DNA from: an uncultured Myxococcales bacterium
GTDB lineage: Bacteria; Myxococcota_A; SURF-8; CAYNVS01
Direction: 5' to 3'
Assembly: GCA_964400725.1 (NCBI GenBank)
Contig: CAYNVS010000001.1
Location: 43,191 to 107,190 of the forward strand
DNA length: 64,000 nt
Part shown: in pieces, positions 1 through 64,000 of the stretch
How the letters are laid out: every line of letters begins with the position of its first letter
Numbering within the stretch: position 1 is the first letter of the stretch
Made by a program: the position numbers and the translations under genes
Notes under the pieces: model-generated
The model's input: only the letters and a program-made list of their open reading frames with translations
Database searches by the model: none
What the model was told of the DNA's origin: nothing

Positions 1-346
1 TCGTGAGCCGCGTATCGTACGCGATAACGACTCGCGGCGTTCTCCCTTCGATTTTCTTTTTAAAATAATCCGCCACGCCTTGCGCGCCTTCGGCGATGGT
101 TATTTCGTTCATCCGGTTAGTTCCCAGCCCCACCGGGCCGCGGCGCCCGCCGGTTCCGAAGGGAATCGTCTGATAAAAGCGGTCGTTCAAGTCGTCCCAA
201 GAGTCGTTTTCAATAAGAGCCACGAGTTCTTTGCGGAACGCGGAATATTTGTCGAGCAGAAGCCATTTTTTAATGTTTTCAAATGCGGACGGCAGAAGTT
301 TCCCCTGTTTAACAGCCCAATCGGCTTTTTCAACGCGGTTTTGCAT
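1..346 (-). CDS. pgm: Phosphoglucomutase/phosphomannomutase (alpha-D-phosphohexomutase family), 5' part only; runs off the window
   Basis: Not in the ORF track. Manual translation from ATG at 346 (SD AGGAG upstream) gives MQNRVEKADW...FYQTIPFGTGGRRGPVGLGTNRMNEITI...VVIAYDTRL, with the FGTGGxRG, GTNRMN and xYDTR motifs of PGM/PMM. Confidence 0.85.
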   Translation of the reverse strand, partial: MQNRVEKADWAVKQGKLLPSAFENIKKWLLLDKYSAFRKELVALIENDSWDDLNDRFYQTIPFGTGGRRGPVGLGTNRMNEITIAEGAQGVADYFKKKIEGRTPRVVIAYDTRLT

Positions 347-504
347 TTTACAGCGCTCCTTTCAGTTGCCGTTTAAGTCTTAAGTAATTATAAGACCAAA
401 CAGGCTTAATTCAATATTAATTACTAAATATTTTAAAAAAGCGGCGGAAAACTTTTGCATACGCCGGTCAATTTGCGGCGCGAAAGGACGCGATTGTCTC
501 CGAT

Positions 505-650
505 TGCAGAGTTCGGGTTGGGCGGCGCTTGCGACTAATTAAGCGGGAGGGTTTCCTGTTGCGGCTGAGGAATGAGACCGCAAACATTCGCAAGTTGTCT
601 TCTCAGATTGAGAAACATTCTGAAACCGTAAACCGAACAGACGTTTTTTG
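505..650 (+). ncRNA. Candidate structured RNA in the divergent pgm / giant lipoprotein spacer (unassigned)
   Basis: Nested complementary segments: GTTCGG/CCGAAC, CTTGCGA/TCGCAAG, TGTTGCGG/CCGCAAACA and TTCTCA/TGAGAA, followed by a T-run. I recognise no Rfam motif. Confidence 0.25.
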
Positions 651-679
651 TTGCAATGCTTTTTGTATAAAAGTAAATT
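651..679 (+). promoter_or_regulatory. Putative sigma70 promoter for the giant lipoprotein operon
   Basis: TTGCAA-17 nt-TAAATT; SD GGGAGG lies just upstream of the ATG at 745. Confidence 0.4.
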
Positions 680-744
680 AAACTAATAACGCAGTAAAAT
701 TCTAAGGCAGATTGTAATTATTATCTCGACATCGGGAGGAATAA

Positions 745-3700
745 ATGAACCTTCTAAAACAGCGGAAAGAATTTCTGTTATCCGCCGTTCTCTTCGCGGT
801 TTTTGCCTGCGCGGCTTGCTCTTCGTCAAATTTGGGCGTTTCCAACGGCGACAAAGACGACGAATTGACGCAAATCGACGGCGACGCTCAGGACGAGGAA
901 GGCGTTGCGGAAACGGCCGAGGAAGCCGCTGAAGAAACGGTCGTCGAGGAAACGGAAAACGATGAGACGGGCGATGAGACGGAGCTTATTGCCGAGGACG
1001 AAATAGAATTGCCCGTTGAGGACGAAATTGCCGACGCGGACGATATTCCCGCCGAGATTGAGGACGTTTTGACGGACGAGGAAATTGCCGACGAGCCGAA
1101 GCTGTGTCAAAGCGCGGAAGACTGTCCGGCTGGGCAGGGGTGCGTATTCAGCGTTTGCGGCTTCTGCGGCAAAGGCGAAGACTGCCGTCAAAAGGAAGGA
1201 TGCAAAGACGGAATATGCGGCAAGTGCGACGCGGCAAAGCAGTGCGCGCAAGGGCTCGCTTGCGCGGCGTCAAGCGGAGACTGTCAGTCGTGCTCGTCCG
1301 CGGCGGAGTGCCGCGAGGGCGAAGCGTGCGTCGAAAGGGCGTGCTCGCCGTGCGAAAACTCGACGCAGTGCGAAGGAAAGCTGTGTAAAAACGGAGGCGA
1401 ATGCTCCGCCTGCTTTTTAACGGAGGACGATGGAGCGTGTCGCGAGGCTTACGGCCACAACTACGAATGCAAACAAAGCGGCAAATGCGCGCCTAAAACC
1501 TGTCTTACCGGAGTCGATTGTTATTTAGTTAAAATGGTGTGCGTCGAGCACCTTTGCGCGCCGTGCGCAAATTCGTACGACTGCCTCGCCGAGACAACCG
1601 GCGGCTACCCGCGAGGGACGAGCTGCGTCGATGGAGCGTGCGTGGAAGGCGAATGCCGCGCAAGCGGCGACTGCCCCAAGGACAGGCCTATATGCGGCGA
1701 AAACAAAAAGTGCCGCGCCTGTCAAACGCACGCCGAATGCGTTGATAAAAACCATTCGGAAACGGGCGACTACTGCGTAACGGAAACCGGACTCTGCGTT
1801 GCCGGCAATTGCTTCCCGCCTTGGAGCTCCTGCGAAACCGGCAAAATCTGCGGTGATAATTATATGTGCCGCGCGTGCGCGGCAGACCCCGAATGCGTCG
1901 CATCGACTGGTTTTTTAAAAGCGATATGCGAAGTCGGTTTTTGCAAACTAGGCTGCTCGCCGCCGAGCGTAAACGCTCAAGGCAAAGTCTGCGGTCCGGA
2001 CTACCGTTACCGCGATTGCGGCGAAGATAACGAATGCGCGCTCGCAAGCGGCAAGGAGTCGTGGATTTGTCAGTCCGGTTCGTGCCTTGAAGGATGCGTA
2101 GCGCCGGGCGCGAACGCCGAGGGACTTATTTGCGGAAGCGACCACCGCTGGCATAACTGCAGCGGAGACTCTGACTGCTCCGCCTCGCTTGCCAACGACG
2201 CGGGCGTTTGCGACGGCGGCAAATGCAAAATCGGCTGCGTCGCTCCGGCGTTAAGCGGCGGACGCAAGGTTTGCGGAGACGATCACCGTTTCCGGGACTG
2301 CGCCGACGATTCGGAATGCGCGCTCGCAAGCGGCAGCGAATCTACGATTTGCGAGACGGGAACCTGCGAGGCCGGATGCTCGGCTCCGAGCGCGAACGCC
2401 GAGGGACTTATTTGCGGAAGCGACCACCGCCGGCATAACTGCAGCGGAGACTCGGACTGCTCCGCCGCGCTTGCCAACGACGCGGGCGTCTGCGACGGCG
2501 GCAAATGCAAAATCGGCTGCGTCGCTCCGGCGTTAAACGAGCTCGGACAAATTTGCGGCGCGGACCACAGATATAAGAACTGTTCCGGCGACTCTGAATG
2601 CGCGCTTGCCGGCGGAACGGAAAGCTACGTCTGCGAGGACGGTTTGTGCGTTCAGGGATGCGGCGTAAACGCTGACTGCGAAAACGGCGGCATATGCGAC
2701 GATCACCGCTGCCGCGCATGTTTAAACGAAGAAGGCGCGCAAGCCGACGACTGCCAGAAGAACGGCTATACGTCGCCGATTATGTGCATTGGCGGAGCCT
2801 GCATAACGGGCGAGTGCAACGATGTATTAGCCTGCCCGGAAGAAAAAGTCTGCGACGCAAACAAGTGTTACGACTGCAATTATTCGAGCGTAAAAAAATG
2901 CTTGGACGCGGGCAAAGTCTGCGACTACGAAAATAAAACGTGCGTTCAATGCCTAAACGACTCGGACTGTTTCGGCGGCTCGAAAGTATGCGAAAATAAA
3001 ACTTGCCGCGACTGCAACTCGACAGAATGCGGCGACGGGAAGGTCTGCGTTTCGGGCTCGTGCGAGGCGGGCGGCTGTTACATAGGCGGCGCGATTTACG
3101 CAAGGAGCGCGACCAAGCCGGGAGATATTTGCTCGGTATGCAACCCCGACCTGAACCGGTACGCTTGGAGTCCAAACGCCGGGGCGTCATGCAGCGACGG
3201 CGCGGCGTGCACTTACGACGATAAATGCGACGCGGCGGTCGCCGGGAAGTGCGGCGGAACGGCCTATACTTGCGCGGTTCCCTCGGCTATGACGCAATGC
3301 GCGACGGGCGTATGCCACGGAACGGGGCCGGCGGACTGCGCGATAGAAAAGAAATCGGCGTGGCCTGGGTGCATGCTTGAAGGCGGCTGCTTCATACCGA
3401 ATCAGCCCAACCCCGCGAACGAGTGCGAAGTCTGCAACGCCTCGCTTAACGCTTGGAAACGCCAGCCCGCCGGAACCAAATGCGGAAACAAGTGCCAGTC
3501 GTGCCAAGCCGTCGGCGAGTTGTTCATGTGCGGCATGGTGGCGGCGGGCGAAGACCCGAACAACGACTGCACGGCCAAATGCCAAGTCTGCAACGGCTTC
3601 GGAAGCTGCAAATGGTCGGACGCGAATAAGGACGTCAACGACGACTGCCAGACCGACAACCCGCTTACGTGCGGCAAAACCGGCTATTGCGAAGGAGGAA

Positions 3701-5448
3701 GCGACGCCTGCGCTTACTACGAAGGCGGCGACGTAACCGGCGTTAACGACCTTAACGAATGCACCGTAAACGACAGATGCGACGGACTGGGCGGCAAAAC
3801 GGGCGACCCCGTGGCGGAAGGGACGGCCTGCCTTTCCGGCACCAAGGTATGCAGGGGCGGGAAATGCTCAGATTGCGTTAATTCGACGGAGTGTAAAAAT
3901 TTAGACCCGAACAAAATTTGCGTTTCAGGTTCGTGCGTGGTGGGCAACTGCAACAATGTAAGCGAATGTCCGCCGGCGCCCAACTGCCAGTATGCGGCCT
4001 GCATTAATAATCAATGCGTCAACAAGCCGCTTAGCGACACGACGCCATGCAGCGATAACGACCCTTGCACCTACGGCGATACTTGCGACGGAAACGGAAG
4101 CTGCGTTGGAGTAACGTATGGCTGTTCGGCGCCTAACCAATGCGAAAGCAAAGTTGAGTGCGACGGTTTTGGAGGGTGCGTGCCGACTTACAAACCGGTC
4201 GGGACGGATTGCGACGATGGAAATTTATGCACATACGCCGACAAATGCAATTCGGGCAAATGCGACGGAACTCCTATTGCGTGCGAAAGCTCTTCGTCTG
4301 TGTGCGGACTTAAAAAAGCGTGCAATGGAACGTCCGAATGTACGCAATGGTACCCCGGCGACGCGACGCATCCCAGCTATGCGGGCGATTGCAACGACAA
4401 TAACGCATGCACAAAACAGGATAAATGCAACGGAGCGGGAACGTGCGTCGGAACGGCATATACTTGCTCGACAAATCAATGCGTAACCGCAAACGCTTGC
4501 GATGGAAACGGCGGATGCAATCCCGTTTACGCTCCATCGGGAACGACTTGCAGCGACGGAAATCCTTGCACTTATTTTTATTCGGGCGCCGCGTGCGTTG
4601 ATAAAAACAAATGCGACGCCTGCGACGGCAACGGGTCATGCAAAGGGAATTATTCCGTTTCATGTCCAATTCAAGACGCTAATTGTCAAACTAGTCGTTG
4701 GTGCGTCGGCGACGGCTCTTGCGGAGTCAATAACAAAGCCGATGGAACGGCTTGCCCCGACGACGGCAACGAATGCACAAGCGACGCATGCTCCGGCGGG
4801 TTTTGCGCGCATCCTAAAAAGTCGGACTACACTGCGTGCAGCGAAGACGGCAATGTATGCACATTTGATTATTGCAGCAACGGCAATTGTTATCATCCTC
4901 CGAAGAATTCAACCAATAAATGCGACGACGGAAACGCCAACACTTACGACTCTGTGTGTTCTTCATATCAATGCGTAGGAAGATGGAAGAAATCTTGCGC
5001 CAGCAGCACGGGCGCCACAAGTTGCGTTTTGGATTTATATACGGGCAAAAGATATTATTTCTATCATTGCGATGAGCCTACTCATAATTTTGAAGATGCA
5101 AAAAGCATTTGCGCAAATCTTTCAAAAACGCATTGCACTGGAAGCTCGCCGCCATATACTAACTGCACCGCATTGAACGATTGGCGTCTGCCGTCATACG
5201 CGATTACAATGCCGTATGGAACTTTGACGGACGAACTGGGCGATTTAATAAATCAAGGCTGGACTACCAAGACCGGCTGCGACGGCGCCAGCGTTAAGAC
5301 CGACCCGGTAGTGGCGACATGGGCGGCTGGAAGCCATTGGTACTGGGCGGATAATAATTCCTATAGGCTCTGCCATTTCTATCCCGGCTACGGTTGTATC
5401 GACAACGGCGGAGACGCTCAAGTCAACGTGGTTTGTGTGCACGAATAG
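745..5448 (+). CDS. Giant Cys-rich repeat lipoprotein (1567 aa): lipoprotein signal, acidic spacer, many Cys-rich repeats, C-terminal DUF1566/C-type-lectin-like tip
   Basis: Signal peptide ending AVFACAAC-SSS; Glu/Asp-rich linker; recurrent CxxxxxC and C(D/S)DGNxCT repeats typical of myxobacterial surface proteins; C-terminal FEDAKSIC...DWRLPS motif. Confidence 0.85.
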   Translation: MNLLKQRKEFLLSAVLFAVFACAACSSSNLGVSNGDKDDELTQIDGDAQDEEGVAETAEEAAEETVVEETENDETGDETELIAEDEIELPVEDEIADADDIPAEIEDVLTDEEIADEPKLCQSAEDCPAGQGCVFSVCGFCGKGEDCRQKEGCKDGICGKCDAAKQCAQGLACAASSGDCQSCSSAAECREGEACVERACSPCENSTQCEGKLCKNGGECSACFLTEDDGACREAYGHNYECKQSGKCAPKTCLTGVDCYLVKMVCVEHLCAPCANSYDCLAETTGGYPRGTSCVDGACVEGECRASGDCPKDRPICGENKKCRACQTHAECVDKNHSETGDYCVTETGLCVAGNCFPPWSSCETGKICGDNYMCRACAADPECVASTGFLKAICEVGFCKLGCSPPSVNAQGKVCGPDYRYRDCGEDNECALASGKESWICQSGSCLEGCVAPGANAEGLICGSDHRWHNCSGDSDCSASLANDAGVCDGGKCKIGCVAPALSGGRKVCGDDHRFRDCADDSECALASGSESTICETGTCEAGCSAPSANAEGLICGSDHRRHNCSGDSDCSAALANDAGVCDGGKCKIGCVAPALNELGQICGADHRYKNCSGDSECALAGGTESYVCEDGLCVQGCGVNADCENGGICDDHRCRACLNEEGAQADDCQKNGYTSPIMCIGGACITGECNDVLACPEEKVCDANKCYDCNYSSVKKCLDAGKVCDYENKTCVQCLNDSDCFGGSKVCENKTCRDCNSTECGDGKVCVSGSCEAGGCYIGGAIYARSATKPGDICSVCNPDLNRYAWSPNAGASCSDGAACTYDDKCDAAVAGKCGGTAYTCAVPSAMTQCATGVCHGTGPADCAIEKKSAWPGCMLEGGCFIPNQPNPANECEVCNASLNAWKRQPAGTKCGNKCQSCQAVGELFMCGMVAAGEDPNNDCTAKCQVCNGFGSCKWSDANKDVNDDCQTDNPLTCGKTGYCEGGSDACAYYEGGDVTGVNDLNECTVNDRCDGLGGKTGDPVAEGTACLSGTKVCRGGKCSDCVNSTECKNLDPNKICVSGSCVVGNCNNVSECPPAPNCQYAACINNQCVNKPLSDTTPCSDNDPCTYGDTCDGNGSCVGVTYGCSAPNQCESKVECDGFGGCVPTYKPVGTDCDDGNLCTYADKCNSGKCDGTPIACESSSSVCGLKKACNGTSECTQWYPGDATHPSYAGDCNDNNACTKQDKCNGAGTCVGTAYTCSTNQCVTANACDGNGGCNPVYAPSGTTCSDGNPCTYFYSGAACVDKNKCDACDGNGSCKGNYSVSCPIQDANCQTSRWCVGDGSCGVNNKADGTACPDDGNECTSDACSGGFCAHPKKSDYTACSEDGNVCTFDYCSNGNCYHPPKNSTNKCDDGNANTYDSVCSSYQCVGRWKKSCASSTGATSCVLDLYTGKRYYFYHCDEPTHNFEDAKSICANLSKTHCTGSSPPYTNCTALNDWRLPSYAITMPYGTLTDELGDLINQGWTTKTGCDGASVKTDPVVATWAAGSHWYWADNNSYRLCHFYPGYGCIDNGGDAQVNVVCVHE
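1951..2655 (+). repeat. Five tandem 141-bp (47-aa) intragenic repeats in A-B-A-B-A order
   Basis: Units begin at 1951, 2092, 2233, 2374 and 2515 with GC(S/V)(P/A)P. Units 2 and 4 are nearly identical at DNA level (282-bp period). Confidence 0.9.
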
Positions 5449-5468
5449 ACAAAAGAATGCGGGAAACT

Positions 5469-6878
5469 ATGAATAAAAATTTTTTAGAGGTATTAAGTAT
5501 TGTCTCAATTACGTTTGCGTCCGCCGCGACGTTTGACTTCTCCTGCGCCGCGAGCGACGCGATAGAGAAAGGGACGAATTGCAACGAGACCTGCCCTATT
5601 GGCGCAAGCAAAGTCAGCCGCAAGGAGGCCGACGGGTCGTGCTCCGCAAGCGGCGACTTCAACCCCACGACTAACGCGGGCTCGGTGGCCGGCAAATGCA
5701 CGGGACACGGCGAGTGCGAGGTCGTCTGCATGTTCCCTACGTGCGCCGAAGGGAAGAATTTAATAATTACCGCAACCGAGTTCCGCTGCGAGTCCGACCC
5801 ATGCTATAAGCAGGATTGCGGCGGACACGGCCGCTGCCGCACCGAAAACGGCCAGCCTCAGTGCGTTTGCGACGCTAAATACTGGGCGGACGGCATGGTT
5901 TGCGTCGCCTGCGGAGAGCGCGACAAGGACAAGCCCGAATGTCAGGAGCAAACCGACGTATGCGTCCCCGCCTGCCCCGATACGCAGACATGCAAGAAAG
6001 GGCTTTGCTACGATTCGACCGCCGCGTGCGGCTATTATTTGCCGGGCAAGGCGTCGTCCGCCGAGATGTGCAAGCTGGGAAGCTCGCACTATTACGTCGG
6101 CTGCGCCGCAAGCGACGCCGGCTGTCCTGCGCATTCTCAGCCGAAAAAGCAATTCTTTCTTTCGAAGGATTCGTTCATCGACCGTTTCGAGGTAACCAAC
6201 GCGATGTATAAGGCTTATCTCGACGACGCAAAGGCGGCGACGGTTCCGGCGTGCGGCGAAGGCGGCGACGCTTGGGACGCGAACAACCGCGCTTTAAAGA
6301 CGGATTACGCTTGGAAGGCGGATCACCCCGTCGTTTGCGTTACGAAGGCGCAGGCCGAGGCCTATTGCGCGTGGGCCGGGAAGAAGCTGCCGACCGAAGC
6401 GGCGTGGGAGGCGGCGGCTAGAGGAACGCTGGGAACAAAATACCCGTGGGGCGACGCCTTCGATACGGACGCCGCGCAATGTCTGTCCGACTTCGCCAAT
6501 TACGACCCGAAGACGATGTGCGCGAACCTTTACCCGGGCGGAACCTGCAAGAACGAGGCGGTGAACGTAACCTGCTCGCAAACCGGCCCCGGATACATAA
6601 GCGGAGCCTCGACTATGCCGAAAGGAAAAAGCCTATGCGGCGCCGAGCATATGGCCGGCAACGCCGCCGAATGGGTTTCGGACGGATACGCGGAAGATCA
6701 TTCGACCTTGTGCGGCGCGACGTGCGAAGACCCTGAGGTTGAAGCGTCAGGCGCGGCGAACGGGGTTGTCAAGGGAGGAAGTTTCAACTCGAACAACGAG
6801 GGCATCGCCTCATGGGAGCGCGTTAAATCAGACAAGAGCGCGGCGAAGAACGACGTCGGGTTCAGGTGCATGTATTAA
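5469..6878 (+). CDS. Secreted/lipoprotein with Cys-rich and EGF-like modules and a C-terminal FGE-sulfatase (SUMF1/EgtB/PvdO) fold domain
   Basis: Likely start MNKNFLEV at 5469. EGF-like CGGHGRC...CVCD; FGE motifs IDRFEVTN, HPVVCV, LPTEAAWEAAARG, YPWG, MAGNAAEW, KGGSF and VGFRC. Confidence 0.85.
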   Translation: MNKNFLEVLSIVSITFASAATFDFSCAASDAIEKGTNCNETCPIGASKVSRKEADGSCSASGDFNPTTNAGSVAGKCTGHGECEVVCMFPTCAEGKNLIITATEFRCESDPCYKQDCGGHGRCRTENGQPQCVCDAKYWADGMVCVACGERDKDKPECQEQTDVCVPACPDTQTCKKGLCYDSTAACGYYLPGKASSAEMCKLGSSHYYVGCAASDAGCPAHSQPKKQFFLSKDSFIDRFEVTNAMYKAYLDDAKAATVPACGEGGDAWDANNRALKTDYAWKADHPVVCVTKAQAEAYCAWAGKKLPTEAAWEAAARGTLGTKYPWGDAFDTDAAQCLSDFANYDPKTMCANLYPGGTCKNEAVNVTCSQTGPGYISGASTMPKGKSLCGAEHMAGNAAEWVSDGYAEDHSTLCGATCEDPEVEASGAANGVVKGGSFNSNNEGIASWERVKSDKSAAKNDVGFRCMY

Positions 6879-7140
6879 CGGCGCGATTTATTATATAAAG
6901 CCTTATTGAAGTCTGCATTGAGGGCGGCAGATTATATAGTTATTCGTTCGCCGGACTGCGGAAGGTGAATTTTTATAGAAATAATAGGGAGCTAAAATTA
7001 CGGACGGAAATTTAGCCGGCGTTTTATATACAGGGCGTTTTAGGCGGCGAAAACTTTTCATGGGAATTTAATGTTTACAGGCAATTTAAAATGGTGTAGT
7101 AAATAATACTATATATATAAACCGGAAAGAACCGGCTTCT

Positions 7141-8106
7141 TTGAACATGAGTCTGTTTGATAACATCGCTTCCGCGGGGCTTAAGCCTATAGACCTGCTT
7201 AAATCTATAATAGATATTCTGATTGTCTATTACCTAGTTTACAGAGTGCTGCTCGTTTTCAAAGGAACGAGAGCTCTTCAAATGGTAATCGGCGTTTTTA
7301 TGGTTTTCGCCGTTTACGTCGTCAGCAAATTCATAGGATTTTTTACTTTATCGTGGCTTTTAGACAACTTCTTCTCTTCGTTGTTTCTCGTTCTCGTAGT
7401 CCTTTTCCAGCAGGATATTCGCCGGGCTCTTTCGACGATAGGCGGAAAGACGCAGTTTTCTACTATGGTGCGCACGGTTGAGGAAGCGAAGATTATCGAC
7501 GAAATAATTCACGCCGTAAGCGTCTTCCACCAGAAGAAAACCGGAGCTTTAATAGTAGTTGAAAGAGACGCAAGCGTTAAGGAATTCTGCAACTTCGAAA
7601 AGGCTACGCGGCTGGACTGCCTCGTTTCCAGCGAGCTGCTCCGCAACATATTTTACGTCGGAGCTCCGCTTCACGACGGAGCGGTCTTAATTCAACAAGG
7701 AAAACTTTCCTACGCCGCGATACTTCTTCCGATGAGCGCAAACCCGCGCAACAGCCGAGAACTCGGCACCAGACACCGAGCGGCCATCGGCATAACCGAG
7801 GAGACCGACGCCGTTGCGATAGTCGTTTCGGAGGAGACGGGCAAAATCTCATGCTGCATCGAAGGGAAAATCACCCGCGACCTCGAACCGGAAACGCTTA
7901 GGAAAATGCTGCTGAACCTGCTGGGCGGCGAGGCGCTGGCGCAGGATAAAAAGGACAAAGCGGCCAAGAAGATACAAAAAGCGCTTGAAGCCGCGGCGGG
8001 CAAAGCCGGAAAGCGGGGACGCGAAAAGACTTTTTCGCCGACGCAGACGCAATCCATGCAGAAATTTTCGCCGAAGGATACGCAAACGATTCGTAAGGCA
8101 AAGTAA
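7141..8106 (+). CDS. cdaA: Diadenylate cyclase CdaA (membrane-bound DAC)
   Basis: Three N-terminal TM helices, catalytic LHDGAVLI (DGA) and GTRHRAA (RHR) motifs; followed by cdaR and glmM. Confidence 0.95.
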   Translation: MNMSLFDNIASAGLKPIDLLKSIIDILIVYYLVYRVLLVFKGTRALQMVIGVFMVFAVYVVSKFIGFFTLSWLLDNFFSSLFLVLVVLFQQDIRRALSTIGGKTQFSTMVRTVEEAKIIDEIIHAVSVFHQKKTGALIVVERDASVKEFCNFEKATRLDCLVSSELLRNIFYVGAPLHDGAVLIQQGKLSYAAILLPMSANPRNSRELGTRHRAAIGITEETDAVAIVVSEETGKISCCIEGKITRDLEPETLRKMLLNLLGGEALAQDKKDKAAKKIQKALEAAAGKAGKRGREKTFSPTQTQSMQKFSPKDTQTIRKAK

Positions 8107-8118
8107 AAAGCGACGCAT

Positions 8119-9036
8119 ATGATTACCGATTACCTGAAAAAGGCGTTCACGGAAAATCTGGGGCTCAAGGCGTTCGCGTTCTTCATCGCCATTATGACGT
8201 GGGGCTTCATCATGTCCGGCAAGGACACCGTTTTAGGCATAGACGTAGCGCTTAAGGTTAAGCTCCCCGCCGATAAAACGCTCGTCGGCAACCCGCCTAT
8301 GAAGGTAGTCGTAAACCTTACCGGCCCCATCCGCGCCATTTCGACTTTTAAAGAAAAAGACCTAACCATAGTCGTCGATTTGACGCATTCGCCGCTCGGC
8401 CATTCCGTCGCAAACATCGACGCTTCGTCGCTGAGCCTTCCCCCCGGCGTGCGCGCAAGCGGCGTGAACCCGGCTCAAATAGAAGTCTTCATCGAACGAA
8501 AAATCCGCAAGGAGGTCGAGGTAATAGCCAAATTCGAAGGGATGCCGGAAGAAGGCTTTAAACTGCTGGAATCCGGGATAAAAACCGACCCCGCGAGAAT
8601 TACCGTTGAAGGCGGCGAGTCCGAATTGTCGTTAATCGAGGCCGTTTACACGCGCCCGATAGACGTAACTGGAAGAGACGCTTCCTTTAAAAGCTCCGCT
8701 GAAATAATTCTTCCGTCGTCGCGGGTAAAGTCTGTCGACGGCGACGAGGTTGCGGTTTTTGCCGCCATAGGCCCCGATTTGCTTACGAGGGAGCTTGTGG
8801 GGGTAAAAGTAGCCGCGGGACGCCCCGAAAAAGACGGTTACAAAGCCGATCCCCCGATAGTGAGGGTATTCGTCCGCGGGCTGCGTAAAAATCTCGACAG
8901 ACTTAAACTCGAAGACGTTAAGGCTTACGTGGCCGCCGACGACGTTTTGGGCGCGAAGGACGTCAAGGTCGATTTGCCCAAAGGACTTACTCTTATCAGG
9001 GTCGTTCCGCCGCAGGCGGTATTGAAGAAAAAATAG
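8119..9036 (+). CDS. cdaR: CdaR / YbbR-like regulator of CdaA
   Basis: N-terminal ENLGLKAFAFFIAIMTW TM anchor, YbbR-type repeats (P..V.V.G), located between cdaA and glmM. Confidence 0.85.
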   Translation: MITDYLKKAFTENLGLKAFAFFIAIMTWGFIMSGKDTVLGIDVALKVKLPADKTLVGNPPMKVVVNLTGPIRAISTFKEKDLTIVVDLTHSPLGHSVANIDASSLSLPPGVRASGVNPAQIEVFIERKIRKEVEVIAKFEGMPEEGFKLLESGIKTDPARITVEGGESELSLIEAVYTRPIDVTGRDASFKSSAEIILPSSRVKSVDGDEVAVFAAIGPDLLTRELVGVKVAAGRPEKDGYKADPPIVRVFVRGLRKNLDRLKLEDVKAYVAADDVLGAKDVKVDLPKGLTLIRVVPPQAVLKKK

Positions 9037-9073
9037 CGCGGCCCGATTAAATCGTAAAACGAGAGGAGAGAGT

Positions 9074-10423
9074 ATGGGAGTTTTATTTGGAACTGACGGA
9101 ATAAGGGGAAAGGCGAACGAGTATCCGCTGGACGTAGCAACGGCTATGAAGGCCGGAATGGCGCTGGCGGCGAAGCTGTCGCAGACGACGACGAGGCCCC
9201 GCGTAGTTATCGGGCGGGACACCCGCATATCGGGCGACATGATACGCTGCGCGATTGCCGCGGGGCTTTGCGCCGGCGGCGCGGACGTCGAAGACGCAGG
9301 CATTATAACCACTCCGGCGGTGGCGTATCTTACGCTTCAACTTGAGGCCGACGCGGGCGTCGTGATAAGCGCCTCGCACAATCCGTTCGAGGACAACGGC
9401 ATAAAAATATTTTCCTCGGCCGGAACCAAGCTTGCCGACGAAACCGAGCTTGAGCTTGAGGATTACATCTTAGGCAAAAAGACGGTTCCGCTGCCTCACC
9501 GCGACGACATCGGGACGCTCAATCTTCTTCTGGGCGGCGAAGAGAACTACGCGGGTTATTTGGTTAAAAGCGCGGGGCCGATGAGTTTTCTAAAAGGCAA
9601 AACCATAGTAATCGACGCGGCGAACGGCGCGGCCAGCGCGATAGCTCCAAAAGTTTTCAAACGGCTTGGCATAAACGTCGTCCGTATGGGAATGAGCCCC
9701 GACGGCCTTAACATCAACGAGAACGTCGGAGCGCTTTATCCGAACTCGATGTGCGAGCGGGTTGCGGCGGAAAAGGCTTTCATGGGCGTCTGTTTCGACG
9801 GCGACGCGGACAGAATAATGTTGTCGGACGAGAACGGAACGCTGCTTGACGGCGACTGCATAATGGCTTTTGCGGCGCGTTACATGAAAAGCAAAGGAAT
9901 ATTGGAGAAAAACAGCGTCGTCGGCACGGTTATGAGCAACCTCGGATTCGAGCTTGGGCTGAAAGAAATGGGAGTAACTCTTATCCGCGAGCAGGTGGGC
10001 GACCGGTACGTAAGCGAACGGATGCGCGCCGAAGGTTACAATCTCGGAGGCGAGCAGTCGGGGCATATTATTTTTTCCGATTATTCCACGACGGGCGACG
10101 GTTTGCTTTCGGCCATGATTACGCTGAAAATATTGGAAGACGGCAAAATGCCGGCCTCGGCGCTCGGCGGTCTGTTCAAACGTTTCCCGCAGGAAATGAT
10201 AAACGTCAAAGTGGCGCGCAAACCTCCGATAGACGATCTGCCGCTGACGAGCGCGGCTATAAAAGACGCGTCCGCGCAGATGGGCGACAAGGGGCGAGTG
10301 CTGGTGCGCTACTCCGGCACGGAGTTCAAGTGCCGCGTTATGGTAGAGGGATTGGAAGAGGACGTCGTCAAGCATCTGACGAAGAAGATTGCGGACGCCG
10401 TCAAGCGGGAGATCGGCGCGTAA
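9074..10423 (+). CDS. glmM: Phosphoglucosamine mutase
   Basis: FGTDGIRG, VISASHNP (phosphoserine motif), FDGDADR, GGEQSGH and VRYSGTE. Confidence 0.97.
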   Translation: MGVLFGTDGIRGKANEYPLDVATAMKAGMALAAKLSQTTTRPRVVIGRDTRISGDMIRCAIAAGLCAGGADVEDAGIITTPAVAYLTLQLEADAGVVISASHNPFEDNGIKIFSSAGTKLADETELELEDYILGKKTVPLPHRDDIGTLNLLLGGEENYAGYLVKSAGPMSFLKGKTIVIDAANGAASAIAPKVFKRLGINVVRMGMSPDGLNINENVGALYPNSMCERVAAEKAFMGVCFDGDADRIMLSDENGTLLDGDCIMAFAARYMKSKGILEKNSVVGTVMSNLGFELGLKEMGVTLIREQVGDRYVSERMRAEGYNLGGEQSGHIIFSDYSTTGDGLLSAMITLKILEDGKMPASALGGLFKRFPQEMINVKVARKPPIDDLPLTSAAIKDASAQMGDKGRVLVRYSGTEFKCRVMVEGLEEDVVKHLTKKIADAVKREIGA

Positions 10424-10432
10424 GAAAAACTG

Positions 10433-10461
10433 TTGACCTTTTGCCGCGGGCGGAGTAACTT
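10433..10461 (+). promoter_or_regulatory. Putative sigma70 promoter of rph-rdgB
   Basis: TTGACC-17 nt-TAACTT between glmM and rph. Confidence 0.5.
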
Positions 10462-10505
10462 TCCGTCCGCGTTTTAGTTTAAAACTAATAATTTCGGAGA
10501 AAATT

Positions 10506-11240
10506 ATGCAGAGACTCGACGACAGAACCGCCGGGCAGATACGCCCGGTAAAAATTACGACCGGCTTCGTAAGCTATCCGCACGGCTCGTGCCTCATCGA
10601 GATGGGGCGCACGCGCGCTTTGTGCGCGGCCACTTATTCGCCCAAGGCGCCCAACTGGCTCGCGGGGAGCGGAAACGGCTGGGTTACCGCCGAATACGGA
10701 ATGCTTCCGACGAGCGCGCAGGAAAGAATGCGCCGCGAAACCGGAAACAGCCGCGCGACCGAGATACAGCGCCTTATCGGCCGCAGCCTGAGACAGGCGG
10801 TCGATATGAAAGCGATAGGCGAGTGCGCTTTCACGGTTGACTGCGATATAATTCAGGCCGACGGCGGGACGCGCTGCGCCGCGATTACGGGCGGCTTCGT
10901 CGCCTTGGTTTTAGCGGCGGACAAACTGGCTAAAATGGGATTGATTCCGGAGAGAATAATCAAGGAGCAAATCGCGGCGGTGAGCGTCGGCATTGTAAAC
11001 GGCGAGCCGGTATGCGACTTGAATTACGAAGAGGACAGCCGCGCCGAAGTCGATATGAACTTCGTGATGAACGGGCGAGGACTTTACGTGGAGGTGCAGG
11101 GAAGCGCCGAAAAGGGCTGCTTCTCCGACGACGAGCTGACCGCGCTTAAGACGCTCGCGCGCGAAGGGATTAAAGAGTTGATGGAGGCGCAGCGCGCGGC
11201 TTTGGGAGAAGTATATGAAAGAGTTGTGCGTCGCGACTAA
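10506..11240 (+). CDS. rph: Ribonuclease PH
   Basis: R.D.R...Q.R.V.I, GWVTAEYGMLP, EIQRLIGRSLR, QADGGTRCAAITG and DMNFVM motifs. Confidence 0.96.
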   Translation: MQRLDDRTAGQIRPVKITTGFVSYPHGSCLIEMGRTRALCAATYSPKAPNWLAGSGNGWVTAEYGMLPTSAQERMRRETGNSRATEIQRLIGRSLRQAVDMKAIGECAFTVDCDIIQADGGTRCAAITGGFVALVLAADKLAKMGLIPERIIKEQIAAVSVGIVNGEPVCDLNYEEDSRAEVDMNFVMNGRGLYVEVQGSAEKGCFSDDELTALKTLAREGIKELMEAQRAALGEVYERVVRRD

Positions 11241-11826
11241 AAATAAAGGCAAAGCGGCCGAAATAAGGCGGATTTTGGACGGAAGCGGAGCGGATGTCAA
11301 AACGCTGCTCGACTTCGACGGCGCGCCGGACGTAATTGAGGACGGAACGACCTTCGAGGAAAACGCGCGTAAGAAAGCCCGCGAGATTTACGCTTTCTGC
11401 GGCATTCCGACGCTTGCGGACGATTCCGGTTTGGAAGTCGAAGCGCTTGGCGGGGCGCCCGGCGTTTACAGCGCTCGCTTCGCCGGAGAGCCTTGCAACG
11501 ACGACGCCAACAACGCCAAACTGCTGGCGGAATTGGTAATCCGCGGAAAGATTAAGCCCGAAACGCGCGCCGCGAGATTCGTCTGCGTTCTGGTTTATTT
11601 CGACGGCGAAACGGAAGTAATTACAAAGGGTTATTTTGACGGATGGATTGGCTATGAACCGAAGGGAGAAAACGGCTTCGGCTACGATCCGCTGTTTATT
11701 TCGAATGAAAAAGGTCTTACCGCGGCGCAGCTTGAGCCGGACGTAAAAAACGCTATAAGCCACCGCGGAAAAGCTCTGGCGTCTATGGCGAAAGAGCTTA
11801 AAGAACGAGGCTTATTAAAACGTTAA
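11215..11826 (+). CDS. rdgB: Non-canonical purine NTP pyrophosphatase (XTP/dITP diphosphatase, Ham1 family)
   Basis: ATKNKGK, ADDSGLEV, PGVYSARF, GFGYDPLF and KNAISHRGKA; overlaps rph. Confidence 0.95.
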   Translation: MKELCVATKNKGKAAEIRRILDGSGADVKTLLDFDGAPDVIEDGTTFEENARKKAREIYAFCGIPTLADDSGLEVEALGGAPGVYSARFAGEPCNDDANNAKLLAELVIRGKIKPETRAARFVCVLVYFDGETEVITKGYFDGWIGYEPKGENGFGYDPLFISNEKGLTAAQLEPDVKNAISHRGKALASMAKELKERGLLKR

Positions 11827-11908
11827 AGCCCGCGCCCCCTCTTTGATGTGGCTGTAAATTATGCGTGCGGAAAGCGGCGCGACCTCGAAACCGCTTGATT
11901 CGGCGTTA

Positions 11909-12100
11909 TTATTTCTTCCCCTGTTTCGCTTTCTCGCGGTATTTTTTCATTTTGCCGTCTATGAGCGTAACGACTTGAATGAGCTCGTCCAGCGTTTCCT
12001 GCGGCAGATTGCCTGTGAAACTCTCGATGGCTTCGTCTGAAAAATACTCCGCTAAAAGCGACAACTGTTCTTCTATCGACAAATTCTTCGGCATAATCAT
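11909..12100 (-). CDS. Small helical hypothetical protein (start may be 12094)
   Basis: Isolated minus-strand ORF with GAGAG SD-like sequence, TTGACA upstream (12155-12160) and an amphipathic helical composition. Confidence 0.55.
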   Translation of the reverse strand: MIMPKNLSIEEQLSLLAEYFSDEAIESFTGNLPQETLDELIQVVTLIDGKMKKYREKAKQGKK

Positions 12101-12375
12101 TCTCTCGTAAGTTAAATATTTGCTTAAAATTTAATATGCTATTAACCGGCATAATGTCAAGAAAAAACTTGACGGCGCGATTTGGCGGCTCGGAGGCTCT
12201 AAAGCGTTTAGCGCGGCTTGCGTCGCGGCGTTGCGCCTAAACTTTAACGCCAAATTCTTAAAATATGCCTTGATTTAATTTACGACAAATATAATAATTT
12301 GCTTTAAATTGTCCGAGCGCTTTAAGGCAGGCTTTACGTCTTAAAAAGCGTCAACAGCAAATCATTGGAGGAGAA

Positions 12376-14793
12376 ATGAAAAACTCGCCGAGAATATTGA
12401 CTATTTTATTTGCCGCAGCGGTTATCGCAGGGTCTTTCGCGGCGTGCAGTTCGTCGTCGGAATCGAACAACGGCGACGAAGACCGGCTTGAAAACGAGAC
12501 CGAGCAGACCGACCAAGAGCCGGAAGAGGAGACCGAAGGGAAATACCCCGATCGCAACTTCATTTTTGAAATAAGAAATCGCGGAAGCGACCCGGCCATT
12601 AAGGACGAAACGTACAAAGCGAAAGAAACGTCGCACTACCGGGTTGCGGATAAGCTGCCGACGCTTGACGCTAAAGTAATAAAGAACATCGGCGGCGCGA
12701 TTTACGTCGGGACGGCGGCCGGTTTGTACAAACTGGACGAGACGTCCGACGCGTTTAAAAAAGAGAATCTTACCGACGACGCGCAGGCGGTCATAGACAT
12801 AGCCGACTCGTTTGCGGCCGACGGAACGCTGATCGTCGCTCATCCCGATTCTTTGGAATTCAAAACGTCCGCCGGGCATAACCAAATAGCGGGAGCGGGC
12901 TTTACGAGCGTCGCGGTTTCGGGCGATACTGTTTACGCGGGGCATTCGGCTGGTCTGATTAAAATGCTTACGACGGAAAATACGCCTACAAACTTGACCG
13001 AGTTCGACGGGATTGCCGTAAAAGACGTCGCGGTTTCGGGCGCGAACGTTTACGCCGCCACCGACGCGGGCGTTTTAGTTTACGACGGCGCAAACGTAGC
13101 GGCCATAGAGGCGACGGCCAAGTTCGCGGCGCTTTCTACGTGCGCCGACGGCAAAGTATTGGCCGGAGGCGAGACCGAAGCTCTGATTATAGACGGCAAA
13201 ACCATAAGCAAAACGATTAAGCCCGAACCCGGCTCGCTGCCGACCGATAAAATCATCGCGGTCTCCTGCTCCGAAAACTATTTTTTGTTCGGCCATGAAA
13301 TCGGAGCGTCTAGTATGAGCCGCGACCTTAAAACCGTCGAGCACTTTATTTCGCAGCGCTGGGTATTGGACAACAAAGTCGTTTCCGTCGCCGAAGGAAA
13401 AGACAAGAGCCGCTGGTTTGCGGGAAATAAGGGCGTTTCCGCAGTAAAACTCGTCGATCGCAAATTGAAAGACAAGGCGGACGCGCTGCAAAAGCTGCTC
13501 GACGATTACGCGTGGAGACTAGGCGGATTCGTGGCTCCCGACCTGTGGACGCCCGACGCGTTCAGTATGGACGGCGTCAAGCTGAGCGATTCCGACAACG
13601 ACGGCCTGTGGACTCAAATGATGATAGGCGCGTGGGCGTACGCCAAGGGGGTAACCGGCGACGAGAAATACTGCGACGCGGCCCGCAAGGCGATTAAAAA
13701 CATGCTGATGGAGATAGACCTTCCCTGCATCTCCTTCAAAGAGAAGGGGATGAAGTGCGGCTTCGTTACACGCTCGTTCGTTCGCGAGGACGAAGGGGAG
13801 CTGTTTACAAGCAAATCGACGCAGAGCAACTGGCACCTAGTAACTTACGAAGGCAAACAGTATTACTGGAAGGACGACACGTCGTCGGACGAGACGACCG
13901 GCCATTTCTACGGCTATCCGCTCTATTACGACCACTGCGCGACCGAGGCGGAGAAGAAGGAAATCGGCGAGAAACTGGGCTCGCTCGCCGCCTACATCAT
14001 TGACGGCGGATTTTATCTCATCGACCTCGACGGCCAGCAGACTACTCACGGCCATTGGGCTCCGGATCACACGGGAGCGTGCGTGAACGGGTTCTCGGAA
14101 TGCCTTGCTATTTTGAACGACGATATAGAAACATGCGGCGACAGCTGTTACGGCGGCGGATGGCTAAACTCTCTCGAAATATTAGGCCATATGCTCGTCG
14201 CGTGGCACGTTACGGGCGACCCCAAGTTCTACGACGCCTACGACAAGCTCATAGTCGAGCACGGCTACGACAAGATGGCGACGTTCACCAAGGACGTTTA
14301 CACAGCCACCAGACGCAGCATACAGAACCACTCCGACCACGAATTGGCCATGCTGGCCTATCACAGCCTTATCCGCTACGAGCCGAACGAGGACAGAAGA
14401 AAGATATGGCAGAAGTCGCTGACGGACTTTCACGAGTGGGAGAAACTTGAGCGGCACCCGCTTTGGAACTCGTTTATAGCGGGTTTGGCCGGCGAAAAAT
14501 ACGACAAGAACGACGTTTATCTCTCGTTAAAACAGCTTCCGGCAGACTTGCGCGACTGGCGTTTCGACAATACGCACCGCAAGGATTACGTTTTGGATTC
14601 GTACGTCGATCGCTTCGGCGACAAGCAATTTACAACGGTTCCGCCTTACGACGAGATTCGCGCGATGTGGTGGAACGGCAACCCGTTCGAGGTCGTTACG
14701 GGCGGAGACGGGCGCGGAATTCAAGGGCCGATGGCGATTTTGCTCGCCTATTGGGCGGCGAATTACTACGGCGTAATCGAATACGCGAAGTAA
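12376..14793 (+). CDS. Lipoprotein with beta-propeller-like N-terminal half and putative (alpha/alpha)-barrel glycoside-hydrolase-like C-terminal domain
   Basis: Lipobox SFAAC-SSS, acidic linker, propeller-like repeats (YVGTAAGL, YAGHSAGL, YAATDAGV), then DSDNDGLWT, WKDDTSSDETTGH and NHSDHELA motifs. Confidence 0.7.
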   Translation: MKNSPRILTILFAAAVIAGSFAACSSSSESNNGDEDRLENETEQTDQEPEEETEGKYPDRNFIFEIRNRGSDPAIKDETYKAKETSHYRVADKLPTLDAKVIKNIGGAIYVGTAAGLYKLDETSDAFKKENLTDDAQAVIDIADSFAADGTLIVAHPDSLEFKTSAGHNQIAGAGFTSVAVSGDTVYAGHSAGLIKMLTTENTPTNLTEFDGIAVKDVAVSGANVYAATDAGVLVYDGANVAAIEATAKFAALSTCADGKVLAGGETEALIIDGKTISKTIKPEPGSLPTDKIIAVSCSENYFLFGHEIGASSMSRDLKTVEHFISQRWVLDNKVVSVAEGKDKSRWFAGNKGVSAVKLVDRKLKDKADALQKLLDDYAWRLGGFVAPDLWTPDAFSMDGVKLSDSDNDGLWTQMMIGAWAYAKGVTGDEKYCDAARKAIKNMLMEIDLPCISFKEKGMKCGFVTRSFVREDEGELFTSKSTQSNWHLVTYEGKQYYWKDDTSSDETTGHFYGYPLYYDHCATEAEKKEIGEKLGSLAAYIIDGGFYLIDLDGQQTTHGHWAPDHTGACVNGFSECLAILNDDIETCGDSCYGGGWLNSLEILGHMLVAWHVTGDPKFYDAYDKLIVEHGYDKMATFTKDVYTATRRSIQNHSDHELAMLAYHSLIRYEPNEDRRKIWQKSLTDFHEWEKLERHPLWNSFIAGLAGEKYDKNDVYLSLKQLPADLRDWRFDNTHRKDYVLDSYVDRFGDKQFTTVPPYDEIRAMWWNGNPFEVVTGGDGRGIQGPMAILLAYWAANYYGVIEYAK

Positions 14794-15029
14794 AAAAAGC
14801 GACCGGGCGATATAACATTATAATAAATTGTATATGCGTCCGGCCTCATTTATAACCTGCGGGTTCGATCCTAAATAAATATGTTTTTTCTCAAGTAAAT
14901 TTTTACTTGACTTTCGGCTTAAAACTGTATAGAAATTACATTCCGTAAGATTTGGCATGTTGAAAATTGAAGATTTGGTTGCTAAACATGTTGAAAGAAC
15001 TTAACAGAAACTTAACGAAGGAGGAGAAA

Positions 15030-15602
15030 ATGAAGAAACTGTCTATGTTAGCGCTGCTGGTAGCCTTGGTTTTCGCCTATGGCTGCACCCCGAAAGCCAC
15101 CCAGGAAGAAGCCAACGCCGCTTGCAAAAAGCTCGTAAGCTTCGAGAAGATCCCGCCCGTTCCCGACACCACCCAGGACATCATGAAGCAGTATCAGCCG
15201 AAGATTCAGGAACTCAACAACAAAAAGGAAGAAGCCAAGAAGGCCGTAACCGCGAAGTTCCAGAAAGACATCGACAAGGTTGAGAAGATGAAGACCGGCA
15301 AACCGGCTCTCGACAAAGCCAAGGCCGCCGCGAAAGAAAAGCTCGACGCCAAAATGAAGCCGGAATTGGACAAAATAGATCAGGATCCGCAGTACAACAC
15401 CGCCGATCTTAACAAAGAAATGACCACGAAGATCAACGAAGCCCGCGCTAAGAAAGCCGAAGCCGAAAAGAAGGCCAAGGAAGCGCAGGAGAAGAAAGTA
15501 ACTGAGTGCACCGAGAAAGCCATCGCCGAAGGTCTTTCCCAACCGAAAGCCCAGTGCCAGGCGGGCGCCCCGACCAAAGAAGAATTCGACAAGTGCCAAT
15601 AA
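15030..15602 (+). CDS. Lys/Ala/Glu-rich coiled-coil lipoprotein
   Basis: Strong SD GGAGGAG before the ATG at 15030; lipobox FAYGC; Cys residues near both ends of a helical KEA-rich body. Confidence 0.8.
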   Translation: MKKLSMLALLVALVFAYGCTPKATQEEANAACKKLVSFEKIPPVPDTTQDIMKQYQPKIQELNNKKEEAKKAVTAKFQKDIDKVEKMKTGKPALDKAKAAAKEKLDAKMKPELDKIDQDPQYNTADLNKEMTTKINEARAKKAEAEKKAKEAQEKKVTECTEKAIAEGLSQPKAQCQAGAPTKEEFDKCQ

Positions 15603-15749
15603 GCCGTTGAGCTCTTCTTTGAAAGAGTCCGTCTAACGGGCGGCTCTTAAAACCGAAACAAAAACTGTCCTTTGCAAAATGAACGCTTGAAAGAAATTTT
15701 TAAGCGGGACTAAGCGAAGGACAGTTTTTTTTGCATAAAGGATTTTGCC

Positions 15750-17036
15750 GTGAATACATATCCCAGCAAATCGCTTATTGCGGTTATAGTATTTTCCTTG
15801 GCCGCGACGATATTCGCCGCAGTGTCGACTTACGATTTCGTCGCGCATCTCGACAGGCAGGTGCATTCTATAACATGCTCTTATCTCCCAGGCGTGGGGG
15901 AAAAGGACGACAAAGGAGAAAGCGGCTGCTATGCGGTAATGATGAGTCCGTACTCTTCCGTCTTTAGAACAAAGACGTGGGGCGGGCTTCCCGTTGCTTT
16001 GCCCGGCATGGCCGTTTACGCTTTTATTTTCTTTCTAAGCGTTTATTACTTTACGCGGCGCAAAGAGCTTTCAAAGGCCGACTCGCTCTTTTTATTCCTT
16101 GCGACCTGCCTTCCGTTCGTATCCGCTATTGTAATGTTTTATATATCTCTAAACGAAGTCAAAGCCTTGTGCAAACTTTGCATGGGCATGTATATATGCA
16201 GCGCGGGAATGTTTGCCGCCGGTCTCATCGCGTTTTTACATAAGCCCGACCCGGCCAACGACCGCCCGATAAACGTAACGCTCGGCCGCTGGGCGATGCT
16301 GTTCGTCGAAGGGCTTGTTTTCGTCGGTCTGCCGGTCGCGATTTACATGAGCGCCAAACCCGCCTACACTGCGGACATGGGGAAGTGCGGCGAATTGGTG
16401 CACGCGGACGACAAATACGGCGTAAAAATTAAAACCCCTCAGCTGGGAAGCGGTCCGGTTCCGGCCATTGAAGTCCTCGATCCCCTTTGCCCCGCCTGCA
16501 AAACTCTAAAAGAAAGAATGGCGGCAAGCGAAATCGCCAAGCAGCTCAACCTTGAAATGGTCATGTTCCCGCTTGACAAAGAGTGCAACTGGATGATTGG
16601 AAAGTCTCTGCATCCGGGCGCGTGCGCCGTAACCGAGGCCATACTTTGCGCGGGGAACGCTCAGACCGACGTTCTGCTTTGGGCGTTTGACAATCAGCAG
16701 GCGATAATGGAAACCGGCGCGAAGGACGTCAACGGCGTTTACGCAATGATTAAAGCTAAGTTCCCGGCCGTCTCCGAGTGCGTGAACAAACCGGAAGTGA
16801 AAAGCAAAGTCAACCAATCGCTGCGCTGGGTATCGAGCAATTCGCTGCCTATTCTCACTCCGCAGCTTTACGTCAAAGGCAGGCGCGTTTGCGACGAAGA
16901 CACCGATCTCGGCCTCGACTTCGCGCTTAACCGGCTCATTGAAGGCGTTCCGGAAGAGCCGGCGCAGGCGCAGCAGCCCCCGGCGGGCGGAGCGACCGGC
17001 GGCGGCAACGTCAAAGACCCCAAAACGGCTAAGTAA
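15750..17036 (+). CDS. VKOR-family membrane oxidoreductase fused to a DsbA-like thioredoxin domain
   Basis: VKOR loop Cys pair (ITC...SGCYAVMMSPYS), TM CKLC redox motif and periplasmic DPLCPAC thioredoxin motif. Confidence 0.85.
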   Translation: MNTYPSKSLIAVIVFSLAATIFAAVSTYDFVAHLDRQVHSITCSYLPGVGEKDDKGESGCYAVMMSPYSSVFRTKTWGGLPVALPGMAVYAFIFFLSVYYFTRRKELSKADSLFLFLATCLPFVSAIVMFYISLNEVKALCKLCMGMYICSAGMFAAGLIAFLHKPDPANDRPINVTLGRWAMLFVEGLVFVGLPVAIYMSAKPAYTADMGKCGELVHADDKYGVKIKTPQLGSGPVPAIEVLDPLCPACKTLKERMAASEIAKQLNLEMVMFPLDKECNWMIGKSLHPGACAVTEAILCAGNAQTDVLLWAFDNQQAIMETGAKDVNGVYAMIKAKFPAVSECVNKPEVKSKVNQSLRWVSSNSLPILTPQLYVKGRRVCDEDTDLGLDFALNRLIEGVPEEPAQAQQPPAGGATGGGNVKDPKTAK

Positions 17037-17049
17037 CAGGAGGCCCTGA

Positions 17050-17754
17050 ATGAAAAGTCTAATCATAAATTTGGTTTTAGGGGCTGCGATTTTAATCGTA
17101 TTGAGCCTGTCGGTCTATTCTTGGGTCGGGGCGGCGGCTCAGCGCAACGAAGCCGCAATGGCCGAAAAGGCCGCGGCGCTCAAACCGCAGCTTTACGCCG
17201 GTCAGGCCGACGAAGGTTACTGCTCCCCCGCGCTTAAAGTAATTCTCAAGCGCGTTCTGACCTCTTGCGGTCTGGTCAAGGGCGGCAAGCCCGGACGCGG
17301 CTGCGAGCCTATCGCCGCTAAAAACGTAGCTTCTATGTCCGGCTCGGATTTCAACGCTCTTTTCAAGCCCATGGCCAATAGAGCGTCTATAATTCAGTTC
17401 GATTCCGACAGCGCAGAGCTGGACGACGCGGCAAAGAAGCTTCTGCGCGATTCTTTTTCCGATCAGAAGGGCGCAAGCTACTTCTTCGTCGTTTCCCGCG
17501 CGTCAACCTCCGGTTCCAGCGCGCACAACAAGGAACTCTCCGAAAAGCGCGGAAACGCGGTTTTGGACTTCCTCAAAGCGAATTTCAACGACCCGGATTT
17601 GGAGCAGGAAGTCGGCCTATTGTGGCTTGGCGACGAGTTTGCGCAGCTTGATAAAGAATACTGCGACTGGAAACGCTCGCGTCCAGACGGCAAATGCAAC
17701 AGCGAAACTCTCAACCGCTCCGCCTTCATAACTTGGGTTGACTGCAGGCTGTAA
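17050..17754 (+). CDS. OmpA-like peptidoglycan-binding domain protein with Cys residues
   Basis: IQFDSDSAELD...SRASTSGSSAHNKELSEKRGNAV is an OmpA C-terminal-like motif; N-terminal TM/signal. Confidence 0.75.
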   Translation: MKSLIINLVLGAAILIVLSLSVYSWVGAAAQRNEAAMAEKAAALKPQLYAGQADEGYCSPALKVILKRVLTSCGLVKGGKPGRGCEPIAAKNVASMSGSDFNALFKPMANRASIIQFDSDSAELDDAAKKLLRDSFSDQKGASYFFVVSRASTSGSSAHNKELSEKRGNAVLDFLKANFNDPDLEQEVGLLWLGDEFAQLDKEYCDWKRSRPDGKCNSETLNRSAFITWVDCRL

Positions 17755-17760
17755 AAAAGC

Positions 17761-18372
17761 ATGAAACGTTTAATAATATTTACGGCGGCGGCGCTGGCTC
17801 TGTGCTCCTGCGAGCAAGGCTCTAAGAGCGGAGGCGAAAAGTCGCAGATTTCGAGAGTCAACGCGGTTCAGGCGCCCGCGGAAACCGGCTCGACCGACAA
17901 TTGGTGCGACGTTTCGTTTGCGCCGGAAAAGGCTCCAAACCTTGAACTTCCGCCGCTCTCGTCGGGCGCGGGCGGGGCGTTTGGCGGACTGCCGAAAAAG
18001 TCGTGGGTTTGGCTCAATCTATGGGCTACTTGGTGCAAGCCGTGCGTGAGGGAGATGCCGCTGCTGATTCGTTGGAAAGAACTGCTTAGAGGACAGGGCG
18101 TCGCCTTCGACGTAGCGTTTATGTCGGTTGACGACGATCCGAAGAACTTGTCGGATTATCTTCGCGCAAACCCTAACGTCGCCAAAGAGACCGTAGCGAG
18201 GCTTACAAGCCCGGACGCTTTGCCGGAATGGCTGAAGAAATACGGGCTTGACCCGAACAACGCCAACGTTCCTATTCAGGTTATCGCCGACGCCAACGGA
18301 AAGGTAAGGTGCGTGCGCGCAGGCAGCATCAACGACGGCGACTGGAGAACCGTGCAGTCTTTAATTAAGTAG
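17761..18372 (+). CDS. TlpA-family thiol-disulfide oxidoreductase lipoprotein
   Basis: Lipobox ALCSC and NLWATWCKPCVREMP motif. Confidence 0.88.
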   Translation: MKRLIIFTAAALALCSCEQGSKSGGEKSQISRVNAVQAPAETGSTDNWCDVSFAPEKAPNLELPPLSSGAGGAFGGLPKKSWVWLNLWATWCKPCVREMPLLIRWKELLRGQGVAFDVAFMSVDDDPKNLSDYLRANPNVAKETVARLTSPDALPEWLKKYGLDPNNANVPIQVIADANGKVRCVRAGSINDGDWRTVQSLIK

Positions 18373-18399
18373 CAAGCCCAAATCTTACGCGGGGCTCGC

Positions 18400-18434
18400 G
18401 CGGCCGGGTTGAACGACTCGGCCGCCTTTTTTTT
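18400..18434 (+). terminator. Intrinsic terminator after the VKOR-OmpA-TlpA operon
   Basis: GCGGCCGGGT/ACTCGGCCGC stem followed by C and T8. Confidence 0.8.
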
Positions 18435-18582
18435 GCGCCGCTTCAATATAACCTTGCGAGAAACTTTAAAAATTCGGTCGATGGACGAATTGTTTGTCCA
18501 TGAATTAGGCGGTATGTACATATCGACGCCATAACTATAATTCTCTGATTGCGATAATTAAGAGAATCCGGCGGCAAATCCG

Positions 18583-19581
18583 TTAGAATTTCAAGCGTCC
18601 GGCTGCGAGACCGGAAAGGACGATTTCTTCTATCAACATTTCGTAGGAATAACCTGCCTTTTGCGCGGCGGCAAAAAATCCGGCGTCGGGCGAAATGCAC
18701 GGGTTGGAATTTATATCTACCACATAAGGGGCGCCGTCGGCGGCGAGGCGGAAATCGACGCGGGCGTAGCCGGACAACATGGCGGCGTTCCACGTTTTAA
18801 CCGCCGCGTCGCATATCGCTTTTAGAGCGTCCGCGTCTTCTGGAGGAAAGTCGAATTCGCGAGGGGTGTTGGCGTACTCGTACGAGTCTTCGACCCATTT
18901 GGCGCGGTAACCGACGACTTTCGGTTTATCTTCGCCGTAACCGACGAATTTTATTTCCGCCGGAGGCAGCACGGTTGGGCCGTCCGCCGTCTCAAGCAGC
19001 GAAATGTTGAACTCGCGCCCGTCAATGAATTCCTCTGCGATGCACTCTCCCAGCGTTTTACGGCGAGCTTCGAGAAGAACCGCAAGCTGAGCCGCGTTTT
19101 CTACTTCCGCCACCGAATCTTCGTCCAATCCCACCGACGCGTGCTCCCATACCGCTTTAATTATAAATCGGCCTTTAACCTCCTCTTTGCAGTTTTGAAG
19201 CCCGCTCAAGGTATGCCATTTTGGCGTTGGAATTTGCGCGCCTTCGAGCGTTTTTTTCGTCATCGCCTTGCTTGACGAAATGAACAATCCTTCCGCGCCG
19301 CAGCCGGTATAGGGTATTTTAAGGTAATCCAGCAGAAGAGCGGGCATCTCTAATCCGCGCCCTTGACCGTTAATCGAATCGACCAGATTGAAAACGACCG
19401 CGGGTTTGAATTTTACGATTTCGTCCGCCGCCTTTTGCATGTCGAAGGTCAGCTCTATTTCGGCGGTTTCCCACCTGAGCTTTTGCAGAGCTTCTTTAGC
19501 CGCGGCTGCTTGGACGAGAATATCCCGTTCGTCTGCAGGGGCGTTAGGGGGAACGTAACTGCGAAGTATGGCGGCTTTCAT
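18583..19581 (-). CDS. D-alanine--D-alanine ligase-like ATP-grasp protein (copy 2)
   Basis: VFNLVDS, IPYTG, IIKAVWEHAS, EEFIDGREF, GYARVDFR and DINSNP motifs. Confidence 0.85.
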   Translation of the reverse strand: MKAAILRSYVPPNAPADERDILVQAAAAKEALQKLRWETAEIELTFDMQKAADEIVKFKPAVVFNLVDSINGQGRGLEMPALLLDYLKIPYTGCGAEGLFISSSKAMTKKTLEGAQIPTPKWHTLSGLQNCKEEVKGRFIIKAVWEHASVGLDEDSVAEVENAAQLAVLLEARRKTLGECIAEEFIDGREFNISLLETADGPTVLPPAEIKFVGYGEDKPKVVGYRAKWVEDSYEYANTPREFDFPPEDADALKAICDAAVKTWNAAMLSGYARVDFRLAADGAPYVVDINSNPCISPDAGFFAAAQKAGYSYEMLIEEIVLSGLAAGRLKF

Positions 19582-19653
19582 TTTTTCGTTTTCCGTCGCA
19601 AAAGCGTCCGCTCTCGTAAAAGAGCGGAAGCCTTTGCGCGTTAAGAGTCGGGG

Positions 19654-20709
19654 CTATTGAACTCTGGCGGTCGGAGAAACCGCGGCTTGGGCCGGAGCTT
19701 CTTCTTGCGGCCGTTCGGACGGAACCGGCATTTGCATTTTGAGGCGTTTAAGAGCCGAAGTCATTATCATTTCCATCAGCTCGCGGTATTTAATGCCCGC
19801 AAACGTGCAGATTATCGGCAGGTCGGAGTGTTCCGGGTGCATTCCGGGCAGCGGATTGACCTCTATGAAATTAGGAACGCCCGCCGCGTCGCAGCGCAAA
19901 TCAACGCGCCCGAAGTCGCGGCCGCCAAGAGCCTTCCAGCTGTCAAGCGCGACCTTTTTAGCCGCTTCGGCGAGGTCGTCGTTCACGAGCCTGTATTCAA
20001 CCAGCTCTTCGCAGTTTTCTTTGTTTACGTAGGAATAAACGTCTTTTTCCGCCTTGCTCTTTAAAATAATTTCGAGAACGCCAAGCGCGATTGATTCTTT
20101 TCCGGTGCCCACTATCGCCACGGTGAATTCGCGGCCGGGAAGAAACGTTTCAAGCAAAACGGGCTGAGAGAAGCGCTCCAGAAGATTTCTGCATACCGAA
20201 TGGAGTTGTTTTTTGTTTGTAATCTTGCTGGCGGGGGTGATTCCCTTGCCGGTGCCTTCGGCTACGGGCTTGGCAAAAATAGGATACGGCAGATTGACGT
20301 TAAGAATGTCGTCCGCGCATTCCACCACAAAGAAGTCGGGCGTGGGGATGCCGGAGTTTTTAATTACGTGCTTTGTCATTCCTTTGTGAAGGGTAAGCGC
20401 CAGAACCAGCGCGTCGCTCGCGGTGTAAGGAATGTTGTACGCTTCCAAAAGAGCCGGTATCTGCGCTTCGCGGCCAAACCCTTTGACGCCCTCGGCGAAG
20501 TTGAATACCAAATCCCAGCGCTCGCCGGCGGCTAATCTTTTGACGAGGTTTTTCACGTGGCCGATTCGGTCGGTCTCAAAGCCCAGGCTTTTAAGCGTAT
20601 TGTCAATCGCCTCAATCGTGTCTTTACGGTCGAACTCGGCGGTTTCTTCTTCCGTGAATCCTTCGGCTAAATAGTCGTCCCTTAGGTCGTACGTTATCCC
20701 TACGCGCAT
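19654..20709 (-). CDS. D-alanine--D-alanine ligase-like ATP-grasp protein (copy 1)
   Basis: VFNFAEG, IPYTASD, AKPVAEGTGKGI, ETFLPGREF, GRVDLR and EVNPLPG motifs. Confidence 0.88.
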   Translation of the reverse strand: MRVGITYDLRDDYLAEGFTEEETAEFDRKDTIEAIDNTLKSLGFETDRIGHVKNLVKRLAAGERWDLVFNFAEGVKGFGREAQIPALLEAYNIPYTASDALVLALTLHKGMTKHVIKNSGIPTPDFFVVECADDILNVNLPYPIFAKPVAEGTGKGITPASKITNKKQLHSVCRNLLERFSQPVLLETFLPGREFTVAIVGTGKESIALGVLEIILKSKAEKDVYSYVNKENCEELVEYRLVNDDLAEAAKKVALDSWKALGGRDFGRVDLRCDAAGVPNFIEVNPLPGMHPEHSDLPIICTFAGIKYRELMEMIMTSALKRLKMQMPVPSERPQEEAPAQAAVSPTARVQ

Positions 20710-21080
20710 CTGAATCCTCCATTCGAGTTGTTATATTGGCAATAAAAAGAAAGGTCGAAATGAAACGCGAAAGCCGAAAGCGGGTATGCAGTTCCGCTTT
20801 TTTGGTAAAAACCGGAAGTCGGCTTGCGCCTCTCTTTGAATTTGGGCTGACTTATCGGGTGAATAAAAACCGGGTCAATCATTAGAGACGACTGGGCGTG
20901 GGCGGACATTCCGTTCGCCCTAATAGCGCGGCGGGCTTTCAAGGCTTCCCGTCTTCTCGCGTCGGTTATAGACTCCGATTCTCCTTCCGCTCTCGGCGGA
21001 GGTTCGTCGGGTTCCGGCAACGGATCGACTTTCTCGCCTTCAGGCTCCGCGTCGGCCGCTTTTCCCAGAGGGTCTTCCAT
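20700..21080 (-). CDS. Possible acidic/Pro-rich leader ORF or gene remnant upstream of the ddl-like pair
   Basis: GGAG SD-like sequence upstream of the ATG at 21080. The first ~60 codons (MEDPLGKAADAEPEGEKVDPLPEPDEPPP) look protein-like, the rest does not. Overlaps the ddl start. Confidence 0.3.
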   Translation of the reverse strand: MEDPLGKAADAEPEGEKVDPLPEPDEPPPRAEGESESITDARRREALKARRAIRANGMSAHAQSSLMIDPVFIHPISQPKFKERRKPTSGFYQKSGTAYPLSAFAFHFDLSFYCQYNNSNGGFRCA

Positions 21081-21545
21081 AATATATTCGCTCCGGTTTC
21101 AATAAAAGAGTCCCGCCTTCAAAACCGCCCGCGAAGACGGTTTAAAGACCGAGCGTTAATTTTTCAACAAACATCGCTCTGCGCAATTTGCAACGTAATA
21201 CGCTTATACAACCTGCTTGTCAATAGTAAAATCCGAGCTGAATGAGGATTATTTTCGCGTTCGTTATCGTTGTAAATCCTATATAAAATATTTAGCTCAA
21301 TTTTTATGATAATCAAGTAAAAATTTCAAATATTTTCATTATTTTTCCTACTAAATCGCCGATATGTTCCCGCTTTTTGCCTAATTCAAAAGCGGGCGCG
21401 TTCGCCCTGCGAGTTGAAAACAAGAAAAAGCGCGAAATTAATTTTATATAATTTCCGCCGTCTCCGCGGTTTTTTCGATAATTTTGCGGAAGACTGCCCC
21501 GCCTTCTCCATTAAATTAAGTTGAATTCTAAAGTTTTGCCGGCCG

Positions 21546-22202
21546 TTACGCCCGCTTTTCTTCCGCAGGCTCGATGAAGGCGTCGCATATTATCGCCGCG
21601 ATGCGCTCCGGAACGGATTTGTCGTAAATGCGAGAGCATGCCGACTTGTCGAGAAAATGGTTCATTGTATAGCGAATGAAAAAGTAGCCGAAAAACATAG
21701 CGAGCACGTCGTCGATAATCATTCCGTCTTTTATCGCGCATCCCTTTAAGGCGTCGCTTGCGGCTTTAAAAAAAGCCTCGCGCTTAATTTGACTGAGCGT
21801 AAGAAAATACTCTTTAAGTTCTCCCTGCTTTTCAGGCTCCATCGAATATGAGAGCATCAGTCTCGCCATGTGCGGCATCTCAATCACCGCGTTTTGCATC
21901 ATTCGGCCGGCCTCGGTTAAAAACTGCCTGATGTTCAGCCCCTTTTTTTCGGTCCCCTTCAACCAGTTGAGAAAATACTCCTGCGCTTCGTCTAATACCG
22001 CCTTGAAAACGCCTTCCTTGCTGCCGAAATGATAATAGAGAACGGGTTTGCTTATCTTTGCCGCCGAAACCAGCTCGTCCACGCTCGTGGCCGAGAACCC
22101 TTTTTCCGCGAACACCTTGCTGGAAGCCAGAAGTATTTTTTGGCGCGTGCGGCGCGAAATTCCGGCTTTTCCTTTCGGGGTTTCGTTCTCGTTGTCGTAC
22201 AT
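21546..22202 (-). CDS. TetR/AcrR-family transcriptional regulator
   Basis: ILLASSKVFAEKGFSATSVDELVSAAKISKPVLYYHFGSKEGVF HTH signature. Confidence 0.92.
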   Translation of the reverse strand: MYDNENETPKGKAGISRRTRQKILLASSKVFAEKGFSATSVDELVSAAKISKPVLYYHFGSKEGVFKAVLDEAQEYFLNWLKGTEKKGLNIRQFLTEAGRMMQNAVIEMPHMARLMLSYSMEPEKQGELKEYFLTLSQIKREAFFKAASDALKGCAIKDGMIIDDVLAMFFGYFFIRYTMNHFLDKSACSRIYDKSVPERIAAIICDAFIEPAEEKRA

Positions 22203-22215
22203 TTACTTTAAAATC

Positions 22216-23574
22216 TCAGAATTTTCCGGCGACCGGAAATTCGCCCAAAGCCAGTTTCAGCGCCGACCAGAGCATCCGGTACTCGAACTTGTTTATCTCA
22301 AGCTGCATCTGCGCCTGAACAAGCGCGCTTTCCGCGTCCATAAGGTTTGCCGATGTGGTTTTTTGAACCGCGAAATTTTCTTTCTCGATTCGGTAGTTTT
22401 CTTCCGCTTGCGTCAGAGCCGCCTTTGCCGCTTCTATTTTTTCGGATGAGACTTTGAGATTTCTCCAAGCCTGCTCTATTTGCAGCGAAATGCCGTCGGT
22501 TCCCTTTTTAAGGTCGTACTGCGCGCCCTTGGACTTCGCTTCTTCGGCCTTGGCGGTATAATACTTCTGTCCCCAGTCCCATATGTCCCATGAAATAATC
22601 AAGCCGAGCGTGAACTGGTAATCGTTGGTCGTCGTGGAGCCGTCGTCCTGATATTGTATCGTGGAAGCCGCTATTATGTTGGGAACAAGACCCATCCAAG
22701 CGACTTTGCTCGCCTTATCGAGCATTATTTCCTGCTTTTTGAGCATTTTCAATTCGGGACGGTTGTCCAATCCTTTCGAAATGCACTGCTGAAGGTCGCA
22801 CGGGGCTTCGGCCATAGGCTCGTCTTCTTCCGTTAAATTGATTTTCTCGGCCGGCAGTCCGATAACGGTTCCGAGATTGGCCTTCGCCATCTTTACGTTG
22901 TTTTCATACTCGATGGACATCTGCTTGACTTTGGACTGCTGCATCTCAACCTTTAGAACGTCGCCTTTGGTAATCAGCCCCTGTTCGAGATAATTGTTGG
23001 CGTCTTTAATGTGCGCCTCGATTTGCAGCGCGGTCTGATCGACGATTTTCTTCGCCGTCATAGCCAGCTTGACTTGATAAAACGCCTGCACCGTTCTCAT
23101 TCCAGTCGCCTGAGCGGTAAGCGTTTCTTTCAGCTTCGTCAGTTCCACCGCCTCGTCGCCGATGCTGTTGGCGAGGTATATGGTGTAAAGGTAGGAAAGA
23201 GGCTGCGCGACAGTTCCTTTAATGCTGTAAAGGTGGTCGGGGTGCGGCATAAGCGCAAGCGTTATGTCGTAGGGGGGAATGCCGGGAGCCATGAACCCTT
23301 TGGGCAGCATGGGGTCTTCGTATCCCCACATTTTTACGTAGTTAAATCCCATTTCCAGCATGACTTTGGGGAAGTACATGCCGAAGCTGCTCTTCTTGCG
23401 GTATTTTTGTTCGTCCGCCGCGTTGGACGCAGCGCCCATTTCAGGGCTGTTGTTCAGCGCTTTCTTAACGCAGTCGGAGAGAGTGAGTCCGTCGGCCCCT
23501 AAGGCCGCCGCCGTTGCGAACGCGCAAAGCGCGATGAGGAATAAAATTGTCAGCGTTCGTTTGTTTAAGAGCAT
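22216..23574 (-). CDS. TolC-family outer membrane efflux protein
   Basis: Signal peptide, LTLSDCVKKAL.NSP, YFPKV.L, GLITKGDVL and T..NLMDAE motifs; C-terminal F. Confidence 0.88.
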   Translation of the reverse strand: MLLNKRTLTILFLIALCAFATAAALGADGLTLSDCVKKALNNSPEMGAASNAADEQKYRKKSSFGMYFPKVMLEMGFNYVKMWGYEDPMLPKGFMAPGIPPYDITLALMPHPDHLYSIKGTVAQPLSYLYTIYLANSIGDEAVELTKLKETLTAQATGMRTVQAFYQVKLAMTAKKIVDQTALQIEAHIKDANNYLEQGLITKGDVLKVEMQQSKVKQMSIEYENNVKMAKANLGTVIGLPAEKINLTEEDEPMAEAPCDLQQCISKGLDNRPELKMLKKQEIMLDKASKVAWMGLVPNIIAASTIQYQDDGSTTTNDYQFTLGLIISWDIWDWGQKYYTAKAEEAKSKGAQYDLKKGTDGISLQIEQAWRNLKVSSEKIEAAKAALTQAEENYRIEKENFAVQKTTSANLMDAESALVQAQMQLEINKFEYRMLWSALKLALGEFPVAGKF

Positions 23575-23673
23575 AGATGACCTCTTATTTATTTATATAC
23601 CAAACAGTCAACATCGAAACAAATACATGCTTTTTGCGCTGTTGTCAAGAACAATGGCGCCCTTTCTTATCCT

Positions 23674-23697
23674 CTTTCTTTGAGCGCGCAAAGAAAG
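23674..23697. repeat. REP-like palindrome, copy 1
   Basis: CTTTCTTTG-AGCGCG-CAAAGAAAG followed by CGAAA; near-identical to 36369-36392. Confidence 0.7.
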
Positions 23698-23835
23698 CGA
23701 AAAACGGTCGAGCGAATGAGAGCCCTCTTTCTGATTGGGCGAAAGCGCGGACGGAGCGGATGACGCGACGACGTTATTATAAAATAATGAATATATTGTT
23801 TGCGAAAAAATTCTATTTGAATAAACTTAATTGTT

Positions 23836-25140
23836 ATGAAAAAAAAGGCGTTATGTTTACTGTTTATAGGGTTTACGCTTGCGGCGGCTCCGCTGGAGGC
23901 GAAGCAGAGCGCGTATTGCGAAGGGTTGCAAGCCCTCGATAAGGGTTTGCTCTTAGCGAAGGACAAAGGAAGCAAGGCTAAATCCGCTAAAAAAGGGAAG
24001 CTCATAATATTCGAGCCGATGATGCCGCAGAGCTTCAACCCCCGCAAAAAAGAGCTTTTATCCGCTTTTAAAGAAGTCGCGCTGCTGTCGGACGCCTTTT
24101 TGGACGTCAGCGTCAAGAAGGTCAAAGACGCAGGGCCGGACGTAGATTTAGAAGAAACCGGAGATATGGCCGAGTGCGGCGGTTTTGAAGGAGTCGTCTG
24201 CCTTTCCGGCATGGGAAAAGAAGAAGGAGGCGATTTTATAGCTTACTTCGCCGTTTCGCAGGAGGGGAAAGGGCGTCCGATTAAATTCAAAGCGGCGCTA
24301 GCAAACGCGGCGACCTTTAAAGAGATTAAAAAAGTTTCCGCGGAATTGAAGGAAAAAGGGGACTTAAGCGAGCAGATAAAACCCTACGTCTGCGAGCTTC
24401 TTTCCGCCTTCGGCTGCGCGTGGGACGCGTCGAGCGCCTCGGTTACCGTCAAGCCGGAAGGCTCCAAAGAGGAAAAAGACGAAGAGATGCTATACATGGA
24501 GTCCAAGCCTTCGGACAAAAGCAAAAAAGGGAAAGCCGAGGCCGAGCTGAAAAAAGAGGAGAAAAAGACGGGAAAGAAAGAAATTCCGCCCAAGGAAATA
24601 GTAAAGAAAGAAGAACCGAAAGAGGAACCCAAGGAGAAAAAGGTCGAGGTCGTAAAAGAGGAGCTCAAAAAGGAGCCAGAAAAAATAGTCGAGCAGAAAA
24701 AGGAAGAAAAGAAAGCGGCGGAAATTAAGCCGAAGAAAGAAGAAACGGAAGAGCCGGCCGGGTCGGGCGGCGCTTCCGGCGCGAAAAAAGGGCTGATTAT
24801 ATCGGGCATTACGACTTTGAGCGTCGGCGGAGCGTCCGCGATTGCGGGCGGAACGCTGTGGCTAATGTCCTATCTCGAATACCAGAAATATAAAGACTCC
24901 TCGTTGAAATCCGACGCCGAAGATCACCGCAAGAAAACCAAGACGTACAGGGATTTATCCATCTACATAGGCGCGACCGGCGCGGGCGTCGCCGTAATAG
25001 GGGCGGCGCTTCTGATTGCCGGCGAGCTTATGGAAGGCGGCGCGGACGCCGAAACGGCGCATAACGGCGCGGGCGGAATAACTCCGTCGCTTTTCTGGAC
25101 GCCTACATGCGCGGGCTTTACAATTCAGGGAAATTTTTAA
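23836..25140 (+). CDS. Secreted hypothetical protein with Lys/Glu-rich linker and C-terminal hydrophobic helices
   Basis: Signal peptide, long KE-rich low-complexity tract, two Gly-rich hydrophobic segments and a terminal FTIQGNF beta-strand, resembling myxobacterial envelope proteins. Confidence 0.75.
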   Translation: MKKKALCLLFIGFTLAAAPLEAKQSAYCEGLQALDKGLLLAKDKGSKAKSAKKGKLIIFEPMMPQSFNPRKKELLSAFKEVALLSDAFLDVSVKKVKDAGPDVDLEETGDMAECGGFEGVVCLSGMGKEEGGDFIAYFAVSQEGKGRPIKFKAALANAATFKEIKKVSAELKEKGDLSEQIKPYVCELLSAFGCAWDASSASVTVKPEGSKEEKDEEMLYMESKPSDKSKKGKAEAELKKEEKKTGKKEIPPKEIVKKEEPKEEPKEKKVEVVKEELKKEPEKIVEQKKEEKKAAEIKPKKEETEEPAGSGGASGAKKGLIISGITTLSVGGASAIAGGTLWLMSYLEYQKYKDSSLKSDAEDHRKKTKTYRDLSIYIGATGAGVAVIGAALLIAGELMEGGADAETAHNGAGGITPSLFWTPTCAGFTIQGNF

Positions 25141-25146
25141 AAACCT

Positions 25147-27429
25147 ATGAACCGTTTTTTAAAACATATTCAGGCGGGCGCGCCGGGGCTTCTGGCGGCG
25201 CTAATTATTTTCGGCGCGGCGGCCGGGTGCGCATATACCTTCGATAATCCGGCTGAAATTTCCGACAAAACGGCGCTTTCCGCGTCCGTATCCGGCCTTT
25301 CGGGCTCGGCGGACAAGCTGCGCGTCTCGGTTGAAATAACGATTGCGGGGCAGACGGCTCCAAAGACGATTGAAATCGAATCGGCGACCGCAGGTCAGAC
25401 TTCGATGACGGTAAAGTTCTCGAACATTCCATCCGGATCGGCGAAAATTTTCGCCGCCGCGTACGCCGGTCTGCGTGAAATTCAGAAGACCGACTACCAA
25501 AACATCCGCATAAAAAGCGGAGCGGAAAACGCCGCGTCTCTTTCGCTGCCCGCCGCCGACGGCGACGTCGAAAGCCTTGAGTTCGAGGTAAACATTCCCG
25601 AAGCGCTGGACGAGGAAGAAGAGGAAGCGGTCGAGGACGAGCCGGAAGACGAAGAAGAGGAGCCCGCTGAGCTTGAAGAAGACGAAATTGAGCTTGAGCC
25701 GCGTTTCGAGATTGACGTGGTTTATCGTCGGACTCCGATTTTTGACGGCAGAATTTTCGCCGACGAGTGGCCGGATTTCAGCTATTTTGACAAGTCCCCC
25801 GACGCCAACGTCCCGGCGAGAGTTGCGATTGCGCACGACGGAGCATGGCTTAATATTGTTTTCGACGCTGGATTGACCGATTTGGACGTTTCGTCCGACG
25901 CTCTGGAACTGGCCGTTTCGCCGGGAGGCGCGACTAACGGAAAAGACGCCGCGCTTTTGACGTTTTCTCTTTCCGGAAGCGGAGTAAAACAGTGCTGGGC
26001 GCTTGAGGACGACAAGTTTGTCTGCTCCGAATTGACCCGCGAACCTGTTTGGAGCGCGGTCTTCCGCCAAAACGAAAAGCGTTTGACGATAGAGCTCAAA
26101 ATAGAATTGGCTTCGCTGGGCGTCGCGCCGGGCGCCGCTTCCAAAGTCGGACTGTTCGTTCGTTTCAAAGAAAAAGGAAAAGGATACTCGTGGCCGAACG
26201 GAGCGCAAATCGTAAACTTTAGATCGTACGCGCTTTTAGGCTCGTCGGACATGTGGCTTTCGCCGTCTGCGGAAGGCGAAGAAACGACCGAGGCTTCCGA
26301 CGGCGACGTAGAAATCGACGAAACGGAAATATCGGACGAACCGGACGAGGAGATTATCGACGAACCGGCCGAAGACGAACTTGAATCCGCGGAAGACGAG
26401 GAAACGTTTGAGGACGAACAAGCCGAAGAGGAGATCGCCGAGCAAATTTGCGTCCCCGATTCTATAGAATGCGTCGATAAAGACGGCAAAACGTACGCGG
26501 TAAAATGCAGCGCCGACGGAACCAAGCAAACGGAAGAGAAGTGCGACGACGACAACGTCTGCACCGACGACTCGTGCAACACCTACAGCGGCTGTTTCCG
26601 CGAAAACAACTCCAACCAGTGCGACGACGCAAACGTCTGCACCATTTTAGACAAATGCTCCGCCGGCAAATGCGTCGGCGAAAAACTGCCCGCCAACTCC
26701 AAATGCGACGACGGCAATTCCTGCACCAAGGACGACTTCTGCACAATAGACGCGGTTTGCGCGGGAACTCCCATTCCATACTGCTGTCCTGGCTTCCCCG
26801 ACATGATTAAAATTAGAACCGGCGACAACGGGTACTGCGTTGATAAATTCGAGGCTAGCGCTTTTGAAAACGCGGACTGCACGGGCGCGCAATACGGAAT
26901 TTCGAGCGCGGATTTCCCCGCCGGGTTCCCTAACAACGTAACCGAGGCGACGCAGACTACGCCGGTGTATTCCTGCTCCATAGCCGCGATTAAACCGACG
27001 GCGTTCATTTCGTTCCCGCAGGCGAAAATGGCGTGCGCCAATAGCGGCAAACGTCTATGCTCTACGGAAGAATGGAAATACTCATGCGGCGACGGCGCGA
27101 ACGCGCAGGCGTATCCGTACGGTCAAGTCTTCGACGAGATGGCGTGCAACGACGCGGCGTACGGCGAAGCGAACGGCGGAACGATGAAGCGCGCCTGCGG
27201 CGAGGTTACTACCTGCGCTGGCTCTTACGGCGTCTTCGACATGTCGGGCAACGTGAACGAATGGAGCGCTTACAACGGAGTAACGCCGAGAATTTGCGGC
27301 GGTTATTTCGGCACAACGTCCAACTATTCGGGCGAACTCGCCTGCTCTACGACGTGCGCTGGAGCTCCATCGCAGTACACCGCCAACGAGAAAATCGGCT
27401 ACCGCTGCTGCGTTGACAGCCCTAATTGA
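25147..27429 (+). CDS. Multidomain lipoprotein: CBM9/DOMON-like domain, acidic linkers, CDDGNxCT repeats, C-terminal FGE-sulfatase-fold domain
   Basis: Lipobox AAAGC; [12 protein letters not shown] (CBM9-like start); Glu/Asp tracts; [16 protein letters not shown] and CDDGNSCT repeats; [29 protein letters not shown] and IGYRCC. Confidence 0.8.
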
Positions 27430-27440
27430 CGGAAGAAACT

Positions 27441-27890
27441 ATGAGAGCGGTCGTTCAGCGCGTTAAATGCGCGTCCGTAACGGCGGACGGAGAGCCAAGC
27501 GGCGAAATAGGCGTCGGTCTTTTGGTTTTAGTCGCCGCTAGCTTTGACGACGGCGAAACCGACATAGAATATACGGTCAACAAAATTGCGGGACTTAGAA
27601 TTTTCGAGGACGAGGAAGGAAAGATGAACTTGTCCGTCCGCGACGTTTCGGGTTCTATTTTAATAGTAAGCCAGTTCACGCTTTACGGCGACGCGCGCAA
27701 AGGAAACCGGCCTTCTTTCGCGCAGGCGGCTCCAATTCCCGCGGCTGAGGCTCTCTACGATAAATTCGTCGAAAAGACGCGCGCGCTGGGGCTGCCGGTT
27801 CAAACGGGCGTTTTTCGCGCAAACATGCAGGTAAGTCTCGTAAACGACGGCCCCGTTACGATTTTGCTGGACAGCAAAAAGAATTTTTAA
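27441..27890 (+). CDS. dtd: D-aminoacyl-tRNA deacylase
   Basis: [23 protein letters not shown] and NDGPVT motifs. Confidence 0.97.
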
Positions 27891-27894
27891 TTTT

Positions 27895-28986
27895 ATGAGC
27901 GGCTTCCCTACTCGCTTTAATAAAAGCGCGGGCAATCTCTGGCTTTCGGTAACCGACGTCTGCAATATGCGCTGCAAGTATTGCTTTGTAAAAAAAGGGA
28001 GCGCTTTTCTTCGCTTCGAGCAGATTAAGCCGGTTATAGACTTTTTTCTTTCGTGCGCTCCGACGCAAAAACGCGTCGATTACTACGGCGGCGAGCCGCT
28101 TCTGAATTACGCGCTGCTGGAAAAAAGCATGCCGTACGCGCTGGAAGAAGGGGCGCGGAAAGGGAAAGACGTCAGAACCTACATCAGCACCAACGCGACT
28201 CTTTACGAGCCTAAGATGACCGCTTTAAAAGACTGCGGCGTACACGTACTTGTTTCAATCGACGGGGGGCGCGAAACGCACGACGCCAACCGGCGCATGG
28301 CCGACGGCTCCGCTTCTTTCGATAAAGTCGCCGCAGGCGTAAAAAAAATGCAGGATACGCTGGAACCCAACAAGTTGTGCGCGCTTTTTACAATCGCGCC
28401 CGAATACGCCGACCGCGCGCTGGAAAATTTCGAGGAGCTATTATCTCTCGGCTTTCGGTGCGTAAACGTCGAGCCGGAGCGGACTAGGCGATGGGAGCCG
28501 CGGCAGATTGAATTCTTTTTAATAAACTTGGAAAAGATTGCGAAAAAGGCGGTTGATTCCATCTGCGGCGATCCGTCGAAGCGGCTTTTTCTCAATTCAA
28601 TCTCCCGATACCTTGCCGCGTACCGCGGCGACGCAGACAACCCTTCCGGATGTCCGTTTGAAGAAAATCTGGTCGTTTATCCGGATGGAACTATTTCCCT
28701 GCCTCCCACAATAGTTTTCGAGGATTTGAAAAATCTTTTTCAAGCGGGCGACTGCGCGCGCGGTCTTTTCCCGGCTTTTCAAAAGTGCGCGTTCGATCCC
28801 GAAAGTCAAAGCTGCCAGGCGTGCCGCCGCAAGGCGACGAATCTCGAATCGGCGAGAGACAACGGCGTGCAGATGAAGAGGAACATGGTTCTGCAAAAAC
28901 TTGCGGACGAAATAATTATTAAAGCGAAAACCGACCCGATTTACTCCGATTATATAATTGAAGCGGACGAGTGGACTTACGTTTAG
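27895..28986 (+). CDS. Radical SAM protein (sulfatase-maturase/peptide-modifier-like) with C-terminal Cys residues
   Basis: CNMRCKYC, YYGGEPLL, STNAT and SIDG motifs; distal Cys cluster CPF...CARG...CAF...CQAC. Confidence 0.88.
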   Translation: MSGFPTRFNKSAGNLWLSVTDVCNMRCKYCFVKKGSAFLRFEQIKPVIDFFLSCAPTQKRVDYYGGEPLLNYALLEKSMPYALEEGARKGKDVRTYISTNATLYEPKMTALKDCGVHVLVSIDGGRETHDANRRMADGSASFDKVAAGVKKMQDTLEPNKLCALFTIAPEYADRALENFEELLSLGFRCVNVEPERTRRWEPRQIEFFLINLEKIAKKAVDSICGDPSKRLFLNSISRYLAAYRGDADNPSGCPFEENLVVYPDGTISLPPTIVFEDLKNLFQAGDCARGLFPAFQKCAFDPESQSCQACRRKATNLESARDNGVQMKRNMVLQKLADEIIIKAKTDPIYSDYIIEADEWTYV

Positions 28987-29019
28987 GCCGCCGCCGATAA
29001 AAGAGCGTCAAAACAAGAT

Positions 29020-29045
29020 AAAAAAAAGGCGGAGTTAATCCGCCT
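29020..29045 (-). terminator. Intrinsic terminator between the converging rSAM and PEGA genes
   Basis: On the minus strand, an AGGCGGA/TCCGCCT stem followed by a T-run. Confidence 0.7.
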
Positions 29046-29071
29046 GCATTTACGCTAACCAAATTAGCGCG

Positions 29072-30589
29072 TCAGAATTTTATTAAAACCTGTCCGCCGC
29101 TGCTTGAGCTTCCGCCTCCGCCGGAACCTTTTACAAGGAAATAGGTTCCCACTCCGCCGCCGGCCAGAAGAGCCGCTCCGCCGCCGACTATCGTCCAAAA
29201 CCACCACGTCGCGTAGAACGGTTTCGCGCCGGAATCGTCTTTTTCGTCCTGCTGCGGCTCCGCGTCGAGGTCGAGTTCCTCTCCTTTCTCTTTGCCTGCG
29301 GCAACGACGCCGTCTTTCGATTTGGGCTGCGGTTTTACCGACGCCCATTCCGTTTCCTTTGTAAACAACATGCCGAAGAGCGCGTCGATTTCGTCGGGAA
29401 TGGAAATGCCGTCCGGTAAAGAGGTTGAGCGCGTTTTAAATTTGTTTTCGTCCAAGTCGTAGAACATCGCCTTTAGTTTGTGGTCTTTCTGGGTCTTGCT
29501 TACGTGCAGAAATAAAACGCTGCGGACGTCGAGAAGACGGGCGAGCGTCTTTGCGGCGGTATGAAGGTTTGGGTTGGAAAAATCGCTTTGCGCAGAATCT
29601 ATCGCGGACTTGAACGTCGGGTAATTCGTCGCCGGGGAAAGCGCGAGAGTCAGCGAGCTTTTTTCTTCGCCTTTAACCTCAACTGTTTCCATAGCTTCTA
29701 GGAAGCCGGTCGCTTCGGCGAAAACGGTGTGATCGCCCGGAGCGACGTTGTCGAGAGAAAGCGGCGAAATTCCTCGGTAAACGCCGTCGATGTAAATGCG
29801 CACTCCGTCGGGCGAGGTTTTTATAGAAAGAGCGCCCGACTTTATAGACTGCGATTTGGCTCTTACGTTTTTAAAAATATTAGCGACGATTTCGGGGAAC
29901 CAGTCCGGCGCCGTCGCCTCGGCGTTTATGGTAAAAATCTGCGCAAGCGTCGCCGCGCCTTCCTCGTTGTCCATGTTTAAAATCTGGCAGGCTCCGCGCA
30001 AAGTCATAGCCCGTATGAGCGCTTCGGACGCGCCTTTTACGTTAAGAATGGGGCGAAGGTTCTTTTCGGCTTCTTTCAGTTTTTTAATCGCGCCGTCGTA
30101 GTCGCTGTTGTCGTAAAAAGTCTGCGCCTCGGAAATCAATTTTTCCGCGTCGCTTTTAAGTTTGGCCGAATCGAGCTTGTGCCTGCCGCCCAGAGCCGTC
30201 AGTATATCCGCGCTCTTAACGTTATTTTTGGCGAGCCATTCGCGCATCGAGACTTCTACCTCGAGGGCGATTTTTTTTGTCTCCACGCTGGAAGGAATTA
30301 CCGCCGCTGCTATTTCGCCTTTAACGTCCAGCTTTGACGCCTTTTTGTCCGAGGTGTTTTTTTCCGCCTTCTGCTCGTTCTTCGATTCTACTTTTTTTAC
30401 TTTCGGAGCCTCTTCCTCTTCTTCCTCCTCGCCCTCTTCCTCGTCGTCTTCGTCTTTGGCCTGCTTGGCGAAGGCGGTCGCTACGGGCGACAAATTAAAC
30501 TGCGCCGGAAAAACCAAGCCGAGCGCGAAAGCGAGAGCGGTTAAAGCCGCGGCCGTTTTGCGCCCCAAACGCGTAGTCGTATAGCTCAT
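29072..30589 (-). CDS. PEGA domain-containing envelope protein with TPR-like helices
   Basis: LSIKTSPDGVRIYIDG...G.SPL.L.NVAPGDHTV PEGA motif; C-terminal KPFYATWWFW plus a hydrophobic anchor typical of Myxococcota. Confidence 0.85.
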   Translation of the reverse strand: MSYTTTRLGRKTAAALTALAFALGLVFPAQFNLSPVATAFAKQAKDEDDEEEGEEEEEEEAPKVKKVESKNEQKAEKNTSDKKASKLDVKGEIAAAVIPSSVETKKIALEVEVSMREWLAKNNVKSADILTALGGRHKLDSAKLKSDAEKLISEAQTFYDNSDYDGAIKKLKEAEKNLRPILNVKGASEALIRAMTLRGACQILNMDNEEGAATLAQIFTINAEATAPDWFPEIVANIFKNVRAKSQSIKSGALSIKTSPDGVRIYIDGVYRGISPLSLDNVAPGDHTVFAEATGFLEAMETVEVKGEEKSSLTLALSPATNYPTFKSAIDSAQSDFSNPNLHTAAKTLARLLDVRSVLFLHVSKTQKDHKLKAMFYDLDENKFKTRSTSLPDGISIPDEIDALFGMLFTKETEWASVKPQPKSKDGVVAAGKEKGEELDLDAEPQQDEKDDSGAKPFYATWWFWTIVGGGAALLAGGGVGTYFLVKGSGGGGSSSSGGQVLIKF

Positions 30590-30592
30590 AGT

Positions 30593-31210
30593 TTATCCTT
30601 CCTTCTTGCTTTTTTCCTTGCCTTCGGCAGAATTGCGTTTTTTCCTTGACGTCGCACCCTTTTCGAGCGACTCAAGCCGCTCCTCGAATTTCTTTAGCTT
30701 TTGCGCGATGTTTAAAACTTCGTCCTTAATTTGCGCGACGTTTGCCAGACGCTTTACCATAATTTCAATCTTGTCGTCGGCCTGCTTTTGCCACGCCGAA
30801 AGCGAGGTTTGCGTTCCGGAGACAAAATCGTTAAGATTTTTGCGTATGTCGTCGGGGATTCTCGCCTTTTCCGTCAGCGTTTTTTCCAGCCAATCCTTCT
30901 TCTTTTCGGCTTCCTTTTGCACGTTCGCGACGGCGCCCTTGATGTAGGTAATCGCTTCTTCTCCTTGCAGAAGCAGGCTTTTTAGCGTCTGGCTGGAGAA
31001 TTTATCCACCCCTTTTTTTTCGCCGTCTAAAAGAATTTGAGCGAACGTAACGCTGGTGAGGTCTTCGCCCGTTTTGTGATCCACCACCTTGAAATCGACG
31101 CCGGTCTTCGCCAACTCGCCGATGTCCGCGAGGGTAATGTACGAGCTGGTCGCCGTGTCGTATAGTTTGCGGTTGGCGTATCTTTTTATAATTCTTATTT
31201 CTTCGGTCAT
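30593..31210 (-). CDS. PhaR-like polyhydroxyalkanoate synthesis regulator (DNA-binding domain)
   Basis: IIKRYANRKLYDT..SSYITL and TGEDLT..T..QI motifs. Confidence 0.85.
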   Translation of the reverse strand: MTEEIRIIKRYANRKLYDTATSSYITLADIGELAKTGVDFKVVDHKTGEDLTSVTFAQILLDGEKKGVDKFSSQTLKSLLLQGEEAITYIKGAVANVQKEAEKKKDWLEKTLTEKARIPDDIRKNLNDFVSGTQTSLSAWQKQADDKIEIMVKRLANVAQIKDEVLNIAQKLKKFEERLESLEKGATSRKKRNSAEGKEKSKKEG

Positions 31211-31337
31211 TATTTGCACCTCTGTAAATAGCTTGCTCAATTTTAATAATGTATCATAACTGCCGCGGCTATGTCAATTTGCATTAACCGAGGCGGTCGG
31301 TTATATTCGCCTATAAACTTTAAACGGAGGCGAAACA

Positions 31338-31727
31338 ATGTCTATCGTAAAACAAACGGTATCGGCGCCCGGCGCGCCCAAGGCAATCGGCCCTTACAGC
31401 CACGCGGTAAAAGCGGGAAACTTCGTTTTCTGTTCCGGGCAAATACCCATCGACCCGGCCACGTCGCAGTTCGTCGAGGGCGGAATCGCGGAACAGACCG
31501 AGCGGGCTATTCTAAACTTGAAGGCCGTTTTAGAAGCGTCGGGTTCATCGCTTGGCGGCGTAGTAAAAACTACGGTGCTGCTTAAAAACATGGCCGACTT
31601 CGCGGTTATGAACGAAGTTTACGGCCGGTACTTCTCGGAAAATCCGCCCGCGCGCGCCGCGTTCGAGGTCGCCAGGCTTCCCAAAGACGCGCTGGTCGAG
31701 ATAGAAGCGATAGCGGTCTGCGGCTGA
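31338..31727 (+). CDS. ridA: RidA/YjgF-family enamine deaminase
   Basis: [38 protein letters not shown] and [10 protein letters not shown]. Confidence 0.93.
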
Positions 31728-31735
31728 AAAAACGC

Positions 31736-32356
31736 TTATAAAAAGCGCGCCGCGCCGCTTGCCAAGTCGTAAAACATTCCGACAACGGCGATTTCTCCCT
31801 TCTCAACCGCAGCCAAAATAATCGGACTGGCCGAGATAATATCTCTGCAGACGCATTTTACGTTCAGTTCCGCCGTCCGGTCTATCCATTTGCGAAGAGA
31901 GCCTTCGCCGTCTTCTTTGGCGGCGAGAGCGCTGGCGGCGAGTCTTGCGGTTACGTCCGACAGGTTGACGCTCTCGAAGCCGCCCGGATTGCGCAAACCG
32001 TTTACGGCCGCGCCGCACGCCCCGCAGGAAGAGTGTCCAAGCGCGACTATCAGTTTTACGTTAAGGTGAGCGACCGCGTATTCCAGCGATCCGTATATCA
32101 GCGCGTCGGCGAGATTTCCCGCCGTGCGGCAGACGAATAATTCTCCTAGCGCGCAGTCGAAAATATGTTCCGGACAGACTCGGCTGTCCGAGCAGGTTAG
32201 TATTGCGGCGAAAGGTTTCTGTCCGGCCGCAAGCGGCGCAACGAACTCCGGGGTCAAACGCCCCGCGTGAGCGACTTCCCCGCGGACGAATCTTTCGTTT
32301 CCCGCCCGAAGCCTTTCAACCGCCGCTTCCTTTGAAACTGGAGATGAAGACGTCAT
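31736..32356 (-). CDS. Beta-class carbonic anhydrase
   Basis: L..GN.RF, ILTCSDSRV, RTAGN, EYAV and LGHSSCGA zinc ligands. Confidence 0.93.
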   Translation of the reverse strand: MTSSSPVSKEAAVERLRAGNERFVRGEVAHAGRLTPEFVAPLAAGQKPFAAILTCSDSRVCPEHIFDCALGELFVCRTAGNLADALIYGSLEYAVAHLNVKLIVALGHSSCGACGAAVNGLRNPGGFESVNLSDVTARLAASALAAKEDGEGSLRKWIDRTAELNVKCVCRDIISASPIILAAVEKGEIAVVGMFYDLASGAARFL

Positions 32357-32691
32357 GCTGCCTCCTTTTATAAGTTTATAACGCAACGTATTATAACGGC
32401 AATCGCTTCCGCGTCAAAATTTTGCAATAATAATATTCGCTGAGAAGCGGAATTTTAAAGGATTGTCCGCGGCTTTTATAAGCCTGACATTCATTTCTCG
32501 GCCAACGCTATTTCGCTTTCTTTGCTTGTCCGAAGAGCCGTCAACGCTGCTTTACTTGACACGACGCCCTAAAATGTAGGATTATATAATTCAATATAGG
32601 GGCGGATTTGTGAGGAATCATAAAAAGGACTTTTTTGAGAGCCGTTAATTTTAACTAAGCCGGCCGTTTGTTAAGCCGGAAAGGCGGTTAC

Positions 32692-33312
32692 ATGCTTCAG
32701 GAACAAATGAATTTGGTGCCGATCGTAATCGAGCAGTCGCAGCGCGGGGAGCGCGCGTACGACATATTTTCCCGCCTGCTCAAAGACCGCATAATAATCG
32801 TCGCGGGGCCGATTGAATCTGGGATGTCGGCGCTGGCGATGGCGCAGCTGCTCTTTCTCGAAAGCGAAGACCCGGACAAGGACATTCACATGTACATTAA
32901 TTCGCCGGGCGGAGTGGTTACCGACGGACTGGCGATATACGACACAATGCAGTACATAAAGCCCGACGTCTGCACCTATTGCATGGGACAGGCGGCCAGC
33001 ATGGCCAGCGTGCTGCTTGCAAGCGGAGCCAAAGGCAAGCGTTACGCCCTGCCGAACGCCCGTATTATGATGCACCAGCCGTGGGGAGGCTTTCAGGGAC
33101 AGGCGACCGACATGGAAATTCAAACGCGGGAAATGCTTAAAACCAAACAGCGGCTTACGGAAATTCTAGCCGAGCACACCGGTCAGGACTTTCAGCGGCT
33201 CGCCTTGGACATAGAAAGAGATTTTTATCTTTCGGCGGAGGAAGCCGCCACTTACGGCGTGGTTGACGGCGTATTGCAGCGCCGCCCGGCTCCCGCCAAG
33301 GCTTCAAAATAA
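32692..33312 (+). CDS. clpP: ATP-dependent Clp protease proteolytic subunit
   Basis: [25 protein letters not shown] (catalytic Ser) and MMHQP. Confidence 0.97.
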
Positions 33313-33332
33313 TTAAACGGGAGTAAACCGCC

Positions 33333-34568
33333 ATGCGCGATCTGCGATGTTCGTTCTGCGGGAAGAGTCAGAGGGAGGTAAAGAAGCTTATTGCGGGGCC
33401 TAACGCCTATATTTGCGACGACTGCGTCGCCCTTTGCAACGAGATAATAAGCGAGGAAAACAACCGTGCCAAGATTAAAACGAGCTTCAACGTCCCCAAG
33501 CCCAAGGAAATAAAAACTTTCCTCGACCAGTACGTCATCGGACAGGAGCGCGCAAAGCGCGTTCTGGCGGTCGCGGTTTATAACCACTACAAGCGCATTT
33601 CTTACAAGGAAAAAAATAAAATCAACCCCGAAGTCGAGCTGTCCAAAAGCAACATTCTGCTGCTCGGCCCGACCGGAACCGGCAAGACGCTGCTTGCGCA
33701 GACGCTCGCCAAGTTTCTCGACGTTCCGTTTACAATCGCCGACGCCACGCCGCTTACCGAAGCCGGATACGTTGGCGAGGACGTGGAAAATATTTTGTTT
33801 AACCTGCTGCAAGTGTCCGAGTTTGACGCGGAGCGCGCCAGCCGCGGAATAATTTACATCGACGAAATCGACAAAATCGCGCGCAAGAGCGGCAGTCCGT
33901 CAATCACGAGAGACGTTTCAGGCGAAGGCGTTCAGCAGGCGCTTCTTAAAATCCTTGAAGGAACCGTCGCAAATATTCCGCCCAAAGGCGGACGCAAGCA
34001 CCCGCAGCAGGAGTTTATACAGCTTGACACAACAAATATTCTTTTCATCTGCGGCGGAGCGTTCTCCGGAATAGAGGAAACCATAGCAAGGCGCATCGGC
34101 CAAAAAACCATCGGGTTCGGCGCAAACATTCAAACGGTAAAGGAACTTCCCATCGGCGACGTGCTGGCGCAGACCGAGACGGAAGATTTGCTTCAATACG
34201 GATTAATCCCTGAGTTTGTTGGCCGCCTGCCCGTTATCGCGACGCTGGGCGACTTGTCGGAAGAGGCGTTGATTGAAATACTGGAACGCCCGAAAAACGC
34301 TTTGCTGCGCCAGTACAAACTGCTGCTCGAAATGGACGAAATAAAACTGCGCTTCACGCAGGACGCAATGCGCGCCGTCGCCAGGGAAGCGGTAAAACGC
34401 AAAAGCGGAGCCCGCGGACTGCGTTCCATCATGGAAAATATTATGATGGACATAATGTACGATTTGCCGACAGAGACGGACGTTGAGGAAATAATCGTCA
34501 ACGACGAGGTCGTCGGCAAAAAGCGCGAGCCGATAAAGCTTTCAAGACGCAAAGAAAAAGCGTCGTAA
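33333..34568 (+). CDS. clpX: ATP-dependent Clp protease ATP-binding subunit
   Basis: C4 zinc finger CSFC...CDDC, Walker A GPTGTGKT, Walker [12 protein letters not shown] loop and GARGLR. Confidence 0.98.
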
Positions 34569-34717
34569 TTGCAAGGCGTTTAATCTTTATTGAGCGGCGG
34601 CGATACAATACGGGCGTTATCATATTAATTTAAAAATTAAATGGGACGAACCGCGGCGGCATATTCGTTCGGCGGTTTTTGTCTTGACTGTTTGCCGCTT
34701 TATTATAATGTTTAATT

Positions 34718-35404
34718 ATGGAATTGGAAATAATAAGCGCGATAGACAAGTTTTTGGCTCCCATGGGTTACATGGGGCGCATTCTGGCGGCGGCGGCGCT
34801 GGGCGCGGCGGTAGGCATAGAGCGGGAGTACAAAGGGAAGGCCGCCGGCGTTAAAACGAACATGCTGATTTGCGTCGGCAGCTGTCTTGCCATGATCGTC
34901 TCGATAGAGCTTGGCGGCAAGAACTGGGACCCGGCTCGAATCGCGGCGCAGGTCGTTTCTGGCATCGGTTTTTTGGGCGCGGGGACGATAATACAATCCA
35001 AACATTTTATTAAGGGGCTTACCACCGCGGCTACGCTCTGGCTTTTAGCGAGCGTCGGACTTGCCGCCGGAAGCGGGTTCTACGCCGTCGCCGCCGGAGC
35101 CACTATTACCGTGCTGCTCATTTTGACTGTTTTAGGTAAAGCCGAAAGTTTCATTTTGAAAATCGGCCACCGCACGCTTGTAGTCGTAATCGAGCTGGAC
35201 GCGACGAGCCGTTCGATAGGAGAAATCGACCTTCTTTTGTCAGACCTAAAACTCAAAGAGCACGGCTTTAAAATTGAGAAATGGGAAAACCGGGTCAAAT
35301 TCTCGTTCGCCTACTCGGGACGCGCAAGCCAGATAAAAAGTTTTCAGGAGAAGCTGTTCGCTCTGCCCGACGCGCGCAGGCTGGACATAGAGATAGAAGG
35401 TTGA
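34718..35404 (+). CDS. MgtC/SapB-family membrane protein
   Basis: G..VGIERE..GKAAGVKT, DPARIAAQVVSGIGFLGAG and GLTTAATLW. Confidence 0.92.
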   Translation: MELEIISAIDKFLAPMGYMGRILAAAALGAAVGIEREYKGKAAGVKTNMLICVGSCLAMIVSIELGGKNWDPARIAAQVVSGIGFLGAGTIIQSKHFIKGLTTAATLWLLASVGLAAGSGFYAVAAGATITVLLILTVLGKAESFILKIGHRTLVVVIELDATSRSIGEIDLLLSDLKLKEHGFKIEKWENRVKFSFAYSGRASQIKSFQEKLFALPDARRLDIEIEG

Positions 35405-35412
35405 CGACGCGG

Positions 35413-36309
35413 ATGAAAATAAGACTGGTTCAATGCGGCGCGGCTCTGGGCGAGTTCGAGAAGAACTTCGCTTTTCACTCCGAAAATATTAAAAAGGCGG
35501 CCTCGGAAGGAATAGACATTATAGTTTTTCCGGAGCTTTCGCTCACCGGTTATTTGCTGCGCGACCTTATAAGCGACGTGGCTCTCGAAGCGGACGAGCT
35601 CGTGGGTCGGTTCAGTTCCATCACAACCGGCGGAAAAGCGATAGAAGTCGTCTGCGGCTACGTTGAAAAAACGCGGGGCGGCCGCTACTACAACGCGGCG
35701 GCGCACGCTTTGATTACGCCGGACGGCAGGGCGAGTCTGCTGCGCAATCACCGAAAGGCCAATCTGCCCACTTACGGCATGTTTGAGGAACAGCGTTATT
35801 TCTCTCAAGGATTAGACGTAAAGGCGTACGACTCGCCGCTGTTAGGTCGATGCGGACTTCTTATATGCGAAGATTTGTGGCACGTCGCCAATCCGCTTCT
35901 TCTTTCGCTTGACGGACCAGACCTTGACGGAGCGCGATTTATAATAGCGCTTTCAAATTCTCCTTCTCGCGGAGTTGACGCCGCAAGCGAAGGCTCTCCC
36001 CGCAATCTCTCGCTTTGGAAAGATCTGTGCCTTGTGTACGCGCAGTTGTTCAACGCTTACGTCCTGCACTGCCAGCGCGTCGGCGTGGAGGAAGGGCTCG
36101 TATTTTCTGGCGGCAGCCTTGTCGTTTCGCCGGAGGGCGAAATTCTCGCCGAAGCGCCAGCGCTCGACGATTGGGAACTTGACGCGGCGTTCGAGTCTTC
36201 CGCCGCTCTTCGCAGGGCGCGGCTTAAGTTCGCCGGTCGTTCCGGCGACGATTTCTTCCGTCTTCACGCCGCATTGGAGCGCCTTCGAGGCGAATACGTC
36301 GTTAAATAG
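35413..36309 (+). CDS. Carbon-nitrogen hydrolase (nitrilase family), resembling the stand-alone glutaminase domain of NAD+ synthetase
   Basis: Catalytic triad motifs FPELSLTGY, HRKANLPTYGMFEEQRYF and LICEDLWH. Confidence 0.85.
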   Translation: MKIRLVQCGAALGEFEKNFAFHSENIKKAASEGIDIIVFPELSLTGYLLRDLISDVALEADELVGRFSSITTGGKAIEVVCGYVEKTRGGRYYNAAAHALITPDGRASLLRNHRKANLPTYGMFEEQRYFSQGLDVKAYDSPLLGRCGLLICEDLWHVANPLLLSLDGPDLDGARFIIALSNSPSRGVDAASEGSPRNLSLWKDLCLVYAQLFNAYVLHCQRVGVEEGLVFSGGSLVVSPEGEILAEAPALDDWELDAAFESSAALRRARLKFAGRSGDDFFRLHAALERLRGEYVVK

Positions 36310-36365
36310 TCGTATTGCCGTCAAAACAAAAATACGGAAATTTCCCGCTTGAGCTTTTTTCTTGC

Positions 36366-36395
36366 TCGCTTTCTTTGGGCGCGCAAAGAAAGCGA
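36366..36395. repeat. REP-like palindrome, copy 2
   Basis: TCGCTTTCTTTG-GGCGCG-CAAAGAAAGCGA, a 12-bp perfect stem between convergent genes. Confidence 0.7.
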
Positions 36396-36487
36396 AATAA
36401 CGATTCAGACGGCGCGCCATACCTTTGAATTAAGGGATGACGTCCGTTTTTGCGCGTTTGAAGAGTCTTAAGGCCGCGCTCGCGCCG

Positions 36488-37030
36488 TTACGGTTTTTTC
36501 AAACCGGCGCCCATTACCGCGTAGTTTTTTGCCTTTTCGGCGTATTGAAGAGCCGTGTTTTTAAGATATTCTATTTCTTCAAGAGTAAGCTGGCGCTTGA
36601 CTTTGCACGGCGATCCGACCGCGAGAGAAAAGGCCGGAATTACCGATCCGCCCGTAATTAAACTGCCGGCCCCGATTAGGCACCCTTCGCCGATAGTCGC
36701 GCCGTCGAGCACTACGCTGCCCATGCCTATTATCGTGTTGCTTCCTATCGTCGGGCCGTGAAGCGTAACGTTGTGCCCGACCGTAACGTAATCCCCGATG
36801 CGGGCCTCTGAGAGCCCTTTAGAGGTGTGAATCATGCACAAGTCTTGAATGTTGCAGAACTTGCCGATTGTAATTTTCGCTTCGTCGCCTCGTATAACCG
36901 AATTGAACCAAACGCTTGAGCCTTCGCCGATCTCAACGTCCCCTATTACTATGGCGGAATTCATAATCACAACGCCGCGCTCAAGCCTCGGCTCCACGCC
37001 GTTATACTCTAAAATGTTGTCGTTTCTCAT
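36488..37030 (-). CDS. Gamma-carbonic anhydrase family (YrdA-like) hexapeptide-repeat protein
   Basis: [37 protein letters not shown] and [10 protein letters not shown]. Confidence 0.93.
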
Positions 37031-37033
37031 GCG

Positions 37034-37720
37034 TCAATCTCCTTGAAGAAGCGTTCCGGGGTTCCAATCCTTCCAGATGGATTCGATTTTTTCCTCGGTA
37101 AGGTCTAGAAGCGAATCAATGCGGTAAGGCGCTCCCGCCTGATTGAAGCCGTATCTGTTTCCCGCTTTCACCGCGACGACCGCAGTTCCCGCGGCTACGC
37201 CCGCCGCTATTCCGATGGGAGAGTCTTCAACCGCCAGACAGCGGTGCGGCGAACATCCTAGAGCCTCCGCGGCGCGCAGGTAGCATTCGGGGTTCGGTTT
37301 ATGAAAGTTTACGTCGTCCCCGCCGATAATACATTTTACGTGTCCCGCGGCGTTCATGTGCGCCAAAAGGCGCTCGGCTTCCATTTTAAAGCTGCCGGTA
37401 ACAATCGCCAGACTGTAAGAGCGCGACAGAGAAGATAAAACTTCGCGGGCGCCAGGCAGAAGCGCCGGGCCGTTTTTGTCCATCATTTCTCTTTTAAGCT
37501 CAAGCGTTTCGTCTAGAAACTCGCGCGGCGATGGGAGGCCCTCAAAACGGTCGTAAAGAAACATGAGAACTTTGTCCCATGCGTTCTTAACCGTATATTC
37601 GCGCAGCTCGTCGGTCATTTTGCAGCCGCGCCTTTCAAGGCATTCGGCCAAAGCCGCCAATGTCGTTTCTTCCGAATCGATAAGCGTGCCGTCCATGTCG
37701 AACAAAATCGCTTTAAACAT
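37034..37720 (-). CDS. HAD-superfamily phosphatase (beta-PGM/Gph-like)
   Basis: FDMDGTLIDS, VTGS, KPNPECY and VEDSPIG motifs. Confidence 0.92.
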   Translation of the reverse strand: MFKAILFDMDGTLIDSEETTLAALAECLERRGCKMTDELREYTVKNAWDKVLMFLYDRFEGLPSPREFLDETLELKREMMDKNGPALLPGAREVLSSLSRSYSLAIVTGSFKMEAERLLAHMNAAGHVKCIIGGDDVNFHKPNPECYLRAAEALGCSPHRCLAVEDSPIGIAAGVAAGTAVVAVKAGNRYGFNQAGAPYRIDSLLDLTEEKIESIWKDWNPGTLLQGD

Positions 37721-38000
37721 CGTATTACATCCGCAATAAAAAAATCTGCCGGCGCGTTTAAATTTTTATCATAAAACTAATTTTGTGTATAGCGGTTCTT
37801 AAATAAAAGTTTTATCGCTTATTTTTTTTTGCGCGGACGGCTATTAAAGGAGCTATCGCCGCCTCGAAGTTGCGAGTTCGGAAAAACCTTGAGAGTTAAA
37901 TTCCCGAAGCTAGCGGATGCGAGGTTATTCTAACCTCTTAAAAATACGAAAAAAATTCGTTAATTCTGGCGAAAATATTGCGCATGAAGGCGATGGATAC

Positions 38001-38080
38001 AAAAAAAGGAAGGGAGGAAGCTAGGTATGCCACTTGGGGGGGGACGGTGGGAATCTAAAGGACGTGCTTCCTGCCCTTCC
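38001..38080 (-). ncRNA. Candidate ~80-nt small RNA with base-paired ends and a C8 loop
   Basis: Starts 6 nt after a TTGACA-17-TAGATT promoter. GGAAGGG-C-AGGAAGC pairs with GCUUCCU-CCCUUCC and is followed directly by U7. Inner hairpin CCAC/GUGG has a C8-containing loop. Confidence 0.6.
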
Positions 38081-38086
38081 GATTTC

Positions 38087-38115
38087 AATCTAACAACTAG
38101 TCGTTTTAATGTCAA
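38087..38115 (-). promoter_or_regulatory. Near-consensus sigma70 promoter driving the candidate sRNA
   Basis: Minus strand TTGACA (38115-38110), 17-nt spacer, TAGATT (38092-38087). Confidence 0.7.
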
Positions 38116-38217
38116 GTAAAAAGCGCTTTTTCTAACAAAGAACGCTTAAAAAAACGCCTTTAGAATTGTAATTTTCTCATATTGATACGCGAAATGAAAT
38201 TTTTAATGAACGAGCGC

Positions 38218-38694
38218 TCATTTGTATTCAATTTTGGTAATTTCAAACGTTCTTACGCCTCCGGGAGTTTGGATTTTCGCCTCCTCGCCTTCCTGTTTTG
38301 AAATGAGTCCGCGGGCGATGGGCGAGCTTATTGAAATCCATCCCTTGGAGATGTCCGCTTCGTCGTCGCCGACTATGCGGTAGGAGTATTCCTTGTCTTC
38401 GTCAACGTCCAAAATCGTAACGGTCGCTCCGAAAACTACTCGGTCAGACTTAATTTTGCTGACGTCTATAATTTGCGCCTTAGAAATTCTGGCTTCTAAA
38501 TCGCGGATGCGCGTTTCGATAAGTCCTTGTTTTTCCTTCGCATATTGGTACTCTGCGTTTTCGCTCAAGTCTCCGTGGGCGCGGGCGACTTCTATCTCGC
38601 GAATAATCTGCGGACGATCGACGCTCTTCATTCTGTTGAGTTCGTCCGTAATTTTTTTAAAGCCTTCGGGAGTGATAGGAATTTTGTCTGACAT
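38218..38694 (-). CDS. greA: Transcription elongation factor GreA
   Basis: ARAHGDLSENAEY..AKE.Q, V.FGATV and ISISSPIARGL. Confidence 0.96.
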   Translation of the reverse strand: MSDKIPITPEGFKKITDELNRMKSVDRPQIIREIEVARAHGDLSENAEYQYAKEKQGLIETRIRDLEARISKAQIIDVSKIKSDRVVFGATVTILDVDEDKEYSYRIVGDDEADISKGWISISSPIARGLISKQEGEEAKIQTPGGVRTFEITKIEYK

Positions 38695-38716
38695 TTCAAT
38701 CTCCTGCAAATTCACG

Positions 38717-39904
38717 TTACATTTTCTCAAGCAGCTTCTCGACGAGCTTCTGCGAGCGCTCCGTCAAGCGTTTGCGCCGCGCAAGCAGCTCTTCGTCGAA
38801 TGTCGGCGCAATTTTTGCGCACTCTTTCAGCAGCATGTAGCTCCACCAAAGGTCGTCGGCGTTTACGTATTCAGGCCGCAGGTGCGGATCGTTCGGATCG
38901 TCGTTCATGTTATGATAGTTTCCAAGCGGTATCGCGATTCCAGCGGTACGCCATCCGAAGGCGGAAAAAACGGTTCCCTCGCACGTTCCGCGGTCCATCA
39001 TTAATTGCTGGCACTTAAACATGTCGCTCATGCGCGTAAGGTTGGCCGCGGCATGGCGCATTAAATTAATAAGTGGAAGGTCGAACAGCGATAACCTGTC
39101 TCCCAACCGAATAACCGGGCCGCCGCCGATTTTTGCGCCGGCTTTGTAGCTGCTCGATTCCACCGAAATCATCAGTCCGTTTTCGGGGAGCATCTTCTCC
39201 TTTACCATCGCCATCGCGCCGATGAACCCTGCCTCTTCGCAGCGGGTAAAAACTCCGGTAAAACGGGTCGCCGGCTTTTCCGCGGAAAGGCTTAAAAGGG
39301 TAGCTAGAACCGTAGTGCAGCCCGCCAAATCGTCCGCAGCCAGCGCGCGGATGACGTCGCCGCTATGCTGGTAAAGAGTAAAATCGAAATGCCCAAAGTC
39401 GTTCGGGGCGACTTCTCCTTCGACCGACAGAACGAGGCTTTCCACGCTTCGTCCGCGCGGCGCCGCGAACAGAACGATCTGCGGTTCAGAGTCCGCCGGG
39501 TCTGCCGGTTTGGCGCTCGGCTGCTCTTTGGCGTACTCGATATCCGTAACCTTCCCTTTGACCGGCCCGTTTTGGGTTTGTATTACAACCTTTGCGCCGA
39601 GCAGATATTCGGGAGAAACGTACCCGTTGAAATTCGCCACCACCAGATTGCCGCGCACTTCCGTAATTTCGAGTCCCGGATGATCCATGTGCGCTACGCC
39701 GACGATCGGACGAATCTCGTCGCTCGTTCCCGCAGGCGGAAGGTAAGTTACGATTAGATTGCCGAAGCGGTCGTACTGCGCCGACAGGTTGTCGAGCTTT
39801 TCTATCGTCTCCATTATTTTTTCAGAAACAAGCTTTTCGTAAAAAGGCGCCGTCGGCGTATCCATGATTTTTTTCGCCAGGCTTAAAAATTTTTCTTTTT
39901 CCAT
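38717..39904 (-). CDS. M20/M28/M42-family metallopeptidase-like protein
   Basis: AHMDHPG, ADDLAGC, RCEEAGFIGA, ISVESS and terminal H metal-ligand pattern. Confidence 0.8.
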   Translation of the reverse strand: MEKEKFLSLAKKIMDTPTAPFYEKLVSEKIMETIEKLDNLSAQYDRFGNLIVTYLPPAGTSDEIRPIVGVAHMDHPGLEITEVRGNLVVANFNGYVSPEYLLGAKVVIQTQNGPVKGKVTDIEYAKEQPSAKPADPADSEPQIVLFAAPRGRSVESLVLSVEGEVAPNDFGHFDFTLYQHSGDVIRALAADDLAGCTTVLATLLSLSAEKPATRFTGVFTRCEEAGFIGAMAMVKEKMLPENGLMISVESSSYKAGAKIGGGPVIRLGDRLSLFDLPLINLMRHAAANLTRMSDMFKCQQLMMDRGTCEGTVFSAFGWRTAGIAIPLGNYHNMNDDPNDPHLRPEYVNADDLWWSYMLLKECAKIAPTFDEELLARRKRLTERSQKLVEKLLEKM

Positions 39905-39997
39905 AACGCTCCTCGCTTGTTTGAGCCCTTGCGCCGCGGTTATGCGGGCGTAAGGGCAAAAAAAATAAGGCGGCGGCCAAATCGCCGCAGCCCGATT

Positions 39998-40021
39998 AAA
40001 AATGCGGGCAAACCGCCCGCA
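39998..40021 (-). terminator. Intrinsic terminator after pdxT
   Basis: On the minus strand, a TGCGGGC/GCCCGCA stem followed by T5. Confidence 0.55.
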
Positions 40022-40094
40022 AAACTGTTTTTAGTTTTCTGAACAAAGAACAATGCTAAGCGTTTATTCTATGCTTTTTTACGCTTTTGCAAAA

Positions 40095-40697
40095 TTATTT
40101 TTTTATGGTTTGCAAAAATTTTTCGTGAACTCGGTCGTCGCCGGACAATTCGGGATGAAAAGCGAGAGCCCATAGATTAGCCTGTCTCACGAAAACCTTC
40201 TTCCCTTCTAGCGCAGCCGTTACTTCGACCGCTTCGCCCGTCCGTCCGAATATAGGCGCGCGGATGAAGACGCCGTTGAACGGCTCGGACAATCCCAGCG
40301 CGGTCAAATCAATCAAAGCCTCGAAGCTGTCAACCTGGCGGCCGTAAGCGTTGCGTACGACTTCGGCGTCCAACAGATTAAGTCTCGGCTGTTCCATTGC
40401 CTTGCCGCGCTCCATAATGCTCTTGGATAAAATAATCGCGCCCGCGCACGTGCCCATTATCGGCAGACCGGCGAGGCCGAGCTTTTTAATCGGCTCAAGC
40501 AGTTCCCACTCTACAAGCAGCTTGCCTATGGTCGTCGATTCGCCGCCCGGCATCGCAAGCGCGTCGATTTTTTTCAAATCTTTCGGAAGACGAACTTCGA
40601 CGGTTTTCGCGCCGAGCCGCTCGAACGCCTGCCTGTGTTCCCTGAACGCGCCCTGAAGCGCGAGAACCCCTACGGTAATGTTGGATTTAGTAGTCAT
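40095..40697 (-). CDS. pdxT: PLP synthase glutaminase subunit
   Basis: GVLALQGAFREH, PGGESTT, GTCAG, RNAYGRQVDSFE and FHPEL. Confidence 0.96.
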   Translation of the reverse strand: MTTKSNITVGVLALQGAFREHRQAFERLGAKTVEVRLPKDLKKIDALAMPGGESTTIGKLLVEWELLEPIKKLGLAGLPIMGTCAGAIILSKSIMERGKAMEQPRLNLLDAEVVRNAYGRQVDSFEALIDLTALGLSEPFNGVFIRAPIFGRTGEAVEVTAALEGKKVFVRQANLWALAFHPELSGDDRVHEKFLQTIKK

Positions 40698-40877
40698 TAT
40701 GCGAAACGCAATCATAGTTTCTAGATACGTTTTGCTTTCGGCAAAACGCTAGGGACGAATGGAAAAATCAAAATTTACGCGTTAAGCGCAAAGTCGCAAA
40801 ACGCCGTACCGCCGTACTCCGCGATCGATTGCAAAGCAAAAGCATCGAGGGGTTGCGCCGCGTCCGGCGCGCGATTA

Positions 40878-41780
40878 CTACCAGCCTCTCTCGGCAAGAC
40901 GGTCTTTGTCTTCCAGCGTATCGAGATTTATGCCGACCATCGCCTCTCCCAGATTGCGCGAAATCTGGGCTAATAGCTTGGCGTCTTTATAATGCGTTAC
41001 TGCCTGAACTATCGCCTTGGCGCGCTTTGCCGGGTTTCCGCTTTTAAAAATGCCGCTGCCGACGAACACGCCGTCGAGGCCCAGCTGCATCATCATCGCC
41101 GCGTCCGCCGGAGTGGCGACGCCGCCCGCCGCGAAATTCACCACCGGCAGCCTGCCGTTGTCGCGAACCCATTTAACCAGTTCATACGGAGCGCCGAGCT
41201 CTTTCGCCGCGGTCATAAGCTCTTCGGCGGGGGTGTGTTGCAGCTTGCGAATGCCGTCCAAAACTTCGCGGGCGTGGCGCACGGCTTCTATTACGTTGCC
41301 GGTTCCGGCTTCGCCCTTCGTGCGAACCATCGCGGCGCCTTCGCCGATTCTGCGTAAAGCCTCGCCCAGATTGCGGCAGCCGCAGACGAACGGAACGGTG
41401 AAGTCCCATTTATTAATGTGGTAGCGGTCGTCGGCCGGGGTCAACACTTCGGATTCGTCGATGTAGTCGATGCCGAGGGCTTCGAGTATCTGCGCCTCTA
41501 CGAAGTGGCCGATGCGAGCCTTTGCCATGACGGGGATGGAGACGCTTTCTATGATTTTCGTTATGATTTCGGGGTCGCTCATGCGCGCGACGCCGCCTTG
41601 GGCGCGGATGTCCGCCGGCACGCGCTCGAGCGCCATAACGGCGCAGGCGCCCGCGTCTTCGGCGATTTTCGCCTGATCCGCGTTGGTAACGTCCATAATT
41701 ACTCCGCCTTTGAGCATTTCGGCGTGGCCGCTCTTTACGAGCATGGTGCCGGTCTTCTTCTCCTGCTTTTTCTCCGCCAT
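40878..41780 (-). CDS. pdxS: PLP synthase lyase subunit
   Basis: [36 protein letters not shown] and [13 protein letters not shown]. Confidence 0.98.
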
Positions 41781-41863
41781 GTTCATCTCCGTGAAGGAAC
41801 AAAAAATAAAAATAACAAATACTTAAAAGGCCGCGCAAAAGGCGGCATCTACAAACATATTCA

Positions 41864-42041
41864 GATGAGGGAAGTTGTCAACAGCAATTAGCGCCTAAGG
41901 ATAGAAGAGCGCCGACCTGCAGCCGGTTTTGTCTCATTCTAGCGAAGACGTTTGTTAGTCGTCTAATTCTGCAATGTTTACAAGCGGTTATGCAGGACGG
42001 CGCGTTAGTTGCGAGATTGAATTCAACGAAGTTTCCTCATC
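41864..42041 (+). ncRNA. Candidate ~178-nt rod-shaped RNA (6S-like size and shape, unassigned)
   Basis: Nested stems GATGAGGGAA/TTTCCTCATC, GCAATTA/TAGTTGC, GCGCCG-CCTGCA/TGCAGG-CGGCGC, TTGT/ACAA, CATT/AATG and AGACG/CGTCT. G-U pairs favour the plus strand. Confidence 0.35.
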
Positions 42042-42253
42042 TTTCTTGACCGCCTTGGGTCTCCTCAGGAATGCGCCGCCCCTTTTATGCGAAACAGGCT
42101 GAGCCGCAGGCGGGACGGCGGACAATCCTCAATTTCAAACCGTCGTTATTTCCGCCGCGCTTAAAATTAATTGCTAAAAGTCCGGCGATGCGGTAGTTTG
42201 CCGCTAAGGCGGCGCATGCGCCGTAGAATTAACGCCTTAACAAGGAGAGGCAG

Positions 42254-42979
42254 ATGGCGCGGATTGTTTACGGAATAAGACCGGTAGCGGAGCTTTTAAG
42301 CTATCCCGACAGAGTGATTAAACTGCTTCAGCTTGAGGACGCCCGCAGTCAGGCTATAATGGAGCTTACCGACTTAGCTATAAACAACGGCATAAACGTC
42401 GAAACGGTTTCCCGCAAAATACTCGACAGCATTACTAAAGAAGGCGCGCATCAGGGGATAGTCGCCAAGGCGAATGATTTTCCTTACGTTACCCTTGAAA
42501 CGCTTTTAGAGACGAAAGCCAAACCGGGCGTTCCGCGCAGGCTTATTTTGGCGTGCGACGAGATTACCGATCCGCAGAATTTCGGCGCCATGGCGCGCTC
42601 GATGGAAGCGCTGGGAGGCGTAGGAGTAGTTATAATGTCGCGCCGCAGCGTAGAAGTTACGCACGCGGTATGCAAAACGAGCGCGGGGGCGGTGGAGCAT
42701 CTGCCGATTGCTCAGGTCGTCAACTTGTCTAACGCGCTGGACAGGGCTAAAAAACGCGGCTGGATGGTGGTCGGCCTAGACATGGACGGCGACCTTTCGG
42801 CCTACGACAAGCTCGACGCGCCGGACGTCGTTTTGGTCGTAGGCAGCGAAGGCAAAGGAATACGCAGACTCGTCGCCGAAAACTGCGACCGTATTATGTC
42901 TATACCAATGAGGGGGCGCGTATCCTCGCTCAACGCAAGCGTAAGCGTCGGCATCGCCATTTCGCGCCTGCTCTCTTAG
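42254..42979 (+). CDS. rlmB: 23S rRNA (Gm2251) 2'-O-methyltransferase, TrmH family
   Basis: YGIRPV.E, HQGIVA, DEITDPQNFGAMARS, VGSEGKGIR and IPMRGRVSSLNASV. Confidence 0.93.
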   Translation: MARIVYGIRPVAELLSYPDRVIKLLQLEDARSQAIMELTDLAINNGINVETVSRKILDSITKEGAHQGIVAKANDFPYVTLETLLETKAKPGVPRRLILACDEITDPQNFGAMARSMEALGGVGVVIMSRRSVEVTHAVCKTSAGAVEHLPIAQVVNLSNALDRAKKRGWMVVGLDMDGDLSAYDKLDAPDVVLVVGSEGKGIRRLVAENCDRIMSIPMRGRVSSLNASVSVGIAISRLLS

Positions 42980-43114
42980 CCGGTTGTTTAATTTAACGTA
43001 AGATTCCTGCTTTTTTTTCGCAAACCGTGGACGGGGCGAGTCAAACCGACGAACGATATTATTATTTTTTGAAATTTGTGAAAAATAACAAATAACAAGC
43101 GTCGTTATTCGCTA

Positions 43115-43143
43115 TTGACTACATTCTAATATAGCGCTAATTT
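43115..43143 (+). promoter_or_regulatory. Putative sigma70 promoter of the MMPL-HD-ExbB operon
   Basis: TTGACT-17 nt-TAATTT. Confidence 0.45.
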
Positions 43144-43259
43144 TTGTCGGCTGAAATTTTACGGAATAAGGCTTCCGTCTTTTTTTTGCGCGGACGCGCT
43201 TTTTGCGAGACGTCCGCAACGGCCACGACAATAAGACGCTTGCGAGCAGGAGTATTTAT

Positions 43260-45614
43260 ATGTCGCTCGAAAAAGTAACGCTCTTTACGCGCTGGGTGTT
43301 GAAACATCGCGCCGCCGTGCTGATAATTTTCGCCGCATTCTGGGCTTTTAATCTTTTTTACATCTTCAAGATTGAAGTCAACAATCAGGTCGAGCGGCTG
43401 GTCAAACCGTCCGACCCGCGCTTGCAGCAGTACGCGAAGTTCTTAGAATGGTTCGGTTCCGACGAGCTTGCGCTTATAAGCGTAGAGCGTCCCGACGGAA
43501 TATACGACAAGGAATTTCTTAAAGGAATAGAGAGATTGGAAGAAAGCCTCTCCCAAATTCCTTCAACCGCCGCGCCGACGTCGCTGCTGACTAAATACCG
43601 CCGCGCCGCCAAGCTGGGACCGCTTGAGTCGGCGGATATGGCGCGCCTTAAAGCGCTTTGGCTGGCAGATCCGCTGAACCTGAAGACCGGCTTGACGAAC
43701 AAGGACGGAACCGCTCTGTCGGTTATCGTTCCGATATTGCAGGATAAAACGAACGCCCGTAAAACGGTTGTTCCCGCAATACTGAAAACGGTGGAGCGGG
43801 CGAAAAAAGAGCCTGCGTTTTCGAACGCAAAGTTCCACCTCGTCGGTCAGCCGTTTGTAAATTTCACCATGGACAACTCCGCCTCGGAAGTCGGCTACCG
43901 CTTTTTCCCGGTCTTCTTCGTCTTCACTATTCTTACGTCCATCTTCATATACAGCAGCGTAATGGCTACCATTGCGGCTCTGTTGTCTGTCGGCACCGCC
44001 GCCGCCGCCGCCGTCGCTATGATGGCCTTTTTAAACATTCCGATGTCTCTTTTAACAACCGCGCTGCCTGTTACGCTTTTCATAATTTTGCTCGCGGGCG
44101 AAATTCATTTCAGAAACGTCTTCTTCAACCCGCACGACAAGCCGGAAACGACGAACGAACGCCTTGAGCGCGTTATGGCTCTGAAGTTCACCGCGACGGT
44201 TATTTCGGTCGCGACGGTAATGGTCGGGTTCGGGAGTCTTTCTTTCTCCGACGTTCCGAGCATAGGCGAGTTCGGACTGTTTATCGCCTACGGAATGCTA
44301 GTCGGAATCGTCTGTCATTTCACGTTGTTTCCGGTTCTTATTTCGCTGTTCTTCCCCAAGCCGCCGGAGCCGAAAGAGTTTCGCGGCAATAAAATGCCCG
44401 TCGCCGAGCGCGTCGTTCACCGCGTCTTCGATTGGACGATCAATCGCAGATGGACTGTTTTCGCCGTTTGCACGGCCGCTATTTTGGCGGGCGGATCTAC
44501 GATATTTTTTATGAAATACGAAACGAACCCGATTAATTATCTCGACGAGAAACATCCGGCGAAAGAGGAAATAAAGTGGTTTGAGAAGAACATGTCGGGC
44601 GCCGCCACGATAGAGCTTGCGTTTGACGGCTCGTCCGAAGGCGCGTTCTCCGATCCCAAAGCGGTTTTATGGCTTGTGGAAGCGCAGAAAACGATTGAAA
44701 ACGTTCCCGGCGTCCGCGCGGTCGTAGGCGTTCCCGAATTGTTGAAGGAAGCCAAAGGGATGATGTGGGGAACCTTCGCCTTTCCGGAAAAAACCGAAGA
44801 CGTTCTTTTTTACGCCAACATACTTAAAAACACCTACGCGCAGGAGTACAACGCCTATTTGACGCCGGACGGCAGGCGCGCCCGCTTTACTATCATCTGC
44901 GACACGGTCGATTATATCGGCTTCAATAAAATTATAGACGGCGTGAGAAAAGTCTACGACGAGCTGGTCGCGGCCAAACCGGCGCCGCAGGGGGCTAAAC
45001 TCATTTTCACCGGACAGACTGAGATGCTTACCGGCATCACCGCATACCTAGCCGCGACTCTTACCGAGAGCCTTTTTATTACGGTAATCGGAGTCGGCGC
45101 GCTGGTGTTCATTACCTTCTGGTCTATGTCGGTTACGATGATTTCGCTGCTGCAAAACCTGTTCGGCATCGCCCTTATGTTCGCCTTTATGTTTTTAACG
45201 GGAATAAAACTAAACACCGCTACAATATTAATTGCGTCGGTTTTGCTCGGCATTGAGATAGACAACACTATTCACTTCCTATATCATACGCGTCAGGGGC
45301 GGGAATTAGGGTTGCCTTTCCGCGAGGCCGGGCATTTCAACCTGACCATTACCGGCAGGGCGATTGCTTCGACCAACTTTATCATCGCGGTCGGCTTCGC
45401 GATATTTTATTTAAGCGACTTCCCGCCGATACGGCACTTCGGCGTGTTGATAGCGATAGGCATGATTTTCGCAATCGCGGGCGTATTGGTTTATCTGCCG
45501 GCTCTAATATCAATACTTAACCCGAACGTCGGGCTGGCAAAAGCGAAAATCGCCGCGGCGCAAGAGCGGCGGAACAATACCGAGGAGATAAAAGATGGAA
45601 TGGCGTCCAAATAG
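43260..45614 (+). CDS. MMPL/RND-family lipid transporter
   Basis: Two-repeat 12-TM architecture, WFGSDE, GFGSL.FS.VP.IGEFG, GIEIDNTIHF and SDFPPIRHFG. Confidence 0.88.
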   Translation: MSLEKVTLFTRWVLKHRAAVLIIFAAFWAFNLFYIFKIEVNNQVERLVKPSDPRLQQYAKFLEWFGSDELALISVERPDGIYDKEFLKGIERLEESLSQIPSTAAPTSLLTKYRRAAKLGPLESADMARLKALWLADPLNLKTGLTNKDGTALSVIVPILQDKTNARKTVVPAILKTVERAKKEPAFSNAKFHLVGQPFVNFTMDNSASEVGYRFFPVFFVFTILTSIFIYSSVMATIAALLSVGTAAAAAVAMMAFLNIPMSLLTTALPVTLFIILLAGEIHFRNVFFNPHDKPETTNERLERVMALKFTATVISVATVMVGFGSLSFSDVPSIGEFGLFIAYGMLVGIVCHFTLFPVLISLFFPKPPEPKEFRGNKMPVAERVVHRVFDWTINRRWTVFAVCTAAILAGGSTIFFMKYETNPINYLDEKHPAKEEIKWFEKNMSGAATIELAFDGSSEGAFSDPKAVLWLVEAQKTIENVPGVRAVVGVPELLKEAKGMMWGTFAFPEKTEDVLFYANILKNTYAQEYNAYLTPDGRRARFTIICDTVDYIGFNKIIDGVRKVYDELVAAKPAPQGAKLIFTGQTEMLTGITAYLAATLTESLFITVIGVGALVFITFWSMSVTMISLLQNLFGIALMFAFMFLTGIKLNTATILIASVLLGIEIDNTIHFLYHTRQGRELGLPFREAGHFNLTITGRAIASTNFIIAVGFAIFYLSDFPPIRHFGVLIAIGMIFAIAGVLVYLPALISILNPNVGLAKAKIAAAQERRNNTEEIKDGMASK

Positions 45615-46164
45615 AGAAGAGGCGTGGAAGCTTTATTCGAGCCTCAACTCCGAGCCGAGGCTGATTAAGCATTCTCTTTCCGTTGAAGCGGCGATGCGCG
45701 GCATGGCGCGGCATTTTAACGAGGACGAGGAGCTTTACGGCGTCGTCGGGCTTTTGCACGACGTCGATTTCCAAACGCACCCAACCGCGGAAGAGCACCC
45801 GTACGCCGGCGCGAAGATTTTAGCGGAAAACGGTTATCCCGATTTTTTCATAAAAGCGGTAATGGGGCACGCGCCTTACACCGGAACTGCGCGCGAGACG
45901 AATCTTGAGAAGTCGCTGTTCGCGGTGGACGAGCTTGCCGGGTTCGTTATCGCCTGCGCGCTTGTGCGCCCCGATAAGTCTCTTTCGGCTATGGAAATCA
46001 AGTCGGTGAAAAAGCGGATGAAGGACAAGGCTTTCGCAAGAGCCGTCAACCGCGAGGATATAATTCAAGGCGCGCGGGAACTAGGAATCGAGCTGGACCA
46101 ATTAATCGACATCGTCCGCAACGCGCTGATCCCGGCGGCTGCGGCGTTGGAAATAAATCCGTAG
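45595..46164 (+). CDS. HD-domain (HDIG) phosphohydrolase
   Basis: KHSLSVEAAMR, GLLHDVD, AVMGH, AVDELAGF and KDKAFARAVNR. Confidence 0.85.
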   Translation: MEWRPNREEAWKLYSSLNSEPRLIKHSLSVEAAMRGMARHFNEDEELYGVVGLLHDVDFQTHPTAEEHPYAGAKILAENGYPDFFIKAVMGHAPYTGTARETNLEKSLFAVDELAGFVIACALVRPDKSLSAMEIKSVKKRMKDKAFARAVNREDIIQGARELGIELDQLIDIVRNALIPAAAALEINP

Positions 46165-46216
46165 AGCCGCGCTTTACGCGCAGCCGTACGTCTAATTTTC
46201 TCAACGGAGGAATTAT

Positions 46217-46840
46217 ATGCAGGAAATGTTAAAGCAATTCGCGCTGCTCGGCAGCGAGTGGATATTATGGCTGCTTGTGATTTTAAGCGTAATCTCGATT
46301 GCGATAATGGTTGAACGCGCAATTCGAGTGGCAATGGCTAGGTCAAACCTTGACGAGATTTTCGCTTTAATTTCCGGTTTTTTAGGGAAAAAAGACTGGG
46401 ACGGCGCGGCTAAAGCGCTGGAAAAGAATAAAGGAAGCGTGGCGACCGTGGTGAAGGAGGGGCTTGCCAACGCCAAGCAGGGGACGCAGGTCGCCGAGGA
46501 AGTTATGACCGCTCAGATTACCGCGCAAAGGCAGAACCTTATGCGACTGCTGCCGTTTTTGGGCTCGGTCGGCTCGAACGCTCCGTTCGTCGGCTTGCTT
46601 GGCACCGTTCTGGGCATCATACGCGCCTTCCATGATTTGGCGTTCAAGGGAAACGAAGGTCCCAGCGTCGTTATGGCCGGCATCTCCGAGGCGCTAGTCG
46701 CCACGGCGATAGGCTTGCTGGTCGCCATTCCGGCGGTCGCGGCGTTTAACTACTTCAGAGTTCTGGTCGATAGAAACATCGAGGACTGCGAGCGCGCAAG
46801 CAAACTGCTGCTGGCCTATATGGGAAGCAAGGAAGAATAA
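46217..46840 (+). CDS. MotA/TolQ/ExbB proton channel protein
   Basis: FLGSVGSNAPFVGLLGTVLGII.AF and GISEALVATAIGLLVAIPA. Confidence 0.93.
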   Translation: MQEMLKQFALLGSEWILWLLVILSVISIAIMVERAIRVAMARSNLDEIFALISGFLGKKDWDGAAKALEKNKGSVATVVKEGLANAKQGTQVAEEVMTAQITAQRQNLMRLLPFLGSVGSNAPFVGLLGTVLGIIRAFHDLAFKGNEGPSVVMAGISEALVATAIGLLVAIPAVAAFNYFRVLVDRNIEDCERASKLLLAYMGSKEE

Positions 46841-46862
46841 AAAGTTCGCCTTCCGTCCAAAA

Positions 46863-47984
46863 ATGGCAGGGAATATGACGTTTCGCATATCTAAGGACGC
46901 GAAAGGGAAATTCCAATCGGCGCCGATCGTAGTATTAATATTCTTATCAATCGTCATTATATCTATATATAGTATGTCTCAGGCGGAGTCTATACCCGAA
47001 GCTCCCGCTCTCGAAATGCAATCCCATTTGGCGCGCAAAGGCTCGTTTGTTAAACTTCAAAACATTTCCACGGTCGCGGGAAAAGGGCTCGAAGCTCTTG
47101 TAACCGACCAGAACGGCGCGTGCGTTTTCATTTGGTCGGCCGCTGATAATTCAACGACGGAATTCGCGGGAAAATGCGGCGAAGCCGGCGAGACTATGTC
47201 CGAGACGCCGGCGGAGCTGCGCCTCAACGCGCCTTCCGCAGCCGCCGCTTACGGCGGAAGTCTCGATTTGGCCGCGATTGCGGACAGGAAGAACGATCGA
47301 ATCATCATAATTGAAAACGGCAAGGCGAGGGCGGTTCAATTCGCGCTTACGGGCGAATACGCTACAAGAATTTTCTCCGCGCGCGGAGTCGTCGATTTGG
47401 AATTCGCAGATAAATCAACGCTTTTTATGGCGGACGCGCAAAACCATACGGTTTACGAGGCCGATTTAACTACGTATAAGCTGAAGCCGACGGCCGGAAG
47501 CGGCGTAAACGCGTTGGACGACTTTACGGCCTCTGCCGATAAAGCGTCCCTTTCCTCGCCCGCCGGGATTTCGCTTTACAAAATGAACGGCGGCGACATG
47601 CGTCTTTATATTGCCGAGGCCGACGGCAGAATGCTGCGGCTTTTGGTTTACGAGGACGCGCGCCTTACAATCGTCGCGGGAAATCCGCGCTCCAATCCCG
47701 ACGACTTCGTTAAAACGGTTTCTCCGGCGATGCTCGCGGTTTTCAGGCGGCCTTTTAGAGTTTCGGCGAGTTCGTTCGGCGACGCCTGCCTTATAACCGA
47801 CCCTTCCGCCAACAGGCTTTACTACTATTCAATATTTTACGGATACGTTTACGCTTTGCAGACGGGCGGTATGGACGCCAAGGAAAGCGCGTATTCGGCG
47901 GCTTTCGACGCGACCGGTCGCGTCGCGTTCATTGGAACTAACGCTGGGTTGTACGCTTACCGCATAGTTAAATCGGCCAAATAA
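46863..47984 (+). CDS. Membrane-anchored beta-propeller (NHL-like) hypothetical protein
   Basis: Single N-terminal TM helix; repeats IADRKNDRI, MADAQNHTV, IAEADGRML and ITDPSANRL resemble NHL blades. Confidence 0.6.
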   Translation: MAGNMTFRISKDAKGKFQSAPIVVLIFLSIVIISIYSMSQAESIPEAPALEMQSHLARKGSFVKLQNISTVAGKGLEALVTDQNGACVFIWSAADNSTTEFAGKCGEAGETMSETPAELRLNAPSAAAAYGGSLDLAAIADRKNDRIIIIENGKARAVQFALTGEYATRIFSARGVVDLEFADKSTLFMADAQNHTVYEADLTTYKLKPTAGSGVNALDDFTASADKASLSSPAGISLYKMNGGDMRLYIAEADGRMLRLLVYEDARLTIVAGNPRSNPDDFVKTVSPAMLAVFRRPFRVSASSFGDACLITDPSANRLYYYSIFYGYVYALQTGGMDAKESAYSAAFDATGRVAFIGTNAGLYAYRIVKSAK

Positions 47985-48018
47985 AAAAGGCTCTTCCGAT
48001 ATGGAAGAACCTTTTTTT
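47983..48018. terminator. Bidirectional intrinsic terminator
   Basis: A6-GG-CTCTTCC-gatat-GGAAGAA-CC-T7 between convergent genes. Confidence 0.75.
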
Positions 48019-48044
48019 GCTTTTTTTAATCTGACGCCGACGGA

Positions 48045-49208
48045 TTATTTATTTCCTAAAATATGTCTCGAAATTACGATCTTCTGAACTTCGCTCGTTC
48101 CTTCGCCGATTTCAAGAAGGTGCTGGTCGCGATAAAATAAAGCGGCCGGATATTCTTCCATAAGGCCGTAGCCGCCGTGAATCTGCACGCAGAAATCCGC
48201 GGCTCGCTTCATAACCTCCGAACAGTAGTATTTTGCCATCGCCGCCTGCTTTGCAAACGGCTTCTCCTCGTCTTTCAACTTGCACGCCTTATAAAGCAGT
48301 CCCCTCGCGGCTTCGATTTCCGTTCCGATTTCGGCGAGCTTGAATTGCGTGTTTTGGAATTCGCCCAGCTTTTTGCCGAACTGCGAGCGCTCTCCGGCGT
48401 ATTGAACGGCCGCCTCGAACGCTCCCTGCGCTCCGCCTAGTCCCATCGCGGCGATCGCCAGTCTTCCGCGGTCGAGCGTCGAGAGCATCTGCTTGAAGCC
48501 GTCGCCGCGCTTGCCCAAAATGTTTTCAGCCGGAACTTCGCAGTCGGTAAAGTAAAGCTCCGCCGTGTTGGACGCGCGCCACGTCATTTTATTGTGCATC
48601 GAGCGAGCCTCGAATCCTTTGGTTCCGGCGTCCACTATGATGCAGCTAATTTCCTTGCGTCCGTCGATTTTGCCTGAAACCGCCTGCGCGGTAACTCCCA
48701 GCGTCATCGGGTTGCTCGCGTTGGTGATGAATATCTTGCTGCCGTTGATAATCCATTTTCCGTCTTTCAGCTCGGCTGTCGTCTTGCTCGCTCCGGCGTC
48801 GCTGCCCGCTTCCGGCTCCGTAAGGCCGAAGCCCCACAGCCATTCGCCGCTGCACAGTTTGGGCAAATATTTTTGTTTCTGCTCTTCGCTTCCGAAGTAA
48901 TACAGCGGCCCGATGCCCAGCGAATTGGCGGCGGCCACCGTTGCGGCCTGCGAGCCGTTGACGCGGGCGATTTCCTCCACCGCGATGACGTACGAGAGAT
49001 AGTCCATCCCCTGTCCTCCGTACTGCGGCGAGACGACTATTCCGAACAGTCCCATCTTTCCCATTTTCTTGGTCAGCTCGACTGAAAACTCTTCCTTGCG
49101 GTCGAGCTCGCGCATGACGGGTTTAATTTCGCTTTCGGCGAAATCGCGCACGCTTTTGCGTAAAATTACGTGCTCTTCCTTCAATCCGAAGTCCAGACTG
49201 TAATCCAT
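48045..49208 (-). CDS. Acyl-CoA dehydrogenase
   Basis: FGLTEPEAGSDA, INGSKIFITN, R.QFGKKL, QIHGGYG and IGEGTSEVQK. Confidence 0.95.
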   Translation of the reverse strand: MDYSLDFGLKEEHVILRKSVRDFAESEIKPVMRELDRKEEFSVELTKKMGKMGLFGIVVSPQYGGQGMDYLSYVIAVEEIARVNGSQAATVAAANSLGIGPLYYFGSEEQKQKYLPKLCSGEWLWGFGLTEPEAGSDAGASKTTAELKDGKWIINGSKIFITNASNPMTLGVTAQAVSGKIDGRKEISCIIVDAGTKGFEARSMHNKMTWRASNTAELYFTDCEVPAENILGKRGDGFKQMLSTLDRGRLAIAAMGLGGAQGAFEAAVQYAGERSQFGKKLGEFQNTQFKLAEIGTEIEAARGLLYKACKLKDEEKPFAKQAAMAKYYCSEVMKRAADFCVQIHGGYGLMEEYPAALFYRDQHLLEIGEGTSEVQKIVISRHILGNK

Positions 49209-49455
49209 TTCCGGCTCCTTTGGCTATAGTTTTATTAAATTAATTCCTTTCCCTTTTAAAGCCTTTAAAAGGCGAAAGGAAGCAGCCCGCCTCGTGAGCG
49301 GCGGGTAATATTTACTCGGCGCTTACGAGCCGAGCTAGTATCTTTCAATCCCTTCGCAAAACGCCCGGGACTTTCGGACTTTTAATCGTCGGTCCCGAGC
49401 GGTTTATCAAAGAATATACATTAGCGTTAAAATGTCTGCGAGACTAGGCTCTTTG

Positions 49456-50067
49456 TTACTTTTTCTTCGGCTTCGCTTCCTTAACGGTCTTTTCCGCTTT
49501 GGGTTTCGGTTTGACGGCCTGCGTCTTGGCCGGAGAGAATGAAACGTCCGTCGGTTTGAATTCGGACAGCCACTTGAACTTCGGCTCAAGTTTCATTCCA
49601 ATCCAGTCGAGCGAAGGCTTGAGCGGGTCCACGCCGGTTATGCGGGTAAGCATAAGAGTATCTACGCCCGGCCATTCGACTAAACCGAGTATGTACGGCG
49701 TTTCGTCCATAAAAGACTCGGAGCCGAAATAGCAGACCGTAAACGTGTGCAGATGGCACTCTTCGGGCAGCTCGAACCATTCCATCTCGGCGCCGCAGCG
49801 GTAGCAGGCCAATCTGGGATTCGGATGGGAAAGCCCGCATTTAGGGCATTTGGTTCCGAGAAGTTTCTTGTTGGCTATGGCCGCGAACCACGGAGAATCC
49901 TGCGCGTAGCTGTGGATGTAATCCATGCTGTACGGCATTTTCATTACGATCGGGCTCATCGACTTGAGCGCCTTGTTAAGCTCTTCGCCCGAAAGCTGGG
50001 TCGGGAAGGGGACGTTATAAATGACGGTGCCGCCTATTGTGGTGGGAAGTCCTTTTTTATCGCTCAT
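49456..50067 (-). CDS. Zn-ribbon/OB-fold (DUF35) protein, thiolase partner
   Basis: GTKCPKCG...PRLACYRCG rubredoxin-like ribbon, OB-fold PYILGLVE...WIGMKL; directly after the thiolase. Confidence 0.9.
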   Translation of the reverse strand: MSDKKGLPTTIGGTVIYNVPFPTQLSGEELNKALKSMSPIVMKMPYSMDYIHSYAQDSPWFAAIANKKLLGTKCPKCGLSHPNPRLACYRCGAEMEWFELPEECHLHTFTVCYFGSESFMDETPYILGLVEWPGVDTLMLTRITGVDPLKPSLDWIGMKLEPKFKWLSEFKPTDVSFSPAKTQAVKPKPKAEKTVKEAKPKKK

Positions 50068-50068
50068 G

Positions 50069-51403
50069 TTATCCCTCTCTTTCCATAATCGTAACGGTTA
50101 CGTAGGTTCCGGTGCCCGCGTGGCTGTGGATTACGCCTCTGCGCGCCTTTTTGACCTGCAGTTTGTCGTTGCCGAACTTGTCTTTAATGCGCCCCTGCAG
50201 CTGCCACAAAGCCATAACGCCCTGCATGATGCCGGTGGCTCCGACCGGATGACCGAAACCGATAAGACCGCCCGACGGGTTGACCGGGACGACCGTTTTG
50301 CTCTTGGGTTTTAGGCCGTAATCGACGCCGGGCATGAAAGCCTTGCCGCTGGCCGCAAACTCGCCGCCCTCGCCGTATTTGCAAAGACCCATGTCTTCGT
50401 AAGTTTGAATTTCGCTGGAAGTGTAGGCGTCGTGAAGCTCCACAAAGTCGAGCTCTTTCGTCGGGTCTTTGATTCCCGCCATTTCGTATGCCTTAAGGCT
50501 CGCGTAACGCCCGGCGCGGAAGCTGTGAACTCCCGGATAATTCAATTTGCCGCCGACGAATTTTTTGCCGACGTAATCGGACGGCTTCTCGTTGGGAAGA
50601 AGCATTACGTCCCAGTGGGGGCGGTCGGCCATGCGCATCTGGTCGGAGCCTCTTCCGATGCCGATTATTTTTACCAGGTCGTTAAGTTTGCCGCCGGCCT
50701 TTTCAATCTTTTTCAACCCTTCTTCGCTGGCGAGAATCATCGCCGCGGCGCCGTCGGACATTTGGCAGATGTCCAATCTGTGAAGCGGCCACGAAACTAT
50801 CGGCGAGTCGATTACGTCTTTAACCGTCAAATCAAAGCCGGCCTGAGCGTACGGGTTGTACTTGGCGTTAATGTGGTTCTTTACCGAAACGTGCGCCATC
50901 TGTTCGTTGGTCGTGCCGAACTCTTTCATGTGGCGGGCGACCATCATCGCGTAGTAGCCGGTGTAGAAGCCGCCGACCGGAAAGTCGAAAGAAACGTCGC
51001 TGGCGAGAGCGATAAATTCGTTTCCTTTCCAAGTGAGAACCGAGCTCATCGTCTCGAAGCCGAAGACCAGCACTATATCGTGCAGGCCGCTGGCCACTGA
51101 TTTCCAGCCTTCCTGTATGCCCAGACCGCCGGTGGCTCCGCCGCCTTCAATGCGGACGGTCGGCTTGGGACAAAGCCCTACGTAGCCGTGCGGCATAACG
51201 CCCGCCTTCAATTGGCGGAGGAAGTGGTCGGAGAAATAGCTCGCGACGCTCATGTCGGTAAGTTCGATGAAGCGCGGATAATCGAGACCGACGTCTTCGA
51301 TGACCTGATCCGTCGCTTCTTTGACGAGACCTTCGAAAGTCTTGTCGTGGCGGGCTTTTGCGAACTTGCTTACGCCGCCGGATACTACGTAAACGTTCCT
51401 CAT
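50069..51403 (-). CDS. Thiolase-like (SCP-x/archaeal-type) protein lacking the canonical N-terminal catalytic Cys
   Basis: KNH.NA..NPYAQ, C.MSDGAAA, ELHDAY and VNPSGGL...GHPVGATG motifs; RIEGGGATGG where active thiolases have C-x-S-G. Confidence 0.9.
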   Translation of the reverse strand: MRNVYVVSGGVSKFAKARHDKTFEGLVKEATDQVIEDVGLDYPRFIELTDMSVASYFSDHFLRQLKAGVMPHGYVGLCPKPTVRIEGGGATGGLGIQEGWKSVASGLHDIVLVFGFETMSSVLTWKGNEFIALASDVSFDFPVGGFYTGYYAMMVARHMKEFGTTNEQMAHVSVKNHINAKYNPYAQAGFDLTVKDVIDSPIVSWPLHRLDICQMSDGAAAMILASEEGLKKIEKAGGKLNDLVKIIGIGRGSDQMRMADRPHWDVMLLPNEKPSDYVGKKFVGGKLNYPGVHSFRAGRYASLKAYEMAGIKDPTKELDFVELHDAYTSSEIQTYEDMGLCKYGEGGEFAASGKAFMPGVDYGLKPKSKTVVPVNPSGGLIGFGHPVGATGIMQGVMALWQLQGRIKDKFGNDKLQVKKARRGVIHSHAGTGTYVTVTIMEREG

Positions 51404-51547
51404 AATTACCTCCTTGATTTAGAGAATGCCACGTTTGCTCGCTAAAATATTCTGCTAATAGCTGATATTCGTATGTAAATTGTCTATATATCAAATCAGC
51501 CGCGTTTGCAAGCGATTGCGCAAAGATAAACGCATAGTTACTTTAAA

Positions 51548-52921
51548 TCAGCGTCCGTTTTTCATTATAAGTTTTCTAACGGCGTCAAGAAGAGCTTTGG
51601 CTTGCGCGGATGTATCAAGCGTTGGAGAGTCGCATTTTACCACAATCGCGTAATCGCGGGAAAGAGCGTACGGCTCGTACGCGTTGGACGAAGGCAGCAG
51701 GGCGACGTTAATAATCTCGCCTGAACTTGACTCGAAAACGTAAGACGCGCCGTTCTTCTCGCCGCGGACGAGCGCGAGCGTAAAACCGGCGATACGCTGC
51801 CGCCCGGCTTTAAGCGGATGCAGCAGCGCGGCCGCTTCCGAGTCGCTCATTCCGTTGGACGCGTCTGCGTCCGCCGCGTCGCAGCGGGGCTTGAGGCGCG
51901 CGAGAAGCGCCTCGTAATGCGAGCGCATCAAGCCGTAAGCCTCGCGCTGGGAATCGAGAACTTTCTTGGGGCGCAGTCCGCGCTCGTAAACAAGGCGCAT
52001 CGAGCCGGGGCCTGAAAGGTTCAGCTCGTCGAATCCGGCGAATGAAGCAAGCCCGCCCGCGACAAGCAAGGCGCGGGTCGAGTCCTCGAACTCGTCGCGG
52101 TAAATCACGCCCGCTGGGTCTATCGAAACCGCCGCGGAGCCGTCCGCGGAAGGCTCTCCAGCCGCGTAATCGCAGTGAACTAGCGCGTGCGAAAGCTCGT
52201 CAATCCACGTTTTATTAATAAAATATTTTTCGCAGGCAAAAACGAGAGAGCGGATTTCCGCGAGACCTGCGGCGAGAGTTTCAAGCTGCGAGGAGCTCCA
52301 TAAAACCCCGATTTGCGGAGAAATTTTTACAAAGCCCCGCTTTGCCGCGTCGTAGGCGCAAAAGAAGTCGTCCTCGACGCTGCGCGCGGTATGAGGGGAT
52401 ACTACCATGTTGACGCTTACGTCCGCTCCCGCCGCTAGCGCCAGTTCGATTCCCTTCATCGTTCTCGCCCATCCTCCCGCGGATTCGTTAAGGGCGGCGC
52501 GCCGAGAATCGTGCGTCTCTTCTGAGCCGTCTAGGCTTACGCGCAGCGATGTTTTCGACTCCGCAAACAATTTCGCCAGACTCTCATCCATCAGAGTCGC
52601 GTTGGTAACGACCGTTATTCCGCCTAGTTTCCCCGCAAGTCCGGGGTCGTCCGCCATGCGCTTAAGAGCGTCGAATACCGTCAAAAGAACTTCGCGCGCC
52701 AGCAGCGGCTCTCCGCCCGTTATTTCTACGTCCGCGCGTCCGCGGCTTCGCGCCGCGCTTTTTACCGCGTCTAAGGCCGCCGCCGCGGTTTGCGGGCTCA
52801 TGTAAACGTCGCGCTTTGAGGCGTAACAATATTTGCATCGCAGGTTGCACTGCTCGGTCAGAATTAGGCGGACAAGGGCATGCCCCGTTCCGGGCGCCGG
52901 CGTTTTAAACTCCGAACTCAT
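51548..52921 (-). CDS. Radical SAM protein with an additional C-terminal alpha/beta domain
   Basis: CNLRCKYC, TGGEPLL, VTNATL and VSLDG motifs; no Cys-rich SPASM; ~100-aa C-terminal extension. Confidence 0.9.
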   Translation of the reverse strand: MSSEFKTPAPGTGHALVRLILTEQCNLRCKYCYASKRDVYMSPQTAAAALDAVKSAARSRGRADVEITGGEPLLAREVLLTVFDALKRMADDPGLAGKLGGITVVTNATLMDESLAKLFAESKTSLRVSLDGSEETHDSRRAALNESAGGWARTMKGIELALAAGADVSVNMVVSPHTARSVEDDFFCAYDAAKRGFVKISPQIGVLWSSSQLETLAAGLAEIRSLVFACEKYFINKTWIDELSHALVHCDYAAGEPSADGSAAVSIDPAGVIYRDEFEDSTRALLVAGGLASFAGFDELNLSGPGSMRLVYERGLRPKKVLDSQREAYGLMRSHYEALLARLKPRCDAADADASNGMSDSEAAALLHPLKAGRQRIAGFTLALVRGEKNGASYVFESSSGEIINVALLPSSNAYEPYALSRDYAIVVKCDSPTLDTSAQAKALLDAVRKLIMKNGR

Positions 52922-53900
52922 CGGGAATTCCTCCGACCGCGAAATAAACCGCCGAATATTTCATTCGAAGCGTCCCGCCGGCGGGGGCGCCAAAAGCGAT
53001 TGAAAGACAAACCGGCCGCGTTTCAAGTCCGTTTGCCGCGCAGACGCGCCGCGCCCGTCCGGCCAGTTTCCATTCCTTCGAGCCTTCCAGCGAAAAATTT
53101 TTTACAATCCGGCTTAAAATCTCGTCGCCGAATTCTTCCGGCGCGCCGGGCGGCGGCGTGTAATAAACTTTAAAGCCCGTCGCGTCGCCGGTTTGCGGCT
53201 CGTATTTCTTGTAATAAATAAGCCCGTCTCCGTGCATTCTTTGCGGCAAAAGCGACTCGAAGAGCTCCAGGCTCCCGGCCGCCTCGGCGCTCATTTGCGC
53301 GAATGGAGCAAAACGGCGCGAATAGTCTTTAAAAAAACGCAGTCCGATCATGCGGTCGGCTGAAAAATCGGCCGCAATCATGTCCAAATCGGCGGCGTTA
53401 AACTCGCTGAAAATCTCCTCAGCCCGTCCGCCCAGCATAGCGCAAAGCCGCTTTAGAGCCTCGCGCCTTACGTTGGAGCTCATAAGTCTTTTGGCGTCCT
53501 CCATTAAAAACGTAAGTTTGGGCGCGCCTCCGTTTTTAGGCCATTCGGCGCCCATAGTAGGCGAGACGCGATAAAATGGAACCGCGTCCATGAAGGCGGC
53601 AAGGGGGCGCAAATCGAAACCCTGCGCCGAAAAAACCGCTTTAACCGATTTATGAAACGCGCTCGTCAGCGCGACGCGCGGATTGAAGCCGATTTCAAAC
53701 GTTTCGTCCCCTCCTTCGCCAAGGGCGAACCCCAAATCGAACTCGAACGGATGCTCCTTATTCGCGAGCGCGCCGATTGCAAAAAGAATGTCGTTCTTTC
53801 GGGCGTAACCGTCGAGGAGAGTTTGAGCAGCGGCTTGAATTTTCTGAATTCGCGCCGCGTTGCGCGCCTGAAAAGCGGCTCTGACGCCGGCGTCGTTCAT
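52905..53900 (-). CDS. Hypothetical protein with predicted ABBA prenyltransferase-barrel topology
   Basis: Likely start MNDAGV at 53900; the longer ORF is the antisense-free extension overlapping the PP2C gene. Five beta-hairpin-like pairs separated by helices, including FKVYY. Confidence 0.55.
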   Translation of the reverse strand: MNDAGVRAAFQARNAARIQKIQAAAQTLLDGYARKNDILFAIGALANKEHPFEFDLGFALGEGGDETFEIGFNPRVALTSAFHKSVKAVFSAQGFDLRPLAAFMDAVPFYRVSPTMGAEWPKNGGAPKLTFLMEDAKRLMSSNVRREALKRLCAMLGGRAEEIFSEFNAADLDMIAADFSADRMIGLRFFKDYSRRFAPFAQMSAEAAGSLELFESLLPQRMHGDGLIYYKKYEPQTGDATGFKVYYTPPPGAPEEFGDEILSRIVKNFSLEGSKEWKLAGRARRVCAANGLETRPVCLSIAFGAPAGGTLRMKYSAVYFAVGGIPDEFGV

Positions 53901-53905
53901 GGCTT

Positions 53906-54859
53906 TCAAACGAAAGCTATCCAGAGGATATAAAACATGATGAGACAGACGAGCAGGCCTATTACCGTGCCGATGGCTATTATCATCCAAACGGGCGGCC
54001 CCTCCTTGCGTTTGTTGTCCTGCATATTGAGGATAATTTTTTTTGTGTTCTCTATGTCGTCGCGCGGCGGCGGCGCGTGCTTGGGAACAGGGACGGGCAG
54101 CGGGTCTTCCTTTGGGCCGATTACCTTTATAACCTGCACGGTTACGTTGTCGGTTCCGCCTGCGGACAAGGCCATATCTATAAGGTCGCTGGCCATAACG
54201 TCGGGCGTCGTTTCGCGGGCGAGAACGCGCTCGATGTGGACGTCGGAGACGAGGCCGTGAAGTCCGTCCGTGCACAGCATTATTACGTCTCCGCCTTGCA
54301 GCTTTACCGCCTCCGGCAGTATATCGACCAGAGCGTCTGGATGACAGCCTACCGCGCTGTTAAGAATGTGCGACCGCGGATGGTTTTTCGCCTCTTCTTC
54401 GTTCATAATGCCGCTTTCAATCAACATCTGAACGAGCGTGTGGTCGATGGTGAGCCTGTGCAGAGCTCCGGCGCGGTAAAGATAGATGCGGCTGTCTCCT
54501 ACGTGCGCGACGTAAGCCTTGCCGTCTTTTATCAGCACGGCCACGGCGGTGCTGCCCATGCCGTAAAGCTCCGGGTTCAGCGCGCCCTTTTTAAAAATTT
54601 CTATGTTTGCGCGGAAGAGCGAATCTTTGATAATGGCAATTGGATCGGAGTTGGGATCGGAGCGCGCGCAGCGCTGCATCAACAGGTTGACGACGAGGTT
54701 GCTGGCTATTTCGCCTCCCTGATGTCCTCCCATGCCGTCGGCTACCACGTAAAAAAAACCAATCGGCGTCTGGCCGTGCCAAACGTCGTCTTGATTTTTC
54801 TTTCTTACCTTCCCGACGTGCGTCCTTTCCGCGACCTTGTAAACAAGCTCCTGACTCAT
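53906..54859 (-). CDS. PP2C/Stp1-family Ser/Thr protein phosphatase with C-terminal TM helix
   Basis: THVGKVRKKNQD, VADGMGGH.GGE.AS, GMGST, AHVGDSR.Y, LCTDGLH and GGTDNVTV. Confidence 0.95.
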   Translation of the reverse strand: MSQELVYKVAERTHVGKVRKKNQDDVWHGQTPIGFFYVVADGMGGHQGGEIASNLVVNLLMQRCARSDPNSDPIAIIKDSLFRANIEIFKKGALNPELYGMGSTAVAVLIKDGKAYVAHVGDSRIYLYRAGALHRLTIDHTLVQMLIESGIMNEEEAKNHPRSHILNSAVGCHPDALVDILPEAVKLQGGDVIMLCTDGLHGLVSDVHIERVLARETTPDVMASDLIDMALSAGGTDNVTVQVIKVIGPKEDPLPVPVPKHAPPPRDDIENTKKIILNMQDNKRKEGPPVWMIIAIGTVIGLLVCLIMFYILWIAFV

Positions 54860-55252
54860 TGCGCCGTAATTTTCAAGCAAACGAATACTTCGTGAATCCC
54901 TGCTTCGTCCGTTAAAGAACAATAATTGGTCAACTTTTATCTTTTCAATTATTATACAATTTCTTAAAAAAACAAAATATAAATTTTTTACCCCGTCCGG
55001 CTATCCGGCTTGGCCTTGAAACGTTTTCGGTTTTATGCCGAAGGTCTATTTATTGGAAGGGCGCGCCAGGCGGGTTTATTAAAAGGAAAACAACGGAATT
55101 AAATATATTTATGCGCGTTTTTTTCCAAAGCAAAGGGGCGGATAAGCGTCGCCTTCGTCCTCCGCGTCAGGCTAAATTTTTTTGATACCTTATCTATAAT
55201 ATGTTATACGTTCATAAATTTGATTGCCAGAGCAAAAAGAAAGAGGCTTGAT

Positions 55253-56800
55253 ATGGCTAAAAAGATTTTTCTGTTGTGGGCAATAGCGGCTGCGTCGGTT
55301 TTATATTTTTCGGCCGCTTTGGCCGCCGGTCTTCCCAATTCGCCCGAAGAGATGATACCCGGAATGTCGGGCGAAAAGAAAAGCAGTTTCGGCGCGCTTA
55401 TTATGGCGAGCAAATGGCGCGAGGATTGGTACCTCGATTTGGCTCTCTCAACCGAGTTGCAGCTCGGCCCTAAAAACATAGTCGGCATCGGCTTGTCGCT
55501 TCCGCTGCACTTTCAGGTTTACGACGCCGACCCGAAGAACGACCGCAAGTGGTACATGCCGTTCCGCAAAGAAGAATGGGACGAAGTTCCCGACTATCTG
55601 CGCATACTGCGGTACGTCCGTTACGGCTGCAAATTTTGCGAAGACAATTACGTTTACGCCTTGGCGGGCGATTTGCAAGGCGTAAGCATCGGCCACGGAA
55701 CCATTGTAAGCCAGTATTACAACAACGCCGATTTGGCGCACTACAAGCCCGGTCTCGAACTCGACCTGTATTGGCCTAAACGCGGCGGAATAGAGCTGTT
55801 GACGAACAATTTTCTCGGCAAGCCGTATCTTGTAGGCGGTCGCATCTACGCGAAACCTATCGGTTTTTTTCTCGACGAGAACAGCTATTTAAACAACTTT
55901 GCGATGGGCTGCACGGTCGTTTCCGACGCGGTCGCGCCCAAGGAGCTTACGTTCCTTCCATACACCACCAAAGATTCTACCGGCAAGGACGTAATCCAGA
56001 AAGACTCTAGCGGAAATATTATTTACAGCGAAGCCATCGACTCCACCGACGCCAACAACCCGGCGTCCGATAAAAACAAGGCTCTCACCGTATTCGGCTT
56101 CGATTTCGAGTTCAAGGCGGTAAACAACGACTGGCTCTCGGTTACTCCGTTCCTCGACGTCAACACTATCGCGACGCACGGCTCCGGTATGCACCTGGGC
56201 GTGCTTACCGATTTCAAATTCGTCGTAACCATCAACACCCGGCTAGAGTACCGCTACTTCGGCGACGATTACATTCCGATGTATTTCGACACTTTCTACG
56301 AGGCGCAGCGTTTCGTATTTCCCAGCCCGAAGAAGCTGAAAACAAAAACGTGGACTACGACCGAGGCCGCGCCAAACGACAAAATTACGTTTGTTTATCC
56401 TCAAACCAAGGCGGAAGCGATAGACGGCATGGACGCTAAAAACGGTTACTACGCCGGATTGTCGTTCTTCTTCCTTAAAACGCTCAAGCTGTTCCGCGTC
56501 GGCGCCGTGCTGGAAGACTACCAAGGCAAAAACAACACCAATTTCATCATGTTCCTCGACGTTCCGGCTTTGGAGACGATTGAATTCTCGGCTTGGTATT
56601 ACAAGAGCAATTTCGAGGACTGGGGCGACGTCTTCAAGTTCGACGAGCGTTCTCTGCTCGTCGCTCAGGCGAAATTCCATTACAGCATGGCTGTAATAAT
56701 GGCTCAGTTTACCCGCTCGTGGAACTTCAATCCGACCAGCGGCAAATACGACAGCGTCGATAACTGGCAGTTCGGCGCGGGCGTAGAGGTTTTGTTTTAA
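55253..56800 (+). CDS. Putative outer-membrane beta-barrel protein
   Basis: Signal peptide from MAKKIF, alternating aromatic beta-strands, W.EVPDYLRILRYVRYG and GHGTIV..Y.N motifs, C-terminal Phe. Confidence 0.65.
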   Translation: MAKKIFLLWAIAAASVLYFSAALAAGLPNSPEEMIPGMSGEKKSSFGALIMASKWREDWYLDLALSTELQLGPKNIVGIGLSLPLHFQVYDADPKNDRKWYMPFRKEEWDEVPDYLRILRYVRYGCKFCEDNYVYALAGDLQGVSIGHGTIVSQYYNNADLAHYKPGLELDLYWPKRGGIELLTNNFLGKPYLVGGRIYAKPIGFFLDENSYLNNFAMGCTVVSDAVAPKELTFLPYTTKDSTGKDVIQKDSSGNIIYSEAIDSTDANNPASDKNKALTVFGFDFEFKAVNNDWLSVTPFLDVNTIATHGSGMHLGVLTDFKFVVTINTRLEYRYFGDDYIPMYFDTFYEAQRFVFPSPKKLKTKTWTTTEAAPNDKITFVYPQTKAEAIDGMDAKNGYYAGLSFFFLKTLKLFRVGAVLEDYQGKNNTNFIMFLDVPALETIEFSAWYYKSNFEDWGDVFKFDERSLLVAQAKFHYSMAVIMAQFTRSWNFNPTSGKYDSVDNWQFGAGVEVLF

Positions 56801-56827
56801 CGCCAAGATTAAAGCGTCCATGCGGTT

Positions 56828-57733
56828 ATGAAATCAAAGCTTAACTTGAACGCCTTTAAAAGGCCGTTCTCCCTCGCCGTCGCGGCCTCGGTTTTGGCGG
56901 CGTGCGCGTATTCCATATATTTTTGGATTAATCTGCGGGCGGACGTCCCTTTGGACGACGACTTCAAAGCGGCGGCAAAGCATATAAAGGCGGAATACAA
57001 ACAGTCCGATTTCGTCGCTATAACCCCTTACTGGGCGTTTCAAGCGGACGGAGCCATGAAGGGAACCCGCCGTCTTCTTACGCAATACCCTGAAAAAGAA
57101 ATATATTCCTATACCGACAGGCTTTGGGTCGTTTCGATTTTCGGCCGCTTCGACGAAGGCGCGAAGAAATACGCCGAGAAAGGGAACAAACTTTTACAGA
57201 ATAGAAAATTCGGAAACGTCTCAACCTATTTGTTTGAAATCGCAGAGGAAAACAAGCCGCGCTTCGATTTTGTGGAGGATATAAACCAAGCCGAGGTTTA
57301 CATGCTGAAGCAGGGACATAAAACAAGCTGCGGCGCGGCGATTAACAAGCGGTTCATGTGCTCGGCAAACGAATGGAACTACGTAGGGCAGATTTACCGT
57401 TTCGCTGGTTTGTCCAAGCGTAAAATGATATGGGCTCATCCGGTCGAAGATTCTCTTGAAATTCAATTTTTCGACGTAAAAACCGGAAAAAACCTATTAA
57501 TTAATACGGCGCTTTCTTTCTTTTCGCCGTCCTTGAAGGAAGGCTCGCCTGTTTATTTGGACGTTTACATAGACGGGCAGCTTTATTACACGATAAAACA
57601 GCCCAACAGCGAAGAGATGCAAAGTTTCGTCATCCCCTTAAAAAATCCCGAATTTTCCCACGACGTCCGTTTTTCCGTCCGCGCTCCCGACGTCGGCAGG
57701 CGGCACTTTTTATTTCAGGCTTACACGCTTTGA
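56828..57733 (+). CDS. Membrane-anchored periplasmic hypothetical protein
   Basis: N-terminal TM helix, then F.AAA..I.....D....P.WA segment and a beta-rich C-terminal domain; co-oriented and tightly spaced in the operon. Confidence 0.7.
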   Translation: MKSKLNLNAFKRPFSLAVAASVLAACAYSIYFWINLRADVPLDDDFKAAAKHIKAEYKQSDFVAITPYWAFQADGAMKGTRRLLTQYPEKEIYSYTDRLWVVSIFGRFDEGAKKYAEKGNKLLQNRKFGNVSTYLFEIAEENKPRFDFVEDINQAEVYMLKQGHKTSCGAAINKRFMCSANEWNYVGQIYRFAGLSKRKMIWAHPVEDSLEIQFFDVKTGKNLLINTALSFFSPSLKEGSPVYLDVYIDGQLYYTIKQPNSEEMQSFVIPLKNPEFSHDVRFSVRAPDVGRRHFLFQAYTL

Positions 57734-57750
57734 CGCAGGCGCAATCATAA

Positions 57751-59907
57751 ATGCTCGAACAAAAATTTTACGAAGAAAAATTGTATAAAACCGGCGGCGG
57801 TTTAAATAGAAAGGCTCTTTGTATAGGCGCGGCGCTCGCTTTGATTTACCTCGCCGTTTTAATTTTTACGGCCGACGCGATAGGAATTGCAAAGGACGAA
57901 GGATACTATTTCAACGCATCCGGCAGCAACTACGGCTGGTTTAAAACATTAAAAGATTCGACGCTTGCGGGAAGGCCGGCCGATGCGTTCTCGAACGCGG
58001 CGATTTCGCGCCACTGGGACAACAACCACGAGCATCCGGGATTTTGCAAAGTTCTGATGGGCTTATCTCACTCGGTTTTCAACGGCGTTCTAGGCTGGTT
58101 CAACCACGCGACAAGCTACCGGATGCTAAGCATGATTCTGGCGACGTTCGTAGTTTTTATGATATTCGTTCTCGCGCTGCGCTTCGCCGGTTTCTTCGAG
58201 GCGGTATTCGCGTCGCTCGTGTTCATTCTCGACCCGCGGGTCTTCTTTCACGCGCATCAAAACGTCTTCGACATGCCGAACGTTTTTTTCTGGCTTTTGA
58301 GCGTTCTTTTGTTATGGAAAAGCCTCAAGCGTCCGTGGGTAGGCGCGCTGTTCGGAGTAAGCTGGGGCGTCGCCATGGCGATTCGCAACAGCGGCGTTTT
58401 CATACCCGGCGTCGTCGCATTCGTATGGCTTTTTTCTCCCCTTTCCTCGGATTTCGTCCGCGGCTGCAAAAATTTTAAGCGCGGAATAGCGGCTTTCGGC
58501 GCGGCGCGGCTGATTGTTGCGGCGTTGTGGTCGTCTCTTCTTCTTTTGACGGCTTACTTTCAATTCGGGGGCGACGTCCGCGCCAACCAAACAGGTTTTG
58601 CCGCGATAATCGCCGCGGCGGCTGGACTGCCGGTTATATTGTCGGTTTGGCGCCTAACATACATCCGCTCGCGCAGCGGCTGCTCGAAGGCCGCGCGCTT
58701 AACCGGTCTGATATTAGCGGGGGCGGGCGCGTTTATCGCGGCTTTGACGATTGCCTACGGCGACCGCGCCGCTCCTTTTAACGCGATGCTGCTGCTCGCG
58801 ATGCTCATGTTTGCGGGATACGTTTTTTGGTTTTATTTATTCAAGGCGGAGCGTATGCCCGCGTGGGCGCGCCCCATTGTCGCGCCGATTGCGCTCGGGC
58901 CTATTACCTTTTTTATTTTGTGGCCGTGGCTTTACCGCGACACATGGACGAGGCTCGGCGAGTTCCTTAACCGCCACCTTCACCCGCCCGCGTGGCAGAC
59001 GGTTTATTTCAATCATTTCATAACCGATCCGCCGCCTTATCCGCCAAGCTATCCGTGGGTAATGTGGGCTTTTACAATTCCGGCGGTATTTCTGCTGCTT
59101 GCAGTTATTGGCCTTTTTGTTTACGCGGCGGCCGCAAAAAGCGCAAGGGCGCGGCTTCGGTCGGAATCGGATCAAACGGCGGACGCGGATGAGAAAATTG
59201 CGGCTTGGCGCGAGTCAAATTATGGCAGATTTATTTTTTTACTTGTAAATTTATTTTTGCCGATTATTGTAATCACGTTGCCCAGCACCCCGAAGTACGG
59301 CGGCACCAAACATTATATGCACGCCGTACCGTTCTTGGCGGTTTTCGCGGCGTTCGGCTTTAGGTATTTCATCGACGTCGTTTCGTCCGTCTTCGCGCCG
59401 GCTTTCGCCTCCGCGAAAAAGAGAATAGCGGTCGCGCTGCTCTCCATAGCGGCGCTTTGCGCTCCGGCGGCGGCGGGAGTAGCTTTTTCCCATCCGTACG
59501 GCCTTGGTTTTTACAACGAGGTCATGGGCGGTCCTATCGCCGCGCCCGAAGTGGGAATGCAGCAGAGCTTTTGGGCTTATCAGATGCGCAATCTGATTCC
59601 ATGGATGAACAAAAACGTGCCGGAAAACGGCGGCGTCGCGTTCAACAATCTGCCGTTCGACTGCTGGGACATGTACATGCGCGACGGCATGATTCGCAAA
59701 GATATAAGGTTCGTTTGGCAGGCAGATCAGGCAGATTTTTACATTACCAACTCGTGGCAGTTCTATCTTGACGGAACCTTCGACGTCGAAGCCGCGTACG
59801 GCGCGGACGGAATCGTCGCGCATTCCGACATGCTTGGGCTGCCGATGGTTTACGTTCACCAAAATATGAAGCGAATTAAAGAACCTGTTAAGACTCCGTG
59901 GGATTAA
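57751..59907 (+). CDS. GT-C fold glycosyltransferase (PMT/ArnT-like, GT39/GT83-type)
   Basis: Polytopic membrane protein with first-loop KDEGYY and HEHPGF.K motifs, FFHAH...FDMP and a C-terminal periplasmic domain. Confidence 0.8.
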   Translation: MLEQKFYEEKLYKTGGGLNRKALCIGAALALIYLAVLIFTADAIGIAKDEGYYFNASGSNYGWFKTLKDSTLAGRPADAFSNAAISRHWDNNHEHPGFCKVLMGLSHSVFNGVLGWFNHATSYRMLSMILATFVVFMIFVLALRFAGFFEAVFASLVFILDPRVFFHAHQNVFDMPNVFFWLLSVLLLWKSLKRPWVGALFGVSWGVAMAIRNSGVFIPGVVAFVWLFSPLSSDFVRGCKNFKRGIAAFGAARLIVAALWSSLLLLTAYFQFGGDVRANQTGFAAIIAAAAGLPVILSVWRLTYIRSRSGCSKAARLTGLILAGAGAFIAALTIAYGDRAAPFNAMLLLAMLMFAGYVFWFYLFKAERMPAWARPIVAPIALGPITFFILWPWLYRDTWTRLGEFLNRHLHPPAWQTVYFNHFITDPPPYPPSYPWVMWAFTIPAVFLLLAVIGLFVYAAAAKSARARLRSESDQTADADEKIAAWRESNYGRFIFLLVNLFLPIIVITLPSTPKYGGTKHYMHAVPFLAVFAAFGFRYFIDVVSSVFAPAFASAKKRIAVALLSIAALCAPAAAGVAFSHPYGLGFYNEVMGGPIAAPEVGMQQSFWAYQMRNLIPWMNKNVPENGGVAFNNLPFDCWDMYMRDGMIRKDIRFVWQADQADFYITNSWQFYLDGTFDVEAAYGADGIVAHSDMLGLPMVYVHQNMKRIKEPVKTPWD

Positions 59908-59911
59908 GACA

Positions 59912-61369
59912 ATGAAACAAACAAAAATCGCGTTGTTATTTCTTGCTTTCGTCTCGATATGCGCTTTTGCGCCGCAGGCTGCCGCCGGAGACGGCGAGCT
60001 TGAAAGCAAATACAAGTTTTCCTTTTGGGCCGAGACCGACCTGCGTTATATTATTGATAAAAACCGCGGCGCGGAAAAGGACGACGGTTACCGCTGGGAC
60101 TGGAACCGCAATCAGGTTAATTTCGACGTTGAAGCGTTCCCCAGCTCAAGAAGCAGAGGAAAAGTTTCCGCCAAGTTCGTATTTTTCGGCTTCGGCAACT
60201 ATAAAACGCTTCCCGAAGTGAACGACCACGCCAAGCTCGATCCGTACTGGCTGGAATTGAACGAGGCGTTCGTCGAGGTTCACAAGTTCCTGCTTGACTC
60301 GCTGGACATTAAGGTCGGGCGCCAGACGGTAACTTGGGGCGCGGCGGATATGTTCAATCCGACCGATCTCGTGAACAGCCGCGATTTATGGGATCCGCTC
60401 GATTACACGGCGAAAGTGCCGAACAATATGGTTAAATTCGATTGGTATCCGGCGGATGCGCTTACGCTCAGCTTGATTTTCGTTCCATTCTTCAAGCCTG
60501 CAAGACTTCCCGATTCTTCCATTCTCGGTTTAATTTCCACTTCCGCCGCGCCGCCGATTAAAGACAAGGACGTCATTAAAAAGCTCTCGGCCTTTCAATC
60601 CGCCGGTTCAGACATAAAGGTTACGGCGCACGTAATCGACCCCGAAAAAGAGCTTAAAAACGCTCAGTTCGCCGCGAGGGCGAAACTGCACTTCGGCTCT
60701 TACGACGTCGGCTTGTCTTATTATTACGGACGCTGGGGTTTCCCGCAGCCGGTCGCGACCAAGGCTTACGACGAGAAAACAATCGACGCATGGGTTTATT
60801 ATCCCCGCATTCAAATGCTCGGTCTGGACACCAACGCTTCGCTGGACTGGTTCTTCGATTTGGGGCTTTTCGCCGAAGCGGCGCTTTTTTTCCCGGAAAA
60901 AGTAACCTTCGCCATGTCGCTTCCCGACGGCATCGATCTCGGCCTGCCCGACCCGATAAAAAGCGAAAATATGAGCGGCAAGGCTTATACAAAATACACC
61001 GTCGGCATGGATTACAACTTCGGCAGGCATTTTTACGCCAACCTTCAGTACGTTTACGGCTTCTTCGACGAGATTAACGACATCGTAGGCATTAAGCATT
61101 ACCTCGTTCCCAACCTCGACATAAAGCTGGCTGAGGATACTATTTTAATAAGACTTTCCTCGGTTTTCTGCGCCAGCGATCTCTCCGCGATAGTTACCCC
61201 TTCAATCACTTATCAAGCCGCCGACGGCGTTCAGCTTTCAATGGGCGCGCTTTATTTTATCGGCGACACCGAGCCCAAGGACGCGCTAAAGTATCGCAGC
61301 GAGCAGAAATTCGGCGCGAAAGCGGTGGGCCGCAGCGAGTTTTATCTGAAAGCCAAACTGAGCATGTAA
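59912..61369 (+). CDS. Outer-membrane beta-barrel (DUF1302-like)
   Basis: Signal peptide, LNEAFV, IKVGRQTVTWG.AD.FNPTD and amphipathic strands. Confidence 0.7.
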   Translation: MKQTKIALLFLAFVSICAFAPQAAAGDGELESKYKFSFWAETDLRYIIDKNRGAEKDDGYRWDWNRNQVNFDVEAFPSSRSRGKVSAKFVFFGFGNYKTLPEVNDHAKLDPYWLELNEAFVEVHKFLLDSLDIKVGRQTVTWGAADMFNPTDLVNSRDLWDPLDYTAKVPNNMVKFDWYPADALTLSLIFVPFFKPARLPDSSILGLISTSAAPPIKDKDVIKKLSAFQSAGSDIKVTAHVIDPEKELKNAQFAARAKLHFGSYDVGLSYYYGRWGFPQPVATKAYDEKTIDAWVYYPRIQMLGLDTNASLDWFFDLGLFAEAALFFPEKVTFAMSLPDGIDLGLPDPIKSENMSGKAYTKYTVGMDYNFGRHFYANLQYVYGFFDEINDIVGIKHYLVPNLDIKLAEDTILIRLSSVFCASDLSAIVTPSITYQAADGVQLSMGALYFIGDTEPKDALKYRSEQKFGAKAVGRSEFYLKAKLSM

Positions 61370-61381
61370 AAGGATACGACG

Positions 61382-62221
61382 ATGAAACGTTTCTGTACAA
61401 TTATATTATTATCGGCGTTTGCGGCGGCCGGGTCAGGCTGCAACTGGGAGACCGACGGCGCGGACATAGTAGGCGACCTCGATTACGACAAAGGCGCAAC
61501 CGAGATTGCAGACGAGGCTGAGCCCGCAGAACTTTCGGAGCTGGGGGACACCGCGGGCAGCCAAACTTACGCGATAAAAGAAACTCAGGAAGTTCTGACC
61601 GACGTTTTGGGCGACGGCAGTTTGATGAAACCCATGACTATAACGACCTTTTTCGTCGGAACGCTCGACGGGACGAAACTGTCGCGCAAAACCTGCTCTA
61701 TTAAAATGACCGAAATAATGACGAAGACGACGACGTATTCGCAAAAAACCGCGGAAAGTCTAGACGTTCCCGACATATCCGCGTTTATTGACGGCTCGGG
61801 CAAGGTTACGGTCGCCAACCACGTGTGGTTGTGGGGTTATCGCGCGGACAACCCTCTAACCGACTCGGTTCCTGCCGACAAAACCGATTCGCGCATATAC
61901 GACCAAGACGACGACGGAAAGATCGGCGTTACGGTTACGGTTATGAACGCCAACGGAACGCCGTTCGGCGACAGATATATGGTTCAGCGGTCGGTTAAAA
62001 ACTACGACGGCCAGAAAAGCGCCGACGGCGAATGGATCGAAGGGACGATGAATTTCGTCATCGAAGGATATTCGCTTGGAGCGACCAATCCTCAGGTGAA
62101 TATTTCTCCTCCCACTCCTCAAGATACGGATAAAACGAGCCCGTTCGTTATGCGCCGCGTTAATTCCGGCGCGGACTGCGCGTTCGTAACTTCGCATGGA
62201 GAGACTCTCTTCGTCAAATAG
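61382..62221 (+). CDS. Lipoprotein of unknown function
   Basis: Lipobox AGSGC, acidic linker, DQDDDGKIGVTV Ca-binding-like motif. Confidence 0.75.
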   Translation: MKRFCTIILLSAFAAAGSGCNWETDGADIVGDLDYDKGATEIADEAEPAELSELGDTAGSQTYAIKETQEVLTDVLGDGSLMKPMTITTFFVGTLDGTKLSRKTCSIKMTEIMTKTTTYSQKTAESLDVPDISAFIDGSGKVTVANHVWLWGYRADNPLTDSVPADKTDSRIYDQDDDGKIGVTVTVMNANGTPFGDRYMVQRSVKNYDGQKSADGEWIEGTMNFVIEGYSLGATNPQVNISPPTPQDTDKTSPFVMRRVNSGADCAFVTSHGETLFVK

Positions 62222-62252
62222 CCCCGGCACAAATTACGGAGACGGCCTTAAT

Positions 62253-64000
62253 ATGAAAGACGATTTTTACGGTCGGACGAACCGGTTTTTCGCTTCGATT
62301 CCGGTTTATTTGCGCGTTTTGATTACGGCGGCGCTTGTCGCCGGCTTCGCTTTCGCGTCGGGCGCAGCGATTCCTAAAAAGGCCTCAAGCGAGGCTTTAA
62401 ACGAAGCGTTCCCAGGCGTTTCGCAGTATTTCGACCACATGTCGCGCACCGGTTTAGACGTTGCCGTGAGTTTGGTCATGGAAGACAAGGAGCCGCTTTC
62501 AAAGGAAGGGCTTCAAGCCGTTTTTTCCCTTACGAAGGCTCTTATGGAGACGCCGAAACTGGGAGTGAAACACGTTCGCAGCCTCGCAAACATTCCGCGG
62601 ATGCAGTTGGACGAGAACGGCGAAATGGTCGCAAGTCCGTTGGTTTTAAAGGTTTTTTCAAACGAGGTCGAGCGCAGGCAGTTGGCGAAAGACATTCTTG
62701 CCGACGAGAACGCGCCCGGAGCGGTCGTTTCAAAAGATTTGACTCTTTACATGTTCGCGCTCGGGCTCGCCAAAGACGCCGATTTTTCAAAAATCAAACA
62801 GCTGATAGATAAAAACTCCGGCGGCTTCAAGGTTTACGCCGTCGGCGCGCCCGCAAAAAATTTAGTCGTCGAAAAACTCAAGCGGGACGCCGGCAGAACC
62901 GGCTCGCTTTTAGGCGGATTCGCTCTGCTAATTTTCGCGATCTGGATATTCGCTTTCCATTCGGGCGTTCTGCTCGGCTTTCTGACCGGCTTCATTCCAT
63001 TCGCCGCAATGACCGGCGCGTGGGTTTTAATATGCTTTTCGCAAAACGTTTTGTCTTTAACCGCGCTTCCGGCGGCAATGACCGTCTTTGCTGCGGTCGC
63101 GTGCTCGCTTTCGAGCGGCTCGCGGACGGTCGCGGCGTCGCTGCTTTCCGCCTCGCTCTCGATGATCGCTTCGGCCGCTCTTCTTTTCGCCCTGCCCCAC
63201 GTTTCGCTCGACGCGCCCGCTTCCGCCGTTATGAACGCAGGCCTCATAGCGCTGGCATTCGTTCCGCTTGCCGGAGCGTTCGCCGATAAAAACGTCGTTA
63301 TGCCCGCGCTCAAAAACTTCTCAAGGCCGATTTTTTCGCTAAAAAAAATCGCGGCCATCGCTTTGGGCATCGCTGGAATTTCGTTGATTTCGGGAGTCGA
63401 TTTTAAAAGCTCGCCCGAAGACCTGCTGAAGGACGACAAGGGGAGGCAGGCGTACGCTCTGCTCGACGCTCATACGGGAGGAAGCGCTTTTACTCACTTC
63501 GTAATCGAATCCGACGAAATTGCCGAGTCGGGCGCGCTTGCGGCGGGGCTTTTCGCGCACGACTATTTTGCGGACGATCCGGACGTCGCGGACGTAAGAA
63601 GCGCTTCGGAAATAATCGCTTCGCTGGGAGATAAACTCGGAGCCGGCAATTACGCGCCGACGAGCGTTCAAAGCCTCAACGCCGTAAAGTTTTATCTCGA
63701 CGGAATGCCGGATTTCGAGATGCTAGCCTCGCAGCAAAACGAGAAAATCAAAATGGTTCAAGTTCTCGTAAAGCCCAAAGCCGGACGGGAAGGGAAAGTC
63801 GCGGCGAAGGCGGAAGAGCTCAAAGCGCGCCTTGAAAAAGCCTCCGAAAAATCCGGCGCCGCCGGAATTATGCGCGAGCATTTTGCGAGCCTCGTCGGAG
63901 CGAAGGATAACGCCGCGCCGCCCGCGCCGAAATACGAAGACTGCCGCAAGCTGATAGATGGCGAATTCGATTGGAGCGAAGGAGTCGTAAGGCTTATTAT
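62253..64000 (+). CDS. Divergent MMPL/RND-family transporter, partial (runs off the window)
   Basis: Not in the ORF track. Manual translation from ATG at 62253 (MKDDFYGR...) shows a TM helix, a periplasmic domain (V.SLANIP), a TM cluster and a second periplasmic domain. No stop in the segments I translated. Confidence 0.7.
   Translation, partial: MKDDFYGRTNRFFASIPVYLRVLITAALVAGFAFASGAAIPKKASSEALNEAFPGVSQYFDHMSRTGLDVAVSLVMEDKEPLSKEGLQAVFSLTKALMETPKLGVKHVRSLANIPRMQLDENGEMVASPLVLKVFSNEVERRQLAKDILADENAPGAVVSKDLTLYMFALGLAKDADFSKIKQLIDKNSGGFKVYAVGAPAKNLVVEKLKRDAGRTGSLLGGFALLIFAIWIFAFHSGVLLGFLTGFIPFAAMTGAWVLICFSQNVLSLTALPAAMTVFAAVACSLSSGSRTVAASLLSASLSMIASAALLFALPHVSLDAPASAVMNAGLIALAFVPLAGAFADKNVVMPALKNFSRPIFSLKKIAAIALGIAGISLISGVDFKSSPEDLLKDDKGRQAYALLDAHTGGSAFTHFVIESDEIAESGALAAGLFAHDYFADDPDVADVRSASEIIASLGDKLGAGNYAPTSVQSLNAVKFYLDGMPDFEMLASQQNEKIKMVQVLVKPKAGREGKVAAKAEELKARLEKASEKSGAAGIMREHFASLVGAKDNAAPPAPKYEDCRKLIDGEFDWSEGVVRLI

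What the first reader, a model, noticed from the sequence alone, without database searches (positions are those of the whole stretch)
38001..38115. Unannotated ~80-nt sRNA with its own promoter, paired ends, a bulged C and a C8 loop
Minus strand: TTGACA-17-TAGATT, then +1 at G38080. The transcript reads GGAAGGGCAGGAAGCACGUCCUUUAGAUUCCCACCGUCCCCCCCCAAGUGGCAUACCUAGCUUCCUCCCUUCC followed by U7. The 5' and 3' ends form 7 bp + bulged C + 7 bp, and an inner hairpin exposes CCCCCCCC. Promoter, structure and U-tail all agree and there is no ORF, so this looks like a stand-alone sRNA. C-rich loops are used by sRNAs such as S. aureus RNAIII to bind G-rich/SD targets. The end-paired stem with bulged C and U-tail also loosely recalls Y RNAs, but the Ro-binding sequence is absent.
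Basis: partly seen in the sequence, partly recalled or inferred. Interest (0 to 1): 0.65.

Follow-up and report, generated by a model that had tools for sequence, protein, structure and literature searches.

The report
New multi-copy C-loop small RNA
The flagged stretch is a real-looking gene for an ~80-nt small RNA from a previously uncatalogued, multi-copy family in uncultivated bacteria; the family keeps an invariant cytosine-rich loop inside a freely changing stem and probably regulates other genes by pairing with G-rich RNA.

Summary
On the minus strand there is TTGACA-17-TAGATT with a TGn extension, a 73-nt end-paired hairpin (38080..38008, -26.3 kcal/mol, z = -4.1) and a U7 tail.

It is not a one-off and not only the greA terminator. 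The core UCCCACCGU-C(7-9)-AAGUGGCA recurs with different flanks in several places:
- two more contigs that track this organism's depth in five metagenomes;
- the same site in a relative with 97% identical GreA;
- another site in a relative with 71% identical GreA;
- four metagenome contigs from other organisms;
- one metatranscriptome contig.

Most copies with readable flanks have a sigma-70-like promoter about 6-7 nt before the RNA. The full-length ones all have a closing helix of unrelated sequence that still pairs: cognate flanks -21 vs non-cognate -8 kcal/mol, 1 of 120 permutations.

No Rfam family matches. Nothing similar was found in plasmids or phages. There is no conserved gene neighbour.

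Best reading: a trans-acting sibling sRNA that uses its C-rich loop on G-rich mRNA sites, like 6C, sX13, cuckoo/CcsR or RepG. No target, transcription start or RNA size has been shown. The Y-RNA idea is not supported.

The parts
38110..38115 (-). -35 hexamer TTGACA, preceded by an A/T-rich, UP-element-like stretch
   Evidence: The same hexamer (TTGACA, TTGACT or TTGACC) sits at the equivalent place in L081, L083, L082, L084, L095, L097 and copy 2.
38087..38095 (-). Extended -10 element, TGT-TAGATT
   Evidence: The -10 hexamer is unchanged in the 97%-GreA relative L097, while the upstream spacer shows 17 changes in 102 nt. TAGATT is also the -10 in L081.
38008..38080 (-). Predicted 73-nt RNA body: P1a (38080-38074 with 38014-38008), bulged C at 38073, P1b (38072-38066 with 38021-38015), internal loop, and the P2 hairpin
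   Evidence: Fold (z = -4.1). The closing helix is kept by compensatory change across the family.
38025..38060 (-). Family core, CUUUAGAUUCCCACCGUCCCCCCCCAAGUGGCAUAC. The invariant part is UCCCACCGU-C(7-9)-AAGUGGCA.
   Evidence: Alignment. nhmmer hits with E of 1e-10 to 1e-11 occur only at true copies. Metagenome contigs share this part alone.
38030..38050 (-). P2 hairpin CCAC/GUGG with the 13-nt loop CGU-C8-AA (C8 at 38036-38043); proposed target-binding site
   Evidence: The loop is unpaired in the predicted fold of every full-length member folded, and in both candidate folds of L095. The C-run is 7, 8 or 9 in different copies.
38001..38007 (-). U7 tail. Together with P1 it forms an intrinsic terminator, probably also for greA read-through.
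   Evidence: U-rich tails also follow L082, L081, L083 and L084, but not L095 or copy 2.
38218..38694 (-). greA, the upstream gene on the same strand. This is context only, not part of the RNA.
   Evidence: The pdxS-pdxT-M42-greA order is kept in L095, but there no RNA follows greA.

Best explanation
Positions 38115-38001 (minus strand) hold an independent gene for a ~75-80-nt non-coding RNA. It is one of several sibling copies per genome of a conserved, uncatalogued family.

Proposed anatomy and action:
- A near-consensus sigma-70 promoter with an extended -10 starts transcription about 6-7 nt downstream of the -10, at or near G38080.
- The RNA folds into a long closing helix whose sequence is free to change.
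- This helix holds a conserved internal loop and a 4-bp hairpin (CCAC/GUGG).
- The hairpin presents an invariant, unpaired CGU-C(7-9)-AA loop.
- In this copy the closing helix plus U7 also serves as the intrinsic terminator.

The proposed action is in trans. The C-rich loop pairs with rare G-rich tracts in mRNAs, typically Shine-Dalgarno-proximal, and changes their translation or stability. This is how 6C, sX13, cuckoo/CcsR, RsaE and RepG work.

Shown here: the sequence, the fold, the conservation, the compensatory helix, the promoter-like hexamers placed just before the RNA, multiple copies, and transcription of one family member.

Inferred only: the exact 5' end, the size, trans action, and the G-rich targets.
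For: 1. Anatomy is verified.

2. The family is real. Pattern and HMM searches found the core at L081, L082, L083, L084, at L095 and L097, and nowhere else in about 720 kb of held DNA.

3. The promoter-like hexamers keep their place. They are followed by 6-7 nt and then the RNA in most copies: TTGACA-17-TAGATT (window, L081, L097), TTGACA-17-TACAGT (L083), TTGACT-18-TACACT (L082), and TTGACC-17-TACAAA (L095). Two fit less well: L084 (TTGACT-16-TATACT) has about 10 nt before its outer stem, and copy 2 (TTGACA-17-TAAAAA) has a start that cannot be placed.

4. In the 97%-GreA relative, the -35 hexamer, the -10 hexamer and the first 35 nt of the RNA have 0 changes. The only 2 changes lie in the promoter spacer, against 17 changes in the 102 nt just upstream.

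5. The closing helices share no sequence but always pair. Cognate 5'/3' flanks give -21.2 kcal/mol and non-cognate flanks -8.1. Only 1 of 120 permutations is as good.

6. Several copies exist per genome. Extra contigs share only 38022-38086 or 38016-45, and their depths track the main locus in X1, X2, X4, X6 and X7.

7. The RNA is independent of its neighbours. It is absent after greA in L095 and absent before HAD in L091. It is convergent with the downstream gene in L081, L082, L083 and L084, and divergent from the upstream gene in L084.

8. A true metatranscriptome (X25) holds a 246-nt contig at depth 9.2 with the exact 50-nt type-B core and its own flanks.

9. The loop is unpaired in every fold. 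G/C runs are strongly depleted in the window, so a C8 loop would be selective.

10. Published analogues exist. The C-rich loops of 6C bind G-rich ribosome-binding sites such as AGGGGGG (PMC6486639). Cuckoo RNAs keep only the loop motif while the stems change by compensatory mutation, and they occur in many copies (PMC4615179).
Against: There are no RNA reads for this organism. The only 'possibly RNA' run, X16, comes from a study that behaves like low-coverage DNA.

The X25 contig runs 139 nt upstream of the predicted start. It therefore shows transcription but not the ends.

No convincing target was found among 53 translation-initiation regions in the window (best -12.3 kcal/mol, inside the background distribution). 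No G5+ run lies near a start codon there.

The conserved block is about 36 nt and includes an internal loop. That is more than a seed needs, and it would also fit a protein-binding site.

Two copies (L095 and copy 2) lack a U-tail, so not all members are simple promoter-to-terminator units.

Confidence: 0.5

Rival explanations
1. It is a protein-binding or sequestering RNA. The invariant about 36-nt module (internal loop, CCAC/GUGG stem and poly-C loop) would be the docking site for a conserved protein, for example a KH-type poly(C) binder, a ribosomal or tRNA-handling protein, or another global regulator. The several copies would titrate that protein, as CsrB/RsmY do for CsrA.
For: The conserved block is longer than a typical seed. 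It includes non-Watson-Crick internal-loop positions that stay fixed (UUU.RA.UC on the 5' side, CA.A on the 3' side) across otherwise unrelated copies.

The near-consensus promoters with A/T-rich upstream tracts suggest high, constitutive expression.

No mRNA target was found in 64 kb.
Against: There is no conserved neighbouring protein gene at any locus.

C-run length varies between 7 and 9, which is tolerated more easily by base pairing in variable register than by a shaped protein pocket.

Known C-rich-loop sRNAs act by pairing (PMC6486639, PMC3771888).
Confidence: 0.2
2. It is a cis element only. The hairpin would simply be the intrinsic terminator of greA, or a 3'-UTR-derived fragment. 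The 'promoter' would instead drive a leader for the downstream HAD and gamma-carbonic-anhydrase genes, or for rplM in L095.
For: greA has no convincing terminator of its own. The weak hairpin at about 38160-38120 loses a pair in L097 without compensation. Read-through from greA would therefore stop at U7.

L095 and copy 2 lack U-tails, and the L095 copy lies 185 nt upstream of rplM on the same strand.

The X25 transcript contig extends upstream of the predicted start.
Against: The same core occurs after unrelated genes, convergent with its downstream genes and once divergent from its upstream gene.

It is missing after greA in L095 and before HAD in L091, where the proximal HAD leader is nevertheless conserved.

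A terminator does not need an invariant 36-nt core or its own promoter at a fixed distance.

rplM in L095 has its own TTGACA-17-TACACA promoter.
Confidence: 0.1
3. It is a mimic of a tRNA 3' end. The core reads like the 3' third of a tRNA: UU-N-R-A-N-U matches T-loop positions 54-60, CCCAC matches the T-stem 3' strand, CGUCCCC matches an acceptor 3' strand, and then C plus CCA follow in the C7 versions. The RNA could act as a decoy or substrate for a tRNA-recognising factor.
For: This is read directly from the sequences. The only variable core positions fall where T-loops vary: position 56, position 57 (G, or A in copy 2, so always a purine) and position 59 (G, U or A).
Against: The resemblance was noticed after the fact. 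ARAGORN and the Rfam tRNA and tmRNA models do not hit it.

The C-run varies from 7 to 9, which breaks any fixed acceptor/CCA register.

The GUGG partner lies 3' of the 'T-loop', so no true T-arm can form.

The two tRNAs seen in a relative, Pro and Val in L095, do not match.
Confidence: 0.07
4. It is a dispersed DNA repeat (REP- or MITE-like, or an attachment site) or a chance promoter-plus-terminator look-alike with no RNA function.
For: It is multi-copy, palindromic and intergenic. No direct RNA ends have been shown.
Against: Only the apical 36 nt are conserved, while the helix arms change in a compensating way. This is the signature of selection on RNA pairing, not of copied DNA.

The promoter-like hexamers keep a similar distance and orientation at most loci.

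No terminal repeats or transposase are present, and nothing similar is found in plasmids or phages. The viral-contig matches are chance hits inside coding DNA.
Confidence: 0.03

Closest known systems
Cuckoo / CcsR1-4 (RSs0680, SmelA075/A099) sRNAs of Alphaproteobacteria (PMC4615179, PMC8034643)
   Same: These are sibling sRNAs in several copies per genome. Only the pyrimidine-rich hairpin loop motif is conserved, while the stems are highly variable through compensatory mutations. They are thought to occlude G-rich, Shine-Dalgarno-like sequences. This matches the evolutionary pattern seen here.
   Different: The loop motif here is CGU-C(7-9)-AA, not CCUCCUCCC. There is one module per RNA, not 2-4 adjacent hairpins. 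An additional conserved internal loop is present. There is no DUF1127 gene link. There is no Rfam match. The host lineage is a different, uncultivated one.
6C RNA (B11/Mcr; Rfam 6C) of Actinobacteria (PMC6486639)
   Same: It is a short, stand-alone sRNA whose loops carry runs of six or more C. These runs pair directly with G-rich ribosome-binding sites (for example AGGGGGG of panD) without a chaperone. G-runs are depleted genome-wide, as they are in this window.
   Different: 6C has two C-loop hairpins and is single-copy in high-GC Gram-positives. Here there is one hairpin enclosed by a long closing helix, the RNA is multi-copy, and the hosts are probably diderm (lpxB lies beside the L084 copy). 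There is no covariance-model match.
sX13 (Xanthomonas; PMC3771888), RsaE/RoxS (PMC4409812), RNAIII hairpins (PMC2837412)
   Same: C-rich (CCCC/UCCC) apical loops serve as seeds for G-rich mRNA motifs at or near the ribosome-binding site.
   Different: These are unrelated in sequence and architecture, have several loops per RNA, and are not multi-copy. None is matched in Rfam.
RepG of Helicobacter pylori (PMC8295292)
   Same: It is an ~87-nt sRNA whose C/U-rich loop targets a homopolymeric G-repeat. The length of the repeat tunes regulation. A C7-9 loop would suit such G-tract targets.
   Different: The RepG loop is in its terminator hairpin, RepG is single-copy, and it is restricted to Helicobacter. 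No G-repeat target has been identified here.

Membership tests
Rfam 6C (C-rich two-hairpin sRNA of Actinobacteria) | Match to the family covariance model at or near the gathering score | tested here: not met
   There was no hit at gathering in the window or in six homologous loci. 6C did not appear even at E up to 10 on 37650-38300.
Rfam 6C | Two adjacent hairpins, each with a conserved C-rich loop | tested here: not met
   There is a single C-loop hairpin inside a closing helix in every full-length member folded.
Cuckoo / CcsR family | CCUCCUCCC loop motif in 2-4 adjacent hairpins | tested here: not met
   The loop is CGU-C(7-9)-AA, and there is one module per RNA.
Cuckoo / CcsR family | Conserved loop with stems varying by compensatory change, and several copies per genome (a behaviour, not a criterion for membership) | tested here: met
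   Cognate versus non-cognate flank pairing is -21.2 versus -8.1 kcal/mol, 1 of 120 permutations. Extra copies track the organism's depth.
Y RNA / bacterial Y-like RNA | Conserved Ro-binding helix with its bulged C, and a match to the Rfam Y RNA or YrlA models | tested here: not met
   There was no Rfam hit. The bulged C of the window copy is absent from the other members, and the helix sequence is not conserved.
tRNA / tmRNA / tRNA-like | Detection by ARAGORN or by the Rfam tRNA or tmRNA models; a cloverleaf or T-arm | tested here: not met
   There were no hits at the RNA in any locus. Only a linear resemblance to the T-loop, T-stem and acceptor 3' strand is seen.
Rho-independent terminator (as its only role) | GC-rich stem directly followed by a U-tract, with no other conserved content | tested here: inconclusive
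   A stem plus U-tract is present in the window, L082, L081, L083 and L084, but absent in L095 and copy 2. An invariant 36-nt core and an own promoter go beyond what a terminator needs.
Trans-acting base-pairing sRNA (general class) | Own primary 5' end, a discrete small transcript, and a demonstrated mRNA partner | not testable with these tools
   No RNA reads exist for this organism. Only one metatranscriptome contig covers a family member.

The most novel reading that the evidence does not exclude
The family may not be an mRNA-pairing regulator at all. It could be a highly expressed mimic of a tRNA 3' end: a circularly permuted T-arm whose 'acceptor strand plus CCA' is displayed as the poly-C loop. 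Several copies per genome would then decoy or feed a tRNA-recognising machine, such as a CCA-adding or repair enzyme, a tRNA-targeting nuclease or toxin, RNase P, or the ribosomal P or E site. This would occur in a set of uncultivated diderm bacteria.
Probability: 0.07. Interest if true: 0.8.

Novelty: new member of a known kind. Interest (0 to 1): 0.45.

Why it matters
Almost nothing is known about riboregulation in the uncultivated bacteria that populate anaerobic digesters, sediments and mats.

This is a clean, comparative-genomics-grade sRNA family. It has a promoter-like site before most copies, a covarying helix, an invariant loop and several copies per genome. It is absent from Rfam.

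Its loop, a run of 7-9 C, is the longest G/C homopolymer in 64 kb of a genome that otherwise avoids such runs. That implies a small and very specific set of G-tract targets, or a dedicated binding partner.

If the pairing model holds, it extends the 'C-rich loop meets G-rich ribosome-binding site' principle, and the sibling-sRNA pattern of cuckoo RNAs, to a new and distant lineage. It also gives a ready covariance-model seed for annotating metagenome-assembled genomes.

Tried and rejected
- **Rfam.** I ran gathering on the window, E up to 10 on the locus, and gathering on six homologous loci. Only two tRNAs in L095 were found.
- **Genome tools.** Copy number, a target search and a tRNA comparison in the genome were therefore impossible.
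- **Viral contigs.** Three matches were chance hits in coding DNA. Plasmids and phages gave no match.
- **RNA evidence for this organism.** X16 is the only candidate. Its study (X26-X29) behaves like low-coverage DNA, so I rejected it as evidence. The RNA-run search with L084 gave nothing.
- **Recovering copy 2 and copy 3.** I used RplM homologues of L095, which led to unrelated organisms: a Firmicute-type operon, a GC-rich lineage and others. L095 may not be used in read laying. L082 as a reference only re-found the window copy.
- **Target search.** Loop versus 53 translation-initiation regions gave nothing beyond background. G5+ runs near starts gave nothing in the window and only one anecdotal GGGGGAG Shine-Dalgarno sequence in L083.
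- **An alternative inner fold.** UUNG/CAAG plus CC/GG, as in the L095 minimum-free-energy fold, is not supported by the variation in other copies (and inspection).
- **A conserved small ORF.** This is rejected because of C-run length variation and unrelated flanks.
- **A link to HAD or greA.** This is rejected by L091 and L095.

Full report
**1. The observation**

Reading the minus strand gives this sequence of elements:
- TTGACA at 38115-38110.
- A 17-nt spacer ending in TGT, which provides the TG of an extended -10.
- TAGATT at 38092-38087.
- GAAATC.
- U7 at 38007..38001.

The promoter scan ranks this site best in the 2-kb surroundings, at 10 of 12 matches with TG.

RNAfold gives exactly the described shape: 7 bp, a bulged C, 7 bp, and an inner CCAC/GUGG hairpin with the 13-nt loop CGUCCCCCCCCAA. 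The energy is -26.3 kcal/mol against -16.0 +/- 2.5 for shuffles, z = -4.1.

A 51-codon TTG frame overlaps the region. It cannot be conserved, because homologues differ in C-run length and have unrelated flanks.

The C8 run is the only G/C homopolymer of 7 or more in 64 kb. G/C runs of 6 or more are about four-fold depleted, 4 against about 16 expected, while A/T runs are as expected.

No Rfam family matches. This holds at gathering score for the whole window, at E up to 10 for the locus, and for the homologous loci.

**2. It is one member of a family**

Contigs of public metagenomes were laid on the locus. Besides the contig that carries greA-RNA-HAD, they showed further contigs that share only the core:
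- Copy 2 matches 38022-38086 with 6 mismatches and one C fewer. Its upstream flank is TTGACAATACGCCCGATAAAATGTAAAAAA and its downstream flank is CGCTTCGCCCCTTCCCCTAAAAAG.
- Copy 3 shares 38016-38045 exactly and continues GGCCCTTCTCTTTTTAC.

The depths of these contigs follow the main locus in five independent samples. Copy 2 against the main locus gives 10.9/9.0 in X1, 6.3/5.5 in X2, 3.6/3.6 in X4, 4.1/3.5 in X6 and 2.4/3.4 in X7. Copy 3 is 8.3 against about 8.1-9.0 in X1 and was also seen in X5. The extra contigs therefore most likely lie in the same genome.

One pattern scan of JGI metagenome contigs with CCCACCGTCCCCCCC-N(0-2)-AAGTGG returned four loci from other organisms, L081-L084.

Protein-anchored look-ups then gave three further results:
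- L097, a relative with 97% identical GreA, has the RNA at the same place.
- L095, from an NCBI metagenome-assembled genome with 71% identical GreA, keeps the pdxS-pdxT-M42-greA order. Nothing lies after greA there. A copy sits elsewhere, 185 nt upstream of rplM-rpsI.
- L091, a relative with 88% identical HAD, has no RNA upstream of HAD, although the proximal HAD leader is conserved.

An HMM of the 36-nt core finds only these copies in about 720 kb of held DNA, with E of 1e-10 to 1e-11. Matches in viral contigs are chance hits in coding DNA. Plasmids and phages have nothing similar.

**3. What is conserved**

The invariant part is UCCCACCGU-C(7-9)-AAGUGGCA. It is flanked by nearly fixed internal-loop residues: UUU-(A/U)-(G/A)-A-(G/U/A)-UC on the 5' side and CA-(U/G)-A on the 3' side.

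Outside this block nothing is conserved in sequence, but three features recur.

(a) A sigma-70-like promoter precedes the RNA, by 6-7 nt in most copies:

| Copy | Promoter |
|---|---|
| window, L097, L081 | TTGACA-17-TAGATT |
| L083 | TTGACA-17-TACAGT |
| L082 | TTGACT-18-TACACT |
| L084 | TTGACT-16-TATACT |
| L095 | TTGACC-17-TACAAA |
| copy 2 | TTGACA-17-TAAAAA |

The gap is about 10 nt in L084, measured to its outer stem, and cannot be placed for copy 2. The L095 site fails the promoter scan because its -10 lacks the final T. The X25 variant has a TATAGT hexamer 6 nt before its core. Most copies also have an A/T-rich tract upstream of the -35.

(b) A closing helix exists in every copy but has unrelated sequence. 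Pairing each 5' flank with its own 3' flank gives a mean of -21.2 kcal/mol. Pairing it with the 3' flank of another member gives -8.1. Only the true assignment, 1 of 120 permutations, reaches the observed total. This is compensatory evolution of an RNA helix.

(c) A terminator is usually present. In the window and L082 the closing helix itself is followed by U-rich tails. L081 and L083 have a separate GC hairpin plus U-tail. L084 has an outer stem plus U-tail.

L095 and copy 2 are exceptions to (c). They lack a U-tract and share the downstream words AUAAAAUGUCU and CUAAAAAGUCU.

Between the window and L097, the 102 nt from the greA stop to the -35 carry 17 differences. From the -35 onward there are only 2, both in the promoter spacer. 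There are none in the hexamers, the discriminator or the first 35 nt of the RNA.

**4. Context**

The neighbours differ at every locus:
- greA and HAD/gamma-carbonic anhydrase in the window.
- An unknown 260-residue protein and rplM in L095.
- A FAD/Fe-S oxidoreductase upstream and a convergent radical-SAM gene downstream in L081 and L083.
- A divergent lpxB and a convergent HAMP/radical-SAM operon in L084.
- A convergent DUF167 gene in L082.

In four loci the RNA is convergent with whatever lies downstream, and in one it is divergent from what lies upstream. It therefore cannot generally be a leader or a 3' UTR. The lpxB neighbour suggests diderm hosts.

Exact taxonomy could not be established. 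The best GreA matches are about 60% identical, to Myxococcota and other delta-type metagenome-assembled genomes.

**5. Expression**

No run labelled as RNA holds the window copy. X16 is of unknown type. It carries a single 151-nt contig, 38005-38155, and nothing else from 10 kb. Its sister runs cover L081 patchily, like low-coverage DNA, so I do not count it as evidence.

A genuine metatranscriptome, X25, contains a 246-nt contig at depth 9.2. It has the exact 50-nt type-B core, its own TATAGT element and its own terminator-like hairpin. This shows that a family member is transcribed. The contig extends 139 nt upstream of the predicted start, so the ends are not defined.

**6. Mechanism**

The loop is unpaired in all predicted folds. 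The pattern is a conserved C-rich loop, stems free to vary, several sibling copies, and promoter-to-terminator units in most copies. This is the pattern of the cuckoo/CcsR RNAs (PMC4615179). The chemistry matches 6C, sX13, RsaE, RNAIII and RepG, which pair C-rich loops with G-rich mRNA tracts (PMC6486639, PMC3771888, PMC4409812, PMC2837412, PMC8295292).

I therefore favour a trans-acting sRNA that targets rare G-tracts. I could not find targets. Among the window's 53 translation-initiation regions the best duplex is -12.3 kcal/mol, inside the background distribution. No G5+ run lies near a start codon there. One GGGGGAG Shine-Dalgarno sequence, before the radical-SAM gene next to the L083 copy, is only an anecdote.

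The size of the conserved block leaves room for a protein-binding role. The hairpin very likely also stops greA read-through, because greA has no good terminator of its own.

**7. A resemblance noticed in passing**

The core reads like the 3' third of a tRNA. UU-N-R-A-N-U resembles a T-loop, CCCAC a T-stem strand and CGUCCCC an acceptor strand, followed by C plus CCA in the C7 forms. The family varies only at the positions where T-loops vary.

ARAGORN and Rfam do not support tRNA-likeness, the C-run length varies, and the partner strand is on the wrong side. I keep this as the low-probability novel reading.

**8. Verdict**

The feature is a new family within a known kind, C-rich-loop sibling sRNAs.

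Confidence is about 0.85 that it is a functional structured RNA gene family, and about 0.5 for the full statement including trans pairing with G-rich targets.

Interest is moderate. This is a well-supported, uncatalogued riboregulator of uncultivated bacteria. Its kind is familiar, and its targets, size and start site remain unproven.

This prevented the genome-wide copy count, the target search and the tRNA comparison.

Noticed in passing
window 38025-38060 (-), L082, L095, L081/L083/L084 cores: The invariant core resembles the 3' third of a tRNA: a T-loop-like UU-N-R-A-N-U, then CCCAC, then CGUCCCC, then C plus CCA in the C7 forms. Variation in the family falls only at the positions where T-loops vary (56, 57 as a purine, 59). 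tRNA finders do not support this.
   Followed up: partly
window 38120-38217 (-): greA has no convincing terminator of its own. The weak AAGCG...CGCUU hairpin before the sRNA promoter loses a pair in L097 without compensation. greA read-through probably ends at the sRNA hairpin and its U7 tail.
   Followed up: partly
L095 16400-16500 (-) and copy 2 of the window organism (flanks): These two family members lack a U-tail and share the downstream words AUAAAAUGUCU and CUAAAAAGUCU. The L095 copy lies 185 nt upstream of rplM-rpsI, which has its own TTGACA-17-TACACA promoter. They may be orthologues with a different 3'-end mechanism or a leader role.
   Followed up: partly
whole window: G and C homopolymer runs of 6 or more are about four-fold depleted (4 observed, about 16 expected), whereas A/T runs are as expected. 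The sRNA's C8 is the only G/C run of 7 or more.
   Followed up: yes
L081 17-838, L083 1217-2233, L084 6875-7927: In three type-B loci the RNA is convergent with a radical-SAM gene or operon. The N-terminal sequence (CxxCxxRC...) looks like the AmmeMemoRadiSam type. In L083 that gene has a GGGGGAG Shine-Dalgarno sequence. This could be lineage synteny or a hint at a target.
   Followed up: partly
window 37721-37810 (-) versus L091 480-565: The 85 nt just upstream of the HAD start (CGCTATACAC..ATTTTATGATAAAAA..GATTTTTTAT.GCGGATG) are conserved in the relative with 88% identical HAD, which has no sRNA or greA upstream. HAD therefore seems to have its own promoter and leader, independent of the sRNA.
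   Followed up: partly
window 38016-38045: This 30-mer is an assembly-graph junction in runs X1 and X5, where contigs break exactly there. The sRNA copies are long enough repeats to fragment short-read assemblies of this organism.
   Followed up: no
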